This document shows positions 1 through 64,000 of a DNA stretch of 64,000 nucleotides, piece after piece. Numbering within the stretch: position 1 is the stretch's first letter; every line of letters starts with the position of its first letter. The translations under genes and the position numbers were made by a program. Source of the DNA: Pseudovirgaria hyperparasitica. Its lineage: Eukaryota. A model generated the notes under the pieces. That model was not told the origin of the DNA. It ran no database searches and worked only from the letters and a program-made list of their open reading frames with translations. The stretch lies in assembly GCA_010093815.1 (NCBI GenBank), contig ML996572.1. One strand, given 5' to 3'.

Positions 1-932
1 AGGCAAACAAGTCAACAAGCTCTTTAATTTCTCCAACACAATTTCCTGCCGACGAGCGTCCACTGTCGTCCTGTCCTTCGCATCTCCCGGGCTCACACTG
101 ACGAAACAGCCTTTGTCAAGAACCGTCTTCTCCCTCGGCAATCTTCCGTCGTTGTTACATGTCACGACGTCCTTGTTCCAAACCAAGCCGACATTGATCC
201 TACTAAGCACGAACTTGAAATCACTGATATCATTGCACTTCTTGTTGACTTTCGGGAAATTAACATTCAAAAAAACGTTCTCTGGAAGATACGGGGCTCC
301 TGACGCGATGACCGCATCTGTGAGGTTCATCGCCAGATCAGCGTAGATCTTGCTGTAAAGTGGCGTGGCGGCGTTGAATGCTGTTCGGTGTCCAGTGCTG
401 CCACTGAATGCGATGGCCGGGATACCTTGCTTAACGGCTTCAATTGCTGCACCGATGGTTCCAGAGAAAGGAATCTGGAGTTCGATGTTGGTTCCAACAT
501 TTGGGCCTGTTACGGCGAGCTCAGGGGCGCCGCCGAGTTCACGAGGCGAGACGGTGGCGATACCGTATTTCATTGCCGTGACAGGATAGGAGTTAACGTA
601 GTTCAGGCGCGAGTTATTTGGGTCTGCGCCGACGGGACCAGAGTTTGCAGGGCAGGAATTGAATTCGCAGGGTTTGATGCGAGGGGTCGGTGGTTTGTCA
701 GACGAGCCTGCTGAATGTGAGCATACAGAGTTCAACGATCAAGGACGTGCAATGACATACTGCTTCCAGATTGGTTGTCAGCGGGACCTGACAGGACGAC
801 GCTGTGGCTCGCTGCGTTCAGTACTTCGTTGAAGACACGGATGTTCTTCTCAGCCCAGCCGTCATCATTAGATTGCACGATGCGAATTGCGCCAGCAGCG
901 ATGGGGAGGATGGCGATAATAATGGAGCGCAT
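1..932 (-). CDS. SurE-like secreted acid phosphatase / 5'-3'-nucleotidase (stop codon lies just outside the window)
   Basis: Signal peptide followed by the SurE motif IVQSNDDGW and SGPADNQSG. Intron 760..708 (GTATGT...CAG). Exon 2 reads SSDKPPTPRIKPCEFNSCP...NSYPVTAMKYGI and runs to ...EKLKSLLTCLP at position 1. Confidence 0.9.
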
Positions 933-1546
933 GGCGACAGAGCCTGGGAGCGAGAAGACGTCGGTGACTGAGGCTCAAGCGACAGAAGGCAAGGCTGGCG
1001 GCTGGCTGATTGATATGCGCGATATTCAACCTCTTAAATGAATGTTGATAGTGGATCTCTTAAGACAAAGCCAGATTTAGTCGCTACCCCGGACGGACGT
1101 GGGGTGGGAGTGGCTGGAAGCAATGCCCACGACCACGTTCCCGGAACTAGAGGGAAAGCGGCAGGTCGATCTGCCGTGAGCCATAATTTGCTGGTAACAT
1201 ATTCATGACAGGCCGTGAGAGGCTCCAGTGAGGATGATCTGCCTTTCGCTTAAAAAGCTTGCAATGTCGTTTGTGGGCCACTTGACGTCGAGAGCTTACA
1301 CCCAGGCCGTTTCTAAAGAGATATGCCGAGACGCTATTGAAGCAAAGTTGGAGTGTCGAATGTCGGGGGCACAGATAGAGATCCGTGCGAGTTTTACCAT
1401 CTTCGAGCAGGACTGTAGAATCATGCATCCCACGCGGAATATGTCATAGGAATGAGATCTGCCGACCGTCATTCGGTCTCTGGGTTACAAGTCTCTGCAG
1501 CAATGGGTGCATGAAGTCACGAAAGCACTCGGTGCATACACGTGCT

Positions 1547-3524
1547 TTATGGAAGTACTATGATGGTTCCATGAGGTTTCACTATCTTCTGCTGCGGATT
1601 TTCGGTTTTTTGTCTCTTTTGGAGAATCTCGTAGTGCGCTTTGGCGGTGTATTTTGAGGGCCATCCTCCGAAGATATCTTCTTTGGCAAAATCTTCTTTA
1701 CCGCACCCATCTTTGGTGGGCCCCTCTTTGGTGGACCTTTCTTTGCAAATGTCCTCTCTGGCGCGGCCTTCCTCGTGCCTAGGCTGGCTTTAGCCTCTGG
1801 TTGTCGCTGGTTCTATGAGAAATCTGTGTTTCTCTGATAACCTCGCACTACGACGAGGTTGCTGAACAGCTTGTTCAACGGCTGGACTAGTGCCCCTGGC
1901 CTTCGTGGACTGAGTATTATTAACAACTTCTACCCCCACTCTGCCTTGCTCCAGAGATTCGACACGACTAGCAGTCGCGCGGGCCTTGCGACTTTTCCGA
2001 GAGACCTGCAGTTTCACCTCCGCACCTGGGCTAGCACGCTTCTTTGTGTGGGCTGTAGTTTGCGGCGACAACCTCATGGACATAATACCCTGTTGTTCAG
2101 CTTTCACAGAGGCTGGGACGTTTGAAGAAGAGGGTGCCACTACGATGGAAGCCGTGGCGCTTGCCACCTCCGCCTTGATAAGCGGGACCTGTTCCTGTAT
2201 CCAATTTACTAGAGGCTGACGGTGTGCGTATCCTTTTATCATGTCGCAGAAATTCTGCGTTCTGATGAGGTATCTCTTGATGGCCTGTTCCCGAGTCTCG
2301 ACACGTTCGAGCTCTCGGGTCACCATATCCAGCCTGTTGGACTTCCAAGTGCTTACCGTTGCAGACTGGTCGGATTTTGGTGCTACATTTGTCTCTGATG
2401 CTTGTATGGCTAGATCCACGGTCCGGCGCTTCGAGGCCAGTTCTTCTGACCGTGCGTGCCTACGTGACTCTGAAGACTCGAGTGAGTCGATAGTCTCGGA
2501 AAGGTAAAGAATATTGGAAGAGTCTAAATGGTGCCTCTCTTTGTCGAACAGCCTGAGTGTCTTAACTGAGGGCTTCAAAAAGCCAAGCTCCTTCTGCTCC
2601 CAACCCAAGCATCCAGACGAGGTGCTTAGCAGATCTTGCTTGTAGATATCCTGTATCAGATGTAAGGTCTCTTTCAGACATGCGGTACGCTGCAGATAGT
2701 CTTCCATGACGCGCGTGTAGTATTCAAAACGAATTATTGGCATCCTTAGGCCGTTCTATAAAATAAGGGAACTCCAGTTACGGCGTTGACTGAAAATGTT
2801 TAGTTCTCGTTTGGGGTCGACAACATCTTCTCGTACAAATTGCTGTTCTTTGCGGAATTGTTTTCAGTGATACAACTGCGTACGATATATGTCAATTGAG
2901 CTTGGCTGTCGGTAGTCGTAGAAGAATGCCAGTACTCCTTGGGTCGATTCGGCAGTTTGTATTTCGAAATCTAGATTCTCTATCGGAAAAATCGGACGAC
3001 CACCATCTTTCAACAACTCATTGTATGCAATCTCCTCTTGGTTCAGGGCATACTGGCAGGGTGGTTCGTCGATGGTCGAACCGGTAGAAGCTGTTGATGA
3101 GAGCGAGGCTGCCTGTATAAAATTTGTAAGCAAGGTTTGAACGAGAGCTAGAGGAAGATATGACGGTTTGAAAACTTGCCTGAAGCAGCGCGTAAGTTGT
3201 GAGGAAGTCGAGATGAGGGTTCAACCGTTTCTAGTGATAAGAAACGAGCTGTGAGGTTCATCACATCGACCGGTTTCGTATTCAGCTTCTTGTTTAAGCG
3301 GGCTGATGCGGCCCTGAATGGAGGTCAGAGATGCATTGACTATAAGATCTATACACCCACAATAGTCGATCTTTAAACACAAGCGGAAACGGGAATAAGC
3401 TCTCAGGATCCCGGACGATGAACTCATGATGTACGCCCTGCGAGGTCGAGGCAAGATAGGTCTCGAGCTCATCATCTGTCAAAGCGAACACGTCGCGTGC
3501 GTAGAGCAGTTCGACTGCTGGCAT
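1547..3524 (-). pseudogene. Pseudogene of an uncharacterised fungal protein with a basic low-complexity C-terminus
   Basis: ORFs 2864..3133 and 1790..2743 are in the same frame, separated by TGA (2864-2866; QLYH*KQFRKEQQFVR) and TAG (2756-2758). A plausible first exon starts at 3524 (MPAVELLYARDVFALTDDEL). A frameshifted continuation with a further TAG (1779-1781) reads ARGRPRQRTFAKKGPPKRGPPK...VLP* to 1547. Confidence 0.6.
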
Positions 3525-5509
3525 GCTTTGGAGTAGGTCAGGATATCCGAAAGGTGTGCAGGTGGCCGAGAGAGTGCAGAGGCGAAAGCTGCATCGTGAT
3601 GTAGACTGATGGAAGCGCTAGATTAGGCATGTTGATGTTCTAGGATTTGTTCGTTACAGACATAGATCTCGCCGGTCAGACAAAATCACGAAGACGACAA
3701 AGGCATCGTGAAAGCACGCAACTGGTTACAAGCATCCGCCGTTCACGTTGCAGCGACTAATTAATTATAGCGCTCTATTCAGATGTAGGCTAACGTACAG
3801 TTCCAGGAAAACTGAGACCAGTGGCGGTCCAGATCTCTCATTGGCCGGATCAAAGAAACTCAGTGGGGCTTGTTTGCCCGTTTTCCAGAAAATCTCACCG
3901 CTTGCGTAAAGCGGACTCGCGTCCGAAATCTTGTCATTTGTTTAGCCGTTGCCTTGTTCATAGTACTCAATCGGTCATGTTCACCCTATCATCTTGTCGT
4001 TCTCGGGACTTTTGCAAGCTCAGGTACCTTCTGCGTTAGAGTCGGGTATGATATAGGTAGTGCCTCATACTAAGCGCGTCAGTAGCCAGTCTCCTACCAC
4101 CTGCCGCTGGAATCCTTATAAGACCGTGAGATGCAGCAATCAGGGCAGTGTTCAAGAAGCCCTGACATCTCAACAAGCCTCCTTCCTCTACCGGACTCCT
4201 TTCGGGGTAAAATGAAGATTTATACGACTAACAATAAATTTCCATTTGCAAGCAACGTATCTAGCATCGAACTCCCTCGATTACTACAGCAGACTTACGA
4301 TGGGCGGGATCCTGTTCCGTCATGCAAGGTGTATTGGCTGGTTTGGGTTGATAGCCATAGGAGCTCTCTTACAACTGTATCATAGAGAAAGCCAATGTAG
4401 TCCCCCCAACTATGTCCTGGACACGTACTCGAGAGTCAGACAGTAACACCAGTCCCACCAACCATTGTTGTACTTTAGGGTGCTTCATATTCAGATTCAC
4501 AGTCCATATCCTGCTGCTAGCGCTTCATCGATCATCAATCGCACATCGAAACCAGCGTAAGCGTCAGTATTCAGACCGACATACGAAGGGCAATGACTGC
4601 TGGTATCAAGGAAGATTCTGACATCTAACACTTTTGTCTTCTCACATTCATTGAATAACTTACTCTGAGGGCTTACTATGTATGTATGTTACTCTCCGTC
4701 CGTTTCGTTGGCGCTGGAAGTCCTCTACATGCATTCACACGCGTTTGGGGTTAGAGTGAACTAAACTAGTCAGTCACTCCATGCATCCTGCTCTCTCCTG
4801 TCCTCCCGTGCCCCCGAAGAGCTTATTACTGCTCAATGATCCACCGCATAACGCAGCGTATGGATCCCATACCACCTAAACTACACTCGTCACAAGTCCT
4901 TAGAATGTATCCTACACTGTCGGATGGGTGATAGATTAAGGTGGGCTATATATCTTTACTGTAAGCTACAAGCTGCTTGAAATAGGTCAGAAGGTGAAGT
5001 GGGATTCATGCGCTATATACCGTTGCGATTGCGATTGCGTACGAGAGGGTATTGGGGTAATGTGGTGTTTGTGGATAGGGAAAGATAGATTCGTTTTCGT
5101 TTCACTGTGTTATATAATCGGGCGAGATATTGTTGCTTGGGATGAGTAATTTCGGTGTGTCGGAAACAGCGTGATTGTTGTGCCTGGCTGCTTATGTGTG
5201 TAATTGTTGAACGAAAAGTGATGTATGTGTTCCGTGAAGAGTGCCGACAAAGAAGACAAGAAAAAGAAAGAATTTCGTGGTAGCCATGACTAAAAACTGC
5301 ACAGCATTTACAAAAGTCTTTCTTTGGATGTTACAATCCTCGCTAGTATGACGATCTCATGACTTCCCAAACATTACACCGATATATTCGTGAACTGACC
5401 GAAAAGAGCCCTTTCTGTATCCATCATTTGAGAGAAGATACTGTGGCGATCTACACCATAATTGTATTTTTTTTTTCCATTGTGAGATCACTTCTTCTCA
5501 TTTTGTGCC

Positions 5510-8500
5510 TTAGTCCTCATCATAATTTCCACTAATGTCATCATCATCATCCTCCTCTTCCCCCTCCTCCCCCTCCTCCTCCTCATCATCATCATCATCA
5601 CCGTCTTCTTCTTCTTCACTGAACTCGCCTCTTACCATCCCTTCACCAGTGTTGGCAGTGGAAGCGATCGATGAAACTGCGACACCTCCACCCCCCGCGA
5701 AGAATGCGTGTTTTTCGGTCAAGGGCCGTCCTTGGCAAACGTAACCCATCGGTGTACTCAAAATATCTTGTCCATGACGGCGAAGAGCAAGATATGAAAG
5801 AAGAAATGGTGCGGGCCTAGGACAGAGAGATAGGACAGGCTCCGTGCTATCCGCTGCCGAGAGACTCTCGGTGCTAGTGTTGCTTGTCACGCTGCGAGAG
5901 CCGGAATCACTCGCCTGACTGCTTTCGTTCGCACCATGTGCATCCCTCGTGACTAAGTTCTTGATGTATGTATACTCGCTGAAGTGGAAATACAAACGTC
6001 CGGCGAGGATGCCGAGCTCGGTTGTTAGCCATCGAGGCATCACCAGTCCACTAGGAAGAGTTGGGAAGGCGTAAAAGGAAAGATCTGAGAATCTCAACAT
6101 GCCTTTAGACACTGGAGCAGCGTATGTGATCAGATGCATGCTTGGATAGCGCTGCGAGAACAGGAGAGGAAGCACTGCCTCGGCTTCTTCGGGAATGATG
6201 ACGAGTGCAGTGTACGTCTTGGAAGAGAAAAGGAGATATTCCACGGGACGCTGCATGAAGATCAGCAATCCATTCTTCAAGTTCAATGTTTCTATGAAGA
6301 TACTTACCAAGAAATTGTCCTTTCCCGCTTTCCCTTTCCTTTGCACTGTCCGCATGAACTCCAATGACACCCAGACCCTCGAACCTGCTGTGCTTAATCC
6401 ATGCGCTTTTCCCAAGCTTGTCTGGACTAACACCTCTAGCGATCTGAAATACCCACAGTCGTCAGGTAGACTTCCAGTCTGTACAAAAGACTTTATGGCT
6501 GGATGTAGTCCAGGGAATACTAATGCCGTGGCATGCCCCGGTGCTTGAACCTGCCGCACCTCCTGTATCTCCTGGGTGACTTGGCGCTCCTGTTCAACCT
6601 CCTCTAAAGCAGACGTACGTTGCGCATCCACCATGGCTGAACTATTCTGGCGGCGATTGAAGTCGTCAACAAAAGGCTGGAGCGCGGGATGTTTGATTGA
6701 GCTGCGCTGCTGAAGGACTCGCTCAGGGGTTTCTGCATCGCCGTAAAGCTGCTCGAGAGTTTGCATCTCTGGATGTTGAATGGCGTCTAGAAGATTTTCA
6801 CGCTGTTTGATGTCTGTGATTGCATTTCTATTTCTCGCAACTGCATCAAAGCGACGGCAAAAGTCTGTGCCTTGCGCGATGAAGAGACTTTGCATGTGCT
6901 CATTTGATCGGCAGGTCTGCTCTAGGAGCCACGAGACCACGTGGGATGAATCTATCTCTTCCTTTGACCGGGGCTTGCAGAAATCCACAATACTCTGGTG
7001 AACCTGTGGAGGTGCTATCCAGACGATGGACTGCGTAGTGCCGAGCTTTCGGAGGCGCATTGCCGCTAAGGGATATCAGCTAAGCGATACTCATACTAGA
7101 ATGTGGAGAAAGACTTACCTTGGACTGTATGATCCTTTGTCTGGTCAAGGGCTAATGTCAATGCCCCTCGCGCGACTGATGGGAATTTCATATCCACGCC
7201 TCTCGTATGATTTTCATCAAGATAAACCAAGCAACCTTCAAAGTTGTCGACAAACGGTGTAGCCAATAATGGAGCCTTCCGACCACCTCTATATTGCACC
7301 CAAGCCCGATTGTCCTCGCCGAAGAATACAGCCGCCTTAGCCTCATGATCAATCTTGAGCCAAAGTTCGACGAGGCTCTTGTTGTCCATCTCCATGATGA
7401 ACGCTCCAGCATCAATCAATATTCGAACTTTCATTGCTTTCAAACTATGAAGTAAGTCTTCTTCTGTACTCCATCTCCCTCCTGTTTCAGCAATGTGATA
7501 TTTCCGGTTGCGTGGATCGATGAGATACGTTAAGACCTCAGCGCTAGTTTGATGGAGTTCAGGCAAATCATTCTGGCTTATTGTAAGAGGCAGTAGTATC
7601 TTGTTGTCGTTGGTGCCACTGAAGCCCGTCGTAGCCGCGTTAGACGGAAATAGGGGTAGATCCCAACCGCTCGACTGCAACTTGACCTTGAATTGTTTCG
7701 CGTGCTGAGGAAAGACAAAATTGTTCATGAAGTGATCGAGTACACCTTGGTTGTGTCTTAGGCATGTCCACAAATGGTGAATCTGCATCTTGTCGTCAAG
7801 GTTGATTACACTCCAGTGCTGTAGAGTTTCTGGTAGAAAAGCGGCTCCATTTGACCATCTGTCATACTCGAATGCAGCGTCATCGGCCTGGAGGACTAAT
7901 CCGAGACCCTGTCTAAATTGCTCGATCGAAAGGCCTGTATAGTAGAAAGACAATATTGTCAGGACAATCGAAACGTCCGGATGCCCAAATTCAGACTGCT
8001 CTGAAGGTACTCCCTTGGCCTCGAATGGTACGGCAATCGGATCTCTCTTTGGGTGTAGTCCATATTGAGTGCCCCAGCGTTTCTTCAGACACAGCAAGAG
8101 AATCCTACACGAGAGCAACCCACGACATGCTAGAAGCGTTTTTCTGGCGCGTAATGGATCTTTGAAATACTTTAAAATCTGTTCGAATGCAGTCATTTCG
8201 AACTCTTCGCTATTGAGGATTAGGCGTATCTGTGAGCCCATCCAAAGAGGAACTTCGTTCTTGGTCTCTAGCAAAGGCGTCTTCATGTCGCTGATTTGCT
8301 CAATGAGGTGCTTATTCAAGGCATCTTCGACATCTTCATGGAGAATATACAGCAGAGGAAAGCCTTTTCCCCTAGCGACGAAGTCTATGTGCCTTGGATA
8401 CTGCCTGACAAGTGCTGGTAGCTGATCTTGTACCATAGCAAGGAGCTCTTGAGCTATCTTCCAACGATAAGGGTGACCGTCAACAGCAACCTGGTTGCCA

Positions 8501-11500
8501 CTCGGGTATACTAACTGTGTCTTTACAGCTAGGGAAAGATCAGATTCGTCGAGAACATCTCGACAGTTTTGGTCGAGCCAATCTTGAAATCTCATCATAT
8601 ACATGGCTTCTTTCAAGTTCCCATCGACTAATCGCTGTCTGCCACTCAGCTTGAATGACATCAAGTGCTCAGGAGCAGCTAGAATGATATCGCCGTCTTT
8701 CAAACATTCTTTGTGAAGCTTCTCAAATAAGCCTAGAATACCGCCTGTCGTCTTCGTTCTACGCGAGAAAGGGATATGAACGATTCGGCGGCCAATAAGG
8801 CCCCCCAGGCGGGACTGGAGAATTTGGGCTGTCTGCAACAACAGAGCCTTCGGGACAATGAGACGGACAAGTCGTTTTCCGTTCGCTAGCTCCGCAGCGA
8901 CCATCGGCATGATGCAAGAAGTTTTACCTGCACGAAATCAACAGACGCAATTCGAAAGGACTACATTTCACGTACCACGACCCATGTTGAGCTGCAAGAC
9001 CGTATTCTTTCCATTCCTCGGGTGTATCACCTCCTTTGCTACGTTGTGTTGCTCTCCACGTATCAATAAATTACTCTCAGCCTCCATCAAGAGCCATTCG
9101 GTATGGTCGCGTGGAGCCCATCCATAGTGACCGGGATTTTTCCACTCTTCTAGAAGACTGTTTTGGTCAGACTTCAAAGCTGCGTCCTGCATTCTGAGCA
9201 GCCATTGTAATGTGGCAAGCTGACTTGCATACTCCAGAAGAAGATCTCGAAGATCTTTATTAATGAGTTGCAAAGTCGAACTTCTTAATAACTCAAGAAG
9301 AGAGGTAGTTGTAGAGCAAGGCCAGAGACCTCCACGTCGAAGCCAGTCAGAAGTGACCATACTGCTATCAAGTGAATGACTCATGCTCTTGAACAGGGCA
9401 CTCAAGACCTCACTCGTCTTATTGATACTGAGACCTATTAATTCAAGGCTCGGCGGCTTCGATAAAACACCAGAAGATGTCTCTCGATTTCTGAGGACAC
9501 TCAGACTAGCTTCAAGATCCGCTCCATATCTAGCCCTGACATCGTTAAAGGATCTTGTGAAGTTGCAGAGTATCTTTTCAAGCTCTTTTTCCATCGCAGT
9601 CCGGTCATTTTCCACGGGCGCTGGCCGCTGTGGGCCAGATGGTCCATTCCGAGTGTCTGTGACCTGATTTAGAAAGGGTATGTGGACGACCTTATTTGGC
9701 TGGGGTTCCAAGCTTGCATCAGACGCAAGGGTCATCAGGGATGGGGTCAACTGTGCTGGAAGTAATTTTGATTCATGAACGGCCACGTACTGACCGGTCC
9801 AGACATGAGGAGTGGTAAAAGCGAGGGGTTTGTAATATCTATCCAGGATGGACTGCACCTGATCTACGAAGATAGATAGCCCTCTATTCCGAGAAAGTCG
9901 TTCCCATTCCGGTGTAATTCTTTCCAAAGCATCTTCCAGATCAATGATAGTTGTCTCGAATCCATCGATAGATAACTCGGTGGTGGGCCATTGCCTACAG
10001 AAGAAGTCTGCCACTAGTTTGCTCTCTGCGACACACTTCGCGTGATGGTCTTCAGCTTCGATTTCCCTCTTGAACCTCCTGCCTTGCATTCGGCCCATTG
10101 GGGCTGGGTGGCTCTGAAGGATGAGTGCCTGTAGCGGTTTCTTTTTAGGGACTTCGTGATGCTTAAAGTCGGTGTATGAGTCTTCTTCGGGCCATGTGAT
10201 ACTCTCCATTTCGGGGATACGCGCAAACGCAGCTAGCATTTGAATGGCGTCTATGCTTAGGTTCTTGTTGAATGATAAGACAGCAAGTCGATACATATTG
10301 TCATAGTTGAACACACCCTTGGCGTGGCTGAGTATGCGAGCAAGGCTGCCCCATTGTTGACCAAGGTCAACATCCATAACGGTAGCCAGAGTTAAGGTCT
10401 CGTGTCTGAGATCGTCCTTGAAACCACCTATCAGAGGAAATTTCTCAAAGACTTGTGCGAGAGTGCGAGGAAGATCTAGGTTGAACTCCTTCATGCACAA
10501 CAAGACCACAGTTTGGTAGACCTCGGTGCTTCTATTTTCACTGAGCGCTTTGTCCCTGCTTGGATACTTCAGATCCACACAGAGGCTTTTGTTCTCAGTC
10601 AGTATTGAGGCACGTTCAAAGCGTTGTCTCTGACAAATTGCGCGATCTCTCAGATAGTCAGGCTCAGACTGTGTATACAGATCTTTTCCTGTATTTTGAA
10701 TGAATGAATCTAACTCTTGAGAGCGACGCAGAATTGATGACACGGCGTCAAAGAGGCGATCTCCTTGAATTGAGACAGTCAAGTCGTCTTTCCATGTACA
10801 CCTCTGAAGTCGTTTCATTCCCGTGGGGTAAAATTCACGAGAAGGACAAAGATTCGCAATATCGCCGAGTATTGAGATAGGCACCGAATTTAGAGAAGTC
10901 CAGGGTGAAGCCTGGCCCGATTGCAATATGGCTAGAGCCTCTTCTTGTCCAGTCCGACCAGTGAGTACATCTGGCAATACGAACGACGTGTATGCATGAT
11001 ATCTGGCCTTGAGATAGATTAACAAAGGCTCCGGGGCACAGGTCAAGCGACCCAGGACTTTGTCAATATTGAATCGCGCATATGTAGACGTGCTGGCTGC
11101 TGTGACGGAAACGTGCATGCCTTGCCGCTCAAATATTAATGGACCGGTTGATGTTATTATGCTACGCTGCTCGTAGTTCAACGGGTTTCGTAAAACGATT
11201 TTGCTCCTCAATCCATAGAATGTACCCGGGTCCTGATTAGGGTCAATCTCAGACTGGAGCTCTTTTGATTCAAATAGTCTATTCCGATTAAGAAAGAACG
11301 TCAGATCTAGATAGCGAAGCTCTACACACAAACTTCCACGAGCAGGTTGATAGGCGGTGATCCGCTCCGGGATTTCGAAGCCGCCGAAGATTTGAGTAAT
11401 TTGGGAGAATAGCCTGGACTGTGGGCTAACTAATCTGACACACCGGCGCTTCGCGGTAGCAGAATTCATGTCGACTACCCAATCACTCGCGATTGTCTTC

Positions 11501-14500
11501 CAGACATGAGGCTTTCGTCGCGTCTCCAGACGACCGGAGTCTAGTTTCAGCCAGTGGACGCAGTCGTCAAGGAGGCTGGCGGGTAAATCGAATCCTGTAT
11601 CATCTTTGAATAGCCGCCGAGGTATAAACTCATGCAGACCATCCTCTGACCAGGCTTGAATGATGACTCTGTCCCCTTTTGTACCGAAGTATACTTCGTG
11701 GCCTTGCATTCTAGTTCCGAGACGATAGCTCATACCGTTGAAGGTAGCCGGGAATGTTAACAAGTGTTGTTGTCCAAAGAGATCCTGTACATCTGCTGAT
11801 GAGCTGATCTCATTAGGGAGCCTCCCAAGAGGTTTGCCATTCACAAGGAGGTAGCCTTCGAGGAAATGATATTGGATATTATCCTCGACGACTCTGCCAT
11901 TAAGCTGGCGGCGAAATACTGCTGTGACCCAATGCTCGTATGGTGGCAACTGAAGTACCCAAGTGGCGTTTCGGTCACTTACGGAGTGAGGCTCTCCCCA
12001 TGTCGCTTTGATAGCTGTCTCAACTTCGACCTGATACAGCAGCAAAGCAATAACAAGTTGAGGTCTGAGCGCCTGAACCATTTTCAGGTCAGCAGTCGCA
12101 AAGTTCTGCAAAGAGCTTGGTAGGTCTTTGATAGCAACCACAAAGTTTGCTCTTAATGCTAAAGATGCCTGTATGAAGACATTGACATCTTCGGCGGTCA
12201 TTTCTGTGGCTGAGCTAGCCATATGGGCGAACGTACGACGACAAAGGATAGCAGCCCAAAACCCGTATGTCGTAGCTACGTCGACAGTGCTTGGATCCGT
12301 TGCATTCATGATCTGTGTTCGAAGTATTGTTGCCCACTTCAAAGTTGTTTTCCGTGCCGTTCCTAGTAGCTCCAAGGCAATCGTACGATATGCTTTCGGG
12401 GACATTTCAATGACGCGCAAGAGCAAGATAATGATAACTGCCATGCAATTGTGCTCTCGCCAATTGGATTCAATAATGGAGAGTTTCTGTTCAAGAGCTT
12501 CGAGAAGGCATTCGCAAAATTGGGACTCTTGTAAGAAGTGATGATGATCCATAGCCTTTCCCTTGACCTTAGTCAAAGGCCCGACCTGCAGAGAAAGTTG
12601 CGTCAAAACTAACATCGTGTCTTCAGAGCTGAAATTGATATTAGTAGAGCTCAGTTCGACTAGTATTGCCATCCACCGTAGTTTCATAGTGGACAGCAAC
12701 TTCTGATAAGATGCGAATTCCATCTTCGAAATACCTGCTGGGCATTTAGTCTGTCCAGCGACAATCTCATATGAACTCGGTCCTGTAACAGTGGCTGGAG
12801 GGTGTTGGGGTACTTCTATGACGGTATTGATGATACATCGAGGAACATGGATACCAAAGAGGTGCTGTAGCGTAGGTGGAAGGTTGAGGTCATCCACCCA
12901 TATTTTCGCCTCCGAGTCATAGTATGCGAACTTGAGACCATTAGGTAGGAGGATATCCTTCAACTCAACTTTCATTCTTTGTGAGCTGAAGTGTGTCTGC
13001 AGAAAAGACTTCTTCTGAGAGGCAAGCGTAATCGACGTAGATCGTTTTCTTCGGTATGGCCCTAATTGTGAATAGTTGTCCAATTCCATGGAAGGGACTG
13101 AGGACTGCACTGGCCTACCTGGGTATGCCAGATCAAGCAAGATCTTCCAGACCACCTGTCGATACATTTCAATGTGGTGTGGAGTGCCTAGCTCAAAGAC
13201 AGTGACACCGCTCTGCACTTCGTCGGCGGACAAGTAGTCCTCATGGCAAGTCATCTTCATGCGCTTCTGCATTCGCCAGTGCCAGCAACGGGTACAACCC
13301 TTGACGATACGAGCTCCATTCATGTCAGTCCTGCAGACGCACGACCCTTTTGAGGCACCTTTGGCGTGCATATCATACTCGGTGCATGCCTCAGCCCACT
13401 CCCTTTCTTTGGCTACGCGGCGTTTTGTGCTGGTCTTCTGTATCTTTGCTCGGAGAGCCTGTAGATCTGGTTGTTCAGATACGAAATTTACAGCAAAGCA
13501 TTGGTCGTCTATTGAACTCAACATGTTCCTTCCCGGATAACGACAATTCTGCTTTCGATCGAACATGTACTCTTGTATTACGCGAAGGCGCTCTTGATCT
13601 ATCCGGAGTGAAAGTTGTAATACATTAAGAAGTTCTGGTGTGAACATAATATCATATTGCACGGTGAGAGGACAGGCTACTGCAAGCCACTTGTCCATCT
13701 CAGCCCATAGATCGAATACACTCAGGACAAATATGCTGCGCTGGTCGGGACCAAGATGGAGCGGCTCAATCCGCGCGAACATACCGAGAATGTCTTTCGC
13801 GAGGCTGATAACCCTATCTTCAGGTGACACAGTACAGGTCAGGCTGCGAAGGGTGCGGCACCTAATGTGATCTTCCATTAGAGCGAGGCTATAGTACAGC
13901 TCGGCTTCGATGTGCGCTTCTCCCATCTTAATGCTAAACTCTGGTTGCGCATTTAAGGATTGCACGAGATCAATATTGAAATGAAGAGATCGTATGCGCT
14001 CCTCAAGATATGCTTTACTGCGGGGCATTGGTAGGATCAAATCCGAGTCACTAGCAAACCTAGACAACATCGGTATCTTTCGAGTGATTACACGTTTGTA
14101 CGAAGTCCAAGCATTGCCAAAAGTTTCGTTTGCTTGGTCTATGACGTCCTGGAAGTAGCCACGGGCATTGTTCAGTAATGTTTGAGCGTCCCCTGAGACG
14201 CAGCCTTCAAGCTTGGCAAGACGGCGACATAGCTTGGTCCGGAGCAGAACGGACAATTCGATATGCAGTACACCTGACCCATCGCGTAGGAGTTCGGCTA
14301 GAAGGACACAACCAAGCAGCTTGTAGTAGGTTTTTCCCATCATATCTCCAAGTGCCCTGTACAGTTGTAGTTGAGACGTGACTCTAAGACCAAGCCACAA
14401 TGGTGCTCGTCTCCAAGGAATCTCCGACGTTCCAAAGTTTACGTCATCGTTCACTCGTTTCTGTATTCCAGTTGGCTCCACGGGGCTGCCTAGCCCTTCA

Positions 14501-15174
14501 AGAATAGCCATGAGGCATTGGCTTACGAGAGCAGGATCCTTTGTATCTCTGGACTCGGCAACCGACGCTTTCGCCTTGTCTGCACGCGCAGAGAATGAGC
14601 TCAGAGACTCTCTATTGGCCTGCTCTAGGTATCTGGCGAGATTGGATCGAAAGTGAGGATTGACAAACTCGGCTTGTGGTACTTCTACTGCTCGACCCGG
14701 AAAGTCCCAAAGAAGAGCGCCTTTGCTTGCGAGGACATGGGTTGACTGCGGAGACAGCTCGAACACTTCAATGATGATATTCTGATTTTTTCCGTCACTG
14801 TGCGTCCCGTTAGGAAGGAGTTTGTAAACAAGTAGCGATCAAGAATACCTGTTGGGCTTGCTGATAATCAAAGCAGAATTTTGTTCTCGCAAGTGGTACA
14901 AAACCATTGAACCAGCGCCCGACTCTTCAAATGAATTGAGTACTTGATCAACGTCGAGATTACATTTCGACAGTTGCAGACTATGCTGTAGAGAGCTCGA
15001 GACGGTGGCCAAGGGCTCGGTGGGATGAGAACGTAGCAAGGCTTGAAGTGTAGTACAGGCATGGATGAGCCGTTCGAAAAGAGCGACCTCAGTTTCTTCC
15101 AGTCTCGGATCTTGATGATCGGGGAGTCTTGGCGGTAAGACAATATGGTTATACACAGTTTCGATCGAAGCCAT
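5510..15174 (-). CDS. Giant DUF3638/DUF3645-family protein (SF2 helicase-like P-loop ATPase), about 3151 aa, 5 exons
   Basis: Exons 15174-14849, 14797-8976, 8927-7119, 7065-6308 and 6250-5510 sum to 9456 nt and stay in frame; all four introns are GT...AG. Splicing builds the Walker A motif QLNMGRGKTS and KDHTVQAAMRLR. Also present: VLDESD, AVPFEAKGVPSEQSEFGHPD (DUF3645-type), GFSGT, HTRGVD, and the family-like N-terminus YNHIVLPPRLP. Confidence 0.88.
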
Positions 15175-16925
15175 TCTGATAAAGATAGAGAACTTGATAA
15201 GATAGACGAAGAAGAAGAATTGATGTAGAGAAGATCGTGAGAAGGTCGCGAGAATAGGATAGAAAACAAACAGCGGTGAAGGTTCGTTAGCAAGGATTGT
15301 TGGAGTCACTCCAAAACCAGCAGAGAAAATCTGCATGCAATTTGCGGCCTGACGGGAAGATACAGCGCCGAGGTATCACAAGAATGGGCATAAGCGAATG
15401 AAGACCAGTGATCTGCGAGGCAAACACTGGGGAGCGAATGCTGGTGCGTGATTAAAGCCACAGACGGGAAGAGAGGTGAAAGTGGATGACCTGACCTTGT
15501 AATATAACAAAGACTTTGTTTGAAGTTGATGCTTCGCATTTGGGAAGTGTAAGCTGACACGCTGATCGACCTGGGATCTGTAGAAAGCTCACCTCTTTGC
15601 AGTGCTCACTTCTGCTCCAGCACTCGACCATTGTATAACCATAAACGTTGCCATATATGTTCCGTTGTACTGTACTGATGTATCTTATTCTGCAGTGTTC
15701 ATCGTGTTGAAAACAAAAAGCTAGTTCATATGCTCAGTGTCAGAGTTGAGATTAGCAGTGAGAAGAAGGCTCATCGTCGAGCTTCTACCGCTGAAGGCTT
15801 CAAGATCCACCTCGAACAGACTGTTCCTACTCTGATAGTAGATAGAATACCAGAACACTGAGAATTGAAATTCAGAGCTGAGTGTCGCTGGACACTACGG
15901 CGCTGTTGCGACAAATACTAGAAGCAGCCTTTTGTCTAGAAAACACACATGGCGCAGTGATAAAGAAGAAACCTGAAACAAGGCTGAAGTACTTCTTTCG
16001 TCCATACTCCCCACACAGAAGTAGCAGCGCTCGTTCCTTCCTTCCTACCTTTCTTCCTTGCCACCTCACGTCACCTACCTAAGGTATATTTGCTCACAGC
16101 TAGGACTTTCCCGAGGTCTCGAAAGTGACTACTGAGAATACATCAAAGACAGCAAGTTGACCATATCTCACATGCCTTAAACTGCGCTCACTCGACAGCC
16201 CCCTCACCTCAGACTGCCATTTGTACTTGTCACACAAACTGGCAGGAGTCTAGCTGCAGCATCCGACAAGCCGAAACTTCCATTACGCATGAGAGAGCTA
16301 TTGCCTGGGTTTACCATATGCAAAGGTGTAGCAGCAGACGATTGTTTGATGGAGTGGAGAGGTGACCGTTATGGTTGTATACCCTCTTTGAGAGCAAATG
16401 GTTTGTTAGAACCTGGTTGATAAGTCGGGGCTTTAAGAGATGGTGAAAAGATTCGTGCTGGACGGGTGGTGGACGAGTGAGGGTGGTGGGCGGTGGGTTA
16501 GTTGGCTGAAGAGCCGCTCATGTTGCCAAGAAGAGTCCGGTCTGACTAGGAGAAGAAGATAATGGAAATTGAAGTCGTACCTTTGGCATTGAAGAGAAAT
16601 GCAATGTCTCAAGAGTAGAAAGAGACATGATCTTAGCAAGGAGAGCGAGACTCGAGAGTGATGTCACAAGGAAAGGTATCACGAAGAAGAAGAGAGAAGA
16701 CGACTTGGAGAGAAGAAGACGCAGAACTTTTGATTGAAGCGCACTATGCGCAAATGACAACGAGAACCGCAAGCAAACAGCAAAAAAGAAAAAGAAAAAC
16801 CCGGCAAAAGTCCAACGCAAACAAGCAACCACACCAAACAAACAACAGAAGAAAAGACACCCTGCAATGCATTTCAGTCCACCCAAGCTTCCGGCTCTTG
16901 CAATGACGCGACGACGACGAGGGCT

Positions 16926-18842
16926 CTACTCAAACTTGCGCGTGAAGTCATGCGAGTAGGTCTCCTTGGCCACTCGTCGCCGCTCGCCATTCTCACCTCG
17001 CTCCGTGCGGATGTACTCCTCCTGGACACGCGTGCCCACCGATCGTCCTTCAGCCCTGGCCTTCTGGGCCTCAACCGCCTTCGCAGCGGCTCTCTTCTGC
17101 TCGTCATCGTAGATGACTTGCGGGTTGTTCCAGCCAGAGAGCGCGGCGGACTGCGAGGGCGGCGGGCGGACGGCGGGCTTGGCTGAAGGCGGAGGCACCT
17201 TCTTGGCGGCGGAAGATGCGCCGGCGGGAGTCGAGGAGGCCAGTCCGTTCCGGGACTGGGCGTGGGCGTTCTTGCCGCGGCGCGAACGCTTTGGCTTTGG
17301 GGCCGGGGTGGAGGGTGCGGCGGGTGCGGCGGGTGCGCGTGAGGGCATCACCACATCGTCGAGCGCCCTGCCCTTACCTTTGTCCGCCTTACCTACAAAG
17401 GACCCCTTGCTAGGGGGCCCCGAGGAGTGGTGGGACGTCGGAGCCGGGGAGGGTGATGCGACGGAGTTGTGCTCCTCCTTACCTACGAAGGTCCCCTTGC
17501 TAGGGGGGCCCGAAGAGAGGCAGGAGCTTGGTGATGTTCCGGACGCGACACCGGACGCGGCAGCTTTCAGGGCAGCTGCGGCCCTTGCCTCCTTCGCGCG
17601 AAGGAACGGCGAACGGAGGTGTGGCGGGATGAACGCCGGCTTGACGGTGGTTGGAGTTGGCTTAGACTCCAGAGGTGCTTCAGGCACGTTGCCCTCGAGG
17701 GACAACGCGGGCACATCGTTGTCAGCGACCACGACAACGTGTGCGGAGGGCGGAGGCGAGGTGGCGAGAGGGAGACCGGGCGAGGCGGGGCGAGGCGAGG
17801 AGGGAGCAGGGGAAAGAGGTGCAGAGGGGACAGGTGAGAGGGGGAGAGGGAGAGTAGAGAGAGGAGAGGAGGGGACGGGCGCCGGCGAAGCTTCGACTTC
17901 TGGTGTCGAGAGTCGATGTTGTTGAAGGGCGGCGAGATCCGCCACCGTCCTCTGGAGCTGCTCCAGCTGTTCCTTCGTCGCGTCACCGGCCTTGACAGAG
18001 CCGGCGACGACTTCCTCTCGCAGGGCGTCGACCTGCCTGGAGGTTGACTTCTGGATTTCAGTGGAGCCAGCCTCCACTGCTTCTCTGACGCTTTGTCGAA
18101 GCGTTTCCGTCTGCGCGAGAGCAAGCTCGCGTGTGGCCTTCACCACGCCGCTCACTTGATCGTGCAGACGATCGAATTGAAGCTTTGTGGAGGCCGCTGC
18201 AAGGCCTCTCTCCTTCTTCATCTCCGCGACCAGAGCCTCCAGCTCTGACCGCTGCGTGTCCATCTGCGCAGTCTGCCTGCCCAGCTGATCTGCCTGACGA
18301 TCCAGGCGGGCGACCAACTCGTTCTCTCTGAGGACGCTGCTCCGAAGCAGCGTGAGGGAGAAAATCGATATGGCGAGAAGGGTCGCCGATCCCAGAGCCA
18401 TCATCACGGTGACGTGAGAGGATGAAATGGCTGGCTCTGGTTGCTGGGCCAGCACCGCATGGGCGGGAAGGGGATTTGCGGTGGGAGGGGGTGGTGCGAG
18501 GTTGACTCCGGTTTGACGGCGAACCGTCGTGGCCTGGGCGGAGGTAGCGTTGCCATTGACGATGGCTGTCACGCTGATTGAGATGCTCTCACCGCAGAGC
18601 ATGCCATAGATGCATGAAGATGGGGATTTGCCATCTATGGCACAGCTCTGAAACTTGCGGCCAATTCCTTGCATGTACTGCACTGTCTCGCTGGGCAGCT
18701 TAACGATAGCCGCATCTTGATAGAACGCTGCGACTTGAGGAAACTGATTGTGCACAGCTACACCGGTTCCGACGGCAACAGTTCCACCCACTACCGCTGT
18801 GGCAAGGGCTTTCGCCCACAACCCAAGATCCGACCAGTGCAT
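16926..18842 (-). CDS. Hypothetical membrane protein (638 aa): two hydrophobic segments, coiled coil, Pro/Ser/Ala-rich tail
   Basis: Long uninterrupted ORF. A canonical 5'-UTR intron at 18904..18852 (GTATGT...GCTAAC...CAG) places the start at ATG 18842 (MHWSDLG). Hydrophobic stretches ALATAVVGGTVAVGTGVAV and VTVMMALGSATLLAISIFSLTLL are followed by a heptad-like region. Confidence 0.7.
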   Translation of the reverse strand: MHWSDLGLWAKALATAVVGGTVAVGTGVAVHNQFPQVAAFYQDAAIVKLPSETVQYMQGIGRKFQSCAIDGKSPSSCIYGMLCGESISISVTAIVNGNATSAQATTVRRQTGVNLAPPPPTANPLPAHAVLAQQPEPAISSSHVTVMMALGSATLLAISIFSLTLLRSSVLRENELVARLDRQADQLGRQTAQMDTQRSELEALVAEMKKERGLAAASTKLQFDRLHDQVSGVVKATRELALAQTETLRQSVREAVEAGSTEIQKSTSRQVDALREEVVAGSVKAGDATKEQLEQLQRTVADLAALQQHRLSTPEVEASPAPVPSSPLSTLPLPLSPVPSAPLSPAPSSPRPASPGLPLATSPPPSAHVVVVADNDVPALSLEGNVPEAPLESKPTPTTVKPAFIPPHLRSPFLRAKEARAAAALKAAASGVASGTSPSSCLSSGPPSKGTFVGKEEHNSVASPSPAPTSHHSSGPPSKGSFVGKADKGKGRALDDVVMPSRAPAAPAAPSTPAPKPKRSRRGKNAHAQSRNGLASSTPAGASSAAKKVPPPSAKPAVRPPPSQSAALSGWNNPQVIYDDEQKRAAAKAVEAQKARAEGRSVGTRVQEEYIRTERGENGERRRVAKETYSHDFTRKFE

Positions 18843-21742
18843 CTCGGGATGCTGGAATGTTTCGTTAGCTGGGTTCTGTATACACGACAGAGTAAATGAC
18901 ATACCTTGGCCGGACGGGTGTGAGCTTTCAGAGCTTTCAATCAAGCGAGACTCCAGAGCTTGACAAAGCGGAGATTTGAGCCTTTCAATGAAATAGGAGA
19001 TATGGTCAAACTAGAGTGAGACGATCTCTGTGATTGTAGGGTTTGAGGTAGGTGTGAAGGTTGGCAAAGAAGAAGCTCAGGGTAAGTAAGAGTTGGAAAC
19101 TTGTTCGATGTTGTGGTATAGAGGAAGATGGTTTTAGCATGAAGAAGAGATGGTTGTAGCTGGCGGGGGAGCGGCGGTATAAATACCCTGGGGCACGGGC
19201 CGCAAGAAAATTCTGCATCGACCAGTCATCCCATTTAGTCGGCGATGACGTGTAAGATTATAGATAAGAAGTGAAAGTGAATCGTTAAACGAGTGTTGAG
19301 CGCTATTATATGGCAGTTTCGGCTGTGTAAACAATGTCAGTTCACGCGAAAGGGGCCGTGCGCGAGACTACGACAGGGATCAGCCGGGTTGACAGCGGTG
19401 TGGCTATCAGAATTGCGTAACCGATTCCTCTTGTACGACTTCCGGGGTTTAGCCATGACGTTTCGATGCCCGTGATGAGCAAATTAGGCAAAGCGATACC
19501 CGGGAATTGCGATGGATTGGAAAGCAATTGATGGAAGTGAAAAGCTGTGAAAGAGCCAAGAACACTCTTGTGCCGCAGCATCGAAAAGGTCGCGGACATC
19601 AGGGAGCAGTGATGAACATGAGCAAAGATTAGATGCGGAAATGGCTGAGCATGTAGCTGACAGTGAAATAAAAATGGCGACCAGTGAGAGAATATGTCCA
19701 GTAAAGATCAAGAAATATTTTATAGACTAAAAGAGAAATCCCGGGTAGTAATGAGAACGGTATACAGTTCGAGAAGAACAAGCGCTTATGCCTCTTGCGC
19801 AAGAGAAATTAACTTGACGATAGATACTGATGTTTGAGAGATTACGTGACGCTGTCCTGGATAGTATAAAACTGAGAGTATCCCCTGACTCTTGATAATA
19901 CCACTCCGGAGGCATCGACTGTCCAAGGGCGACATGGTCATGGCCACGGGTATGCACTGGATAATCCTGTCAATTTCGAACAGTACTTGTGAATGCCGCA
20001 GATGCGCATCCAAGCTGATGACAGCTAGCGACCTCATACTTTCTCCAAAGAAGCGACATAGTTTCAAGGACCTCGGAGCATGAACTCTGGGGATCAGTTT
20101 GTGGTCGATGGCCAGTCAGGACGCTCAATTTTCCCCCAAAGAGATGTCAATGAAGGAGCAGGTATGCTATGAAGTGGCAATAAAAAAATGAAAATTGACG
20201 CCATTGCAACTCGCAGCAGCTGATGAACCAAAAAAAATCGAGCATAGTTATGCGTAAGGCAGCTTTCATTTAACTCTGCTCTTGCTGAATGCTTGGCCAT
20301 TGCAAAGCCCCCATTGCCATGCGCAAAACGTGGGCAGGAGAGGACGTGAAAGTTACCGCAAGCATGCGGAGTCGCGTCAGAGCAGACTTGTTGATACTAT
20401 ACTAATGGAGGACCAGTCCTAAGACTTCCATCGTCACGACTGCTTCAAACTTACGTCTCGGGCGGATGTTGATGGCAGACAAGGGAGGAGCAGCCTCGAC
20501 AGAGCGATGCTGAGAATGCTAGTTGTGACAATTATATTGCGAAGCATCCACCGCGATATGAGTTTCGAAAGAAGAGTCGATCATGTACCTATGTCGATGT
20601 TGTCGTCTTCGGTCAGCATGTTCGGCGAGCGTGCGCAGGGTGTGATGAGATCGGACGCCCAAGCCCAGCGGTGGAATTGTACTAGAGGGAGAGGGTAGGG
20701 AGGCCACGGCATACAAAGAGATGGACGAGATGGCAGAAATGAGGTTGGAGTTGAGTCACTTGTGTGGAAAGAGAGGAGACTTGACGTTGACGTCTGAGTG
20801 TACTGTTGCCTCAGGCAGAAGCTACCAGGCTAGTGCCTTTTCTGGCTAGCACCATCCTCTCCGCATCTCAGACGTTTCTCGATCGGTCTTGTTGTCGTCC
20901 AACCTCCTCACTCGTCCATCTAGCCCAAAATGCCCATTCAGGCCACAAGGTACCCGCAATTTGTGGACATGCATCTGGGCCCAGTCAACATGAGAGTTGC
21001 AGTCTGAAACGATACTGTACTCGTCCGTGAAGCTTAAAAAGTGTTGAGACGCTGACCATTGCTTCAAAGAACCCGAACCGAGGCGCTTTAATTGACTTTG
21101 ACACGATACTGAGTATTGATATATCGACTGAAGTCACGCATGGCCTGCGACAAGCCCTGACTAGAGCTATTAAAGTTGCCCTCCCGTTCTACGACCCAGA
21201 CCTGCAGCAGGGGAACGCACCATCGGAGGAGAAGCCCGGAGATCAAGAATCCCGGAGATTTTGCAGATCCAGCGCATCGAAGTCACTGCCTCACAAAGTC
21301 AAGTTGCCATCCCGCCAGGAGTGTCAAAAACAGGACTGCGCTCGCCACTCTCTAGCAACATGGATGTTTGTCTGGGTTCCTGGCCCTGGGCCTGGATGTG
21401 TCAATACGCCACAAGGAGCGCTATCATTGAAGATGGAAGATGCCGATCAGGTTGACCAACACTTTGACAGCGTTTCCATGCATCAGATCCGGCATTGTAC
21501 CCAGTTTGGCTGTAGATACAGCACCATTACTGGCCAGTATAGCCTGCCTCGGCTGCTTTCCCCAGCACTCGCGTGGCGTCCACAAAATAGTGACACCAAC
21601 TGTGGGGTCCCCGCAAATAGCCAAGACGCTACCATGATTCAATATCGTAGCTAGGGCTGTTCAAGAGTTTGTGATGTAGGTCTGGGCTTCTGCTGTGCCT
21701 TGAGGTTCATTTCGTCGCGGATACACCGAGGTACTCGTTGGG

Positions 21743-21750
21743 TATATAAA
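21743..21750 (+). promoter_or_regulatory. TATA box of the CFEM gene
   Basis: TATATAAA about 130 nt upstream of ATG 21876, followed by a C/A-rich leader and a CAAAATG start context. Confidence 0.6.
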
Positions 21751-21875
21751 GGGCATAGGGGTTCGACAACTTCCTGCAAAGCACAAGTCCATCCATCAAA
21801 CTTTCCCATCTTGATTCACCGGCCCAACCAATTCCAAACAAACGGACATCACTAAGTCATACATACTCTATCAAA

Positions 21876-22504
21876 ATGAAGGCTACGTTCGTACTTGCCG
21901 CTCTCGCTGTCGCCGTTGCTGGCCAGACCACTGCTGATATCCCTTCCTGTGCTGTAAGTCATAACCACTATGCATCTTACACTTCAATTGACACCATATA
22001 ACAGCTGCAATGTCTCGCCACTTCCATCACAGGCGCCGGCTGCTCTGTTGAAGACCAGGCCTGCAGCTGTGAGAAGACGGATGCCATCACCACCACTGCC
22101 ACACCTTGTGTGCTTGCCGCATGCTCTATCGATGATGCCCTTAGTACGTGTTCTCCCTTCTCCACTATTGTGTTGATATCTGGCTTAAGCCTTGTTCAAA
22201 CCATCCTAACATCAGCTCAGAGACCCAGCAAGTCACCCAGGCCATCTGCGCCAACCTGTCCAACGGTGGTGGCCAGTCCTCCGCCGCGCCCTCTGCCCCA
22301 GCTTCATCCGAAGCACCAGCACCATCCGAGGCACCATCGTCAGAGGAAACACCTGCACCCACTCCTACTCCTACGCCTACCCCCACTGGATCTGATGAGG
22401 AGCCCACTCCCACTTCGACTCCACCAACTTACACCGGTGCGGCTGCTCGCTACGGCGCAAACATCGCTGCCGGTGTCCTGGCTGTCGGTGCCGCTATGCT
22501 GTAG
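21876..22504 (+). CDS. GPI-anchored CFEM-domain cell-surface protein (3 exons)
   Basis: Signal peptide MKATFVLAALAVAVAG. Introns 21954-22004 and 22144-22220. The spliced product has the 8-Cys CFEM pattern IPSCALQCL...GCSVEDQACSC...TPCVLAAC...AIC, a Ser/Pro/Thr stalk and a GPI signal (YTGAAARYGANIAAGVLAVGAAML). Confidence 0.93.
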
Positions 22505-23089
22505 ATGAAGGTTTTAGAAGCTGCTCGTTGATCGGGGATGGCTTATACGATGTAATACGACCATATCGCAGGAATTTAATGCAGATGAATGAATGGAAGT
22601 AATTGGACATGACACCTGCTTTTTGTTCTGAATGACTCGTATATCACTTTTTCTGTTTTGTGATCTGACCTATACCCTCCCCCATGCACACTCCCTGATC
22701 TCTGCACATCCCGAACTTGGCCCTCTGTACATGTGCGAGCCTTTCACGCACCATCTTCCTTTCTCGAGCTTGAAGCTGTAGAAGTTTCCTACCCCCTGTC
22801 GAGATACACAATGCGAAAAGAGGGGGAAAAAAACCTATTCCAACGTATTCCACTGAATTCCAGTACCGCAACGCCCACATCCATCTCTCAACACCACACA
22901 TAGTCCTCCACGTCATTCTCTTCATCTCCTATATTCAGATAATGCACTTGTACCCATAACTCTCTCACTCTCTTCCAAGCATACCATAACTTTTAATAAG
23001 ATTTACTACAAAACCGGAATGATTACAGGGGCAATCTTTATGATCTTAAATATCAAATTTCAAGATTGTAGAGGTGGCATAAAATACGC

Positions 23090-24619
23090 CTAGGGAAGCC
23101 TCCGCCATATACTAACCTTTATCCTTTTTTCCGTCTTATCACGAGGTCTTTTTGGTCCTTCGTCTTGCCTTGCTGTGAAAATGATCGGTTCTATTGGATG
23201 CCTCCACACGAGATCTTTTTCGTATCTCCAAAAGATCGGATCCTTTAGAAAAACAGCAATTTTGATAGGGAATGGTCCCCAGCAGCTGGACGAGACTGCA
23301 AATGGTCGCCTTTGAATCGTTCTCTGTCCATCAGCAAAACTGGCATGCTATAAAATAGTTATTTCGTGCAGCGAAGTATTAGACAGTTCACATACTAGGA
23401 AGAACTTTACTTGCTCGATTTCTAAAGCTTCATCATCGCAACGTACGTGGGCATGCCACATGTACTGATTTCGGTCGACGCAATGACGTTTTTCAAATGT
23501 ATTAGCATACGCCAGAGTGATCTCGCGTGTAAAAGAACGTTCAGAGGTTTGAGCTAGTGTTCTAGCAGAGCTGAAGCTACAAAACGTTGCCGCAGAGGGT
23601 AAAAGAATGTCGATTGTCTGACAGACTGATTCCGCAGATGGTCGATAGTCGGCTTCCGTGCTAAGCATCTTCCGGACCTCCGTTGCCACAAATATGTAGT
23701 CTCCCTCTGGGGGTTCCCACTGCGATTCAAACCATGTAAATATGTTCTCAACATTAGCATGATAGGAGTGATCCGCGTTTCCTCGAAAAGCTTCCTTTTG
23801 CCCCTCAGGACTTAACCCACTACAAGAAGCCAGCATGTCGAGGAAAAGGCTCCCTAGGGAAAAGATATCGGCGTAAAGGGTGACACCCGTCAGGCCAGGC
23901 CGAATAATTTCAGGAGCAAAGTAAGACGAGACTCCGCGTAAACTATCCCCGGGTTGATCTGGTGTGCCTTCGGAATCATCGGACATCATTCCGAACCCAG
24001 TGACCCACAGCTTGTTGTCTTGTCCAAGGAGGATGTTCACTGGTGCAAGGCGCCCGTGCCGAATGCCGTTGTAATGAAGGTAAGCGACGGCTCTTGAGAT
24101 ACAGCCAAGACTCCCCATACATATCCTCAAGTACATGTCGCGCATGGCTTTCGTAGTCAAATCAGTTCCATTGTGGCCGAGTGAGGTTAGGGTTCCTTTG
24201 TCGTTCGCTGTGTCATCTTTGCTGGGCCTGTATTTAGGCAAGGACAGACGATCAATCTTCTTCAAGACAGTGGCAAGGTCACAAGTGGCTGCCACGGGGT
24301 CAAACAGAAGTCCGAAAGTGGAATCCCAAGCGTAAGATCCTCTGAGGCGTACTAGGTGAGAATGGTTCAGCATCTTCAATTTTTTGAACTCCTTTGCTGC
24401 GGCTTCGCTTTCTTCCCTCGTGATGATAGTTTTGGAGGGACGTTTCTTCTTCAAAACCAGGAGCTTCCCAGAGTATTTGAATTTGTATGAGTCACCATCG
24501 TACCTCTGCTCGTCGAAGGTAGCAAACTGTTGAATTGGGTCCTCCTGTTTAGACTCCCGAAAGAGATGTGACTCCCCTGCACCTGACCATTTCCAGTCAT
24601 CAAGATGAAAAGCGGCCAT
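23090..24619 (-). CDS. Fungal protein-kinase-like (probable pseudokinase) fused to a C-terminal YEATS-like domain (2 exons)
   Basis: Kinase subdomains LNHSHLVRLRGSY, AVAYLH..IRHGRLAPVNILL, YFAPE, ADIFSLG and YRPSA. Intron 23395..23348 (GTATGT...TAG) joins IEQVKFFL to HASFADGQRTIQRRPFAVSSSCWGPFPIKIAVFLK. Stop TAG at 23090-23092. Confidence 0.8.
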
Positions 24620-25104
24620 AGGTTCTTCCTATAAAATCGCACTCTTTGTATGAGTTTGCCGTAGAGAGTGCAAAGCTGAACGCCGACGCCACTAATACTG
24701 ACCGATCAAGAGATATCTAGATTGTCTCGACCAAGCATAAGGTTTGGCGTTAGTGTTGATGGCTATGGCAGTCTCGCTGGAAGTATTTAAAAATTGTTCA
24801 ATGGCGTGAGAAAAGATTCAACGCTTTGCTATCGCTCGGGGCATTCGAGACGACGAGGCGACGCGGAGAAAGTTAAGTAACAATGCCAAGCTCCTCACCG
24901 GTTTACCATCTGCATGGTGGAGTGGAGTGAGTCCTGCAGATAGCTCTCATCTCAGTGGTCGATCGCAAGGAATTCATTGAAAGTGGTGTACCCGATCATT
25001 GGATAGACACTCTTATCTGTATGAGTCATTCGTATTATCCATGTGCAGGCTTCCTCTAGGCGGCAAGGCAGACACGACCTCGTGAAGCATGGCTTACTCA
25101 ACGT

Positions 25105-25700
25105 TTTCAATTAACCTCGATAAAATATATATAATCTAATCCTCAAGTAGAATAAGCTAATCTATTTATTCTAGAGAGTAGTCTAATAAACATTTAAAGA
25201 AAATAGAATAGACTCTATAGTAGTATAATAAGAACTATACTAATTTATTACATATAATAATCTTTTATCTAGTATAATATATACTAGGACTCTATCTCTA
25301 GAACTACTAGAATATAATATAATAACTAGTTTAAGAAGAATATATTTTCTTCTTTACTCTTAAAAAGCTATATCTATTAGCTCTTTCTATAACTTAAGTA
25401 AGATAGTATAGATATAAAAGAGATAGAGAGAAGACGTAGAAGAGTATATACTATATTATATACTCTATCGGATTGCTTATCTAGGGGGGATTCTTATACT
25501 TAACTCTACTTTAAAATATATTTAAGTATAACTTCTAGTTATATGTTATTCCATGTAAGGGATAAATAGTATATATAGAATAAATTAGAAGTTATAGATA
25601 CTTAGTATTCGTTACTATATAGTACTATCCTAGGTAGAAAGCTACCATGTACGTGTATTAATTTTAAATAAGTATCTATCTATCTGGATTAGTTATACTA
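25105..25700. repeat. AT-rich tract, probably a RIP-degenerated repeat or transposon relic
   Basis: Abrupt drop in GC, with abundant TpA/TAG/CTA and visibly few CpA/TpG. No ORFs in the track. Confidence 0.75.
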
Positions 25701-25982
25701 CTACGTAAAGCTCGCGTATTCTTGCCCTCTCTTTCTCTCTCTCCCTCGGCCTCTTTATACATATACTATATCACACCAATCATATAAAGTCCCACATCAT
25801 ACACCCTATACACCAATCATATCGTCACCTCATATACATACATACACATACCCCAACCCCACCTACCAAGCCTAAGCACGCCCACCGCCAATCCATCCAC
25901 CTAGCAGCCAGCCCGTCAGAGACTCGAGCCTTATCAGGATAACCCACATACATATGCAAGACAGCATCAATCAATCAGATAC

Positions 25983-26180
25983 CATACATACATACATACA
26001 TACATACATACATACATACATACATACATACATACATACATACATACATACATACATACATACATACATACATACATNNNNNNNNNNACATACATACATA
26101 CATACATACATACATACATACATACATACATACATACATACATACATACATACATACATACATACATACATACATACATA
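25983..26180. repeat. (CATA)n microsatellite spanning a 10-N assembly gap (26078-26087)
   Basis: Direct tandem CATA units on both sides of the N run. Confidence 0.98.
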
Positions 26181-26270
26181 CAATCAAATACAATCAAATA
26201 CAATCAAATACAATCAAATACAATCAAATACAATCAAATACAATCAAATACAATCAAATACAATCAAATA
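26181..26270. repeat. (CAATCAAATA)x9 decamer minisatellite
   Basis: Nine perfect head-to-tail copies directly abutting the CATA array. Confidence 0.97.
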
Positions 26271-27215
26271 AGAATAGCTATCTAGCCATTCACCTACGTA
26301 CCTGTTCCTCGGACACATATATGCCGTTTCTGAGTCTCAGTCTTGTGTTATATCTCAATCTACACCGAAGTGTCGTGTTCATTGTTCATACGACTTCCTT
26401 GCTGTATCTACATGTGCACATGTATGCGTGTAGATGCACTTTGATCTCCGAGCAGGACAGGTGCGTATGGGGCGATTCATGTATGGTGTATGGTGCGTGG
26501 CGCCCGGTGTATGGTTTGTATCAATCAATGATTTCCTCAAGTCTGGTAGGGTGGGTGTAATGTATGCATGAGCCACTGCAAGTAACAGAGAATATCAGAG
26601 AGTGCAGATCCCACCTCCCCCGTTCCTCTTGAATTACCGAACCATGTAAACACACCACATCAACCTCCCAACTCTCCATAACCAGTTATAGCATAGACCA
26701 CCACCAAGATAAAACCACGAGTATAGCGAGACAGTCCACGGGCAGCGAAAGCTAGATACTAACAAAGACTGTACCAAGACTGCCTACACCAAAATTACCC
26801 CCAAAAGAAAGGGCTACTATTAAATCGTTGGCTAGAATTCGATATGGTTTCCACAGTTGTTGTTGTGGTGGAAGGACGATGCAAAAGGGGCTTTGTTACC
26901 AGTTGGTGGTAGAGTATATGATGAGAAAAAGAGTAACGAGGGAGGAGGATAACTTATAGTACGAAGAGCGACGAAAGGAGGAGGGTGGTAGGATTACCTG
27001 GGAAGCTTTGTTGGGCGTAGAAGATGCACGGTTGGTCCATGTGCTATGTGTGAGTGTAAGGTGAGGATGGGGGCGGAGATAATAGAGCGTTAGACGGGGC
27101 AGATATTGGAGATTGCAGACATGCAGCAGATTGAAAAAGCCGGGTGGCAAGGAAGCTGGCATACTGATTGAATTTGTACAGTAGTACCTGACTACCATTC
27201 ATTTATCAACGCCTC

Positions 27216-29114
27216 TCACCCCTGGCCCTCAACGAGCCGCCTCGTCATATCCTCCTGCACCCAGCCCTCGATCCTCGCCGCAACATCACCCACAAGCTGC
27301 TCATATGTAGCACTCAGGAAGAACAGCCCGCAATGGGCACCCACTTCGTCCACACCTTCCATGTACACGCGCACCCAGGTCGGATCGACCTTGCCGTACT
27401 GGTCTTTCGACGGCAGCATGCAGAATTTCCGGTCCCGCTTGGGTTTCTTGGGCGTATCGTCAGATGGAGGAGTCTCGCGTGACTGAGCGTCTGTATCGGT
27501 GCTGCGCATGGAAGGGGTTGAAGCAAGGGTGTTTTGCAGATTTGTGGAGCTGTCGTTCTCGTCGACGTAGCTGTCTTGGAAGCCGTCGTAGCTTGTTGTG
27601 TTGGTGATGGGTTGACCGATGACGCGTGCGTGTGGACTGCCATCATCATCGTCGTCGTCATTGTGTTCTGTTGCGACTTGGCTTTCAGAGCTGGTGGGTA
27701 TCGTGGCTTCGCTGACTTTGCGTTGCTCGCGTGCATCGCATCTCAGGGCTTCTTCCAGCTCTTTTCGCTCCGCAAGCGCGATTTCATGATCTTCAAGAAG
27801 TTGTTTGTACCTATTGACTTCACGCTCGTGTGTCTTTCTGGCAAAGTTCAACACACTTGGGTTTGGGTACGCTGACGGGTCGAATGGTGCTGGTTCCACC
27901 GGAGCAGGCGGGACGGCAGGGAGACTGGCGAGGAACTCCTCTTCCTCATCCTTCCGTAATGTATCCGTAATAGTAACCTGCTGCGTCTGAGAGGCTAGAT
28001 CATATGTACTATCTGCGGCCGCAATTTTCGCAACACTGCCTTCCCTGTGCTCCTCGTTTGACATGGTAGGACCTTCAGGTTTCGGTGGCTTGGGTTTCTT
28101 AGGTCTTCCTGTGCTCGCCGTATAGTAATTGACAAAGCGCACACGCGGAGGTGTCCCCGGAGTGCGCATCATAGTCTTCCGCTTGGCCGGGTCGTCTTCG
28201 TCCAAGGGCCGCATGCTCTGATATCGCTTCTTCAGGGTGGAATAATCGGCCATGGCGCCACCAAATTCGAGATGCGATGCTACATACTGCCTGCCTCCTT
28301 TAAGAATGTGCTTTCTATGTTTGTTCAGGAAATGCAAGGTACCCTCCCAGCCCTTTCTGACAGGCAGATTGACGTCGTTCCCAAAAGCGGGATTATAACC
28401 TGGATCTTGAGGGGGTCTAAACAAAGTGTCTGCTCTACCTGGCGTGCCCAGCGCTTCTGTCTCAGATATTGCCCCTTCCTTTGTCGATTTGTCGGCTGGA
28501 TTGAAAAGGCTCGCCAGCCCGCTTGAGATTACACCTGGATGCATACCCAAGAACGGCACGTCAAAGTTGATGGATCCGAGTATGCGGTGACGGAAGACAC
28601 TGGCGAAGTGTGGGGACTGCGTTGGTATGAGGATTACTTCCGCAGACAGGAGCCCTCCCATAGAGTGCCCGAGCAGAATCACATCTGTGTTTGGGTGTTC
28701 GTGCGGCGTGAGCCTGCAGCAAACGTCAGCACAGTCCATATCTGCAAGAGTATGCTTCTACCAAGCACTAAAGTCATCGCGAGCGAATTCAATTGCCCGG
28801 CGTGTCCTGTATTTTGGATATATTTTTGTATGTACGGTATGGGTGTCAGCCAGGGAGATTTTCACTAGGTTGTGGACGTGAGCCGGGAAGCTTTGAAAGC
28901 TTGTCTCGTCGCCTTGGAAGCCATGTATATAGACGAGAAGTAGTCTTCGCCTATGTTGACCGGCAGGGGCATCTTCTGGGAGGAGTGACTGGGTCGAGGA
29001 TGTTCTGGGATCGTGCGATTCGAGGTTCGAATGGGGATAGGGAGTGTACGGAGGAGGAGCATCTAATGGTGTGCTGTCCCGTGGAGGCAGCGGAGGCATA
29101 TTGGTACCGGCCAT
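27216..29114 (-). CDS. Alpha/beta-hydrolase (DUF676/PGAP1-like putative lipase/serine esterase), 2 exons
   Basis: Exon 1 (29114-28762) has LLLVYIHGFQGDETSF. Intron 28761..28714. Exon 2 has the nucleophile elbow LLGHSMGG, FDVPFLGMHPG and C-terminal MEGVDEVGAHCGLF. Confidence 0.88.
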
Positions 29115-32100
29115 GATGTAGGCTTGGTTGGACGTGAAGCGCTAGGGTGGTCAATGGAGGAAGTTTATGGTCAGAAGCGCTCAAATTCCAGCCGCTCAAG
29201 AGGAGTTGACGGAGCTGTAAATGAATGCGAGGTGTTATGAAGATTGTACGAGCACGAAGGTAAGGCGCATGAAGAACAGTGGGCACTGCGCAGTCAGAGA
29301 CATTTGGATGGTTTGTCGCGATGTTGAGCTACATTGTGTATGCGTGAAGAGGGGTGAATGGACGCGTGTATTTTCTAAATAGCCTGCCGTATTCGTGGTG
29401 ACTTATCCTGCAACCTGTATTATACGCCACATGCCACCATGCGAGATTGCGTAGGCCAAGCATGTGGCTGTGCATCGCCACAGCATATCCTCCCTCCACG
29501 TGTGTGCCTCAGAATGATTTTTCTCGAGGTGGGTTTGCAGGATAGGTAATATTTCCGAGAGCATTCTATCTAAATTGAATACGGAAGGCGATCTGTGCTG
29601 GCTCACCGTAACACCTTGTCCTATGAAGGACATGCAGGATGCAGTGCAAAGTGTCGTAGGGCGTGCGCCGATACGTGCATGCATGTCTGAATGTCATCGT
29701 GCCAAAAGGGTGAGAGTCAGTCAGTTGGACGATGAAATAGATATATTGGCATAGCGTGATCCGATGGCGACATAGGACCGACAGGATCAATACATAGCTA
29801 TCCAACGTTATACATTCAATACTATGTACGATTGTTGTTGAGCTTTCGGAAGACTCTGAAGAATGGTAGGTTTATTCCCATCCTAATAGTGCTGTATCCC
29901 GAGTCGCGAAGATACAGGCCGCCCGGTACCGGTACTTAATAGTACGTGTTACCTATCAGCCCAGCCAAGTGGGACTAGCGCGCGACATGGGTAAGGCCAT
30001 ACCCTAGTTAGGTAGCAGCTAACAGATATAGATGATGGTAAGAGTGGTAGGGCAACAGAAGGCGACAAAAGGCGCGAAGAAGTTGGATCAACAGTCGGAG
30101 CTGTTCCTTGGCGGTCAGTTTAAAGCTGCTCACCTGCTAATTACCTATTAGCTGGGAAGTATGTTGGGTCAGCATAAAGCATGTCCATGCTGTGCTTCAG
30201 TGCTTCATTCTATGTCACCAAGATCATGATACCTTAGCCGGGGAATGTAGTCAGACATACAGTAGCACAAGCTCGACGCCTTGTTGGAAGCGGCAGGTGC
30301 TTGTTTCGTGAGATGAACGGACAAGGATTCGGCGGGGGCTTTCCGTTTAGCGCGTCTGTTTTCCGAAGCCTGCGCCTGTTCGCTTCTACCTGGAGCACTT
30401 GGGACTCCCTTGCTTGCTACCTGGTTACATGGACTCCAAGACAATCTCCGAAGTCAAGCCTGGCGAATCAGAGGGCAGGACATGCAACAACGACGGTTCA
30501 GCCCGTTATTTATCTTGTCGCAAACATCGAGGAAGAGTGGAATAGCATCGATGTTCCCAGCAAAGGAGTCAGAACCAGAGCCGAAGAGAAGGAGTCATTT
30601 GCAGGTGGGTATGCGCTGGTCAGGCAGCATTCCAAGGTTTTTCGCCTTACACCTGGCAGAGTCAGACTACCACGACGCAATGGAACACGGCAGCACTGCT
30701 TGCAGACGCGGACTCAGTTGCATGCATGCCGCACCTCCACCACCGCCTTGTTGGTGTGCTGTTGCTTGTTGTTGTTGATGCATCAGTGTCATGTAACACA
30801 TCATTCTTCTGATCGAGCAGTCAGCAAGGCAGAAGACATGGTGTAGACGAGGAAGGGCAGCGCAGTAGGTAACTACGTATCGGCTGTGACTTGCATTTAG
30901 AGAACGATGAACGAGCGTTGGGTCAAACTTTGGTTCGGTCTTTGTTCCTGCATCGGTGTGTGAGGTGTGTGAGCTGTGAGCTGGGTGCAGTGTGGTTCGG
31001 GTGCGGCTCGATGCAGGACGACCAGGGGCTAGAGGTAATACATAGTACGACAGACTGACCAGTCAGCTGACGGCTCTCCTCATCTTAGATCCTTAGACAT
31101 TTAGAGCTCATGTCATGGCCGTCTAGTGCAGATGGCAGGAATGTATGTTACTTGAGCAGGAATTTCTCATAGGACATAGAACGAACGCCTCGAAATCTCA
31201 GGATGGATGAATCACGACGCGAGCATTAATACAGCAATTACGATGATTACACCAAATACAATGATTACAGTAATATTTGCCTTGCTAGCCTGGATACGCG
31301 ACGGGTCAATAATCTCGCACGGACCTATCGCAGTCAAGACTTTCAAGACTTTCAACCTCTTCAGCTTCTCAACACCTCAGGCCGCCATTTCCTGCTGTCT
31401 TATTCGCTGTCGCCAAACCACTAGTACCCAGCTAGGAAGTAGACTACCTGACACTACCTTACACCCTCCTTATTAGTAGCTACTTTAGATAGACTCCAAC
31501 GCTCTCAATTCTGGTCGCGCGTTTCGTGGTTCGTGGTTCGTGGGCTCCGAATGCCCCCCCAAAATGCCCCAAAGTGCCAACAAGCCCGCCCGCGCTCCTC
31601 TCTAAACGGGCATCCATTCCACTCCACACAATCCTCCACTAATACCGCTTTTATCTCTTTGCCGCAACACCTTCACCTCCACCTTCACCTTCAACCTTCA
31701 ACCTTACCTCTACCTCTACTTCCACCTCCACCTCGTCCTTTCTCTCGTCCCTGCGTTGGACTCTCCTAATTCTCAACTTCATCCGTCTCTCGCTCGCCGT
31801 GCGCTGCGTCTTCTCTCTTCTGTCTGTCCGTCTGTCTGTCTTCAAGTCTGCAGGTCGATCCTGGCACTCGCCTTCCACGTCTATCGCTCACCTTTGGTCC
31901 GCTGACCTGGTTCGAAAAGCGCAAACACATTCTTTAACTTGCTCTATAATCGCCCTCTCACGGATGCTGCATCAATCCTCTTTAGAGCCTGATGTGAGTA
32001 GTTGCCTATGGCTCCCCTTCCCATTCCTGATCAGGTCCCACCCGCTGATCTTGTAAATTCAACAGCCAGACTTCTGTCTACTGCCCGTCGCTCCTTCTCG

Positions 32101-32347
32101 ACAGGCGTCCATTCTTTTCAATCCACTTAGGATGACATTCGCTGCTTCACAGACTTCGTGACTCGTCAAATCATCACTTTCGCCATCGCTCTGCGCAGAT
32201 CGTCCGAACTCAAAACGCTCCTTATCCTTTGCGATTATCTACCGTGTTCGCACCCATCGAAATAATATTCTTCGACCAATCTCGCTTCACACATCGAGAA
32301 TATCTCATCACATCTCAACAATTGATATTCCTGGGGACTAAGGAGGG

Positions 32348-33787
32348 ATGGAGCCTCCGATGAAGCGGCAGAGGTTCTCCGAACTCGACGCGCGAGACAC
32401 CAATTCAGCCAGACTCCGCGCGCGCAATGACCAGAAACACTTTAGGAAGCGTCTATTGTCTCGTTTTCCTGCCGGTCAATCGAGCAGATTGCAGATCGCG
32501 AGAGATGAGTCTGAAGTACTCGACACGAAAATCAAACCCCGCAAGCCGGCTGTCGTAGTCGACGTTCAAACCGTCGACGTCAACAAGAACGTCGTGGTTG
32601 ACGCTGACGGCAATACCATCTCTGTTGATCTGCCCACCGTACCGGCTGTACCTCAATTCCCGACCGACTTCGTCGTTCCTTCGGTACCCCAGTATCCTAC
32701 AGTTGCCGTACCTTCAATGCCTCAAGTTCCACCCTACCCTTTCAATACTTTCGTCAACACTGCGGCCTCTCCAACGGCTGGTACCAGCGAAAATAATACG
32801 CAGTCAAACGATGTGACTGGTGCCGCATACAGTTCAAAGCTCTCTATGTCTTCGAGCACTACAGTGGTGACACCTACATCTCCATCGCAGACATCTAGCT
32901 ACATCAGCTCTGTTTCGGAGACGCCATCATTGAACAGCTCAACCACAGGAAGTTACCACTCGTCCACCATCACCACAACGTCATCCAGCGCATTGTTCAC
33001 CTCTGCCTCCTCCAGCTACTATGATACCACCATCGCTCCCAGTCTTGTTGGCGCTCCTGGTGGCTCCGTGACCTCAGCACCAGACACAGGTGGCAGTACG
33101 GACAATACCGAGACTGCTAGCACTCCTGTACTTGTGGGTGGCGTTGTTGGAGGAATAGCTGGTTTTGTTCTGCTTCTCGCAGCACTTTTGATAGCTCTTC
33201 GTTACATCAAGCAGAAACGCCGTGGAGGTGCAGTCCAGCTACACGAAGGCGACGGTGGGGACACCGGTCCACTCACTGCCATGTCTCAAAGACAAAGCTT
33301 CATGCCACCTGCCGCTGCCGCGTTCTTCAACAGATTCTCCGGAGCATCGAAGGAGACGGATGTCAGCACTGAACGTAGCTTCCAGCGTGTCTCAGGTCGT
33401 AAGCTTCCTTCTGCATTCAGCCCTGGTATGTCTATGGAACAGGCTCGCGATCTTCAGAGCTTGTCGCAAGGTTCCTACTATCGTGACAGTCAAGGCTTCT
33501 ACAGCGGATCCCCTGACACTGGACCGGGTGCGGCCGTCATTGGCTTATCCCCAGAGAAAGACAAAGAGATGATGATGCCGGGTCCGGCTCGAACGCCCGT
33601 CGTCCACGAGCCTCGGCACCCTCCTTATGGATTTGCTCCAGTCGGAGGAGCTGGCGCTCATACCAGTGGCACATCTACGCTCAGCCCGCCGTTGTCGCCG
33701 CACCCGTTCCCACGTGCAGGTACGCTTGGTCGCAGCCACCCATCACTCGACGGCTCGCGCGGCTCTAAATTTACCGAAGATGTATAA
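32348..33787 (+). CDS. Ser/Thr-rich single-pass membrane protein (Mid2-like architecture)
   Basis: 479-aa ORF with a Ser/Thr-rich region, a TM segment (VLVGGVVGGIAGFVLLLAALLIAL) followed by basic RYIKQKRR, and a cytoplasmic tail ERSFQRVSGRKLPS...SRGSKFTEDV. Confidence 0.85.
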   Translation: MEPPMKRQRFSELDARDTNSARLRARNDQKHFRKRLLSRFPAGQSSRLQIARDESEVLDTKIKPRKPAVVVDVQTVDVNKNVVVDADGNTISVDLPTVPAVPQFPTDFVVPSVPQYPTVAVPSMPQVPPYPFNTFVNTAASPTAGTSENNTQSNDVTGAAYSSKLSMSSSTTVVTPTSPSQTSSYISSVSETPSLNSSTTGSYHSSTITTTSSSALFTSASSSYYDTTIAPSLVGAPGGSVTSAPDTGGSTDNTETASTPVLVGGVVGGIAGFVLLLAALLIALRYIKQKRRGGAVQLHEGDGGDTGPLTAMSQRQSFMPPAAAAFFNRFSGASKETDVSTERSFQRVSGRKLPSAFSPGMSMEQARDLQSLSQGSYYRDSQGFYSGSPDTGPGAAVIGLSPEKDKEMMMPGPARTPVVHEPRHPPYGFAPVGGAGAHTSGTSTLSPPLSPHPFPRAGTLGRSHPSLDGSRGSKFTEDV

Positions 33788-34458
33788 TGATTTGACGTAT
33801 CAAGCCCCACACGGTGAGGGGGTATTCTGTTTCACAGCATCTGTGTTTGCTACTTCTTCTGCTGTCTATCGACGGCTATCTGTGGTTCTTTGATCTCGTT
33901 ACGACCAATTACGGCCTCACGACATTATACCTCGGACCTAACTGCCCATCTGCGCATCTGCTGTTGTCGGTATTCGTAATTAACATTGCACGCTTCGGAC
34001 GACCAGCCTCTCCACGTGCGGATCTTTTCTTTCCGGCACTTTTCACATCTTCGTTGTACAAATTTGGCTCCGAACAGTGACTTGTTTGAGCTCTTTCTCA
34101 CACATCATACCCCGCTTTGCATTCTTTCAGACCTGCACGGTCTGCCATCTTTGGAGAAATAGGACTACCAACATGCGTATCAGTGCATCCGAGAGGTGTC
34201 GCAGGTGATGGAAGTTATGTTTCCGCCACACCATAGCACCGAGTCGTGAAATGTGGTCGACTTTGCGCAGGAAATCGGGAGTGCCAGTGGAATTCAGAAG
34301 GCGAAGAAGTAGACGACGAAAATCAAAATATTAGGGCGCCAAATGACTACTTGAGCTTTGTAGTAGCATATTGCGTCGGATCAATCGATAACTTATCATC
34401 GATCAAATCAATCAATCAATCAAATATAACCCTTATCTTGCGTTATGGTGTCTTGTTG

Positions 34459-34534
<76 letters not shown>
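34459..34534. repeat. (GAT)n microsatellite, about 25 units
   Basis: Perfect trinucleotide tandem array in the intergenic region. Confidence 0.97.
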
Positions 34535-34535
<1 letters not shown>

Positions 34536-35314
34536 CGTTGAAGCATATGTACAATGTGCAGTGTATACATACAGTTCACGTTGTTGTTCGCCTAGAACGA
34601 TGTTGTGAAAGAGGAAGAAGGTCCGGTATTTTGATCATTCCAAACAGTAAAAACAAAAAGGGACTCTACCAGACTTCCTCTCACTATTGTTATACATATA
34701 TATATATATATATGTGTGTGTGTATCTATCACACTACGCCTTACCTAGAGAGACAGGCCAGTAGTGGTGCAAATCCATATGCAGGTACATTTAAAATGAT
34801 TAGACAATATTTTAAGCTACAGATTTAAGTCAAGAAGTATTTTAATAATATCTATGAGGAGCTATATCTAAACATATAGAGGATAATATAAGGTCTTGAG
34901 AATAAGAGAAGTATAGGTAACGTGTGATGCAGTGATGCAGTGATGCACGCACAACGCGTGCGAAGCGTTGCGCCAAAAAGACCAAGGTACGGACGGATGC
35001 GGGCACGCCACATGGATCCACTCGGCCGAGCCTGGCTGGCCCCTTTGCTTTTGGCTAGCTGGCTCGACAAGGGCTGGATTAGATGGACCGGATGGAGAGA
35101 CGGAAGGAATTGCCCGGCCCGCTTCCTGCATGCGTGCTCTTCTTGGCCGCCCCCTAAATCTGACCTTTCCCAAAACCTCGCGGCTTTTGTGCTTGGGGTA
35201 CGTACCGGGTATTTGTTGTACTGTTTCCCGCACGGCAAAGAAATGGGATGGTACGGGATGGATGGATATCTGTGGATTGTGCTTGTCGCCGTGTCACGGC
35301 TGATCGAGGCGCTG

Positions 35315-37346
35315 TCAGAGCGGCGCAAGCCCAACCAGTCCTCTCACATATGCAACGAGCGGCGGAATGACCGTAAGCACGACAAACAGGATGCCATAGA
35401 TGCTCATTGACAGCGATGCGAGCGCAGCAGCGCGCTTGTCCTTGTCGAGTAGCATCGCGACTGCAATCGCGGAGCTATTAGCGCCCAGGACGACGCCTTT
35501 CGTCACGTAGTCGTCTGGTTTTTTCTCGATGTTAGCGCTTTGTTTTCTATCATATATTGAACTGAATGGAAGGGGTAAGGAATGTTTAGGGGAACTGTGA
35601 TGAGGGGACGGAGGAGGCGGAGGCGAAAGGAAGAAAGCAAGGAAGGAAGGCGACAAAACACGTACCCTGTGGAATCCGCAGTAGCCACAGCAACGTGGGC
35701 CCGAAAATGGGCCCCGAGATCCCGCCGACGACGACGATGGGCGAGATGGCGTTCATGTCGGCGCCCAGGTTTCTGGCGGAGACTTGTGCGAGTGAAAGTG
35801 GGACGGAGCGAGGGGCGAAGGCGAGGGCGCGCGCAGGGGAGAGGCCGATTGCGTGGCAGACGATGGGGTAGATGAAGAGGGAGGGCAGGGCGAGTGCGAG
35901 GTTGGGGATGAATATGGCGACGAACTGCACAGGATGGAATCAGAGATGGATTCATATGGGTGGTGGGAAGTGATAGGAGACTTACGAAGTACCAGAGTTC
36001 GCGGCGGTATTGGTACATGGGCATGGCCAGGGCGACGATGCTGGCGTCGAGCATGCTGGACAGGATGTCGCCGGCGCCGGGGAGTGGCAGACCTTTTTCG
36101 CCTCTGAAGTATCTGGTCTACAGGTCAGTGATCGACGTCTGGCATGGTTGACAAGGAAATCGCACCGTATGTATGATGTATTTGTCTTATAATCTCTCAG
36201 GCCATCTTGAAGGGAACGCTGTTTCGTCAACAAGATGACCCATGACAGCAGCACGACCAGCAACGCAGTAACGAGCACCGGATGTGCTACGCGCTGGATC
36301 TTCTGCGAAGGGCATCAGTAACTTCTCAAGTTGGTGTCAAGATGGAAGGAAGACATACCTTTGGAACAGCATTCGCCATCAAAAAGCAAAGCACCGTCAG
36401 CGACAGGAAGATCGGCATCGTATATCCTGTCGCATAGTAGATGGGTATGCCGATAAACACAAAGAAGAACAGGTACGCCCATGTATGCACCTCCCAGCCC
36501 TTCACAAAGTCCAACATCACCTGTGCTAAAGACTTATCTCGTGATCGCATCCGCGCGAGACACGTACGATGGACCTTCCCCTTCTCACCCTTCTCCACAC
36601 TAAGCTCCCTCGAAGCTTGAGAACCCAGCTCACTCAACATAGGCGCTTGACTCGACTCACTAGCCCTCTTCTCTTCGTCCTCGGCCATGCGCTCAGATAC
36701 AGTGTCGTGCTCATGCACTGGCAGAGAGTCTTGAGTCTCAGACTCAGCCTCATCTTCAGTCGCCACAAATTCGCTTCGTCGCACCTTTTTCATGCCAAGC
36801 TGCAACAGCCGTGAGGTATATGCCGTGACAACATACTGCGCCACATACCCGACGATGAAGACGACAATCATCTTGCCGACTTCACCACCGCTAATGGCAG
36901 GGCTGAGCGGTAAGAGGATAAATGAAGATGTGAAGTACAGATTCATAGTCCTAAGACAGAAACCGGTGCCGATATCAATGACAGCGAGGACCTAGTACTG
37001 TTAGTCTGGCGGTGATTTGACTTGCGGGCAAGGGGAGGGTACCTTTTCCATCCATGGCTTGGGAAGGACCACGTCAAGGAACATGATCCCGAACCACAGT
37101 ATGAGAAGGCCAGCGACACTAGATGGGAAAACGGTGTTTCCCAGTCTAATGAGGGCATCTAGGGCGACGACGTAGTAGAGCAATATCACGATACTCAAAG
37201 GGACTAATATCCATGGCTTGATGATGCGTGGCCATAGTGTCTCCTTCACCTTGGAAGGGGTAAGCATTGAACACACAATTAAGGTGGGATACACGTACAA
37301 ATTTCTGCCTCATATCTTTTATCGACTGCCCTGTGGTAACTGCCAT
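35315..37346 (-). CDS. LrgA/LrgB (CidA/CidB)-like fused membrane protein, about 7 exons
   Basis: Hand-spliced product includes FPSSVAGLLILW, MNLYFTSSFILLPLSP, HPVLVT, PGAGDILSSMLDASIVALAMPMYQYR, LAFAPRSVPLSLA and DDYVTKGVVLGANSSAIA, as in the fungal LrgB family. The introns join in frame. Confidence 0.88.
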
Positions 37347-40215
37347 TGGAAATCGGAGTATTCGAGGATGATGCCTTGGCCACCTTCCAACGATTTTGAA
37401 GGACTTTCTTCATTTTTAACAGAAGTTGATACGAAAATGCTCAGGCAAGACCAAGATGGAAATGTTCAATCACACTGCTCTCATGCCTACGTCAGCGATA
37501 GCAACAGATGCACATCGGTATCTTTCCGATGTTCACCAGTGTGTTCGTCCGATCGAGTATCGTCGAAGTGCATTTCATGCACCACAAGTGCGCACCCGTA
37601 GAGGCCGCGGAGGGCATGGATGGGGAGGCTGCTGTCACAGTACCAGGCTCCCCACCACCCAGTATCTTGAGGCTGCTACCGCAATACAACGTCCGCGGAA
37701 GTGGTTATTTCAATGCGCACTAATCTCAAGCCCCGCTTGAGTACGTCTTGCGATACCCCGAACATCGAAAGTCGAGTGGCCACTCTCCCATCCGCGTAAC
37801 CCCCACGAACTCAAACTCGTGACGGATAAGCCTTTCGGATGACGATACGCTGCATTGGCGGGAGTTCAGTGCTGTATGCGTTGCAGAGCTTGTAGTATGC
37901 TAAGCGATCGTCAACCACTAGACATCGTATGTTCACAGTTGGGCATGGGTTTCTGCAAGGCAAGTGACTGGGGATACCGATCGCCGATATATATCCGTGT
38001 GCAGGCCGCATATTTACTGCGTACACTGGCGATTTCGATTGTGTTGATGGCTGCGCGTAGACGATCAGACAACTCATCGAACTTAGCTTCATTATGATGC
38101 AGTCCATTACCAGGGCTTGACGACTATCAGCGACGCTTTCAAGCATTCGGTCGTTTCAAAGCAACTGAGACAGATATCATGTGTTCAAGTAGGCATTGAC
38201 ACGCTACACAACCCCTTGGGCTCATATATATTTTTTTTTTGCAATGCTTGATACGAAGTTCCATCGTACCGGACAAAGTCATGGACATTTGACAAGACAG
38301 ATCAGCCATTTGATATGTGGTAACCGAGCATGACGTACTAGTCGAGTTGAAGATATTTCATGGAAGAGCAAATCTACTATAGGAGAAACACTGATAATCA
38401 CAGTTAGTGGTCACAACCTGTTGGACACCCTCATACACCTACCATTCCATATACTGATACACAACCCTATCCTAAATCACGACCACCCCTTCGGATACCA
38501 AGATTAAAGACACCCAGTCCGTCCAAGAGGTTGCAGCTGTCAAAAATTGGTGGTATGAGCCAAGTTGGAAGGGTAAAGTTCGTCCGTTCAAGGCTAAAGA
38601 GATTCACTCAAAGAGAGGTGCGCACAATGCTGAGCACCAAGGTAATTTTATGAGCAAAAAGCTATGGGATATACTTGAATCCCGTTGGAGCATTACTAAC
38701 AATCCATGGTTCATGAGACTGCTGCACCCGCCCAGGATAGGCCAAAGATGTCAGCTATACCTTTGAATGTGTGGACCCTGTCCAGGTTACACAGATGGCA
38801 AAACATCCCGACACTGTATATTTTTCTGGATTACAATGATCTGCAAGAGCGAGCTCTACCAACAAGCCAGGTTCTGACCTAGCTGATTACCCCATGGTAG
38901 GTAACACTTTTTTCCATGCTTTTTGGAACGTGTGAGCTGACAATGCAAATTCCCAATGAGGTACACCATTTTTTCATGGCACAAATGTTCCATGATCGCA
39001 GGCGAAGGGAAGATTGTCTTACAGTTTCAGTCATGGAGCGTGAGAAAACCCCACAGACCGGCTTCCTCCAGCTAATCTTTGCAGATAGTAATACCGCCCA
39101 CGGAGGCTTAATTGCTGTGCGGAGGCCCAAAGTCTCGGTATTCCTTTACTAAGCTGTTAAAGATGAGTCTTTTAATTCATGCCCAGAAACAGAGCTTCCT
39201 ATCGTCGCCAGGATTGACTCTGAAGCTGCTACATTGATTATGTCCGCTATCCATCAACATCATCACGGCTTCATCATAGGATGAAAGATCCAGGACTCTC
39301 TCCACTGGTCGATGCTGCCCACGACGCAATCGCAGACAAGACTGAAGATACTACCAACGATGAGTTCAAGTAGCTTAAGAACGCCAACGTCATGATATGA
39401 CTAGACCAGAATAGTGCTCCTAGCGACATATTCAGTATTGATCTATGACCTGACACATTCGGAAATAAGTATCTCAGATGAGCTATATGTATAACCATTT
39501 GGCTGTGACAAGTGGCGGTTACCTGGGCCATAAATGTGATCGTCTTGCTTGCTAAATAAAGCATTTAAAATGCCCTCAGATTGAAATTACTGGCAAGAGC
39601 ATCAGACTAGTCGTGTTTAAGTCGTTCATAGTTTGCTTGCAGAGTCTAATCTCTGCTTCCCCTGGACGAATTTCTCAACAGTATAGGACATAGCACGACC
39701 TAAGCACGGCTTATCATCATGCTCCTATTCGTCGAGAAATATGTCTGTTTGGGCTCGCCCAAGGTCTGGCTGATACTTGTTGCATTGAGAAGTGACCTGC
39801 TTTCAAGGAATTTATCTGCCTCCAAGTTGTGTGTTATATTGAGGCGAACGAAACATAAAGATAATATGTCATATATGGTAAATCGTAGACTCATGTAACT
39901 ATCAAAAAGATCTGGACAGGCCAGTATGTACAAGACGACATGCAGACCATGCAAACTGACTCCAACCCACCCTTCATGTGCACCGCACAAGACCATATAT
40001 ACTCCGTCCAAACACACCAAGCCACCAACGAGAAGTATGTCCAAGAAACGAACGGAGAAGTGCAAACTAAGGAAATACAAAGAAAAAATAACTCATAACG
40101 CCTTGCTCGCATTGTTGCGTTCCCGCTACGCCCGCTAAGTTCTGTCACTCAAATTCTCAACCGCTGATGTTGTAGGTGCACGCACACTAAGATGTCAGAC
40201 TAGGTCAAGGAACGC

Positions 40216-41660
<1,445 letters not shown>

Positions 41661-44600
41661 ATTTAGAACTCCCTGTTTGAGAAATCTTCGTTCGCAGGAT
41701 ACTTTGGCAGGTAGGTCTCTGTAAAGCACTTCAAGATACAGATGGCAATATGTGAGATCTTATACTTTGGAGAGCCATGTGGGCAACATCAGTCCGACTT
41801 AGACGGACATTTGACAACGAGCCAACGTTGAAACATCATACTACGTGCAACGCTCAGATGGCTGGAGAGTGTCAGGGCAGAATAGATCAGAGGCAACCTT
41901 AGGTCAACCGTGCAAAGCTTTCAGGTGATGGTCGTGTCAATCTACAAGTCCACTTATCGAGACGGACGCCAATGAACACGTCCGACGTCGCATGAGGTCA
42001 CATTTGGACGCGTAGCGTGATAAACCGATGTACACCTGTTATGTGGCTGGTGATACGGTGGAGAAAGCCTGGAGATACTACGGACCGTTGTGGATACAAG
42101 CACTCAGGTTGTTCGTAGCCAGCGTGCAGTTACGGAACGGGAGGATGCGGAAGTTAGAGATAGCGAACCACCCAAGAGAGGACATCATCGCATATAGCGA
42201 ATGAGCAAAATCTGATAGGACTGTTCAGGCGACAGAGGAGAAGTAGATGCAGCTCCAGCATACGGGACTGAAAGATGAATATCTCCGACCAGCACACAAC
42301 TCGAAAATGTCCGGCTCGATCGTACCAACCATTGCACATCACGGGTACGGAGCATTGCGTCCGCACGACTCCAACAACTTAGATCGAGAGCTCGTGGTGT
42401 TGGAAATATCTTGGTGGGTAGTTGATAGCTGAAGCTTGTATGCACCATTTTGCCTTCTAGATTAAGGAAGGGTCATCAGGCATGCAAGGGCGGGTGGTCG
42501 TAGGCCAGGGCGATTGACAGGGGAGCAGTGTTGATACTAAGTCAGGTGTGGAACATTGATGGAAAGTGGGATGGCTGTGGACGATCATGTCTGATGGAGA
42601 ACCAGTTGATTGAGGGATAAATGATCGTCAACGGGAGATTATCCTAGAGCCGGTGCGAAGTGCGAGTGTGGCGCATGAAAGGACGGAGTGACACCGTAAA
42701 AGGAAGAATGAGAGCAAGTAGGAGAAGGCAGATGTTTGAATAGGGTTGTAGAATGCTGTATAGAAGATGTAGCAAGTCGCTTTAGTATGAATGCACGCGT
42801 GAGGTACTACCCAAGACGGACATGCATGCATGAGGGACCCTGTCTTATGCGTCCCACTGTGCCAACGGAACGGGAGAGTTGGAAAGCGTCGGTTAACTGT
42901 AGGGCAGTTGAGAGTCATGACTAGGTGCAAAAGGGGCTAATGCAACGTGCAGAGTGTGTATAGTTCCAGTGTGTTTAGCGGAAGAGCGCACACGGGCTGC
43001 AGTTTAAGCCTTAGTGCCTTAACCCCAAGAGGAGAGTCATCAAGTCACATGACCCTGGGTGCTAATTTGACCCTCTGATTGGCTACACTAAAACAGAAGG
43101 CTGAACAGGTGCACAGGTGAGACGGTCTCACGCTTCTATTCACTCCAAAACTGCTGCTCGCGCACCATGCACTTGCCCCACAACAAACCATGCACGAGTA
43201 CACAAGCCACGCGCCGACAAGGTCACCCCATGATCGTTGAATCTCGTATCGTCTCGGCAGAGCTGCTTCCTGGACCTCACAACAACGAGACTGCCATAGC
43301 GTTCAGCAAGCAGAGCTTCTCCAGCCACAAAGCCGGAAATTTGGGAGCTTGTAATCGTCCGCAAGAAGGCAGAACATAATATAATGTCCCTCAGATCAGA
43401 AGTTGCTCCAAGCACGAGTATGGCCAAGCCAAGCAACAAAGAAAAGCCATTATAAGGCAGGTCTTCGAAGTCTACCATTCAACGCCTCTGCCCATGCCAC
43501 TTCATGAGCCCGCAGACGAGCTGACTGAGCATCGACTCTACTACCCTACGAGCCGTTGGTCTCGCTATTGGTCACGTTTCATATTGTCTATCCGAGGACA
43601 CGTCGCTTGATACAAAGTGCGCGAAACTTGTCCTTCTGTCTGTTGTTTGGACCCTTGGGACTTGTTACCCATAGCGAAATAATATATGGAGCATGCCACA
43701 CGACACGGCATCTTCATCTATGGTTGGTACACGGAGACAAGGCTCCGATGCGTTGACTTGCATCCCAGGAAGAACAAGCATCACATCCTTACACCTACAT
43801 GCAAGATTCGACCATCTTTGGTGAAAGATAACAGGGTTACGTCCCTTACAGTGCCTAGAGTTCTTGTGATCGCTACCCCGTTACTACCGATGCATCGAGA
43901 GTTCTCTCCTTCTCAAGTTACGTTGGAGACCAATCATACCACGCAACGCCATATCATCCATATCTTAACCCACGTCACCCAATCAGCTTTTTACATCGCC
44001 ATGACGAACCACATTTTCTCATGCGACCTACTGCAAGCCACATTCGCGTAATGTCAACGGGATCAGTACCATGCAGACACTTATCGCAAGCGTGAAAGTC
44101 CACTGTCATATTCTGCGCGACTGAGTCGCTAACTGTCCATCACTTTCCACATTCAGCAACAAAGCCTGTCGATCATACCATACCATACATGGTCATATAT
44201 CCTCCATCACGAGATAAACCAAGAGAAGTCACATCTGGACTGCATGTACGCCTCTAAGTGCTCTCTTAGACCCCATGTTCCTCGACTGCTGCCACCTGCC
44301 ACTACCTGGGAGTACTATGGGCTACGACTCTATCTCTTCTAATTCCCAGACGGGAATGTAGTACAACTGTTGTGCTTTCAGAACGTGGTGGTATAATGGT
44401 CGTTCTCGATGATTTCCTCCCTAATGGACATTGAAAAGAACAAGCCATTGTGATCCTGCAAGATCCTCGAGCGACTACAACTAACGCACGTGAAAGCTGA
44501 ACGCCGAGAGCCTTTTTGTCAGTTGCGTACGACGGACTCATATCCTGATACCTTCGGACAGTAATCTGCTTCTACAGGTCTGCTATGAGCTTAGGGTCAG

Positions 44601-46144
44601 GTCGTTAGCCTCTATGGAAGTGTTGACGATATATCGCACCGACGCTCGGCTTAGGAAGTTTGCTAAACAGTATAGGTAATACAATACGACATATCATGGC
44701 TTCACACTAATGTATACAGCATCAAGAGGATGGGTCGGTTTTAGCTGGGTTAGTTTACACCTCCAAGCATGTTTTGAAGCCTTATGCGAGTACAGCTGCA
44801 ACACTGTCATAGCTGACTGCACGCTGTATCGCCGTGTATATTGGTCCTCGAGGGTTGAACTTGACTCTCCCAGCCTTCTATATCGCACGATTGCTATATA
44901 TCAGTATGTAAATTCCCGGGATGTACGCCGAGCTTTCTCGGTGTAGCCGGAACATTTCTCGTCGGAGCTTTCGCGACATCACACAGACACATCATTCGTC
45001 CGAGCCAAGTCAGAGGTATATGATGCAGAGGGGAGGCTGGTTCCCAGCAATGCCCAACACTTGTGAATGTCGACATCGTATGATGTGTCAAGTCTGCAGA
45101 TGTGCGATGGTGTCCTCAGCGAGCATAACCGTCAAGTTCTACCTCACGTGTGGTCATTTCGGCGCGCTGGAGCAAGATGTTAGACATCGTGAAGTGAAAT
45201 GATACATCTATGAGTGCAGCCGCACAACTGTTGAGAGCATGCGATTCTTGAGCTCCTAAAGTTTTGACAGCATGAATAACCACATGATCGCTATTTTACA
45301 CTTTTTATGGTTGAACAGTTGTATAGCGTCATATCAGCTGTGAGGTACTTGCATAATACTTGCAGCTGAAGGACATTCGTAATGATCAGTATGAATCGTT
45401 GGCTCGTACGCGGTAAACTTTAGCGCGACATACTGTGTCATTGTTTAAGAGAGCGATGAGTTTCTCGGATGGTGAACCACTTCCGGGGATCTTGTTCGAT
45501 GCTGACATTTTTTCGGTTCAGTTGCTCAACTTCGATCGTATCGGAGCCCAGGTACCTAGGATATAGCTTGTGCTGTTCGGTGTCTGCGATGGTGGTTTAA
45601 CTGCAGTATCCTCGAACACAGGTGCTTTTATATCTATATTAAGTGACAGTTGATATCCTGAACAGTGTAGTGTGGTCGTGGACAATGCGACCCAAAGGAA
45701 CGAGGCAAACAGGCGCTGAGCAAGTTTTGTTTAGCATATGTGTGCAATACTTGTATCAAAGCAGATACCCTGTTGTATCATAGAAAGAGAGTAAGAAAAA
45801 GACTCTCCACCCAGGATCAGAGGCTGCACTGATTTAGTTCACTCTTAGCCTACTGCATTGCTACGCGGCCCCGAAAGTGACCAGAGTGACTCGAGATAGG
45901 GTTGATAGATAGAAAGCAGTGCGTGGAGGTCTTTTCCCCAGGATCATCTGGCTTCCACATCTCGATCACTGATTTTGGGAGCTCTCTGCGTCTTTGTTTC
46001 CTTCTTGCCTCGAACTCATATCATATTCAGCGTGTCTTGTGATTTGAATCTTTCTATCAGCTTCCCCCGCTTAGAATACTGCCAGCGGCTAGTTCTAGAA
46101 GTCTGTAAACGTGACGATCAGCATTCCGCCTCTCAGTAACTCGC

Positions 46145-49100
46145 TCAAGCAACTTTGCTGCCTTTCGATTTGTACCGATAAGAGAAATCAAGCTCCCCCA
46201 CCAGTCCACGCACGAGACTATGATGGTCAGTCAGCGCACATGCCCGCTCATTGGGATATAGCTTACTTGGTCAGAGTATGTAGGTCAGCAATGATACTTC
46301 GACTCGCGATCTGCATAACTGCAAACCCAGAATACCCCGGCTCAGCAACATGCCTTACGGCCATGATATGCGGATCCAGCTCTTGTAGATGTCTCAAGAG
46401 ATCGTACTCTTTTGGTAAAGGTGGGTGAGGCGGTAGAGGTTGCGCGTTTATCATACTCGACGATAGCAGATACAACGTAGATGTCACGCTATGCGAAGGA
46501 ATCTGGAGATGGGGATCCGCGAGGAGATGTCTAAAGCTATCGAACCACTTCGTATGCGTAGCACTGTTCGGATGAGTGAGTGAAAATGAGCCTGAGGCGT
46601 GTCCCATCAATGCCGAATACATAACGATACGATCAATTGTGGCGATGATCTTGTCGTAAGTCTCTTTGGGAAAGTATCCGTCTATAGGAAGTTGCCACCG
46701 AGTCATTTCACTCTCTCCGCGCATGCGCTCGATGAGGACCAGAATTTTCGCGAGTATGCGCATACGTTCTTTTTGAAGTCTTCGACCTGGACTGGCTTTG
46801 GAACCCATGTCACCGTCATCGCCGCGAGCGCGAGCGTTGATAGTCTCCTGAATGATTGCGTAGTGGTGAGCGGCAAACAGCAATGTAGTACCAACGTCCT
46901 TGCGAAGCTCCGATCTTTCCGTCACTGGGAAAGGAAAGATGGTGAAGATGTATGCTACCAACAATCCTGCAGAGACTGTGGCAAGTCGGATTGGAACCAG
47001 TAAATATAGGGGGTGGTAATCCTGGCCATTTGACGTAGCTACCTCGAGACCAAGCTCGATTACTTGCAGCTCGTAACCTACACAGATGACCGTGGTCACC
47101 GCTGCGATCAAACCAACAAGTAAGTACTTCGATTTGACAACGACTATCCAGCCAAAACCAAGCATAGCAATGAATAGGAAGACGAGAGTACCAGCACTTT
47201 CGCCTGCCACGATGTAATATACGATATACGACGCGACCGCAGCCAGTAATGTTCCGGAGAATCTGAGAAAGTATATCCATGTGGCGAGACCGGCGGTGCG
47301 CGTCATAGAGACAGTGCATATCTAAGAAACTCGTTAGCCAGTATGCAGAGTCAGAGGTCCCAACTCACGATTGCTGCCCAGAACAGCCGCTGTCGCACGA
47401 AAAAGTTCTGTGTTTCTTCAAGAAAAGCGGCAATTCCTATAGACATGATAGCGCATGCGATTCGAAAGCCGAAAACGGAGTGTTCGCTGCGTAACAGTGT
47501 TGGCACTCGTCGAAACGATGCTCCAAACCGCTGCCACGATGTTTTGGCCGGAAGACGCTCTGGATCTTTCCGTGGATTGAAAGCCTCGCCATACAAGACA
47601 TCGCTCACATCGGCCAAGCCATCGTCGTCGTTGGTAGGATCGGCGAATCTACCAACAGAGAATAACCACTTTCGTACCCGCTTCCAACTAGGGTATATTA
47701 TATGTTTCTGCAGCCTCTTTCCGTCACAATGCCGGACAAGTGCTACAAAAGCGTTGCTTGATGACCAGAAAAGATGTTCGATCTACAGCCATATTAGTAG
47801 ACTGCACTTTTGAGGTGAGTAAGACTGACATGTAACAGCACGAAAAGCTGGCGTTGACGATGAACAGTAGCAGCATCAAGGTCATGCATAGGCCATTCCC
47901 ATTCTGTTTCGAAGGAATCTGCTGGTATCGGAATTTCGTGCATTTCGCAGAACTGATGAAGACATTGACGACGAGTGGCACGGAACAGGCTGACACGCTC
48001 CTCGAAATGGGCAGCGAAGCCATCATGACCTGGCGAAGAGTTATCCTCTGCCCGTTCTGCATCACCAAGCCTTGACCTTCTATTGAAATGATGCTTGTTT
48101 AATTCGAGACGAATGAGGATATGTTGTACTGCCTCGATCATGATAGAAGAGATATTCTGTACAGGGTCCCGTATACTCTGCATAATGAAGCGGTACTCCT
48201 CTTCAACTCTTTCTCGATCAAGATGAGGTGCATCTGGAAATATATTGTGGTCCGCATCTGAGCTTGCATTATGCCATCCGCGAAGAAGGAGATCGCATAC
48301 GGGACTCTAGAGCCTGATGAATTCGTCGAAATTCAACGACTGGGCCGGGAGGTTATCATCCCCCTCGTTGGTGTCACATCTGTCGTGGACATATTCGATC
48401 GTCTTGCGCAAAGTGCCGGAACGGATATCTACCTGTAGCTTTGTATTGATAGTGCGTAGAGCTCGCGTCTCTTTACGAAGCGTCTCGGCCTCCACGGTAT
48501 CGACAAATGGACTCTTCTCTTCGAGGCTTTGAAAGTATTCTCTTTGTGCTGTAACAACCTTTTCAATACCATGAAAATAAGCTCTCAAACCATTCAATAC
48601 AGGCGTACGACAATTCGTAGGATTGACCAAGAGTGATGTCGCAGTTCCGATCGCCATACCAGTCAAAAGCGTTTCCAGAAATCGTTCCACGAAACCGAAG
48701 GCAGAGCTGGTGCCGTTATCCAAAGACGAAAACCGGGCACCATATATCATACCGACGACTGCAAATATCGTCGCCATGACTCCTGCAAACTTATACTGTG
48801 GTCTAGCCGATTTGAGTGAATTAATGATGTAGACTTGGAAGAACAGCCAAACTGCACAGACCGCAGAAGCTGACGAGTTATACCCAGTCAGAGGCTCTCC
48901 AGGAGGTGTTGTGTGCTCCCGAGCCTTGAAAGCACTCCAGACGCCTAAAGTCGTACATGATGCGGTCAGACATACAGATAGAACATTCACAAGCATGCTC
49001 TCTAGGAAACTTGCCCGCGGTGCCAGAACATTGGAGAGAATCACTGCTACAGCGATGATGTATCCAGTAGTGCCATAATGCAGTGAGACTCTATTGTCCT

Positions 49101-49281
49101 GAAAGATGGCTACTGCAATGGTTGGGCCAAGAGCATATTTGACCATATTCAGGAAGACTGGAGCTGTGATGCCTGTCTTCTTCCATAGCTTCCTCATGCG
49201 TGATCGCCAAGTAGGTATCGATGTCTGAGCAGTTTTCCATTGCGTGAGCCCATCGGAGCTATTAGTCTTGCTCACGTTCAT
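46145..49281 (-). pseudogene. ArAE_2/FUSC-like (Bre4-type) multi-pass transporter, disrupted as assembled by an internal 144-bp inversion
   Basis: Exons 49281-47830, 47782-47369, 47321-46267 and 46217-46145. Motifs YNSSASAVCAVWLFF, RKDPERLP, SVFGFRIACA, QRLFWAAI, GYELQV, GYSGFAVMQ and LVGELDFS. The only lesion found is TAG 48307-48309, inside the inverted segment 48277-48420. Confidence 0.85.
48277..48420 (+). other. Intragenic micro-inversion bounded by the inverted 4-mer TCCG/CGGA
   Basis: The plus strand reads SAKKEIAYGTLEPDEFVEIQRLGREVIIPLVGVTSVVDIFDRLAQSAG (48 codons, no stop). This fits in frame between minus-strand ...KLQVDIR and WHNASSDAD... of the host gene. Confidence 0.9.
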
Positions 49282-49947
49282 AGCCGACGTTGTATTGTAT
49301 TCGAGTAAGTGATGAGACCGTGAAGGGATCGAGTTCCAAGAAGCTCATGGCGTCAGCTCATTCGACTCTAACAGGCCAGGCAACAAGCTTCTGTCTCGAT
49401 GATCTTCTGGAGCTTGATTGATAGAGCGTTCGAGGCAATTGAGCTTCGAGACGATTTTCGCTCTTTTCATCATGCACTTGACTCAAACGAGAATAGTTCG
49501 CCGTGACAACCAATCGGATGACATCACTCACGTAGGTCGCAGACCAACGACGTCGGACGAACAAACGGCATTCAACAATTTGAGTGACATCACCTTCTAG
49601 CGTTGTTAATGTCAGTTGAGTCGAAGTCTGCACTATTCGAAGTGTATGATGATGAACATGTATGACGATAGCTCATACAAGTTCTCCCTTACAACTTTGA
49701 CCGGTTTCCTCATACTTGGAATGCACAATGCCCTTCCTGGAGGGCGAAGGTGGTAGTGTATATAGATAAGCCGTGATACTGTACTAACTCGTGTTGAACG
49801 ACTGATGGGTTTATATTCTGCCTTTGCTGTTTGTCAACCATATTATACCTTACATAAAAATATATTACCTGTACATTTTAGAGGTACAGCTTTAGGTATA
49901 GCTTTACACGTTTTCGATGTTTATCCTTGCAGCCGACTCTCTGATAC

Positions 49948-50611
49948 CTAGACACTCGCGGGCTGCGCATCTTCTGGCTTCGCTTCATACGATATCCTAC
50001 CGGCCGGCAAGAAGAACAATGCAACAAGCGCCCCCTTCCGCACCGTTGGATAATGATGAGTCCCGGGCCCTGGACTCGTCCACCCAGCACCCTGCCATCC
50101 AGACATGCCCATCAGCTCAGCATTTGAATCTAACTGAATCACGCAATTGATCTCGCCATATGGATGGGCGTGGTATTGGCCGCTATACTCCTCCTGTGAG
50201 TCCATGTAAACGGTGGTGATGCTGAGGAACCGAGTGTCTGCAGTGGGGATCGAGATTTTGCCGCGGCGGTACTTGCGGCCGTCAAGTTCTGCGGATGTGA
50301 GCATCAGGGTAGGCTTCATAATCGGCTGTTTTGGCGGACCTGTCTCTGCTACCCATCCTTCGTTGAGGCCTTGCTTGATGTAACAACAGAAGTCGTCATA
50401 GTATGGATTGCCTGGACCATAGTCCTGGTTGAGTCGAGCTTCAAGATCTTTGCCAGGAGTCCTTGTGAACACGATGAGTCTACTAATGAAGTCAAAGATA
50501 ACGCCCTTACATGTTCTCAATCTCATTGAAGAATTCGCTGCATCGCTTGACAAGCTTCTGCGCAGTAGGGTATTTGTCAAGCTCAAGGACTTTGGCTGCA
50601 CCAGGCTGCAT
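49948..50611 (-). CDS. p-hydroxylaminobenzoate lyase-like cupin (DUF4863/PnbB-like), 3 exons
   Basis: ATG 50611 (MQPGAAKVLELDKYP). Introns 50510..50462 (AAG acceptor) and 50339..50289. Motifs LDGRKYRRGKI, GQYHAHPYGEINCV, GAGWTSPGPGTHHYP and ALFFLPAGRISY. Confidence 0.85.
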
Positions 50612-51326
50612 GGTAGACAGTTTCGCCTTGTCTGATCGATACTTCAATTGCAGTCTTTGTTGCTAGGTTGCTTTCGTATTTCAGCTAACATGGCGAGAAA
50701 CCCTAGCTCTTTTCCCCGCTTTGGTACCACACTAGTTGAAATACGAACATTTCGGGCAACTTCGGCCATTTATGCTATCTTGAATTTGAAGTAGATACCG
50801 TCGTAGACTTTGATTCTCGTACCACCTGTAAAGGGCTTTCTTGACTGGGACTCGTTCAACATGCGGAAGTATACGTCTCACTCGCGCCCGAGTCCTGAAT
50901 AGGGATATAGTGAGGGACGTAGTAAAGAGTCTGCATAAGAGCCTGCATGAAGGCGAGGTACTGATAATGCAACATGTTTGACCACGCTGAGTGACCATTA
51001 GAATAGCTCGAAGACATTTGTGATGCGTGGGAATGTCATTCGGGAACACAGACTCGGGACGTGAACAAACTTCGAGCATATTGATGTCGAGAGTAACAAG
51101 GTCAATTAGATGAACTACGATGCAATAAGGCTACAGTTTTGGTACCTATAAGGCTTTTAATTGATGACAACCGCTCCTAAAGAAAAACAAAGTTAAATAG
51201 AACTTCCGGACTTGATCCAAGCTGATCCGTTAGTCTCGTTAAAGTACAAGGGAATAGGTTGCAAATTAGTAGCAGCTGCCTGTAGTTACCTCGTGAAAAG
51301 TTTAAGCTTACACGATGTCAGTCAGA

Positions 51327-53348
51327 TCACGCTGGTGGGGGTGGAGGTGGAGGCGGTTGATCGGACGGGGGCTAAGGTTCTCGTCAGCTTATCTGGTTTC
51401 TTTCCTATTTAGTCAGAAGCCTACCGGGGGAGGAGGGGCGTCATTCGGAGGGGGCGGTGGAGGAGAGCCCGCGCCATATGTCTGAAGAAGTTGTCCAAGA
51501 TTGGCCATGCCTGGAGGAGCGGTGGGCATACCAGGAGCACCCATACCAGGAGCACCATAGCCTCCTTGCTGTTGCTGTCCATAATTAGAGTAACCGTAAC
51601 CGTACTGCTCTTGCTGTTGAGCTTGAGCCCATGGAGCAGCAGAAGCCTGCGAAGGGGGAACATAAGCGCCGTATTGTTGGTCCTGACCGCCTCGACTCCC
51701 TCCAGCAGCCCAAGGAGGCGCGGCCGAGCCTGCACCCTCGCGGTCGTTTCCAGTACGGTTGGCCCATGGCGCAGAAGCACCAGTAGGACCTCTCTCCCAA
51801 GGCTTAAGATCGCGACCACCCTCTTGCTGGTTGTCGTAACCACCAGGGCCAGCTTCGATACGATTCTGACCTCCGGAGCCGCCGATAGCGCCACCACCAG
51901 ACAATTCTTGCATGAGCGACTCATATTCGCGATCGACAGCATCGCCACCACCGATGCGAGCAGGAGGTCGTCCGTTCAAGCCACCAGCAGGAGCACCTCT
52001 ATCGTCGTTCCGCCAATTGGCTCCACGTTGACGGTCAGGGCAATCACGAGCCATATGTCCGGCATTGCCACATACGCGACAAATGATATTCGCAGTAAAG
52101 TTCCGTTGCTCTGGGCAATCATATTTCCGGTGCCCGATTTGACCACAATTCTGACAAGCCTGATTTTCATCATCACGTAGAGTTCCGTTAAGAGCGGCGA
52201 GCTCACGCAGCTGATTCCGCTTAAGTTCATTCTGACCCTCGGGAATGGAAGCAGCCTGCATAATTAGCATGAAATCGAGAGTGAGTGAACAAATACTTAC
52301 AGTTTCGATGACATTGTGGATGAGTTTCTTCGCCTTATTGACCTTTTCTTCGGTATCGGCCATGATCAAACAATGCAAGTCTTCTTCCTGGTTGCTGGTG
52401 TGAGCGGCGTCAGATCGGCCCTTTCCTTCTTTCACGGAGCCTTTGCCACGAATTGCAATCTTGGCTTGGGATTCCGTTTCCATCTTCTTGAGAGTATTAC
52501 CACGCGGTCCAATGAGAAGTCCAACTATTAGTCGCAAAAAAGGCTGTGTTAGTCTGTGATCATATATGAAAAAATGTAATGGGACGCGTTAGTGCACAAT
52601 CATGCTGCATGTTAGGAGAACCTAGGTATGCACCATGATCGGGAAAGCAAAATGTAGGACAAAGGGAAAGGTTAGAAAGTGAGGGTTAGCAATCATACTG
52701 AAGTTAATCTCCGGATAATCATTGACCGGTACGTAGACCTTCTCTTGGGTCTTGGTCGGGCGTCTGTAGTCAGAAGGCGGATGGTAGTTAGGAATAACTT
52801 TCATAGCCTTCTCGATCAACTTGTGACGTTCGTCCTCCAAGCGCTTCCGGTATCGATATTCACGCGTGTTGACACGGCGACCGAAATTGTCGTATTGAGG
52901 CGGAGGGGATGGAGACCTGCGCTTGTCAGTATCTGCTTATGAGTAGAGGGAACATTGAGTTATAGACATACCTGTCCCCATCAGCTGGAACAACATCATT
53001 GATTCTGAGCTTCTCGCTGATCTCTTGAATGCGAAGATGCAAGGTGTACGCGTCAAGCTGTTCGCTAGTCATGTTAGACATGATAGCTGTTGGAAGACCC
53101 ATCAGGCCGGCCGCTTTGTTTTCTTGAGCATCACCCCATCGATTACGCTTCTTCCTGCGACGTGCACCTTCAAAGGCCTCATCGACTGTTGATTTGGGAA
53201 CGGGTTCAGGACTGCGACCGCGCTTCATGGACGGCTGAACCGGGTCGTAGCTATTGCTTTCGTTGCCTGTATTTTCGCTACCAAAGCGACGGCGATTCCC
53301 CAGAGGAACATTGTTCGAACCAGTGATGCCCTGATTTCTCCACGCCAT
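51327..53348 (-). CDS. MSL5: Branchpoint-bridging protein / splicing factor 1 (KH-QUA2 domain, two CCHC zinc knuckles, Pro-rich tail), 5 exons
   Basis: ULM motif [21 protein letters not shown] domain [19 protein letters not shown], knuckles [14 protein letters not shown] and [14 protein letters not shown]. Introns 52971..52917, 52698..52525, 52300..52256 and 51424..51372. Stop TGA 51327-51329. Confidence 0.97.
52525..52698 (-). promoter_or_regulatory. BBP intron 2 with clustered branchpoint motifs (putative autoregulatory element)
   Basis: 174-nt intron with NCTAAC at 52690-52685, 52676-52671, 52616-52611, 52593-52588 and 52553-52548, plus ACTAAT at 52532-52527. Confidence 0.65.
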
Positions 53349-53757
53349 GGTGATGATGTGAAGGAGAGATGAGGGTGAGAAGACGATGTTGTGGCAAGAA
53401 AACTAATTTCGAGGTTGCGGTCGATGGCAGGAGCAGGCAGGAGCGCACGCTAGCTCCTGAACTAGCGCGATCTTTGTTCTGCACGTGTTGGCGTGACTCC
53501 GCTAAAATGATTATCCGTAGCGGAGATTCAGAATGACCCATCAGGACGAAGTGCGAATAATTCTGACATCATCCCAAAGGCGCGTTGCGTGTTGCCAATC
53601 ATGCGTATGCGCCTGGTAGACCAGTGCCACGGCCAGACAACTATGATGATATAGCAATGGCCAATAGGATAGTATACGATTAGTGATACTCCTCGTTAAA
53701 AGACACTCTACTGCTCGAGACTATCCCATCATCTAGATACACTTGGCACTCTTGAAG

Positions 53758-54504
53758 ATGCCCCCAAATCTCGACCTCTATACCGACCAAACACCCAACG
53801 GCGTCAAGTCCACCATAACCCTCGAAGAACTTGATTTACCGTACAATGTCCACCACATCGACATCTCTACTAACGAGCAAAAAGAGCCGTGGTTCCTCGC
53901 CATTAATCCCAATGGTCGCATTCCTGCCTTGACGGACGTCGGCAGCGACGGCCAAGAGATCCGACTTTTCGAATCTGGTAGCCTGATGTTGTACCTGATC
54001 GAGCACTATGACCCTGAATACAAGATCTCGTATCAGAGGGGTAGCAGAGAGTACCACGAGATGCTCAACTGGCTATTCTTTCAAAACGCTGGCGTCGGAC
54101 CCATGCAAGGGCAGAGCAACCATTTCACGCGGTACGCGACAGAAAAGATCGAGTACGGAATCAACCGATACCAAACAGAAACTCGGCGCCTATACCGAGT
54201 GCTAGACAATCATTTGAAAGAGACCGACAATGATTACCTGGTAGGCAACAAGTTTACCATTGCGGACATAGCGCATTTTGGGTGGGTCGCTTGGGCGGGC
54301 TGGGCTGGTGTCGACAACAGGGAGTTTGAGTATTTGAAGAAGTGGGAAGAGAGGTGTGCGGCGCGGCCGGCGGTGGAGAAGGGGCGCAATATCCCTACAC
54401 CCGATAAGCTAAGAGATATTCTGAGCGACCCGAAGAAGACAGAGGAGTATGCACAGCATCATACGAAGTGGATACAGAAAGGGATGAAGGACGATAGTGC
54501 ATAA
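53758..54504 (+). CDS. Glutathione S-transferase, Ure2p/YfcG-like
   Basis: LYTDQTPNGVK, INPNGRIPAL, LFESGSLMLYL, WLFFQNAGVGPMQGQ and TIADIA. Single exon from ATG 53758. Confidence 0.95.
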   Translation: MPPNLDLYTDQTPNGVKSTITLEELDLPYNVHHIDISTNEQKEPWFLAINPNGRIPALTDVGSDGQEIRLFESGSLMLYLIEHYDPEYKISYQRGSREYHEMLNWLFFQNAGVGPMQGQSNHFTRYATEKIEYGINRYQTETRRLYRVLDNHLKETDNDYLVGNKFTIADIAHFGWVAWAGWAGVDNREFEYLKKWEERCAARPAVEKGRNIPTPDKLRDILSDPKKTEEYAQHHTKWIQKGMKDDSA

Positions 54505-55185
54505 GAGATAAGCGGGTAAATCAGTGTATGAAAACCGCATATATGTCCCATGATCCTGGGCTCCTTTGCTTAGCAGTTCAAGTATTTGCCTGTACAGCTA
54601 GACTCATCTCCGTCCTGCGATCATTCTTGGGAGTACTCAGCTTCATGACGATCAGTAACCCTTAGCTCCGCCATGCCCAGCGCCCGGGCTCTGTTAGTAA
54701 CTATACCTACTGCCTTCCGCCTACCCTTGGGTCTGACTAAGTTGTCCTTGTCGGCACTCGGTAATAGCGCTTTAGATACATTCACACCTGCATTCTGAAG
54801 AACATTCAAATCGAATTTCCAAATCAACATCGAATTGCTTCACACTGGTGTACCAATATCCGATCGAGGTCTCATTTCCTGAGCTTGATGCCAGCCCATT
54901 ACTAGTCTCATTTACTCATGTGTATGGCTCGCGATGCCACAGCCCCATCATATATCGCTAAAGTAGAGGCATCTAATTATTAGCCTGTGGTTTTTGACAG
55001 CCACGTAAACGGAATTTCTGGAATTTCTGGAATTCCTGCCTGACTAGGCAGTTCGACCTAGCGAGGAAGGGGTGGGGGCCCCTCATCTATCCCGCTCCAG
55101 CTGACCAACCCAACTTGACTTGACGCAATAACGCTCTGTTTACAGCTCCAGCGGTCGATGTAGTCTTGCTCTCTCAAAGATATTC

Positions 55186-57592
55186 ATGAGGTCTGCTGCA
55201 GAAGCTAGGTACGCGTGCCTCACTCCAAGGTTCATGTCTTATCCAGGCTAAGAAGCATCAGCCAAAGCTGGCAGCAACTCACTGAGATCAAGTCTCTTCC
55301 CGCGTTACGAGAAGCTGTCGACAAAGCCAATCCTGTCACTACAGAACTACGTTCGGTATGCTGGAAAGTGTTCCTGCTGTTCAAAAGTCTTGACCAGTCC
55401 GAATGGAAGACAACCCTCTCCGAATCGCGAAGTACTTATGATGCACTTCGAGCACACTTCCTCCGCGCCATACACAACCCTGATGAATTCGATACTGGAC
55501 CTGATCCGCTGAGCGAGACAGAAGAGGTATAATATTCTTTCCTGCAGCCTCCAGTGCTGAAGACTTGAGCTTGCAGGACATCTCGCTAAATATCGAAAAG
55601 TCGCCTTGGGTAGCTCTCCGCAAGGACGAGGCTCTCCGTACCGAGATATTCCAGGATGTAGAACGCTGCATGCCCGAGAACTCGTACTTTCGCGAGCCTG
55701 GGACTCAGAAAATGCTTGTTGATATACTTTTCATATACTGCAAATTGAACCCAGACGTGGGCTACAGACAGGGCATGCATGAAGTTCTGGCACCCATACT
55801 ATGGTCTATTGAAAGAGACGCCGTTGATCAGAGGACGATGTCATATGAGCTGTCAAGCCATGACGATTTGATACTATGTCTACTCGATTCCAAACAAATT
55901 GAGAACGACACGTTCACTCTCTTTGCTATTATAATGCAGACGGCCAAGTCGTTCTATGACCCAGGACCTGCCAACCCCAGCAATTCATTATCGACGACTG
56001 CAAATGAAACCGCTATGCTGCTGCGGGCGAAAAAAATCTTCGATGGCGACCTCGCAACTGTCGATCCGGAACTACATGACCACCTTCAGCAATTGGATAT
56101 AGTGCCTCAGATATATCTCATGTAAGCTACGAAAGCATGTCGCTTTAGATGGTGTAACTTATACTTCAGTAGGCGTTGGATTCGCCTACTTTTTGGACGA
56201 GAATTCCCATTTGATCAAGTCCTGAGCATTTGGGACCTCCTCTTTGCTGAGGATCCACAGCTTGAGCTCGTGGACTACATATCAGTTGCTATGCTTCTTC
56301 GAATACGCTGGGAACGTGCGTCTCTTGCTGCTCGTGACTCTCTTTTGGTACACATGAACTGATTCCATACAGTCATTGAGGCCGATACGAACATGGCCTT
56401 TACATTGCTTCTCCGGTATCCAGCTCCTGCCGAGTCAGCCACGATATTTGTGCAAGATGCCCTGAAATTGCGTGATAATCCAACAAGTGCAATCGCACAT
56501 GACATAGTCTTCGAACGAACGAAGCGATCGATGAATATATCAACTTTCATTATGCCCCCGCCTCGATCTCCGTCCACAAGGCCTCGTTCTCCTGCCAAGA
56601 CACCCGCAAGATTCGTGACCCATCCTGGCAGCCTCGAAGCCATGTTACAGAGTGCTGCCAAAGACGTCTATAGTCGGAGTCGGAAGATTGGTCTTAACAA
56701 AGCTGTACGAAACGCTGTTGGTGAAGTCAGAAAGAACATGCAGGATCTACAGACAAGCCTCACCAATCCTCGATCCTCCAGTGAAATTCGTGCTGAGCTT
56801 CCTGAGAACCAGTCCTCGATGCAACTCATAGCTAGGGTATCGGTGCTTGAGGAACGGAACAGGGAGCTCGCGAAGATGCTTCAATCCAGTGTCACCGAGC
56901 TGTGGGAATGTCAGGCTCACCGAGCTGAGAATACCAAAGACGGTGACAAGGACAAGGCTTCACTTGAAGCTCTAAGCAGCGCAATAGCCAAAGTCCAGTT
57001 CGTACAAATTTACCTGGACGATACATCTATACCCCTGCCTACATCTGACGCCGAAGTCATCAGCAGCCCGCCGAGTGGTCCACCCGCCCAACGGTCGCAA
57101 CTTCCGGTAGAAGACAAGATTGTTCCTGCGGGGCCTGTCATGTCTCAGACGCTCCCAAATTCGTCTACAACAATTGTTACACCGCCAGTATCAGGTTTAG
57201 CCCCCATCCCATTGTCACCAAAAGACAAGCCATTGTCTACAACGCCGAAAGATAAGCCATCACCAGCATCTCCACCGCCTCGTACTCGTCCGTCATTGGC
57301 TTCGAGTAATTTCTCTTGGATGCTATCACAAGACAGCCAGCCTTCTCGGACTTTCGCATTGACGACGTCCCCGCATAGTGGGCCTCCTGAGAAACGGAGC
57401 CATAGAGCTAACGCGTCGTTGACAGGGAAAGGGTTCTTGTTTGGAGACGAGGACGATGAAGGTGACGTGAAGGACGCCAGTAAGGGCAGGGCAGGGAAGC
57501 ACACGAAGGAGAGGAACAAGGGTGGAACGTACGACGAGGATGCGGACGAGGAGAGCATTGACTTGGGCGCACTTGGTGGCTCGGTGCGGTGA
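55186..57592 (+). CDS. TBC-domain Rab GTPase-activating protein (TBC1D5-like), about 5 exons
   Basis: First exon MRSAAEA, then intron 55209-55261. Motifs LRSVCWKVFL, arginine finger IFQDVERC, glutamine finger GYRQGMHEVLAP and RWIRLLFGREF. C-terminal coiled coil and Pro-rich tail. Confidence 0.92.
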
Positions 57593-57717
57593 CAGCGACG
57601 ATACATCTTACACTCAGGCCCTCGGTTGGAGCCGTGTAGCGTGCATCAGTATTTACTATTTCAGTGACATTCAATGATACTATTCTGCAGATCGCAGTCT
57701 ACCCCAGTCATTGTCAT

Positions 57718-59157
57718 CTATCTAACGCTCCTCCTCAGTCCCATGAGCCCCTTCTTTGTCGCCGTTGCTGGGCTCTTCTCCTCTAACCTTTCCGACTCCT
57801 CCCCAGCAGCTTGCTGCACGCCTGTCTCCATATCCTCGACAGGCCACCCCCGCGCCTTTCGCTCTTCCTTCCCAATCGCCACGCCCTCTATTTTCTTCAC
57901 TTTTTTGCCCTCTTGAAATATCATCAGTCCGCCCATTGCAGCGACGATACATGCTAACCCAACAAATAAGCCAGTTGACCAACTTGGTCTGTCGTATCGG
58001 TTTAGGCCCCACATAAAGCCTGAAAGAACGGTTTGGAGGAACGTATTCCATATGTTCATCCACACGACCCAGTCCATCTTCCACGGCTTTGTCGACGGTG
58101 CACGCACGCCTGTGAGTGGTGGCGTAGGCGCTTTCGTCGCGGGGATCGGGACAGCAAAACTCTCGGTATCCAATTCACCAATATTGTCCTGACTGCCAAC
58201 AAGTCTATACCAGTCTCTGTGAATCCCTGCCAACCGTCTGATCCCGCTCTCTTTCTTGCCGACGCGCCAGACGAACCACCAGTAGAGATCGCGAAACCGC
58301 CACGGCGCGAGTCCAAAGCCAGTCACACAGAATAAGGCATTGAGGATCTGACTGTCGATCTCGATCCAGATGCGACGAGGGGAGTTGATGTCGTTGCATG
58401 AAGGGTGGCACATTGCGGGCGCGGCGTTGCAGAGGAGCAAAAATAGCATGCCGCCCCAAGCGACAATGTTGAGACCGTATACGGTGATGAGAAAGCCCGG
58501 GATCGTGATGACCCAGTGCAGGTAGGTGCGAAGGCCGATCATGAAGGAGGTGGTCCAGGGAAGGGGCGGAGGCTCGGTCCATGAGGTTTGGGGAGATATG
58601 GAGGATTCAAGGTCTGTTGCGACGATGCTTTTGGAAGATACATTAGGTGCGTCTGCTGCGCTGTCAAGGTGTGTATGAGCGGCAGTGCTGAGGTCCGAGG
58701 GCTCTTCTCTAAGCGGAGGAAAGACATCAAGTTTTGTGCCAATCGTTGGACTCGCAGGAGGCGCGTTTACGGAGGCGCCGCTGCGTGCGCGTATTCGATT
58801 TCCTGTTGAGTCTTCCGATGCACTGCTTCTCCTTTCTCTTCTTTGGGCAGCCTCGTTCCAGCCCTCGGTACCAAATGATCCATGTCTTATGTCGGGTATC
58901 GTGGGTGCTTTTGAAGCAGCAGCTGCGGTGGCAGCGAGGAAGCCAGGCGGAAGGTCGGTATCAAGGAGTTTTGTAGCGCCGGACTTGATCGATGCTGCCG
59001 CTGAAGACGCTCTCGCTCTACGCGGCGAAACTGGAGATGTCTGGCCAGCATTTAAATCTGCTGATGTACGAGGGCTGGTTTGTCCTACGAGAGATGCCGC
59101 TGGTATATCGTCTGGCGCTGTAGGGAACGGCTCTGTCGTGTTTTTGGAAGACGACAT
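57718..59157 (-). CDS. DUF2985-family integral membrane protein
   Basis: 479-aa single-exon ORF with GFLITVYGLNIVAWGGMLFLLL, RRIWIEIDSQILNALFCVTGFGLAPWRFRDLY and NRYDRPSW. Confidence 0.88.
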   Translation of the reverse strand: MSSSKNTTEPFPTAPDDIPAASLVGQTSPRTSADLNAGQTSPVSPRRARASSAAASIKSGATKLLDTDLPPGFLAATAAAASKAPTIPDIRHGSFGTEGWNEAAQRRERRSSASEDSTGNRIRARSGASVNAPPASPTIGTKLDVFPPLREEPSDLSTAAHTHLDSAADAPNVSSKSIVATDLESSISPQTSWTEPPPLPWTTSFMIGLRTYLHWVITIPGFLITVYGLNIVAWGGMLFLLLCNAAPAMCHPSCNDINSPRRIWIEIDSQILNALFCVTGFGLAPWRFRDLYWWFVWRVGKKESGIRRLAGIHRDWYRLVGSQDNIGELDTESFAVPIPATKAPTPPLTGVRAPSTKPWKMDWVVWMNIWNTFLQTVLSGFMWGLNRYDRPSWSTGLFVGLACIVAAMGGLMIFQEGKKVKKIEGVAIGKEERKARGWPVEDMETGVQQAAGEESERLEEKSPATATKKGLMGLRRSVR

Positions 59158-59679
59158 GATTATAGAGGATCGGTAAAAATGTATATGTTGTCGCTGTATT
59201 TCCTAAGAATGTATGTTGGTATGGGAAGTTGGCAGTTCAACTTGTCGTGATTAAGCAAAACAAAGAGCGATTCCTGAAGTTTTAGGTCTTTGGGGAGGTT
59301 TTCAGCACCTAGCAATTGCACAGACGGACAAGGAAGGAGGTATCTGTGCTAGTATGTAAAACTGGTTCAGTGACATGCCAAAGAGAAAAGCTGCCATAAT
59401 TAAAGGCTCTTGGCTAGTCCCTTGAGGCGAATGAGACATCGAACCACGCAAGCATGGTGGCTATTGATTAGGGAAATGGATGAGCTTGTCCATGAAAGGT
59501 TAGAGCTGCAAAAGGCTTGGGGTTGATCCGCGTAGTGATCCATTCGTATCCGTGTTCGGCCCAACCCAGATCGAAGCCAAGTCATGACTCGGCGCGCCAA
59601 AATTATGAGTCCCTAACGTAGACGTCGGCACTGGTCGTAGACGTATAATACAGCAACCCGACACTTGAACACATTGACA

Positions 59680-60378
59680 ATGTCGCCGGCAATCACAAAG
59701 AATGCTGAATATGCCATATTGCCAGAATCTGCTGGTGTCACAAATTACATTCGAGACAATTTGGCAGCGCCAGAAGACTCTACAGACCACGTATTAGCTC
59801 TCCAAGTAATTCACAGCTTACGACACGAACACAATTGGACTGCGCTTGAACTCCATACGATATCTCCTTTATCGCCTTTTACTCTACTTCCACGTCCCCT
59901 GGTCTCGGGTCTCCCACCCCACAGATTGTACATGCACCCAGATGAGCAAATTGAGCTACTGAAAGAGGCAAAGAACCGCAAGAAGGATGCAGATGCAAAG
60001 ACGAAAGAAGGAGATGAGGACAACAAGGGAGCCGAGACTTCCAAAAAAAGAGTCGCAAAGTCTGGTCAGCCATCTGGCCTGGACTTGCAAGCTGAGCCTG
60101 AGCGCGAATGGGTGTTACCAACAAGATTGAATGAGAAATGGAGCCTCAGGCGCATGGCCGAGATATTCGACACAATAGGGATCATACCTCCTGAAAATGC
60201 TACGACGGATACACTCCAAGTTCAGAAAACTGGGCAGAAGACCACGGCTGAAGATGCAGCCTCGACGAAGAGCAAATGGAGGACATGCAAGAGAGTGCTG
60301 ATGGCTATTGTAGATCACGACAGCACGATCTCCTATTATATTGTGCAAGAGGGCCTTGTGAAACCACGACAAAACTGA
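59680..60378 (+). CDS. SEN15: tRNA-splicing endonuclease subunit Sen15
   Basis: LRHEHNWTAL, RPLVSGLPPHRLYMHPDEQI, EREWVLP and KRVLMAIVDHDSTISYYIVQEGLVKPRQN. Confidence 0.93.
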   Translation: MSPAITKNAEYAILPESAGVTNYIRDNLAAPEDSTDHVLALQVIHSLRHEHNWTALELHTISPLSPFTLLPRPLVSGLPPHRLYMHPDEQIELLKEAKNRKKDADAKTKEGDEDNKGAETSKKRVAKSGQPSGLDLQAEPEREWVLPTRLNEKWSLRRMAEIFDTIGIIPPENATTDTLQVQKTGQKTTAEDAASTKSKWRTCKRVLMAIVDHDSTISYYIVQEGLVKPRQN

Positions 60379-62953
60379 ACTGGATTTAAATATTTCAGCC
60401 ATGCGCAACTTGGACTGATACCCCTGGCATCACAGTGCGCAATATATGCGACAATGGCCGCTGGACATGGAAGACAATGACACTTTAGGGCTCTCGCGTT
60501 AGGAATATTGAGTATCTGTATGACGGATGACGCAGACATGGAACATTACCTGCTCCACTCACAGTGAGCCATCATGCCACTTTCGACCGAGGGGATAGCA
60601 GTCGCCCGTGATGTTCGCTTGAGCAAGTCTTGGTCATCACTACCGCTGGCTATTGTCTAGGCGATGGTGATGATGAACATACAAGCGGTTAGCCTGGATG
60701 ATACTTGGTAATGATTCATTCATGCAACCCTGTATGTGCTATCATGACTCTCCCATCTGTTCTACTCATACAGGGTTGCAATCACAACTCTCGCGGTGAG
60801 GAGGCTGCGCTTCGTACTTTTCTGGTACCTATTGAGGGCGAGACATAGCACGAGAAGAAGTCCTGGGAAGTCGACATTGCCGAGCATATATAATCCAGAC
60901 AATTATATCCGTGCCCATGGCTCAGAACTTTTTGGAGATGACGCCGCGTGAGTATTCGAGATTTCCTTAATTTTGCCTGCAGGCTGCAGATACTGCGAGT
61001 CGGCGCAGGGCCAGTGACTTTTTCTCCACCACCAAATCTTGTTATCAATTTCTCGGTAGTTGGGCGAAGCGCTAACTTCGTTGAGTGTCTGGGCATGAGC
61101 GTCGTAGTGTTTACGCTGCAAAATATACGCACTGGTCCTGCTATATACGTGTTCTACTATAAAGTCTCATATCGGCCACACGAGGGCTTCTGTAAGAAGG
61201 TTGCCATCGAAGCATGGAGCTTCTGTGTCATGACTACAGGCACTATAGCGCATCATATTGGTTAGACGGGAGAATTTGCTGCGAGATGAAGTATGAGATA
61301 TGCGAGGTTCTTGCCATTTTCTTGCAATTCAACTTTAAGAGCTTCCCGTCACAGCGTCATTATAAGACTACTTATATCAAAAGAGCATAGCGATTCTCGT
61401 TGGGCAGGCTCATCAACGACATGAATGGAAGTATATAGTAATAGTCGTCTCGTCTTGGCTGCAAGGTAGAGATATGTTCGTATGGTTCTCGGGGCCCATA
61501 ACGGGCTACAAGCGGTGACTGCCCAGCGTCCTACCAGCGATGACTTTCATTATTTCACGTCTTTCAACCATTTGTTTGAGCACCTATCTCTTACTTCTTA
61601 TCTCCTTCACTCTATACTGACATACACGTTATTCAAAACTAATGCCACCCAATCCTGTCGCCTTCCTAGCCCGATACGGCACAAAAACAGTAAAATTTCA
61701 CATTTGAGGTGCAAAAGGCCAAAACAAAACTCATATCGCGCGGATCGAACCGGAGCTCAATCGTTGGGGAACCGAGAAAGCCGTAACAAACTGCGCTTTT
61801 TTATCCTGTTGTGGGACCACTAAGCCATGGCCCCGAAGTATTGGTACTGATTGTACTTCACGTTGGATTTTTTATAAAGAGTGGAAGGGTGATGATAAGA
61901 GTGTAAAGGTGAGAGCTGGAATCTGGCCGAGCGGGGAGCATCAGTGACGTAGCGGTGCGCGTGCGCGTACGCGGAGACAATGTTGTGATAATAGTGTCGT
62001 TAGGCTTCGCGTGTGCAGGTGAAGCGGAACAAAGTTCTTGTGCACTGCTAACTCTGGAGAACCACGCCAACTTACTCGGTTCACGCATTCTCTACAAGCT
62101 ATCTCCAGTCTCCTCATGGATCGGCATCCCTAAGTGGAAAAGCAACGGTGTCGAGACATAGCAGTCTCAACTCGGTCAACGCGAAGACGGCAACGTCGCC
62201 CAAGCGTCTTCTTTGGAAGACAAGTCTCTCAAATACTTGCTCAGTACAGGCACTGCATGATGGAAGCGTGGAACGATGTGTATTGGGTGAACGACAGTTG
62301 TTGAATATGCTACACGCCTGCCCGCGTCGAACATCAGCACCATAACATTCCTCCCGGTGTACTATCATCCTTATCAACCTCTACGAAGCCATGGATTCAG
62401 CTCTCTACATGGTCTTTTCGGGTAATATGGGCTCCCTGCGTACCCACCACACCTACAAACTCGCGAGTTCTACGATGTCTCTCTGTATAGGCACCCACTT
62501 ACCATCATACACTGCCCAAAGCTTTGGCAATATGTTCACATCTTGAGCGCAATACAGGCCGATATCTTGGATCAGCCATCGTTGATTGGATACTTCGTAG
62601 CTACCGCTGCCTTTGTTTGGACAATGAGCGATCTGGTATAAATGACAACACCGTGCGACTGCAAAGCCGATTCTGTATATTGTGCAATGGACAAGTTTGC
62701 GACGCCAACAGGCCTTAATGAATTCCTTTGATTGTCCAATATGTGTGCATTAGTGATTTGTTCAACGAATCAATCACATGATGATCTCTCGTGGGCACAA
62801 GAAAGATGTTTCACTGATGTACATTTCAGCTCGTTCATACATTATAATCTACAATGATGTAAAGGAATGTTCGCGCTAAGGATCGACTATGCCATATGAT
62901 ACACATTCTATGCAACGCAATGCGCTATGCAAAACTCAAAACCCCGCATCAAA

Positions 62954-63385
62954 TTACTCCGCATCAATGACAATGGTAGTAGCGCTGGTCTGGTCGCATA
63001 CGTAATCGTTTGGTCCATTACCGCCAGCGTGGCAGTAGGTTGGCACATCACCCTCGCCGTAGTAACCAAATGCCGTGCCGAGCTCGTGGTAGATGCGGAG
63101 TCCAAACTCGGTGGTCTGGCCAGGGTAGAGTGCAAAGCGGTATTTGGTTTCGCCGCATGTGATGACGTCCGAGGGGAAGCCTGGAGTGCTGGCAGAGCAG
63201 TCGATGGCTGAGCCGTCGTTGCCGGAGAGCTTGAAACCGACGGCCTGGATGCCGTTATTCTTGCGCACGTACAAGTCGGCGATGTCAATGTTCTCGTAGC
63301 TGGTTGAGTCTCGGGCGGTGGAGCGAGTGGGTGCAGCTATGGCCAGGGCGGCGAAGAGCGAAGCGGAGGCTGCGAGAAATTGCAT
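62954..63385 (-). CDS. Alt a 1-like small secreted protein (AA1 family, related to PevD1/MoHrip1 elicitors)
   Basis: 143 aa with a signal peptide and 4 Cys. Motifs CGETKYRF, LRIYHELG and GEGDVPTYCHAGGNGPNDYVCDQ. Confidence 0.9.
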   Translation of the reverse strand: MQFLAASASLFAALAIAAPTRSTARDSTSYENIDIADLYVRKNNGIQAVGFKLSGNDGSAIDCSASTPGFPSDVITCGETKYRFALYPGQTTEFGLRIYHELGTAFGYYGEGDVPTYCHAGGNGPNDYVCDQTSATTIVIDAE

Positions 63386-63513
63386 GATGATGGTTGATGT
63401 TTGAGGTCGTTGGTTTGATGGTTGACGTTGTGAGTGGTTTGATTGTGTAGTAGTTGTTATAGTGTGCTTTGGTTGTTGATGAGATAGCTATGTAGGGGGC
63501 GGGATGCCCGTCA

Positions 63514-63521
63514 TATTTATA
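63514..63521 (-). promoter_or_regulatory. TATA box of the Alt a 1-like gene
   Basis: TATAAATA on the minus strand about 130 nt upstream of the ATG, followed by a CAA/CAT-rich leader. Confidence 0.6.
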
Positions 63522-64000
63522 TTATACTTGAACCCTGTGGGTTCTCCTCCATACCTACATGACGGCTAGATCGACGTCAGATACTTCCAAAAATACCTAC
63601 CTTTTTAGCCTCAGGAAGTCGTCGAGACATCACGATTGTGGAACGTTCGCGGTTGCTGGTAACTCAACAGTACTCCTCTCCGAGAGGACCCTGGTTGTGT
63701 TCAGAATGTCAGAACCCTATCGACATCATAATTTGCCTTCAGTAGCCAAACTTGAAAGGCAATAGTCTATGCGAAACGAGGCTGTGGACTCAAAAGCAGC
63801 CAATCGCATCAGTTCCGCTGGATACGATAGAAGCGAAACTCCCGAAATGGAAAGTTCCAATAGCCGCAACCCTGACTTTTCGGCGGTGGAACCCACCGGG
63901 AGTGGCGGAAAAGAAGCGATGCAACACCACAACCCCATCATCGCCAACGCCTCTGCCGCCAGCTCAATACGGGTGTCACCGTGTGTACCCACGCCGCCTC

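Follow-up and report, generated by a model that had tools for sequence, protein, structure and literature searches.

The fungus Pseudovirgaria hyperparasitica possesses a two-exon gene whose product combines a kinase-like domain, degenerate in its catalytic motifs and predicted to be non-catalytic, with an apparently intact YEATS domain. Our analysis covers a window of 64,000 nucleotides, the whole stretch of DNA to which all positions refer. The gene is real, transcribed and correctly spliced, as seen in contigs from one sample whose library kind is unrecorded. For the protein as a whole, the explanation that we consider best, at somewhat short of an even call, is a pseudokinase-YEATS fusion that acts as a non-catalytic adaptor, its catalytic inactivity and its reader role both being predicted.

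Gene structure and transcript evidence

The features of the gene and of its transcript are as follows:

24619..23090, minus strand: coding region in two exons, with a product of 408 + 85 = 493 amino acids
23396..24619, minus strand: coding part of exon 1, residues 1-408, from sequence and translation; equals residues 1-408 of P0002
23348..23395, minus strand: intron of 48 nt, phase 0, starting with GTATGT and ending with TTATAG, from the sequence and the contigs of runs X1 and X2
23090..23347, minus strand: coding part of exon 2, residues 409-493 and the TAG stop at 23092-23090; equals residues 409-493 of P0002
22602..24794, minus strand: transcript-like contig of run X1, approximate extent, 2145 nt without the intron

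Beginning at the ATG at 24619 on the minus strand, exon 1 encodes a brief N-terminal segment ahead of the kinase-like domain, then a linker rich in Ser and Thr, and finally the first half of the YEATS domain; exon 2 contributes the second half of that domain and a basic tail. The spliced product of 493 amino acids is identical throughout to the public protein P0002, named 'kinase-like protein [Pseudovirgaria hyperparasitica]' at NCBI. The gene model is already known: it is contained in NCBI and UniRef, and both of its Pfam domains are precomputed there. A sequence-only reading of this DNA had presented exon 2 as a missed exon. The exon is real and completes the YEATS domain, but it was absent only from the track of open reading frames available to that reader, whereas the public model includes it.

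The 48-nt intron is in frame and carries a TAG stop at its end, so that a protein made from a transcript that retains it would break off within the YEATS domain. In both public runs examined (X1 and X2, belonging to one sample and one study, library kind not on record), the contigs join position 23347 to position 23396 and omit exactly 48 nt; the splice ends read CT..AC on the plus strand, i.e. GT..AG on the strand of the gene. We conclude that the intron is spliced, and the junction 23396/23347 suggested by the sequence-only reading is borne out by contigs of 2/2 runs from the one sample. The contig of run X1, whose right end at 24794 is placed directly and whose left end is extrapolated from 298 contig letters beyond 22900, implies a 5' UTR of about 175 nt and a 3' UTR of about 490 nt. 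An additional intron at a GTTAGT near 23115 is ruled out, because the contigs are colinear at that site.

The kinase-like domain

The kinase-like region and its two degenerate catalytic motifs are located as follows:

23600..24499, minus strand: kinase-like domain, approximately residues 41-340, from Pkinase, PK_Tyr_Ser-Thr and alignment to relatives and solved kinases; predicted non-catalytic
24035..24058, minus strand: degenerate catalytic loop H188-G-R-L-A-P-V-N195 (consensus HxDLKPxN), from the alignment
23990..23998, minus strand: G208-F-G in place of the Mg-binding DFG, aligned to the DFG of StkP, S6K, P0003 and P0004

According to Pfam, P0002 is a member of the Pkinase family (PF00069; 69.1 bits, curated cut-off 31.7), the best stretch placing residues 172-334 on profile positions 105-259 of 263; the exon 1 piece alone reaches 70 bits. 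A match to PK_Tyr_Ser-Thr spans residues 65-267 (46.7 bits). The nearest kinase relatives are the Ascomycete Ser/Thr kinases P0003 (DPSP01_012796 of Paraphaeosphaeria sporulosa; 31% identical) and P0004 (29%), which share with P0002 the family motifs (V/A)A(T/I)CD, YFAPE and ADIFSLG. They differ from it in that they lack a YEATS domain (Pfam) and keep HKDLKPxN, DFG and the Gly-rich loop; hence, both are presumably active.

What distinguishes the query is the loss of these catalytic motifs. In its catalytic loop, Arg190 occupies the position of the catalytic Asp and Ala192 that of the loop Lys, so the Asp and Lys of active kinases are both missing, whereas Asn195 is kept; the aligned counterparts are HRDLKPQN in StkP, and HKDLKPSN and HKDLKPTN in P0003 and P0004. 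The DFG motif, present in 13/13 other kinases examined, is absent from P0002. The Gly-rich loop (GxGxxG) is likewise degenerate and reads Y40-D-G-D-S-Y45, compared with GHGSMG in P0003 and GRGVTS in P0004. By alignment only, the beta3 Lys and the alphaC Glu are both present: K57 in LVLKKK corresponds to the ALKRR of the relatives, and E77 to their KE(I/Q). The structural motifs that are kept comprise, besides Lys57, Glu77 and Asn195, the APE at 235-237, ADIFSLG, and the conserved Arg in DYRPS, where the RP pair is common to P0003 and P0004. The sequence thus points to a kinase fold that is complete but catalytically degenerate, and we predict it to be non-catalytic. The alignments agree with the sequence-only reading, which had described a pseudokinase with an intact frame, without the loop Asp and Lys, without the DFG Asp and with no Gly-rich loop; the motifs that it quoted are all present in the product (IRHGRLAPVN 186-195, TGFG 207-210, HASF 409-412, CWGPF 430-434).

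The state of the reading frame bears on the age of this loss. The codons at the three key catalytic positions (CGC, GCA and GGG) are each at least two base changes away from codons for Asp, Lys and Asp, i.e. at least six changes in nine bases. The probability that a frame of 493 codons remains open under random substitution alone is 0.064 for 0.05 changes per site and 0.004 for 0.1, in a calculation that assumes ancestral D, K and D and leaves aside indels and selection-driven change. An intact frame together with catalytic codons that are several steps removed indicates that the catalytic loss is not recent and that the frame was kept afterwards. The 493-codon frame alongside these codon changes argues against simple decay.

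The YEATS domain

The second domain is interrupted by the intron, and its two pocket motifs lie in exon 2:

23093..23536, minus strand: YEATS domain, approximately residues 362-493, split by the intron, from Pfam YEATS, pYEATS and phmmer against PDB
23336..23347, minus strand: H409-A-S411-F412, with which exon 2 begins; F412 corresponds to Y74 of GAS41
23270..23281, minus strand: W431-G432-P-F434; W431 aligns with W93 of GAS41

P0002 belongs to the Pfam family YEATS (PF03366) with 46.7 bits (cut-off 22, E 3.1e-12), residues 385-444 falling on profile positions 3-65 of 80. The prokaryotic profile pYEATS (PF20305) also matches, with 36.7 bits against a cut-off of 26.9, but the P0002 gene is eukaryotic and has a spliceosomal intron within the domain. 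That exon 2 completes the domain, as the sequence-only reading had proposed, is visible in the YEATS score, which is lowest for exon 2 by itself (32.5 bits), higher with read-through (38.2) and highest when the exons are spliced (46.7), and in pairwise alignments to other YEATS proteins, which cross the exon junction L408|H409 without a gap. A phmmer search against PDB (E up to 1) matches 46 distinct sequences, and all 46 are YEATS proteins.

The best solved relative of residues 372-445 is human YEATS4/GAS41 (PDB 9x8u, 7eif, 5vna; E 9e-07), followed by yeast Taf14, YEATS2, Yaf9, AF9, Sas5 and ENL. Both GAS41 and the fungal protein match Pfam YEATS and carry the motifs H-x-S-aromatic and W-G-x-F: H409, S411 and F412 as well as W431, G432 and F434 correspond column for column to H-E-S-Y and W-G-E-F of the human protein. 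In GAS41, Y74 and W93 are reported to clamp acetyl-lysine and that mutation of either abolishes binding (PMC5828395). The alignment extends over 74 residues at low identity, and acyl-lysine binding by the fungal domain is a prediction from its sequence; in this sense the pocket residues appear to be retained, and the domain is a putative reader. GAS41 differs in lacking a kinase domain; it is a small subunit of a chromatin complex and contains a coiled coil. The YEATS half of P0002 is basic (pI 9.5), and by eye a stretch PKRPRD...KRIK resembles a nuclear-localisation signal.

Among 1.84 billion representatives, the closest YEATS sequences are P0008 (352 aa, a RING domain and two YEATS domains) and P0005 (217 aa, tandem YEATS), at 29-36% identity. 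In the ESM Atlas model, whose mean pLDDT is 0.66 over the whole protein, residues 359-493 superpose on YEATS clusters with TM 0.63-0.77 by query over 105-129 residues, and the best matches of this predicted structure are non-canonical YEATS proteins (TM 0.67-0.77). As far as the model goes, this would fit the immunoglobulin-like beta-sandwich expected of the domain. Unlike P0002, neither P0008 and P0005 nor the RING + YEATS and RanBP1 + YEATS proteins have a kinase domain. To our knowledge, the functions of P0005, P0008 and similar non-canonical YEATS proteins are uncharacterised.

Rarity of the architecture and phylogenetic placement

The fusion is a single gene in one genome, and our searches reveal no second example. 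No other protein with Pkinase and YEATS domains occurs in five phmmer matches to the YEATS region among 1.84 billion representatives, in 15 matches among 8000 scored candidates, or among the ESM Atlas clusters, and none is confirmed among 141 pattern matches in metagenome contigs. Two of the five phmmer matches (P0006 and P0007) are treated as spurious, being repeat proteins without a YEATS domain by Pfam. In the literature, no title or abstract among the matches listed concerns a kinase-YEATS fusion; all three occurrences of 'YEATS' matched in PMC7159879 are the surname of a cited author, not the domain. The statement of the sequence-only reading that it knew of no characterised protein with this architecture can thus be extended, in that sequence, Atlas, metagenome and literature searches found none, characterised or not. 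Close orthologues or paralogues are equally missing from word-indexed searches, which gave three matches from 3167 candidates and one (the protein itself) from 30; the best relatives are 31% identical in the kinase part and 29-36% in the YEATS part.

In a tree of 14 kinases, the query groups with P0003 and P0004 at 99% SH-aLRT. No other kinase in the tree has so long an end branch: it measures 2.92 changes per column, versus 0.77, 1.59 and 1.68 in the three nearest relatives, and may reflect relaxed constraint just as well as altered function. Among the Atlas clusters is one of similar Ascomycete kinases in which 14% of the members carry TPR_10, and P0009 has ankyrin repeats. As for the other partner, clusters of RING + YEATS and RanBP1 + YEATS proteins exist in Ascomycetes, and ESM Atlas clusters of at least 50 members pair YEATS with RING, RanBP1 or SIR2. 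In fungi, YEATS behaves as a mobile module joined to other signalling domains, and the present finding adds to the evidence for its shuffling in Ascomycota.

Genomic surroundings

One feature next to the gene differs from the rest of the window:

25001..26000, no strand: AT-rich stretch whose dinucleotide indices are RIP-like; lies some 200 nt upstream of the transcript's 5' end, outside the gene

Here, TA/AT amounts to 1.22-1.34, (CA+TG)/(AC+GT) to 0.49-0.85 and GC to 0.29-0.37, where the window as a whole gives 0.73, 1.23 and 0.49. For the gene itself, RIP damage can be ruled out, its indices being normal (23001-25000: TA/AT 0.62-0.80, (CA+TG)/(AC+GT) 1.09-1.29). The position of the gene beside RIP-damaged DNA, as first described, holds for the adjoining stretch of about 1 kb, but the rest of the window is ordinary. 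Its assignment to an accessory region finds no support in the data: the P0002 record lies on a contig of 1,656,338 bases, the GC content stays near 0.49 across most of the window, and the locus is flanked on both sides by ordinary genes. Neighbours include a CFEM protein, a giant DUF6606/DUF3638 protein and an alpha/beta hydrolase; within the window, no defence-like genes are found among them.

Possible roles of the fusion

According to the adaptor model, the protein would phosphorylate nothing. Through its YEATS pocket it would attach to a lysine that carries an acetyl or other acyl group, most probably in a histone tail, with which the basic YEATS half (pI 9.5) and the stretch resembling a nuclear-localisation signal are consistent. 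The dead kinase fold would offer a surface to which a partner protein binds, and would thereby recruit that partner to the acyl mark or retain it there; candidate partners are a paralogue with kinase activity, a substrate of a kinase or a regulator. In all probability the fusion originated within this lineage, out of one kinase of a rapidly diverging Ascomycete family and a mobile YEATS module. The logic has parallels in chromatin. TAF1 and BRD4 are bromodomain proteins with reported kinase activity, and Tra1/TRRAP is the pseudokinase of NuA4/SAGA; all of these may be regarded as analogous cases in which acyl-lysine reading is paired with a kinase or a pseudokinase. In TAF1 and BRD4, however, the reader fold is a bromodomain instead of a YEATS domain and the kinase families differ; NuA4 distributes its pseudokinase and its YEATS reader (Yaf9) over separate subunits, unlike the single protein described here. 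Homology to the fusion is absent in all of these cases.

How far this model can be trusted depends on what else would produce such a gene. Somewhat unlikely, but to be taken seriously, is a young lineage-specific chimera of little or no function, in which a duplicated kinase gene captured a YEATS fragment by chance and, still spliced, drifts towards loss. The protein is a singleton in our searches, it has a longer end branch than any other of the 14 kinases, every catalytic motif is lost, and a RIP-like AT-rich stretch lies directly upstream, all of which would suit a chimera of this kind. Drift is harder to reconcile with 493 intact codons that have kept start, stop and a GT..AG intron (neutral survival P = 0.004 at 0.1 changes per site), with at least six base changes in the nine bases of the catalytic codons, and with a YEATS pocket and structural kinase motifs preserved despite only about 30% identity to any relative; moreover, the gene has no RIP signature and the spliced form occurs in both runs. 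Much less probable than such a chimera is a component of conflict or immunity, with the dead kinase as decoy or bait for kinase-targeting effectors or toxins, or with the YEATS domain sensing a ligand or modification that arises in antagonism. It would resemble the pYEATS sensor domains of prokaryotes and the kinase domains integrated in fungal NLRs; a possible sensor or decoy had also been suggested by the sequence-only reading. Precedents exist in two sources: a 2026 preprint counts pYEATS among the ligand-binding domains that had earlier been described from conflict systems (10.64898/2026.10.19.760177), and kinase domains occur in fungal NLRs, where they are proposed as integrated decoys (PMC12258605). 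Further points in its favour are the pYEATS score above its cut-off (36.7 vs 26.9), the TPR_10 domains in 14% of the similar-kinase cluster and the ankyrin repeats of P0009, and the fast evolution of this lineage-specific protein in what one source describes as a mycoparasite living on rust fungi (PMC3317363). Yet P0002 shares only the profile with the conflict systems and not the context, neither the protein nor its neighbours having effector or NTPase modules; Pfam (E up to 0.01) finds only Pkinase, PK_Tyr_Ser-Thr, YEATS and pYEATS, which sets it apart from the fungal kinase-NLRs, and no NACHT, NB-ARC, HET, HeLo or repeat module. The neighbours are not defence genes, the eukaryotic YEATS model outscores pYEATS in a domain where most eukaryotic YEATS clusters match both, and the best solved relatives are chromatin readers.

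Two further readings dispute the premises of the model. Kinases without single canonical residues can be active, and the query keeps the beta3 Lys57, the alphaC Glu77, Asn195 and APE; nevertheless, an atypical active kinase that uses other catalytic residues and is targeted by YEATS to acylated chromatin is very improbable, since the catalytic Asp, loop Lys, DFG Asp and Gly-rich loop are absent all together and Arg sits at the place of the catalytic Asp. Rare architectures are often annotation errors, and we considered whether separate kinase and YEATS genes had been wrongly merged. Nothing was found in favour of this hardly credible reading, and we reject the merged model: exon 1 is a single open frame that extends from the kinase into the YEATS domain and takes in its first half, individual contigs from two runs span the whole coding region including the splice, and the intron interrupts the YEATS domain instead of separating the two domains.

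Among the forms that a pseudokinase-YEATS adaptor could take, one would reach further. The protein might found an undescribed kind of reader, in which recognition of acyl-lysine (histone, non-histone or host-derived) leads to allosteric control or sequestration of an active kinase; in a fungus with rust fungi as its hosts, it would act as a sensor of metabolism or of antagonism and not as a general chromatin factor. We regard this version as a long shot.

Significance

Among readers of acyl-lysine, YEATS domains make up the second major class, and the role of pseudokinases as allosteric scaffolds is established. Here, a predicted dead kinase and a YEATS domain are combined, as found in no other protein searched. 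The weight of the finding is limited to one gene in one genome, already public under a generic name and with no orthologues found, and to a role that is predicted. If the fusion acts as an adaptor, it would represent one way to wire acylation marks to kinase signalling without catalysis, and its 493 amino acids would offer a compact, testable model.

Gene structure and transcript evidence

Pseudovirgaria hyperparasitica is described as a hyphomycete parasitic on rust sori (PMC3317363). The minus-strand gene under study encodes a degenerate kinase fold followed by a YEATS domain, and is organized as follows:

23090-24619, minus: kinase-YEATS gene (sequence)
24619, minus: start codon ATG (sequence)
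24619 to 23396, minus: exon 1, open throughout (translation)
23395-23348, minus: intron of 48 nt, GTATGT...TTATAG, in frame, with a TAG at its end (sequence)
23347-23093, minus: exon 2, continuing the same frame (translation)
23092-23090, minus: stop codon TAG (translation)

An in-frame stop lies three codons 5' of the ATG, so that 24619 is the earliest possible start; the spliced product counts 408 + 85 = 493 residues. A protein search with exon 1 retrieved a public 493-aa record (P0002), 100% identical across the entire query, which NCBI names 'kinase-like protein [Pseudovirgaria hyperparasitica]' and places on a contig of 1,656,338 bases. The record agrees at every residue with the spliced product proposed in the sequence-only reading, and its precomputed Pfam list contains PF00069, PF07714, PF03366 and PF20305. 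The exon that had been described as missed was thus overlooked by the ORF track alone, since the public model includes it.

The gene is expressed and spliced. Transcript evidence comes from two public sequencing runs (X1 and X2) of one sample and one study, with the library kind not on record; in both runs one contig spans the coding region and joins 23347 straight to 23396, as the proposed intron demands. The absent 48 nt end in CT..AC on the plus strand, i.e. GT..AG on the gene strand, and because they are present in the genome assembly and missing from the contigs at canonical splice sites, we read the contigs as RNA-derived. From 22900 to about 24790, these contigs show no further joint, difference or indel. 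A GTTAGT near 23115, considered as a donor site, is unused in both. The X1 contig (2145 nt) has its right end at 24794 and its left end, by extrapolation, at about 22602. Homology points to the same splice. With Pfam YEATS, exon 2 alone scores 32.5 bits, a read-through with 16 intron-encoded residues 38.2 and the spliced form 46.7; and when either YEATS domain of P0008 (a RING protein with two YEATS domains) is aligned by BLASTP, the alignment runs without a gap across the L408/H409 junction.

The kinase domain

P0002 matches Pkinase with 69.1 bits (cut-off 31.7) and PK_Tyr_Ser-Thr with 46.7 bits. Its motifs were read from alignments with solved kinases and with its two closest relatives, P0003 (Paraphaeosphaeria sporulosa) and P0004. 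The catalytic loop is H188-G-R190-L-A192-P-V-N195, whereas the aligned kinases have HRDLKPQN, HKDLKPSN and HKDLKPTN; the DFG position is G208-F-G, with DFG present in all 13 other kinases collected; and the Gly-rich loop is YDGDSY as against GHGSMG and GRGVTS in P0003 and P0004. The alignments (HGRLAPVN, GFG, YDGDSY) thereby bear out the losses first noticed by eye. Retained are K57 (beta3), E77 (alphaC), N195, APE 235-237, ADIFSLG and the conserved Arg of DYRPS, the RP pair being common to P0003 and P0004. According to kinase mechanism, a domain without catalytic base, loop lysine, metal-binding aspartate and phosphate-binding loop is taken as a pseudokinase; given their joint loss, the domain of P0002 is predicted to be one.

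In a quick maximum-likelihood tree (14 kinases, 346 columns), P0002 groups with P0003, P0004 and P0009, a kinase with ankyrin repeats, at 99% SH-aLRT. Its end branch is the longest of the tree (2.92 changes per column vs 0.77, 1.59 and 1.68 in these three relatives).

The YEATS domain

Pfam YEATS matches residues 385-444 (46.7 bits, E 3.1e-12, profile positions 3-65 of 80) and pYEATS scores 36.7 bits (cut-off 26.9). A phmmer search of the Protein Data Bank with residues 350-493 found, at E up to 1, 46 distinct sequences, all of them YEATS proteins; the best is YEATS4/GAS41 (9e-07), others are Taf14, YEATS2, Yaf9, AF9, Sas5 and ENL, and the AF9 alignments cover residues 369-455. GAS41 'klHeSYgn' and 'tgWGeF' align with 'flHaSFad' and 'scWGpF'. 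Y74 and W93 of GAS41 are reported to clamp the acetylamide, and mutation of either abolishes binding (PMC5828395); their counterparts in P0002 are F412 and W431. The pocket aromatics are thus retained as had been claimed, and the pocket looks intact in the alignment. The ESM Atlas model (whole-protein pTM 0.63, mean pLDDT 0.66) provisionally places the C-terminus as a YEATS beta-sandwich: residues 359-493 superpose on YEATS clusters with a TM of 0.63-0.77 by query over 105-129 residues.

Occurrence of the domain combination

An exhaustive phmmer search of the YEATS region against 1,835,955,588 representatives gave five matches at E up to 0.001: P0002 itself, P0005 (tandem YEATS), P0008, and two repeat proteins lacking YEATS, which were treated as spurious. 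P0005 has 217 aa and P0008 352 aa. A whole-protein profile built from relatives of both halves found 15 matches at E up to 1e-10 among 8000 scored candidates, and PF03366 in P0002 only. Among ESM Atlas clusters with at least 50 members, YEATS is paired with RING, RanBP1, SIR2 and AHD, never with Pkinase; the 30 clusters nearest to P0002 as a whole all consist of plain kinases. No relative appeared in the metagenome scan, nor was such a fusion found in the literature at title and abstract level. The fusion is thus a singleton within the sequence, cluster and metagenome collections searched, in keeping with the earlier remark that no characterised protein of this architecture was known. P0005, P0008 and the Ascomycete RING+YEATS, RanBP1+YEATS and SIR2+YEATS Atlas clusters suggest a group of non-canonical YEATS architectures, of which we know no characterisation.

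Genomic surroundings

8968-15375, minus: giant ORF with DUF6606 and DUF3638 (Pfam)
16926-19010, minus: ORF of 694 residues without Pfam match (translation)
21876-22508, plus: small CFEM-domain gene, convergent, downstream of the kinase-YEATS gene (CFEM 29.5 bits, 22002-22508 region)
25001-26000: RIP-like AT-rich stretch directly upstream of the transcript (dinucleotide indices)
25983-26182: (CATA)n array, about 49.5 copies, with a 10-N assembly gap inside
26178-26270: 10-nt repeat array, 9.3 perfect copies of ATACAATCAA
27216-28757: alpha/beta-hydrolase-like ORF, upstream of the kinase-YEATS gene (weak matches)

The CFEM gene has a signal-peptide-like start MKATFVLAALAVAVAG, a Ser/Pro/Thr-rich tail and at least one intron. 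Since the X2 contig (3667 nt) appears to run on towards it, the 3' ends of the two genes may overlap. The giant ORF, with at least some 2100 residues, is spread over two adjoining frames; DUF6606 is divided over both pieces (59 and 184 bits), DUF3638 starts at the C-terminus of the larger one, and the protein probably extends below 8968 via an intron. The CFEM gene, the giant ORF and the hydrolase-like ORF include no NLR, HET or other defence-type gene. The 694-residue ORF lies where the GC content of the window is highest (0.67 at 17001-18000); it contains much Pro, Ala and Ser and has a central stretch of coiled-coil-like appearance.

The gene had been placed beside RIP-damaged DNA in an accessory region. 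The former holds on a small scale, for 25001-26000 only (TA/AT 1.22-1.34, (CA+TG)/(AC+GT) 0.49-0.85, GC 0.29-0.37); composition is ordinary in the gene and the remainder of the window, which leaves the latter without support.

Decay or function

Because no relative was close enough for dN/dS, random substitutions were simulated on the coding sequence, indels ignored. The probability that the frame survives is P = 0.33 at 0.02 changes per site and falls to 0.064 at 0.05 and to 0.004 at 0.1. To reach the codons of R190 (CGC), A192 (GCA) and G208 (GGG) from codons for Asp, Lys and Asp takes two or more base changes in each case, together at least six changes in nine bases, far more than would be expected from neutral evolution brief enough to leave the frame open. 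If the ancestor, like all the relatives, had active motifs, the catalytic loss would be old, and frame, splice sites and YEATS pocket would have been kept since. This argument speaks against simple decay and is compatible with a weakly constrained gene; a drifting lineage-specific chimera seems to us rather unlikely, yet a serious alternative. That the domain is an atypical active kinase, with the four elements jointly lost, is very improbable, and a merged gene model, contradicted by the reading frame and the contigs of both runs, scarcely deserves consideration.

The sequence-only reading had suggested a sensor or decoy. A preprint counts pYEATS among the ligand-binding domains of prokaryotic conflict systems (10.64898/2026.10.19.760177), and a decoy role has been proposed for kinase domains in fungal NLRs (PMC12258605); P0002, however, has no NLR module, and we consider a conflict-type role improbable. 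The earlier observation is confirmed, its interpretation supported only in part.

Two well-known domains are here combined in a new way, in a protein that public databases already contain under a generic name and that was seen in one genome only. Our tentative preference is a non-catalytic adaptor: the YEATS domain would dock on acyl-lysine, and the pseudokinase would offer a binding surface to a partner. Histone tails would be the probable docking target, in view of the basic C-terminal half (pI 9.5) and a PKRPRD...KRIK stretch, read by eye as a putative nuclear-localisation signal.

Follow-up and report, generated by a model that had tools for sequence, protein, structure and literature searches.

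A probable one-off microinversion in exon 1 of an ArAE_2/BRE4-family gene of Pseudovirgaria hyperparasitica, masked by the public gene model

The window, which is the whole 64,000-nucleotide stretch of contig ML996572.1 that was analysed here, carries on its minus strand a gene of the ArAE_2_N/FUSC_2/BRE4 family. A protein search with this gene returned 49 longer relatives; the deposited protein P0001 (957 aa), with the source name hypothetical protein, Pseudovirgaria hyperparasitica, is 100% identical over its aligned part, and the relatives that follow it reach 41–47% identity at best. Mapping P0001 onto the window and combining the result with the Pfam matches gave the following gene structure, in which all three introns are canonical.

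46145..49197, minus strand: whole gene, ArAE_2_N / FUSC_2 / BRE4 family (Pfam and P0001 exon mapping)
49197-47830, 47782-47369, 47321-46267 and 46217-46145, minus strand: exons of the gene (P0001 mapped to the window)
47783-47829, minus strand: intron of 47 nt, starting GTCAGT, canonical
47322-47368, minus strand: intron of 47 nt, starting GTGAGT, canonical
46218-46266, minus strand: intron of 49 nt, starting GTAAGC, canonical

The Pfam search identified ArAE_2_N (PF10337) on 48310-49344 of the minus strand, scoring 54.4 bits (cut-off 23.5, E 1.5e-14), while FUSC_2 (PF13515; 26.8 bits, cut-off 25.6) and BRE4 (PF10334; 25.8 bits, cut-off 25.7) both match 46266-47321 of the minus strand and are barely over their thresholds. 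An original prediction, made from the DNA alone, had proposed an ArAE_2/Bre4-like family for this gene, and the three Pfam families, all above their cut-offs, agree with it. The product is accordingly described here as a putative membrane transporter, and the Pfam family names themselves say 'putative'. At profile position 280 of 470 the ArAE_2_N match breaks off, at the very point where the inversion described below begins. Upstream of the annotated start at 49197, an in-frame ATG is present at 49279-49281 of the minus strand, 28 codons further out, and its use would give a protein beginning MNVSK. The true start may lie further upstream than 49197, since the N-terminal extensions of the homologues vary between 20 and 80 residues.

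In the surroundings, 34 of the 66 window ORFs with 130 aa or more were scanned with Pfam, a set chosen without antisense overlaps and without the gene under study. The genes recognised are ordinary ones and include SurE, a DUF6606/DUF3638/DUF3645 giant, CFEM, a kinase, a GH18 chitinase and a PnbB-like lyase, together with SF1/BBP, GST, RabGAP, DUF2985, Sen15 and AltA1. The immediate upstream neighbour of the broken gene, which is putatively aromatic-acid-exporter-like, is an ORF for a PnbB-like 4-hydroxylaminobenzoate lyase (49951-50643, minus strand, 212.6 bits), a family known mainly from bacteria. The giant gene (7099-15375, minus strand, about 2,700 codons) consists of three ORFs in the same frame, 14842-15375, 8971-14838 and 7099-8937; the Pfam profile positions run on seamlessly from one ORF to the next (99 to 100; 52 to 52), and the ORFs are probably separated by short in-frame introns containing stops. 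Types of secreted protein are also found in the window, namely the GH18 chitinase (40219-41208, minus strand, 247.6 bits), a CFEM-domain ORF (22002-22505, plus strand) and an AltA1-domain ORF (62957-63487, minus strand); all three types are often discussed for fungi living on other organisms. The sole run of N in the window, 10 in number at 26078-26087, is presumably a scaffold gap.

Within exon 1 the coding sequence is interrupted. Two stop-to-stop ORFs of the minus strand, 48307-49344 and 47794-48306, share one frame; the first one ends C-terminally in ...KLQVDIRSGTLRK...FIRL followed by a stop, and the second one starts N-terminally with SPVCDLLLRGWHNASS. The stop between them would cut the product to 296 residues from the annotated start, versus 969 for the full protein. 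On the opposite strand, a plus-strand ORF at 48262-48438 includes a 48-aa peptide, which is the one that the original prediction had described as free of stops. The positions named there for the stop, for the terminal 4-mers and for a further CGGAT at 48422-48426 were likewise all correct, and the features of the segment are as follows.

48277..48420, strand not applicable: inverted segment at its maximal extent, 144 bp; its plus strand encodes 48 residues that are missing from the minus-strand gene
48281-48416: minimal core of the inverted segment, 136 bp, the terminal 4-mers being mutually reverse complement
48277..48280, plus strand: TCCG, left arm of the 4-bp terminal inverted repeat, read from the sequence
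48417..48420, plus strand: CGGA, right arm of the 4-bp terminal inverted repeat, read from the sequence
48307..48309, minus strand: premature in-frame TAG resulting from the inversion (cta on the plus strand), the 1 internal stop of the as-is coding sequence
48305..48340, minus strand: pseudo-intron of 36 nt in the P0001 model (GTCGTT...AG), which skips the TAG and lies entirely within the inverted segment

When the 48-aa plus-strand peptide was searched alone against Pfam, 0 families were obtained at E <= 1. Pfam models this part of the domain too weakly, so we turned to a family profile built from 37 homologues of at least 900 aa, with P0001 excluded (profile length 1048). By BLASTP the peptide matches residues 298-340 of the homologue P0004, with 20/43 identical positions (47%, E 5e-13), and residues 339-381 of the homologue P0005 (E 6e-13), a resemblance well outside what chance would give. 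The as-is reading of the minus strand, with X at the stop, is without a match to the homologues (best E 36), and the plus-strand peptide is without a match to P0001. The plus-strand peptide and the two flanks were also entered, each as a sequence of its own, into an alignment with 12 full-length homologues. In this alignment the peptide occupies exactly 48 columns between the two flanks and is free of gaps: the end of the upstream flank, KLQVDI(R), faces KLHGDL, the peptide faces FAKREIAYGK...P.VGL...DLFERVA, and the downstream flank restarts with a W that stands at the same column in 8/12 homologues. The comparison of the flipped peptide with homologues, which had been put forward as a check on the inversion, gives a collinear alignment here, besides the two BLASTP matches above. 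The scores against the family profile, for exon 1 and for the full coding sequence (CDS), are listed here.

Exon 1, as-is: 354.6 bits, two pieces (profile 16-281 and 359-508)
Exon 1, re-inverted: 429.9 bits, one piece (profile 16-508)
Exon 1, segment deleted: 349.8 bits, two pieces
Full CDS, as-is: 983.3 bits, two pieces, 1 internal stop
Full CDS, P0001 model: 983.0 bits, two pieces
Full CDS, re-inverted: 1060.4 bits, one piece (profile 34-1025 of 1048), 969 aa, 0 internal stops

Re-inversion of the segment thus brings a gain of approximately 75–77 bits against the family profile, and the re-inverted CDS is collinear with the family of 37 homologues over its full length. The continuous frame that had been foreseen for the re-inverted gene is indeed obtained, as 969 aa without internal stops and with a single profile match; with the three canonical introns in place, the remaining CDS matches the profile end to end, and this upholds the earlier statement that the gene has no other lesion. 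Judged from homology, the segment 48277-48420 is the family's own sequence in reversed orientation. At the level of protein and reading frame, it reads as a stretch replaced in place by its reverse complement at unchanged length. Since re-inversion alone restores a single profile match, the segment is neither an intron nor a divergent linker. An intron or a deletable linker had also been tried as such, and removal of the 144 bp gave no improvement (349.8 bits versus 354.6 bits as-is). Trans-splicing of an antisense exon was rejected as well, the borders of the segment on the plus strand having neither an upstream AG nor a downstream GT.

The position of the breakpoints was addressed by a scan of 961 intervals, with left ends at 48262-48292 and right ends at 48405-48435, each scored against the family profile. 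The best of the 961 is 48277-48420, with 429.7 bits, which is the very interval originally proposed. As its ends form a 4-bp inverted repeat, this interval is equivalent to each one down to 48281-48416. Intervals with the same centre, from 48270-48427 to 48284-48413, score at most 1–3 bits below the best, so that from homology alone the breakpoints are known to within about ±7 bp and no better. The segment has to include the A of the AK[RK]E motif, conserved in 12/12 homologues, and to stop just short of the W present in 8/12, which points to a left breakpoint within the 4-bp repeat. According to our script, the TCCG/CGGA ends have 4 bp of inverted identity inward and 0 bp of outward extension. 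Among 200,000 random intervals of 100–200 bp drawn from this window, 4 bp or more of terminal inverted identity is reached with P = 0.0167, a statistic that is weakened by the breakpoint uncertainty of about ±7 bp. A 4-bp microhomology at the breakpoints is likely, in the sense of best supported and not proven. The second CGGAT (48422-48426) can be paired with ATCCG (48276-48280), and this candidate was rejected: inverting 48276-48426 shifts the centre by 5 bases, so the frame shifts, and this interval, which was scanned among the 961, is absent from the best 8 of 961. In either orientation the tandem CGGA-A-CGGAT reads the same and falls outside the segment; the second CGGAT is for this reason irrelevant to the event.

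The public gene model takes a different path through the segment. When P0001 is mapped to the window, a 39-nt gap with a split His codon is observed at the pseudo-intron, and the protein there reads ...DDNLPA-H-PVCDLLLRGWHN, a nonsense sequence from which the stop has been spliced out. The model brings no gain against the family profile, with 983.0 bits versus 983.3 bits for the as-is CDS, and its 36-nt 'intron' is most likely an annotation workaround. In the deposited 957-aa protein, 36 antisense-derived nonsense residues replace the conserved block of 48 residues, and the public record of P0001 conceals a disabling lesion. This could mislead alignments, orthology calls and gene-family counts. 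The case illustrates how automated gene models may mask disabling lesions, and looking on the opposite strand for profile segments that a gene lacks could be adopted routinely to detect pseudogenes and misassemblies.

Altogether, these data make it probable that a real, recent and one-off microinversion has produced a null allele, which the public gene model masks. The event would be a pure in-place microinversion of 136–144 bp in exon 1 of an otherwise intact ArAE_2/BRE4-family gene. In a first version of the mechanism, a nascent strand ending in TCCG would re-anneal to CGGA on the opposite template, the segment would be copied backwards and the strand would return at the second arm, i.e. a double template switch. 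In a second version, a break inside the segment would be repaired by microhomology-mediated break-induced replication. The pair TCCG...CGGA could serve the outward and the return switch alike. As an outcome, 48 conserved residues would be turned into unrelated sequence with a TAG, and the reading frame predicts either a truncated product of 296 residues or transcript decay, hence a null allele of one member of the gene family. Identity to 6 homologues is 33–44% inside the segment versus 37–42% outside; the event is likely recent, because the segment is no more diverged than the rest and the gene is without any other lesion. Mechanism, recency and presence in the real DNA are what we infer from these observations. 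Among the origins offered in the original prediction, a microhomology-mediated template-switch inversion fits best, and the 4-bp breakpoint on which it draws is the best supported one without being proven.

The absence of decay fits a recent event and an artefact equally, and the rival that has to be weighed above all is that the living fungus has the intact orientation, the inverted path having arisen during library construction or assembly. We regard this as rather improbable, although it keeps an appreciable share of the probability. As an artefact predicts, the gene has no flaw elsewhere and the flipped peptide is no more diverged than the rest; the sequence comes from a single short-read draft assembly, and the annotators' model needed its 36-nt pseudo-intron exactly here. 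To look for an intact allele elsewhere, the 48-aa peptide was searched against longer proteins in a collection of 5.8 billion, which gave 12 candidates, none at E <= 10, and a search of the 345-aa upstream piece among proteins of near length gave 41% identity at best and no record from the same species; both are weak negatives. The assembly, as described in supplementary table 5 of its source, was built with AllPathsLG from Illumina 2x150 bp reads of 270-bp fragments and a 5.8-kb mate-pair library (PMC7082219). By our reasoning from that method, a 4-bp repeat would hold no ambiguity for a large-k de Bruijn graph, and the inverted path would therefore depend on real junction reads; both junctions would have to occur in many reads, and the full 144 bp would fit within merged 270-bp fragments. 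Besides, no N or gap is found nearby, the nearest one (26078-26087) being 22 kb off. The junctions are seamless, the frame is kept and the likely microhomology is typical of natural microinversions. There is also no second copy in the window to mis-join: a search by blastn-short for another copy, donor or paralogue of the segment in the window found none, the next match being 13 nt long with E 0.11. A pure assembly artefact is thus unlikely, with some probability left to it.

A programmed or recurrent reversible switch, in which the orientation of the segment flips the gene on or off, is far less probable still. It is true that the frame is fully open in one orientation and stopped in the other, in a gene that is otherwise intact, and the terminal inverted 4-mers would permit exact reversal. 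However, the inverted repeat measures only 4 bp without outward extension, and no longer one, imperfect repeats included, was found bracketing the segment. Domains of recombinases, integrases or transposases were absent by Pfam from the 34 scanned ORFs (out of the 66 that reach 130 aa in the window). The single-stranded DNA fold of the segment, considered for a hairpin or cruciform, is unremarkable, since its minimum free energy of -22.1 kcal/mol corresponds to z = +0.54 and 145/200 shuffles fold equally well or better. Moreover, the OFF state is merely nonsense sequence. The ON/OFF allele that the original prediction had entertained therefore finds no support in the 4-bp repeat, in the scanned ORFs or in a flipped state that amounts to a stop. 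No intragenic inverton is known to us from a nuclear gene of a fungus, and there was none on such a case among the titles that the literature searches listed. If recurrent flipping were true, it would represent a heritable and reversible ON/OFF allele of a membrane transporter, in other words intragenic phase variation in a filamentous fungus; that such flipping occurs in fungal populations through the 4-bp inverted ends, without a dedicated recombinase, is in our judgment very hard to credit. As for the possibility that there is no inversion and that an intron or a divergent lineage-specific linker matches in antisense by chance, a stop-free antisense frame of 48 codons is not rare in itself and an intron takes up part of the interval in the public model, but the antisense peptide matches at E 5e-13 in the correct place and re-inverting adds 75 bits, so that on sequence grounds we consider this reading already refuted and grant it practically no probability.

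If the one-off microinversion is real, it would constitute a clean and datable gene-inactivating microinversion in a nuclear gene of a filamentous fungus. Among the titles listed by the literature searches, there was again none on a microinversion in a fungal nuclear gene. The microinversion is an already known class of mutation, and nothing is changed here with regard to mechanism.

With respect to its own family, the gene has the three domains of ArAE_2/BRE4 proteins (PF10337, PF13515, PF10334) and is collinear with the 37 homologues once re-inverted; this copy is interrupted, though, and the function assigned to the family is still putative. Site-specific invertible switches are represented by the bacterial Hin/Gin/Fim invertons and by the yeast 2-micron FLP/FRT system. 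As in these, the orientation of the segment decides whether a product can form. Unlike them, the locus has neither a recombinase in the scanned ORFs of the window nor repeats of the length of a recombination site, and the segment is coding sequence instead of a promoter or an alternative exon. A four-point model of short template-switch mutations reportedly accounts for in-place inversions bounded by inverted microhomology. In agreement with this model, and with microhomology-mediated break-induced replication, TCCG/CGGA would be able to serve both switches; most events described under either heading are far shorter, and sequence alone cannot separate the mechanisms.

A clean inversion in place, bordered by a short inverted repeat, is what characterises microinversions, and the closest comparison is with those catalogued between human and chimpanzee. 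In that survey, 59/59 definite microinversions are flanked by inverted repeats of 3-75 nt, and in 28/59 the repeats measure 4-7 nt (PMC8755829). A double template switch is among the mechanisms that its authors consider; they question whether two switches could take place within repeats of 3-4 nt, and prefer microhomology-mediated break-induced replication where the repeats are short (PMC8755829). The present segment differs from the human–chimpanzee cases in its length, 136–144 bp versus 17-33 nt (PMC8755829), and in its setting, a fungal coding exon in which it would create a null allele and in which its purity applies to the level of protein and frame only. Like them (PMC8755829), it lies in place with no net gain or loss and is seemingly one-off, and its best-supported edges would likewise have a short perfect inverted repeat.

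Follow-up and report, generated by a model that had tools for sequence, protein, structure and literature searches.

The second intron of the gene for the branchpoint-binding protein (BBP/SF1) of Pseudovirgaria hyperparasitica, as read in a window of 64 kb (the whole stretch of 64,000 nucleotides of DNA that was analysed), is a real and deeply conserved candidate for a cis-regulatory element. Among 33 distinct introns at this position, 32 share one layout, where a weak donor with an adjoining CTAAC is followed, usually, by a hairpin and an internal CTAAC, then by a strong branch site and a weak distal acceptor. As judged from these sequences, it seems rather probable that the intron works as a negative-feedback switch: plentiful BBP would fill the extra motifs, the intron would stay in the message, and no RNA-binding BBP would be made.

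The BBP/SF1 gene occupies the minus strand from 53348 to 51327, and its spliced protein of 564 aa carries the SF1 helix-hairpin, KH and zinc knuckle domains in that order (Pfam PF16275, PF22675/PF00013 and PF00098), which assigns it to the BBP/SF1 family; homologues of exon 3, with 99-100% identity, are named branchpoint-bridging protein. Introns 1 to 4 measure 55, 174, 45 and 53 nt in the window, and all four are joined out in assembled contigs, including the 52524/52699 joint of intron 2. The contigs that span these joints come from two runs of one sample, the kind of which is not on record. A glutathione S-transferase ORF of 248 aa (window 53758-54504, plus strand) lies head to head with the gene, 410 nt from the BBP start codon. 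The parts of the gene are the following:

52972..53348, minus strand: exon 1, with the start codon and the first half of the SF1 helix-hairpin domain (Pfam PF16275; contig joint)
52699..52916, minus strand: exon 2, with the second half of the SF1 helix-hairpin domain, ending in YPEINF plus one base
52525..52698, minus strand: intron 2 (174 nt), the putative regulatory element (contig joint, motif count, orthologues)
52301..52524, minus strand: exon 3, with the KH domain (Pfam PF22675, PF00013)
51425..52255, minus strand: exon 4, with the zinc knuckles and a low-complexity tail (Pfam PF00098)
51327..51371, minus strand: exon 5, up to the stop codon (contig joint)

Exon 4 presumably also holds the QUA2 region of BBP/SF1. 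The original prediction had described intron 2 as a 174-nt sequence with TAG as its acceptor, splitting INF|IGLLIG; the sequence runs from GTATGA to TAG, and the contigs join exactly these ends, at the start of the KH domain. It was also right about the short length (45-55 nt) of the other introns, which hold 0 CTAAC each, and about the count of five CTAAC and one CTAAT, which fall at intron nt 10, 24, 84, 107 and 147, and at nt 168, respectively. Once the first 6 and the last 30 nt are removed, the core of the intron retains 4 CTAAC; at least 3 were found in 0 of 20,000 dinucleotide shuffles of this core, and 4 were reached in 1 of 20,000 mononucleotide shuffles. Intron 2 is also the densest CTAAC cluster on either strand of the window, in which the word is, taken as a whole, rarer than expected (64 found vs 92 expected). 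A narrow pattern for the donor and the double CTAAC had its sole match in the genome at the BBP/SF1 intron 2, and a pattern for the 3′ layout matched nothing, the genome's own intron 2 included, whose letters differ from the pattern. The elements of the intron can be placed as follows:

52693..52698, minus strand: weak donor GTATGA, with A at +6 (comparison of orthologues and controls)
52685..52689, minus strand: CTAAC 1 (intron nt 10-14), conserved and immediately past the donor
52671..52675, minus strand: CTAAC 2, which also belongs to the donor-proximal cluster
52597..52641, minus strand: predicted hairpin, shortly before the internal CTAAC 4 (fold)
52622..52624, minus strand: in-frame TAG, the stop reached if intron 2 is retained
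52611..52615, minus strand: CTAAC 3, within the hairpin, with no aligned motif in the relatives examined
52588..52592, minus strand: CTAAC 4, the internal motif that is conserved, with the main branch site 40 nt downstream
52548..52552, minus strand: CTAAC 5, the likely main branch site, with branch A at 52549, an extended match to U2 snRNA and the acceptor 24 nt away
52544..52546, minus strand: skipped AG, 5 nt past the branch A
52525..52532, minus strand: productive acceptor, overlapped by an ACTAA motif (contig joint)

Many of the orthologous introns share a TGATC-like word (window 52560-52565) that precedes the main branch site by 6-10 nt. The reading of intron 2 as a nested (twin) intron or a poison exon was rejected, because a narrow search of the window's intron for an internal donor, either GTRMGT or GTATGA, found none. 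Rfam gave five weak matches across 51000-53600, all of them below gathering scores.

Orthologues were gathered by scanning metagenome contigs with exon 3, and the best 80 of 422 confirmed loci were kept. Among these best 80, an intron occupies the same place in the same phase in 75, three loci are cut short, and two, L045 and L066, have no intron 2. L066 is genomic; L045 is likely a cDNA, because all of its introns are absent and it is nested among intron-bearing relatives. Clustering of the 76 introns (that of the window included) at 80% identity gave 33 clusters, and 32 of these distinct introns, with sizes of 137-264 nt, contain 2-6 CTAAC. The extra motifs have thus been kept across orthologues, so that the first of the refuting conditions set by the original prediction does not hold, and they stand at constant places with respect to the splice sites, whereas the spacers diverge. 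The single exception, L077 (1576-1672), has an ordinary intron of 97 nt at the same position. This ordinary intron, together with the lack of any intron in L066, indicates that the element is dispensable in some lineages, and makes both loci natural controls for the feedback idea. Of 30 resolved clusters, 4 have no intron 1, and intron 3 is missing from 9 of 31; in L030, L031 and L068 both are absent and intron 2 is the sole survivor of the three introns compared.

In a quick tree, where 4 of 67 branches are starred and which does not polarise L077 and L066 as ancestral or derived, the carriers of the element group with named Pleosporales, Sordariomycetes, Lecanoromycetes and Leotiomycetes. 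Short protein models from Aspergillus, Penicillium, Xylaria, Podospora, Bipolaris and Xylogone read into intron 2 with peptides such as SMITNPLT and SEIANPLT, the translation expected of a donor-plus-CTAAC start, from which we infer that the element reaches the Eurotiomycetes. An exon 2 search over 150 representatives found no such read-through peptide in the 45 inspected at 75% identity or less, many of which may be spliced models, and the outer taxonomic limit of the motif-laden intron is a soft one. Three distant BBP fragments that are 80-85% identical over exon 2 (P0312, P0314 and P0331) continue as SKILTLT or SKILILT, tails that may correspond to a variant donor followed by CTAAC repeats.

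The peculiar anatomy of the element becomes clear when it is set beside 48 control introns, namely the first and third introns of these loci. CTAAC reaches a density of 2.4 per 100 nt in intron 2, compared with 0.69 in controls and 0.11 in the flanking exons, although the 33 clusters are mutually related, and all contrasts of this kind overstate their independence. The motif is found 148 times in sense and 0 times in antisense orientation in the orthologous introns, and it falls within the first 20 nt of 31 of the 33 introns 2 and of 0 of the 48 controls. Donor position +6 is A in 27 of 32 introns 2 and never T (0/32), the reverse of the controls (T in 40/48, A in 0/48). An internal CTAAC is present in 30 of 32 introns, 29 of which have it 35-59 nt before the main branch site. 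The latter was taken as the CTRAY closest to the intron end among those 8 nt or more away from it, and terminal motifs, with their A 3-6 nt from the end, were set aside because four controls skip an AG that close. So defined, the main branch site lies 20-29 nt from the acceptor in all 32 introns, compared with 8-18 nt in those 38 controls that contain a CTRAY, and an AG at +5 to +7 after the branch A is skipped in 30 of the 32. The acceptor itself is AAG in 21 of 33 introns 2 and in 2 of 48 controls, and ACTAA occurs in the last 9 nt of 22 of 32 introns 2, a place where 0 of 48 controls have CTAA. For comparison, RAG acceptors amount to 5.7% in Fusarium, as given in the available text of PMC5677156.

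Pairing with U2 snRNA, scored against this genome's own U2 gene with 13 possible pairs, averaged 9.7 at the main branch site (10 in the window), 7.0 in the controls and 6.4-6.6 at the extra sites. The motif forms CTAAC, CTGAC and CTAAT occur 148, 7 and 8 times in introns 2 and 18, 9 and 12 times in controls. The extra sites thus keep the exact CTAAC with only baseline pairing of the flanks to U2, which a protein reader would fit better than U2. A third U2-like gene, L084 (G000:C5:750169-750371), scores 87.7 bits, against 117-120 for the others, and diverges right after the branch-pairing region. A Leotiomycete-like subgroup (L002, L006, L010, L012, L014 and kin) has an AG 27-30 nt after the internal CTAAC, a gap that mirrors the spacing from main branch site to acceptor, and the reading frame of this AG is not conserved.

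The hairpin is a more uneven feature. In the window, the 60 nt before the internal motif fold with z = -4.0, and both CTAAC 3 and the CAG at 52607-52605 lie inside the predicted hairpin, the CAG in its stem. Taken intron by intron, z falls below -2 in 11 of 30, with a mean of -1.66. A consensus of 17 pairs in a subgroup of 14 sequences is 92.9% paired, and 3 of the 17 pairs show a two-sided change, a modest covariation that was equally high in 103 of 500 shuffles. RNAalifold returned no consensus structure for a mixed alignment of 22 sequences.

An unproductive form of this message can be recognised among relatives. A search for BBP proteins of at most 312 aa, which excludes full-length products by design and gives no retention rate, found 1861 of them; among the 120 listed, intron 2 is read through by 109 and intron 3 by 8, a different splicing accounts for 2, the landmark is missing from 1, and 0 have an upstream acceptor. 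The intron 1 junction is joined in 84 of the 109 read-throughs (36 NCBI models plus 48 metagenome or Logan records), some of which may be genomic since 4 of 30 resolved clusters have no intron 1; in the case of the NCBI short models, gene finders can be led astray by nothing more than weak splice sites. More telling are pairs of close relatives. Within the cluster of Trichoderma harzianum, intron 1 is gone but intron 2 is still there in P0182 and P0409, on contigs of 2.2 and 1.9 kb, whereas P0403, P0404, P0406 and P0407 (contigs of 12-76 kb) run into intron 1. The Alternaria cluster offers the same contrast between P0126 and P0387, with intron 1 joined and intron 2 kept, and P0390, which runs into intron 1; P0124 and P0232 form a further pair of this kind. 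In the two named clusters, the contigs that have lost intron 1 and still carry intron 2 measure 1.9-2.4 kb, and such short contigs are best read as transcripts retaining intron 2.

An unproductive isoform, of presumed RNA origin, is thus present in the Trichoderma and Alternaria clusters, and none was seen for this genome, whose listed contig pieces show no upstream-AG joint and leave the middle of the intron uncovered; contigs being prone to drop rare forms, these pieces carry no information on retention here. Retention of intron 2 in the window would lead to the stop at 52624-52622, 25 codons into the intron, and to a product of 223 aa without the KH domain, the zinc knuckles and the proline-rich tail; products of this kind match the helix-hairpin family only. 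Each of the 33 distinct introns would bring in a stop if retained, as expected by chance at such length. The original prediction of unproductive BBP splicing therefore stands as far as an unproductive form exists in relatives, through intron retention, and its frameshifting alternative acceptors are without support.

Intron 3 is read through by 8 of the 46 listed short NCBI models (P0005, P0011, P0129, P0130, P0133, P0134, P0136 and P0181), and this intron may also be retained at times. Among long NCBI models, P0022, P0037, P0045, P0048, P0066-P0069, P0072, P0111, P0113, P0115 and P0400 insert 4-45 residues at INF|IGLL through an upstream AG or by reading into intron 2; these are probably gene-finder errors caused by decoy-like signals. 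For annotation, it matters that 36 of the 46 listed short NCBI models of BBP stop inside intron 2, and that 12 of the 56 longer BBP records listed use a different acceptor or read into it.

How could such a switch operate? With BBP scarce, engagement would be limited to the best site, namely the main one with its extended U2 pairing, and splicing would proceed to the distal AG. Under high BBP, the donor-proximal CTAAC cluster would become occupied as well. Sites that near a donor are too close to branch. BBP bound to them could not lead to branching, and U1 would be blocked or trapped in a dead-end early complex, while BBP on the terminal ACTAA would mask the productive AG. The retained intron would then yield the KH-less product of 223 aa, and would be degraded, detained or inactive. 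A binding motif of the gene's own product does occur above chance in the BBP pre-mRNA: the available part of PMC3064769 lists UGCUAAC, CACUAAC, GACUAAC and UACUAAG among the sequences bound by SF1, and the first three match motifs 1, 4 and 5 of the window. According to passages of PMC11585973, BBP binds the branch site with Mud2 in an early complex with U1, and the accessible text of a preprint (bioRxiv 10.1101/2025.10.29.685309) has Prp40 linking U1 and BBP, a link that matters for non-canonical sites. Weighing against the feedback, the sign of the effect is not readable from sequence, weak ends would make a long intron more prone to retention even if it were unregulated, and L077 and L066 do without the element. 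A more specific version, to which we would give slightly less than even chances, is that the decoy array of branch sites gauges free BBP, that its copies close to the donor trap U1 and BBP in a dead-end commitment complex, that the copy at the acceptor masks exon ligation, and that the KH-less fragment may titrate U2AF65.

Other explanations can be confronted with the same observations. The alternative CAG acceptors named in the original prediction do exist at 52607-52605 and 52546-52544, and their use would add 80 and 19 nt, both frameshifting, so that a change in BBP level might move splicing to upstream acceptors and NMD might remove the frameshifted messages. We regard this outlet as highly improbable, even if 30 of 32 introns preserve the AG at +5 to +7, with a frameshift in 24 of these 30, and even if unstable products could escape assemblies. 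That AG is nearer to the branch A than the acceptor of any of the 38 controls (8-18 nt), its in-frame share of 6 of 30 does not differ from one third (P = 0.08), the CAG at 52607-52605 is in a predicted hairpin stem, and an AG 8-30 nt after the internal motif is not general, being present in 11 of 32 introns 2. Use of an upstream acceptor was seen in 0 of the 120 listed short proteins, a count of low sensitivity, and a profile of the frameshifted tail, itself a weak test, retrieved 2 proteins among 119 candidates, both of them whole-intron read-throughs. An explanation that we hold to be unlikely, without being negligible, is that of a weak intron regulated by splicing load, stress or growth state and not by a BBP gauge, in which the motifs would be decoys for U2 snRNP or sites of another protein. 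CTAAC is indeed also the best match to U2, and the weak donor and acceptor, the hairpin and the long distance from branch to acceptor would all make splicing sensitive to conditions; however, the extra sites are without the extended U2 flanks of the main site, the array sits in the gene of the motif's own reader protein, and the narrow donor-plus-double-CTAAC pattern is unique to the BBP intron 2 in the genome.

The donor-proximal motifs could instead be an enhancer, where BBP would help U1 to hold the weak donor in a Mer1-like manner, with positive feedback or a threshold switch as the outcome. The bridge of Prp40 between U1 and BBP, with its weight at non-canonical sites (available text of bioRxiv 10.1101/2025.10.29.685309), speaks for this possibility, which we consider decidedly unlikely: positive feedback on a core splicing factor would presumably be unstable, and the motif over the productive AG and the AG that lies too close would be left unexplained. 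Control at the second step is very unlikely as the sole explanation. Here the spliceosome would stall after branching and the cut RNA would be discarded, as with the telomerase RNA of S. pombe, and the strong U2 pairing of the main branch site (9.7 vs 7.0 of 13 in controls) and its long distance to the acceptor (20-29 nt in 32/32 vs 8-18 nt in 38 controls) are the traits that trigger discard in SpTER1, as described in the consulted portion of PMC4299874. The donor-proximal cluster is nonetheless unaccounted for by discard, and the retained form appears to be unbranched, because its exon 2-intron junction is intact; discard could act in addition to retention. There is extremely little to recommend the motifs as a neutral by-product, either telomere-like repeats or duplicated branch sites. 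The donor-proximal cluster has a repeat-like look, but the motifs are strand-specific and fixed in position across four class-level groups of the tree while the spacers diverge, and this conservation largely refutes neutrality. The telomere-like version was rejected, since CCCTAA accounts for only 5 cases among 148 CTAAC.

If the feedback by BBP is true, the branch-site signal would be reusable as a concentration-dependent silencer, the 174-nt intron would offer a compact reporter of free BBP for Neurospora, Aspergillus or Trichoderma, and it would provide a test of how commitment complexes handle a branch site too near the donor. Were the array indeed a decoy gauge, it would represent an ancient homeostatic device for the early assembly of the spliceosome in filamentous ascomycetes, as well as a natural experiment on whether splicing is repressed by BBP together with a branch signal in the wrong place, and it would explain many truncated fungal BBP gene models. 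A literature search, mostly in openly accessible papers, found no paper on self-regulation of BBP/SF1 or on this intron 2. A search by terms in the main text of PMC3061054 (Corioni et al.) and PMC5640933 (Li and Breaker) revealed no SF1 self-regulation and no BBP motif, and the searched text of PMC4666396 and PMC13004596 holds no statement on BBP/SF1 self-regulation.

The closest parallels come from S. cerevisiae, where, in the part of PMC11585973 at hand, the YRA1, RPL30, RPS14B and RPS9 proteins bind their own pre-mRNA and block the splicing of a weak intron, leaving an unproductive unspliced RNA. Those are proteins with other primary jobs, whereas BBP is a core spliceosome factor and its putative silencers are copies of the branch signal itself. 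Splicing-factor genes are well known for unproductive splicing, as in the poison exons of SR proteins and in PTB. The BBP intron resembles this class, exemplified by SFSWAP in the accessible text of PMC4666396, in that a conserved intronic sequence is tied to a stop-bearing isoform; unlike the SR, PTB and SFSWAP cases, it has no internal exon, and the outlet seen is retention of the whole intron. With the TER1 intron of S. pombe (PMC4299874, in the excerpts available) it shares a branch site with extended complementarity to U2 and an acceptor that lies far from it, but the BBP intron 2 is fully spliced in a coding gene, its U2 match is imperfect (10/13) and it bears the extra motif array. Competition between SF1 and QKI at dual ACUAA sites, as presented in the available sections of PMC13004596, is similar in that several ACUAA occur per intron and occupancy by a STAR-family protein can repress; the repressor there is QKI on target exons, and the candidate repressor here is BBP on its own intron. 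Finally, Mer1-dependent introns of S. cerevisiae carry a protein-binding element just behind the donor, according to the same portion of PMC11585973, and a comparable element is predicted here. Mer1 is a meiosis-specific activator, and the motif of the BBP intron 2, in contrast, is the branch consensus.
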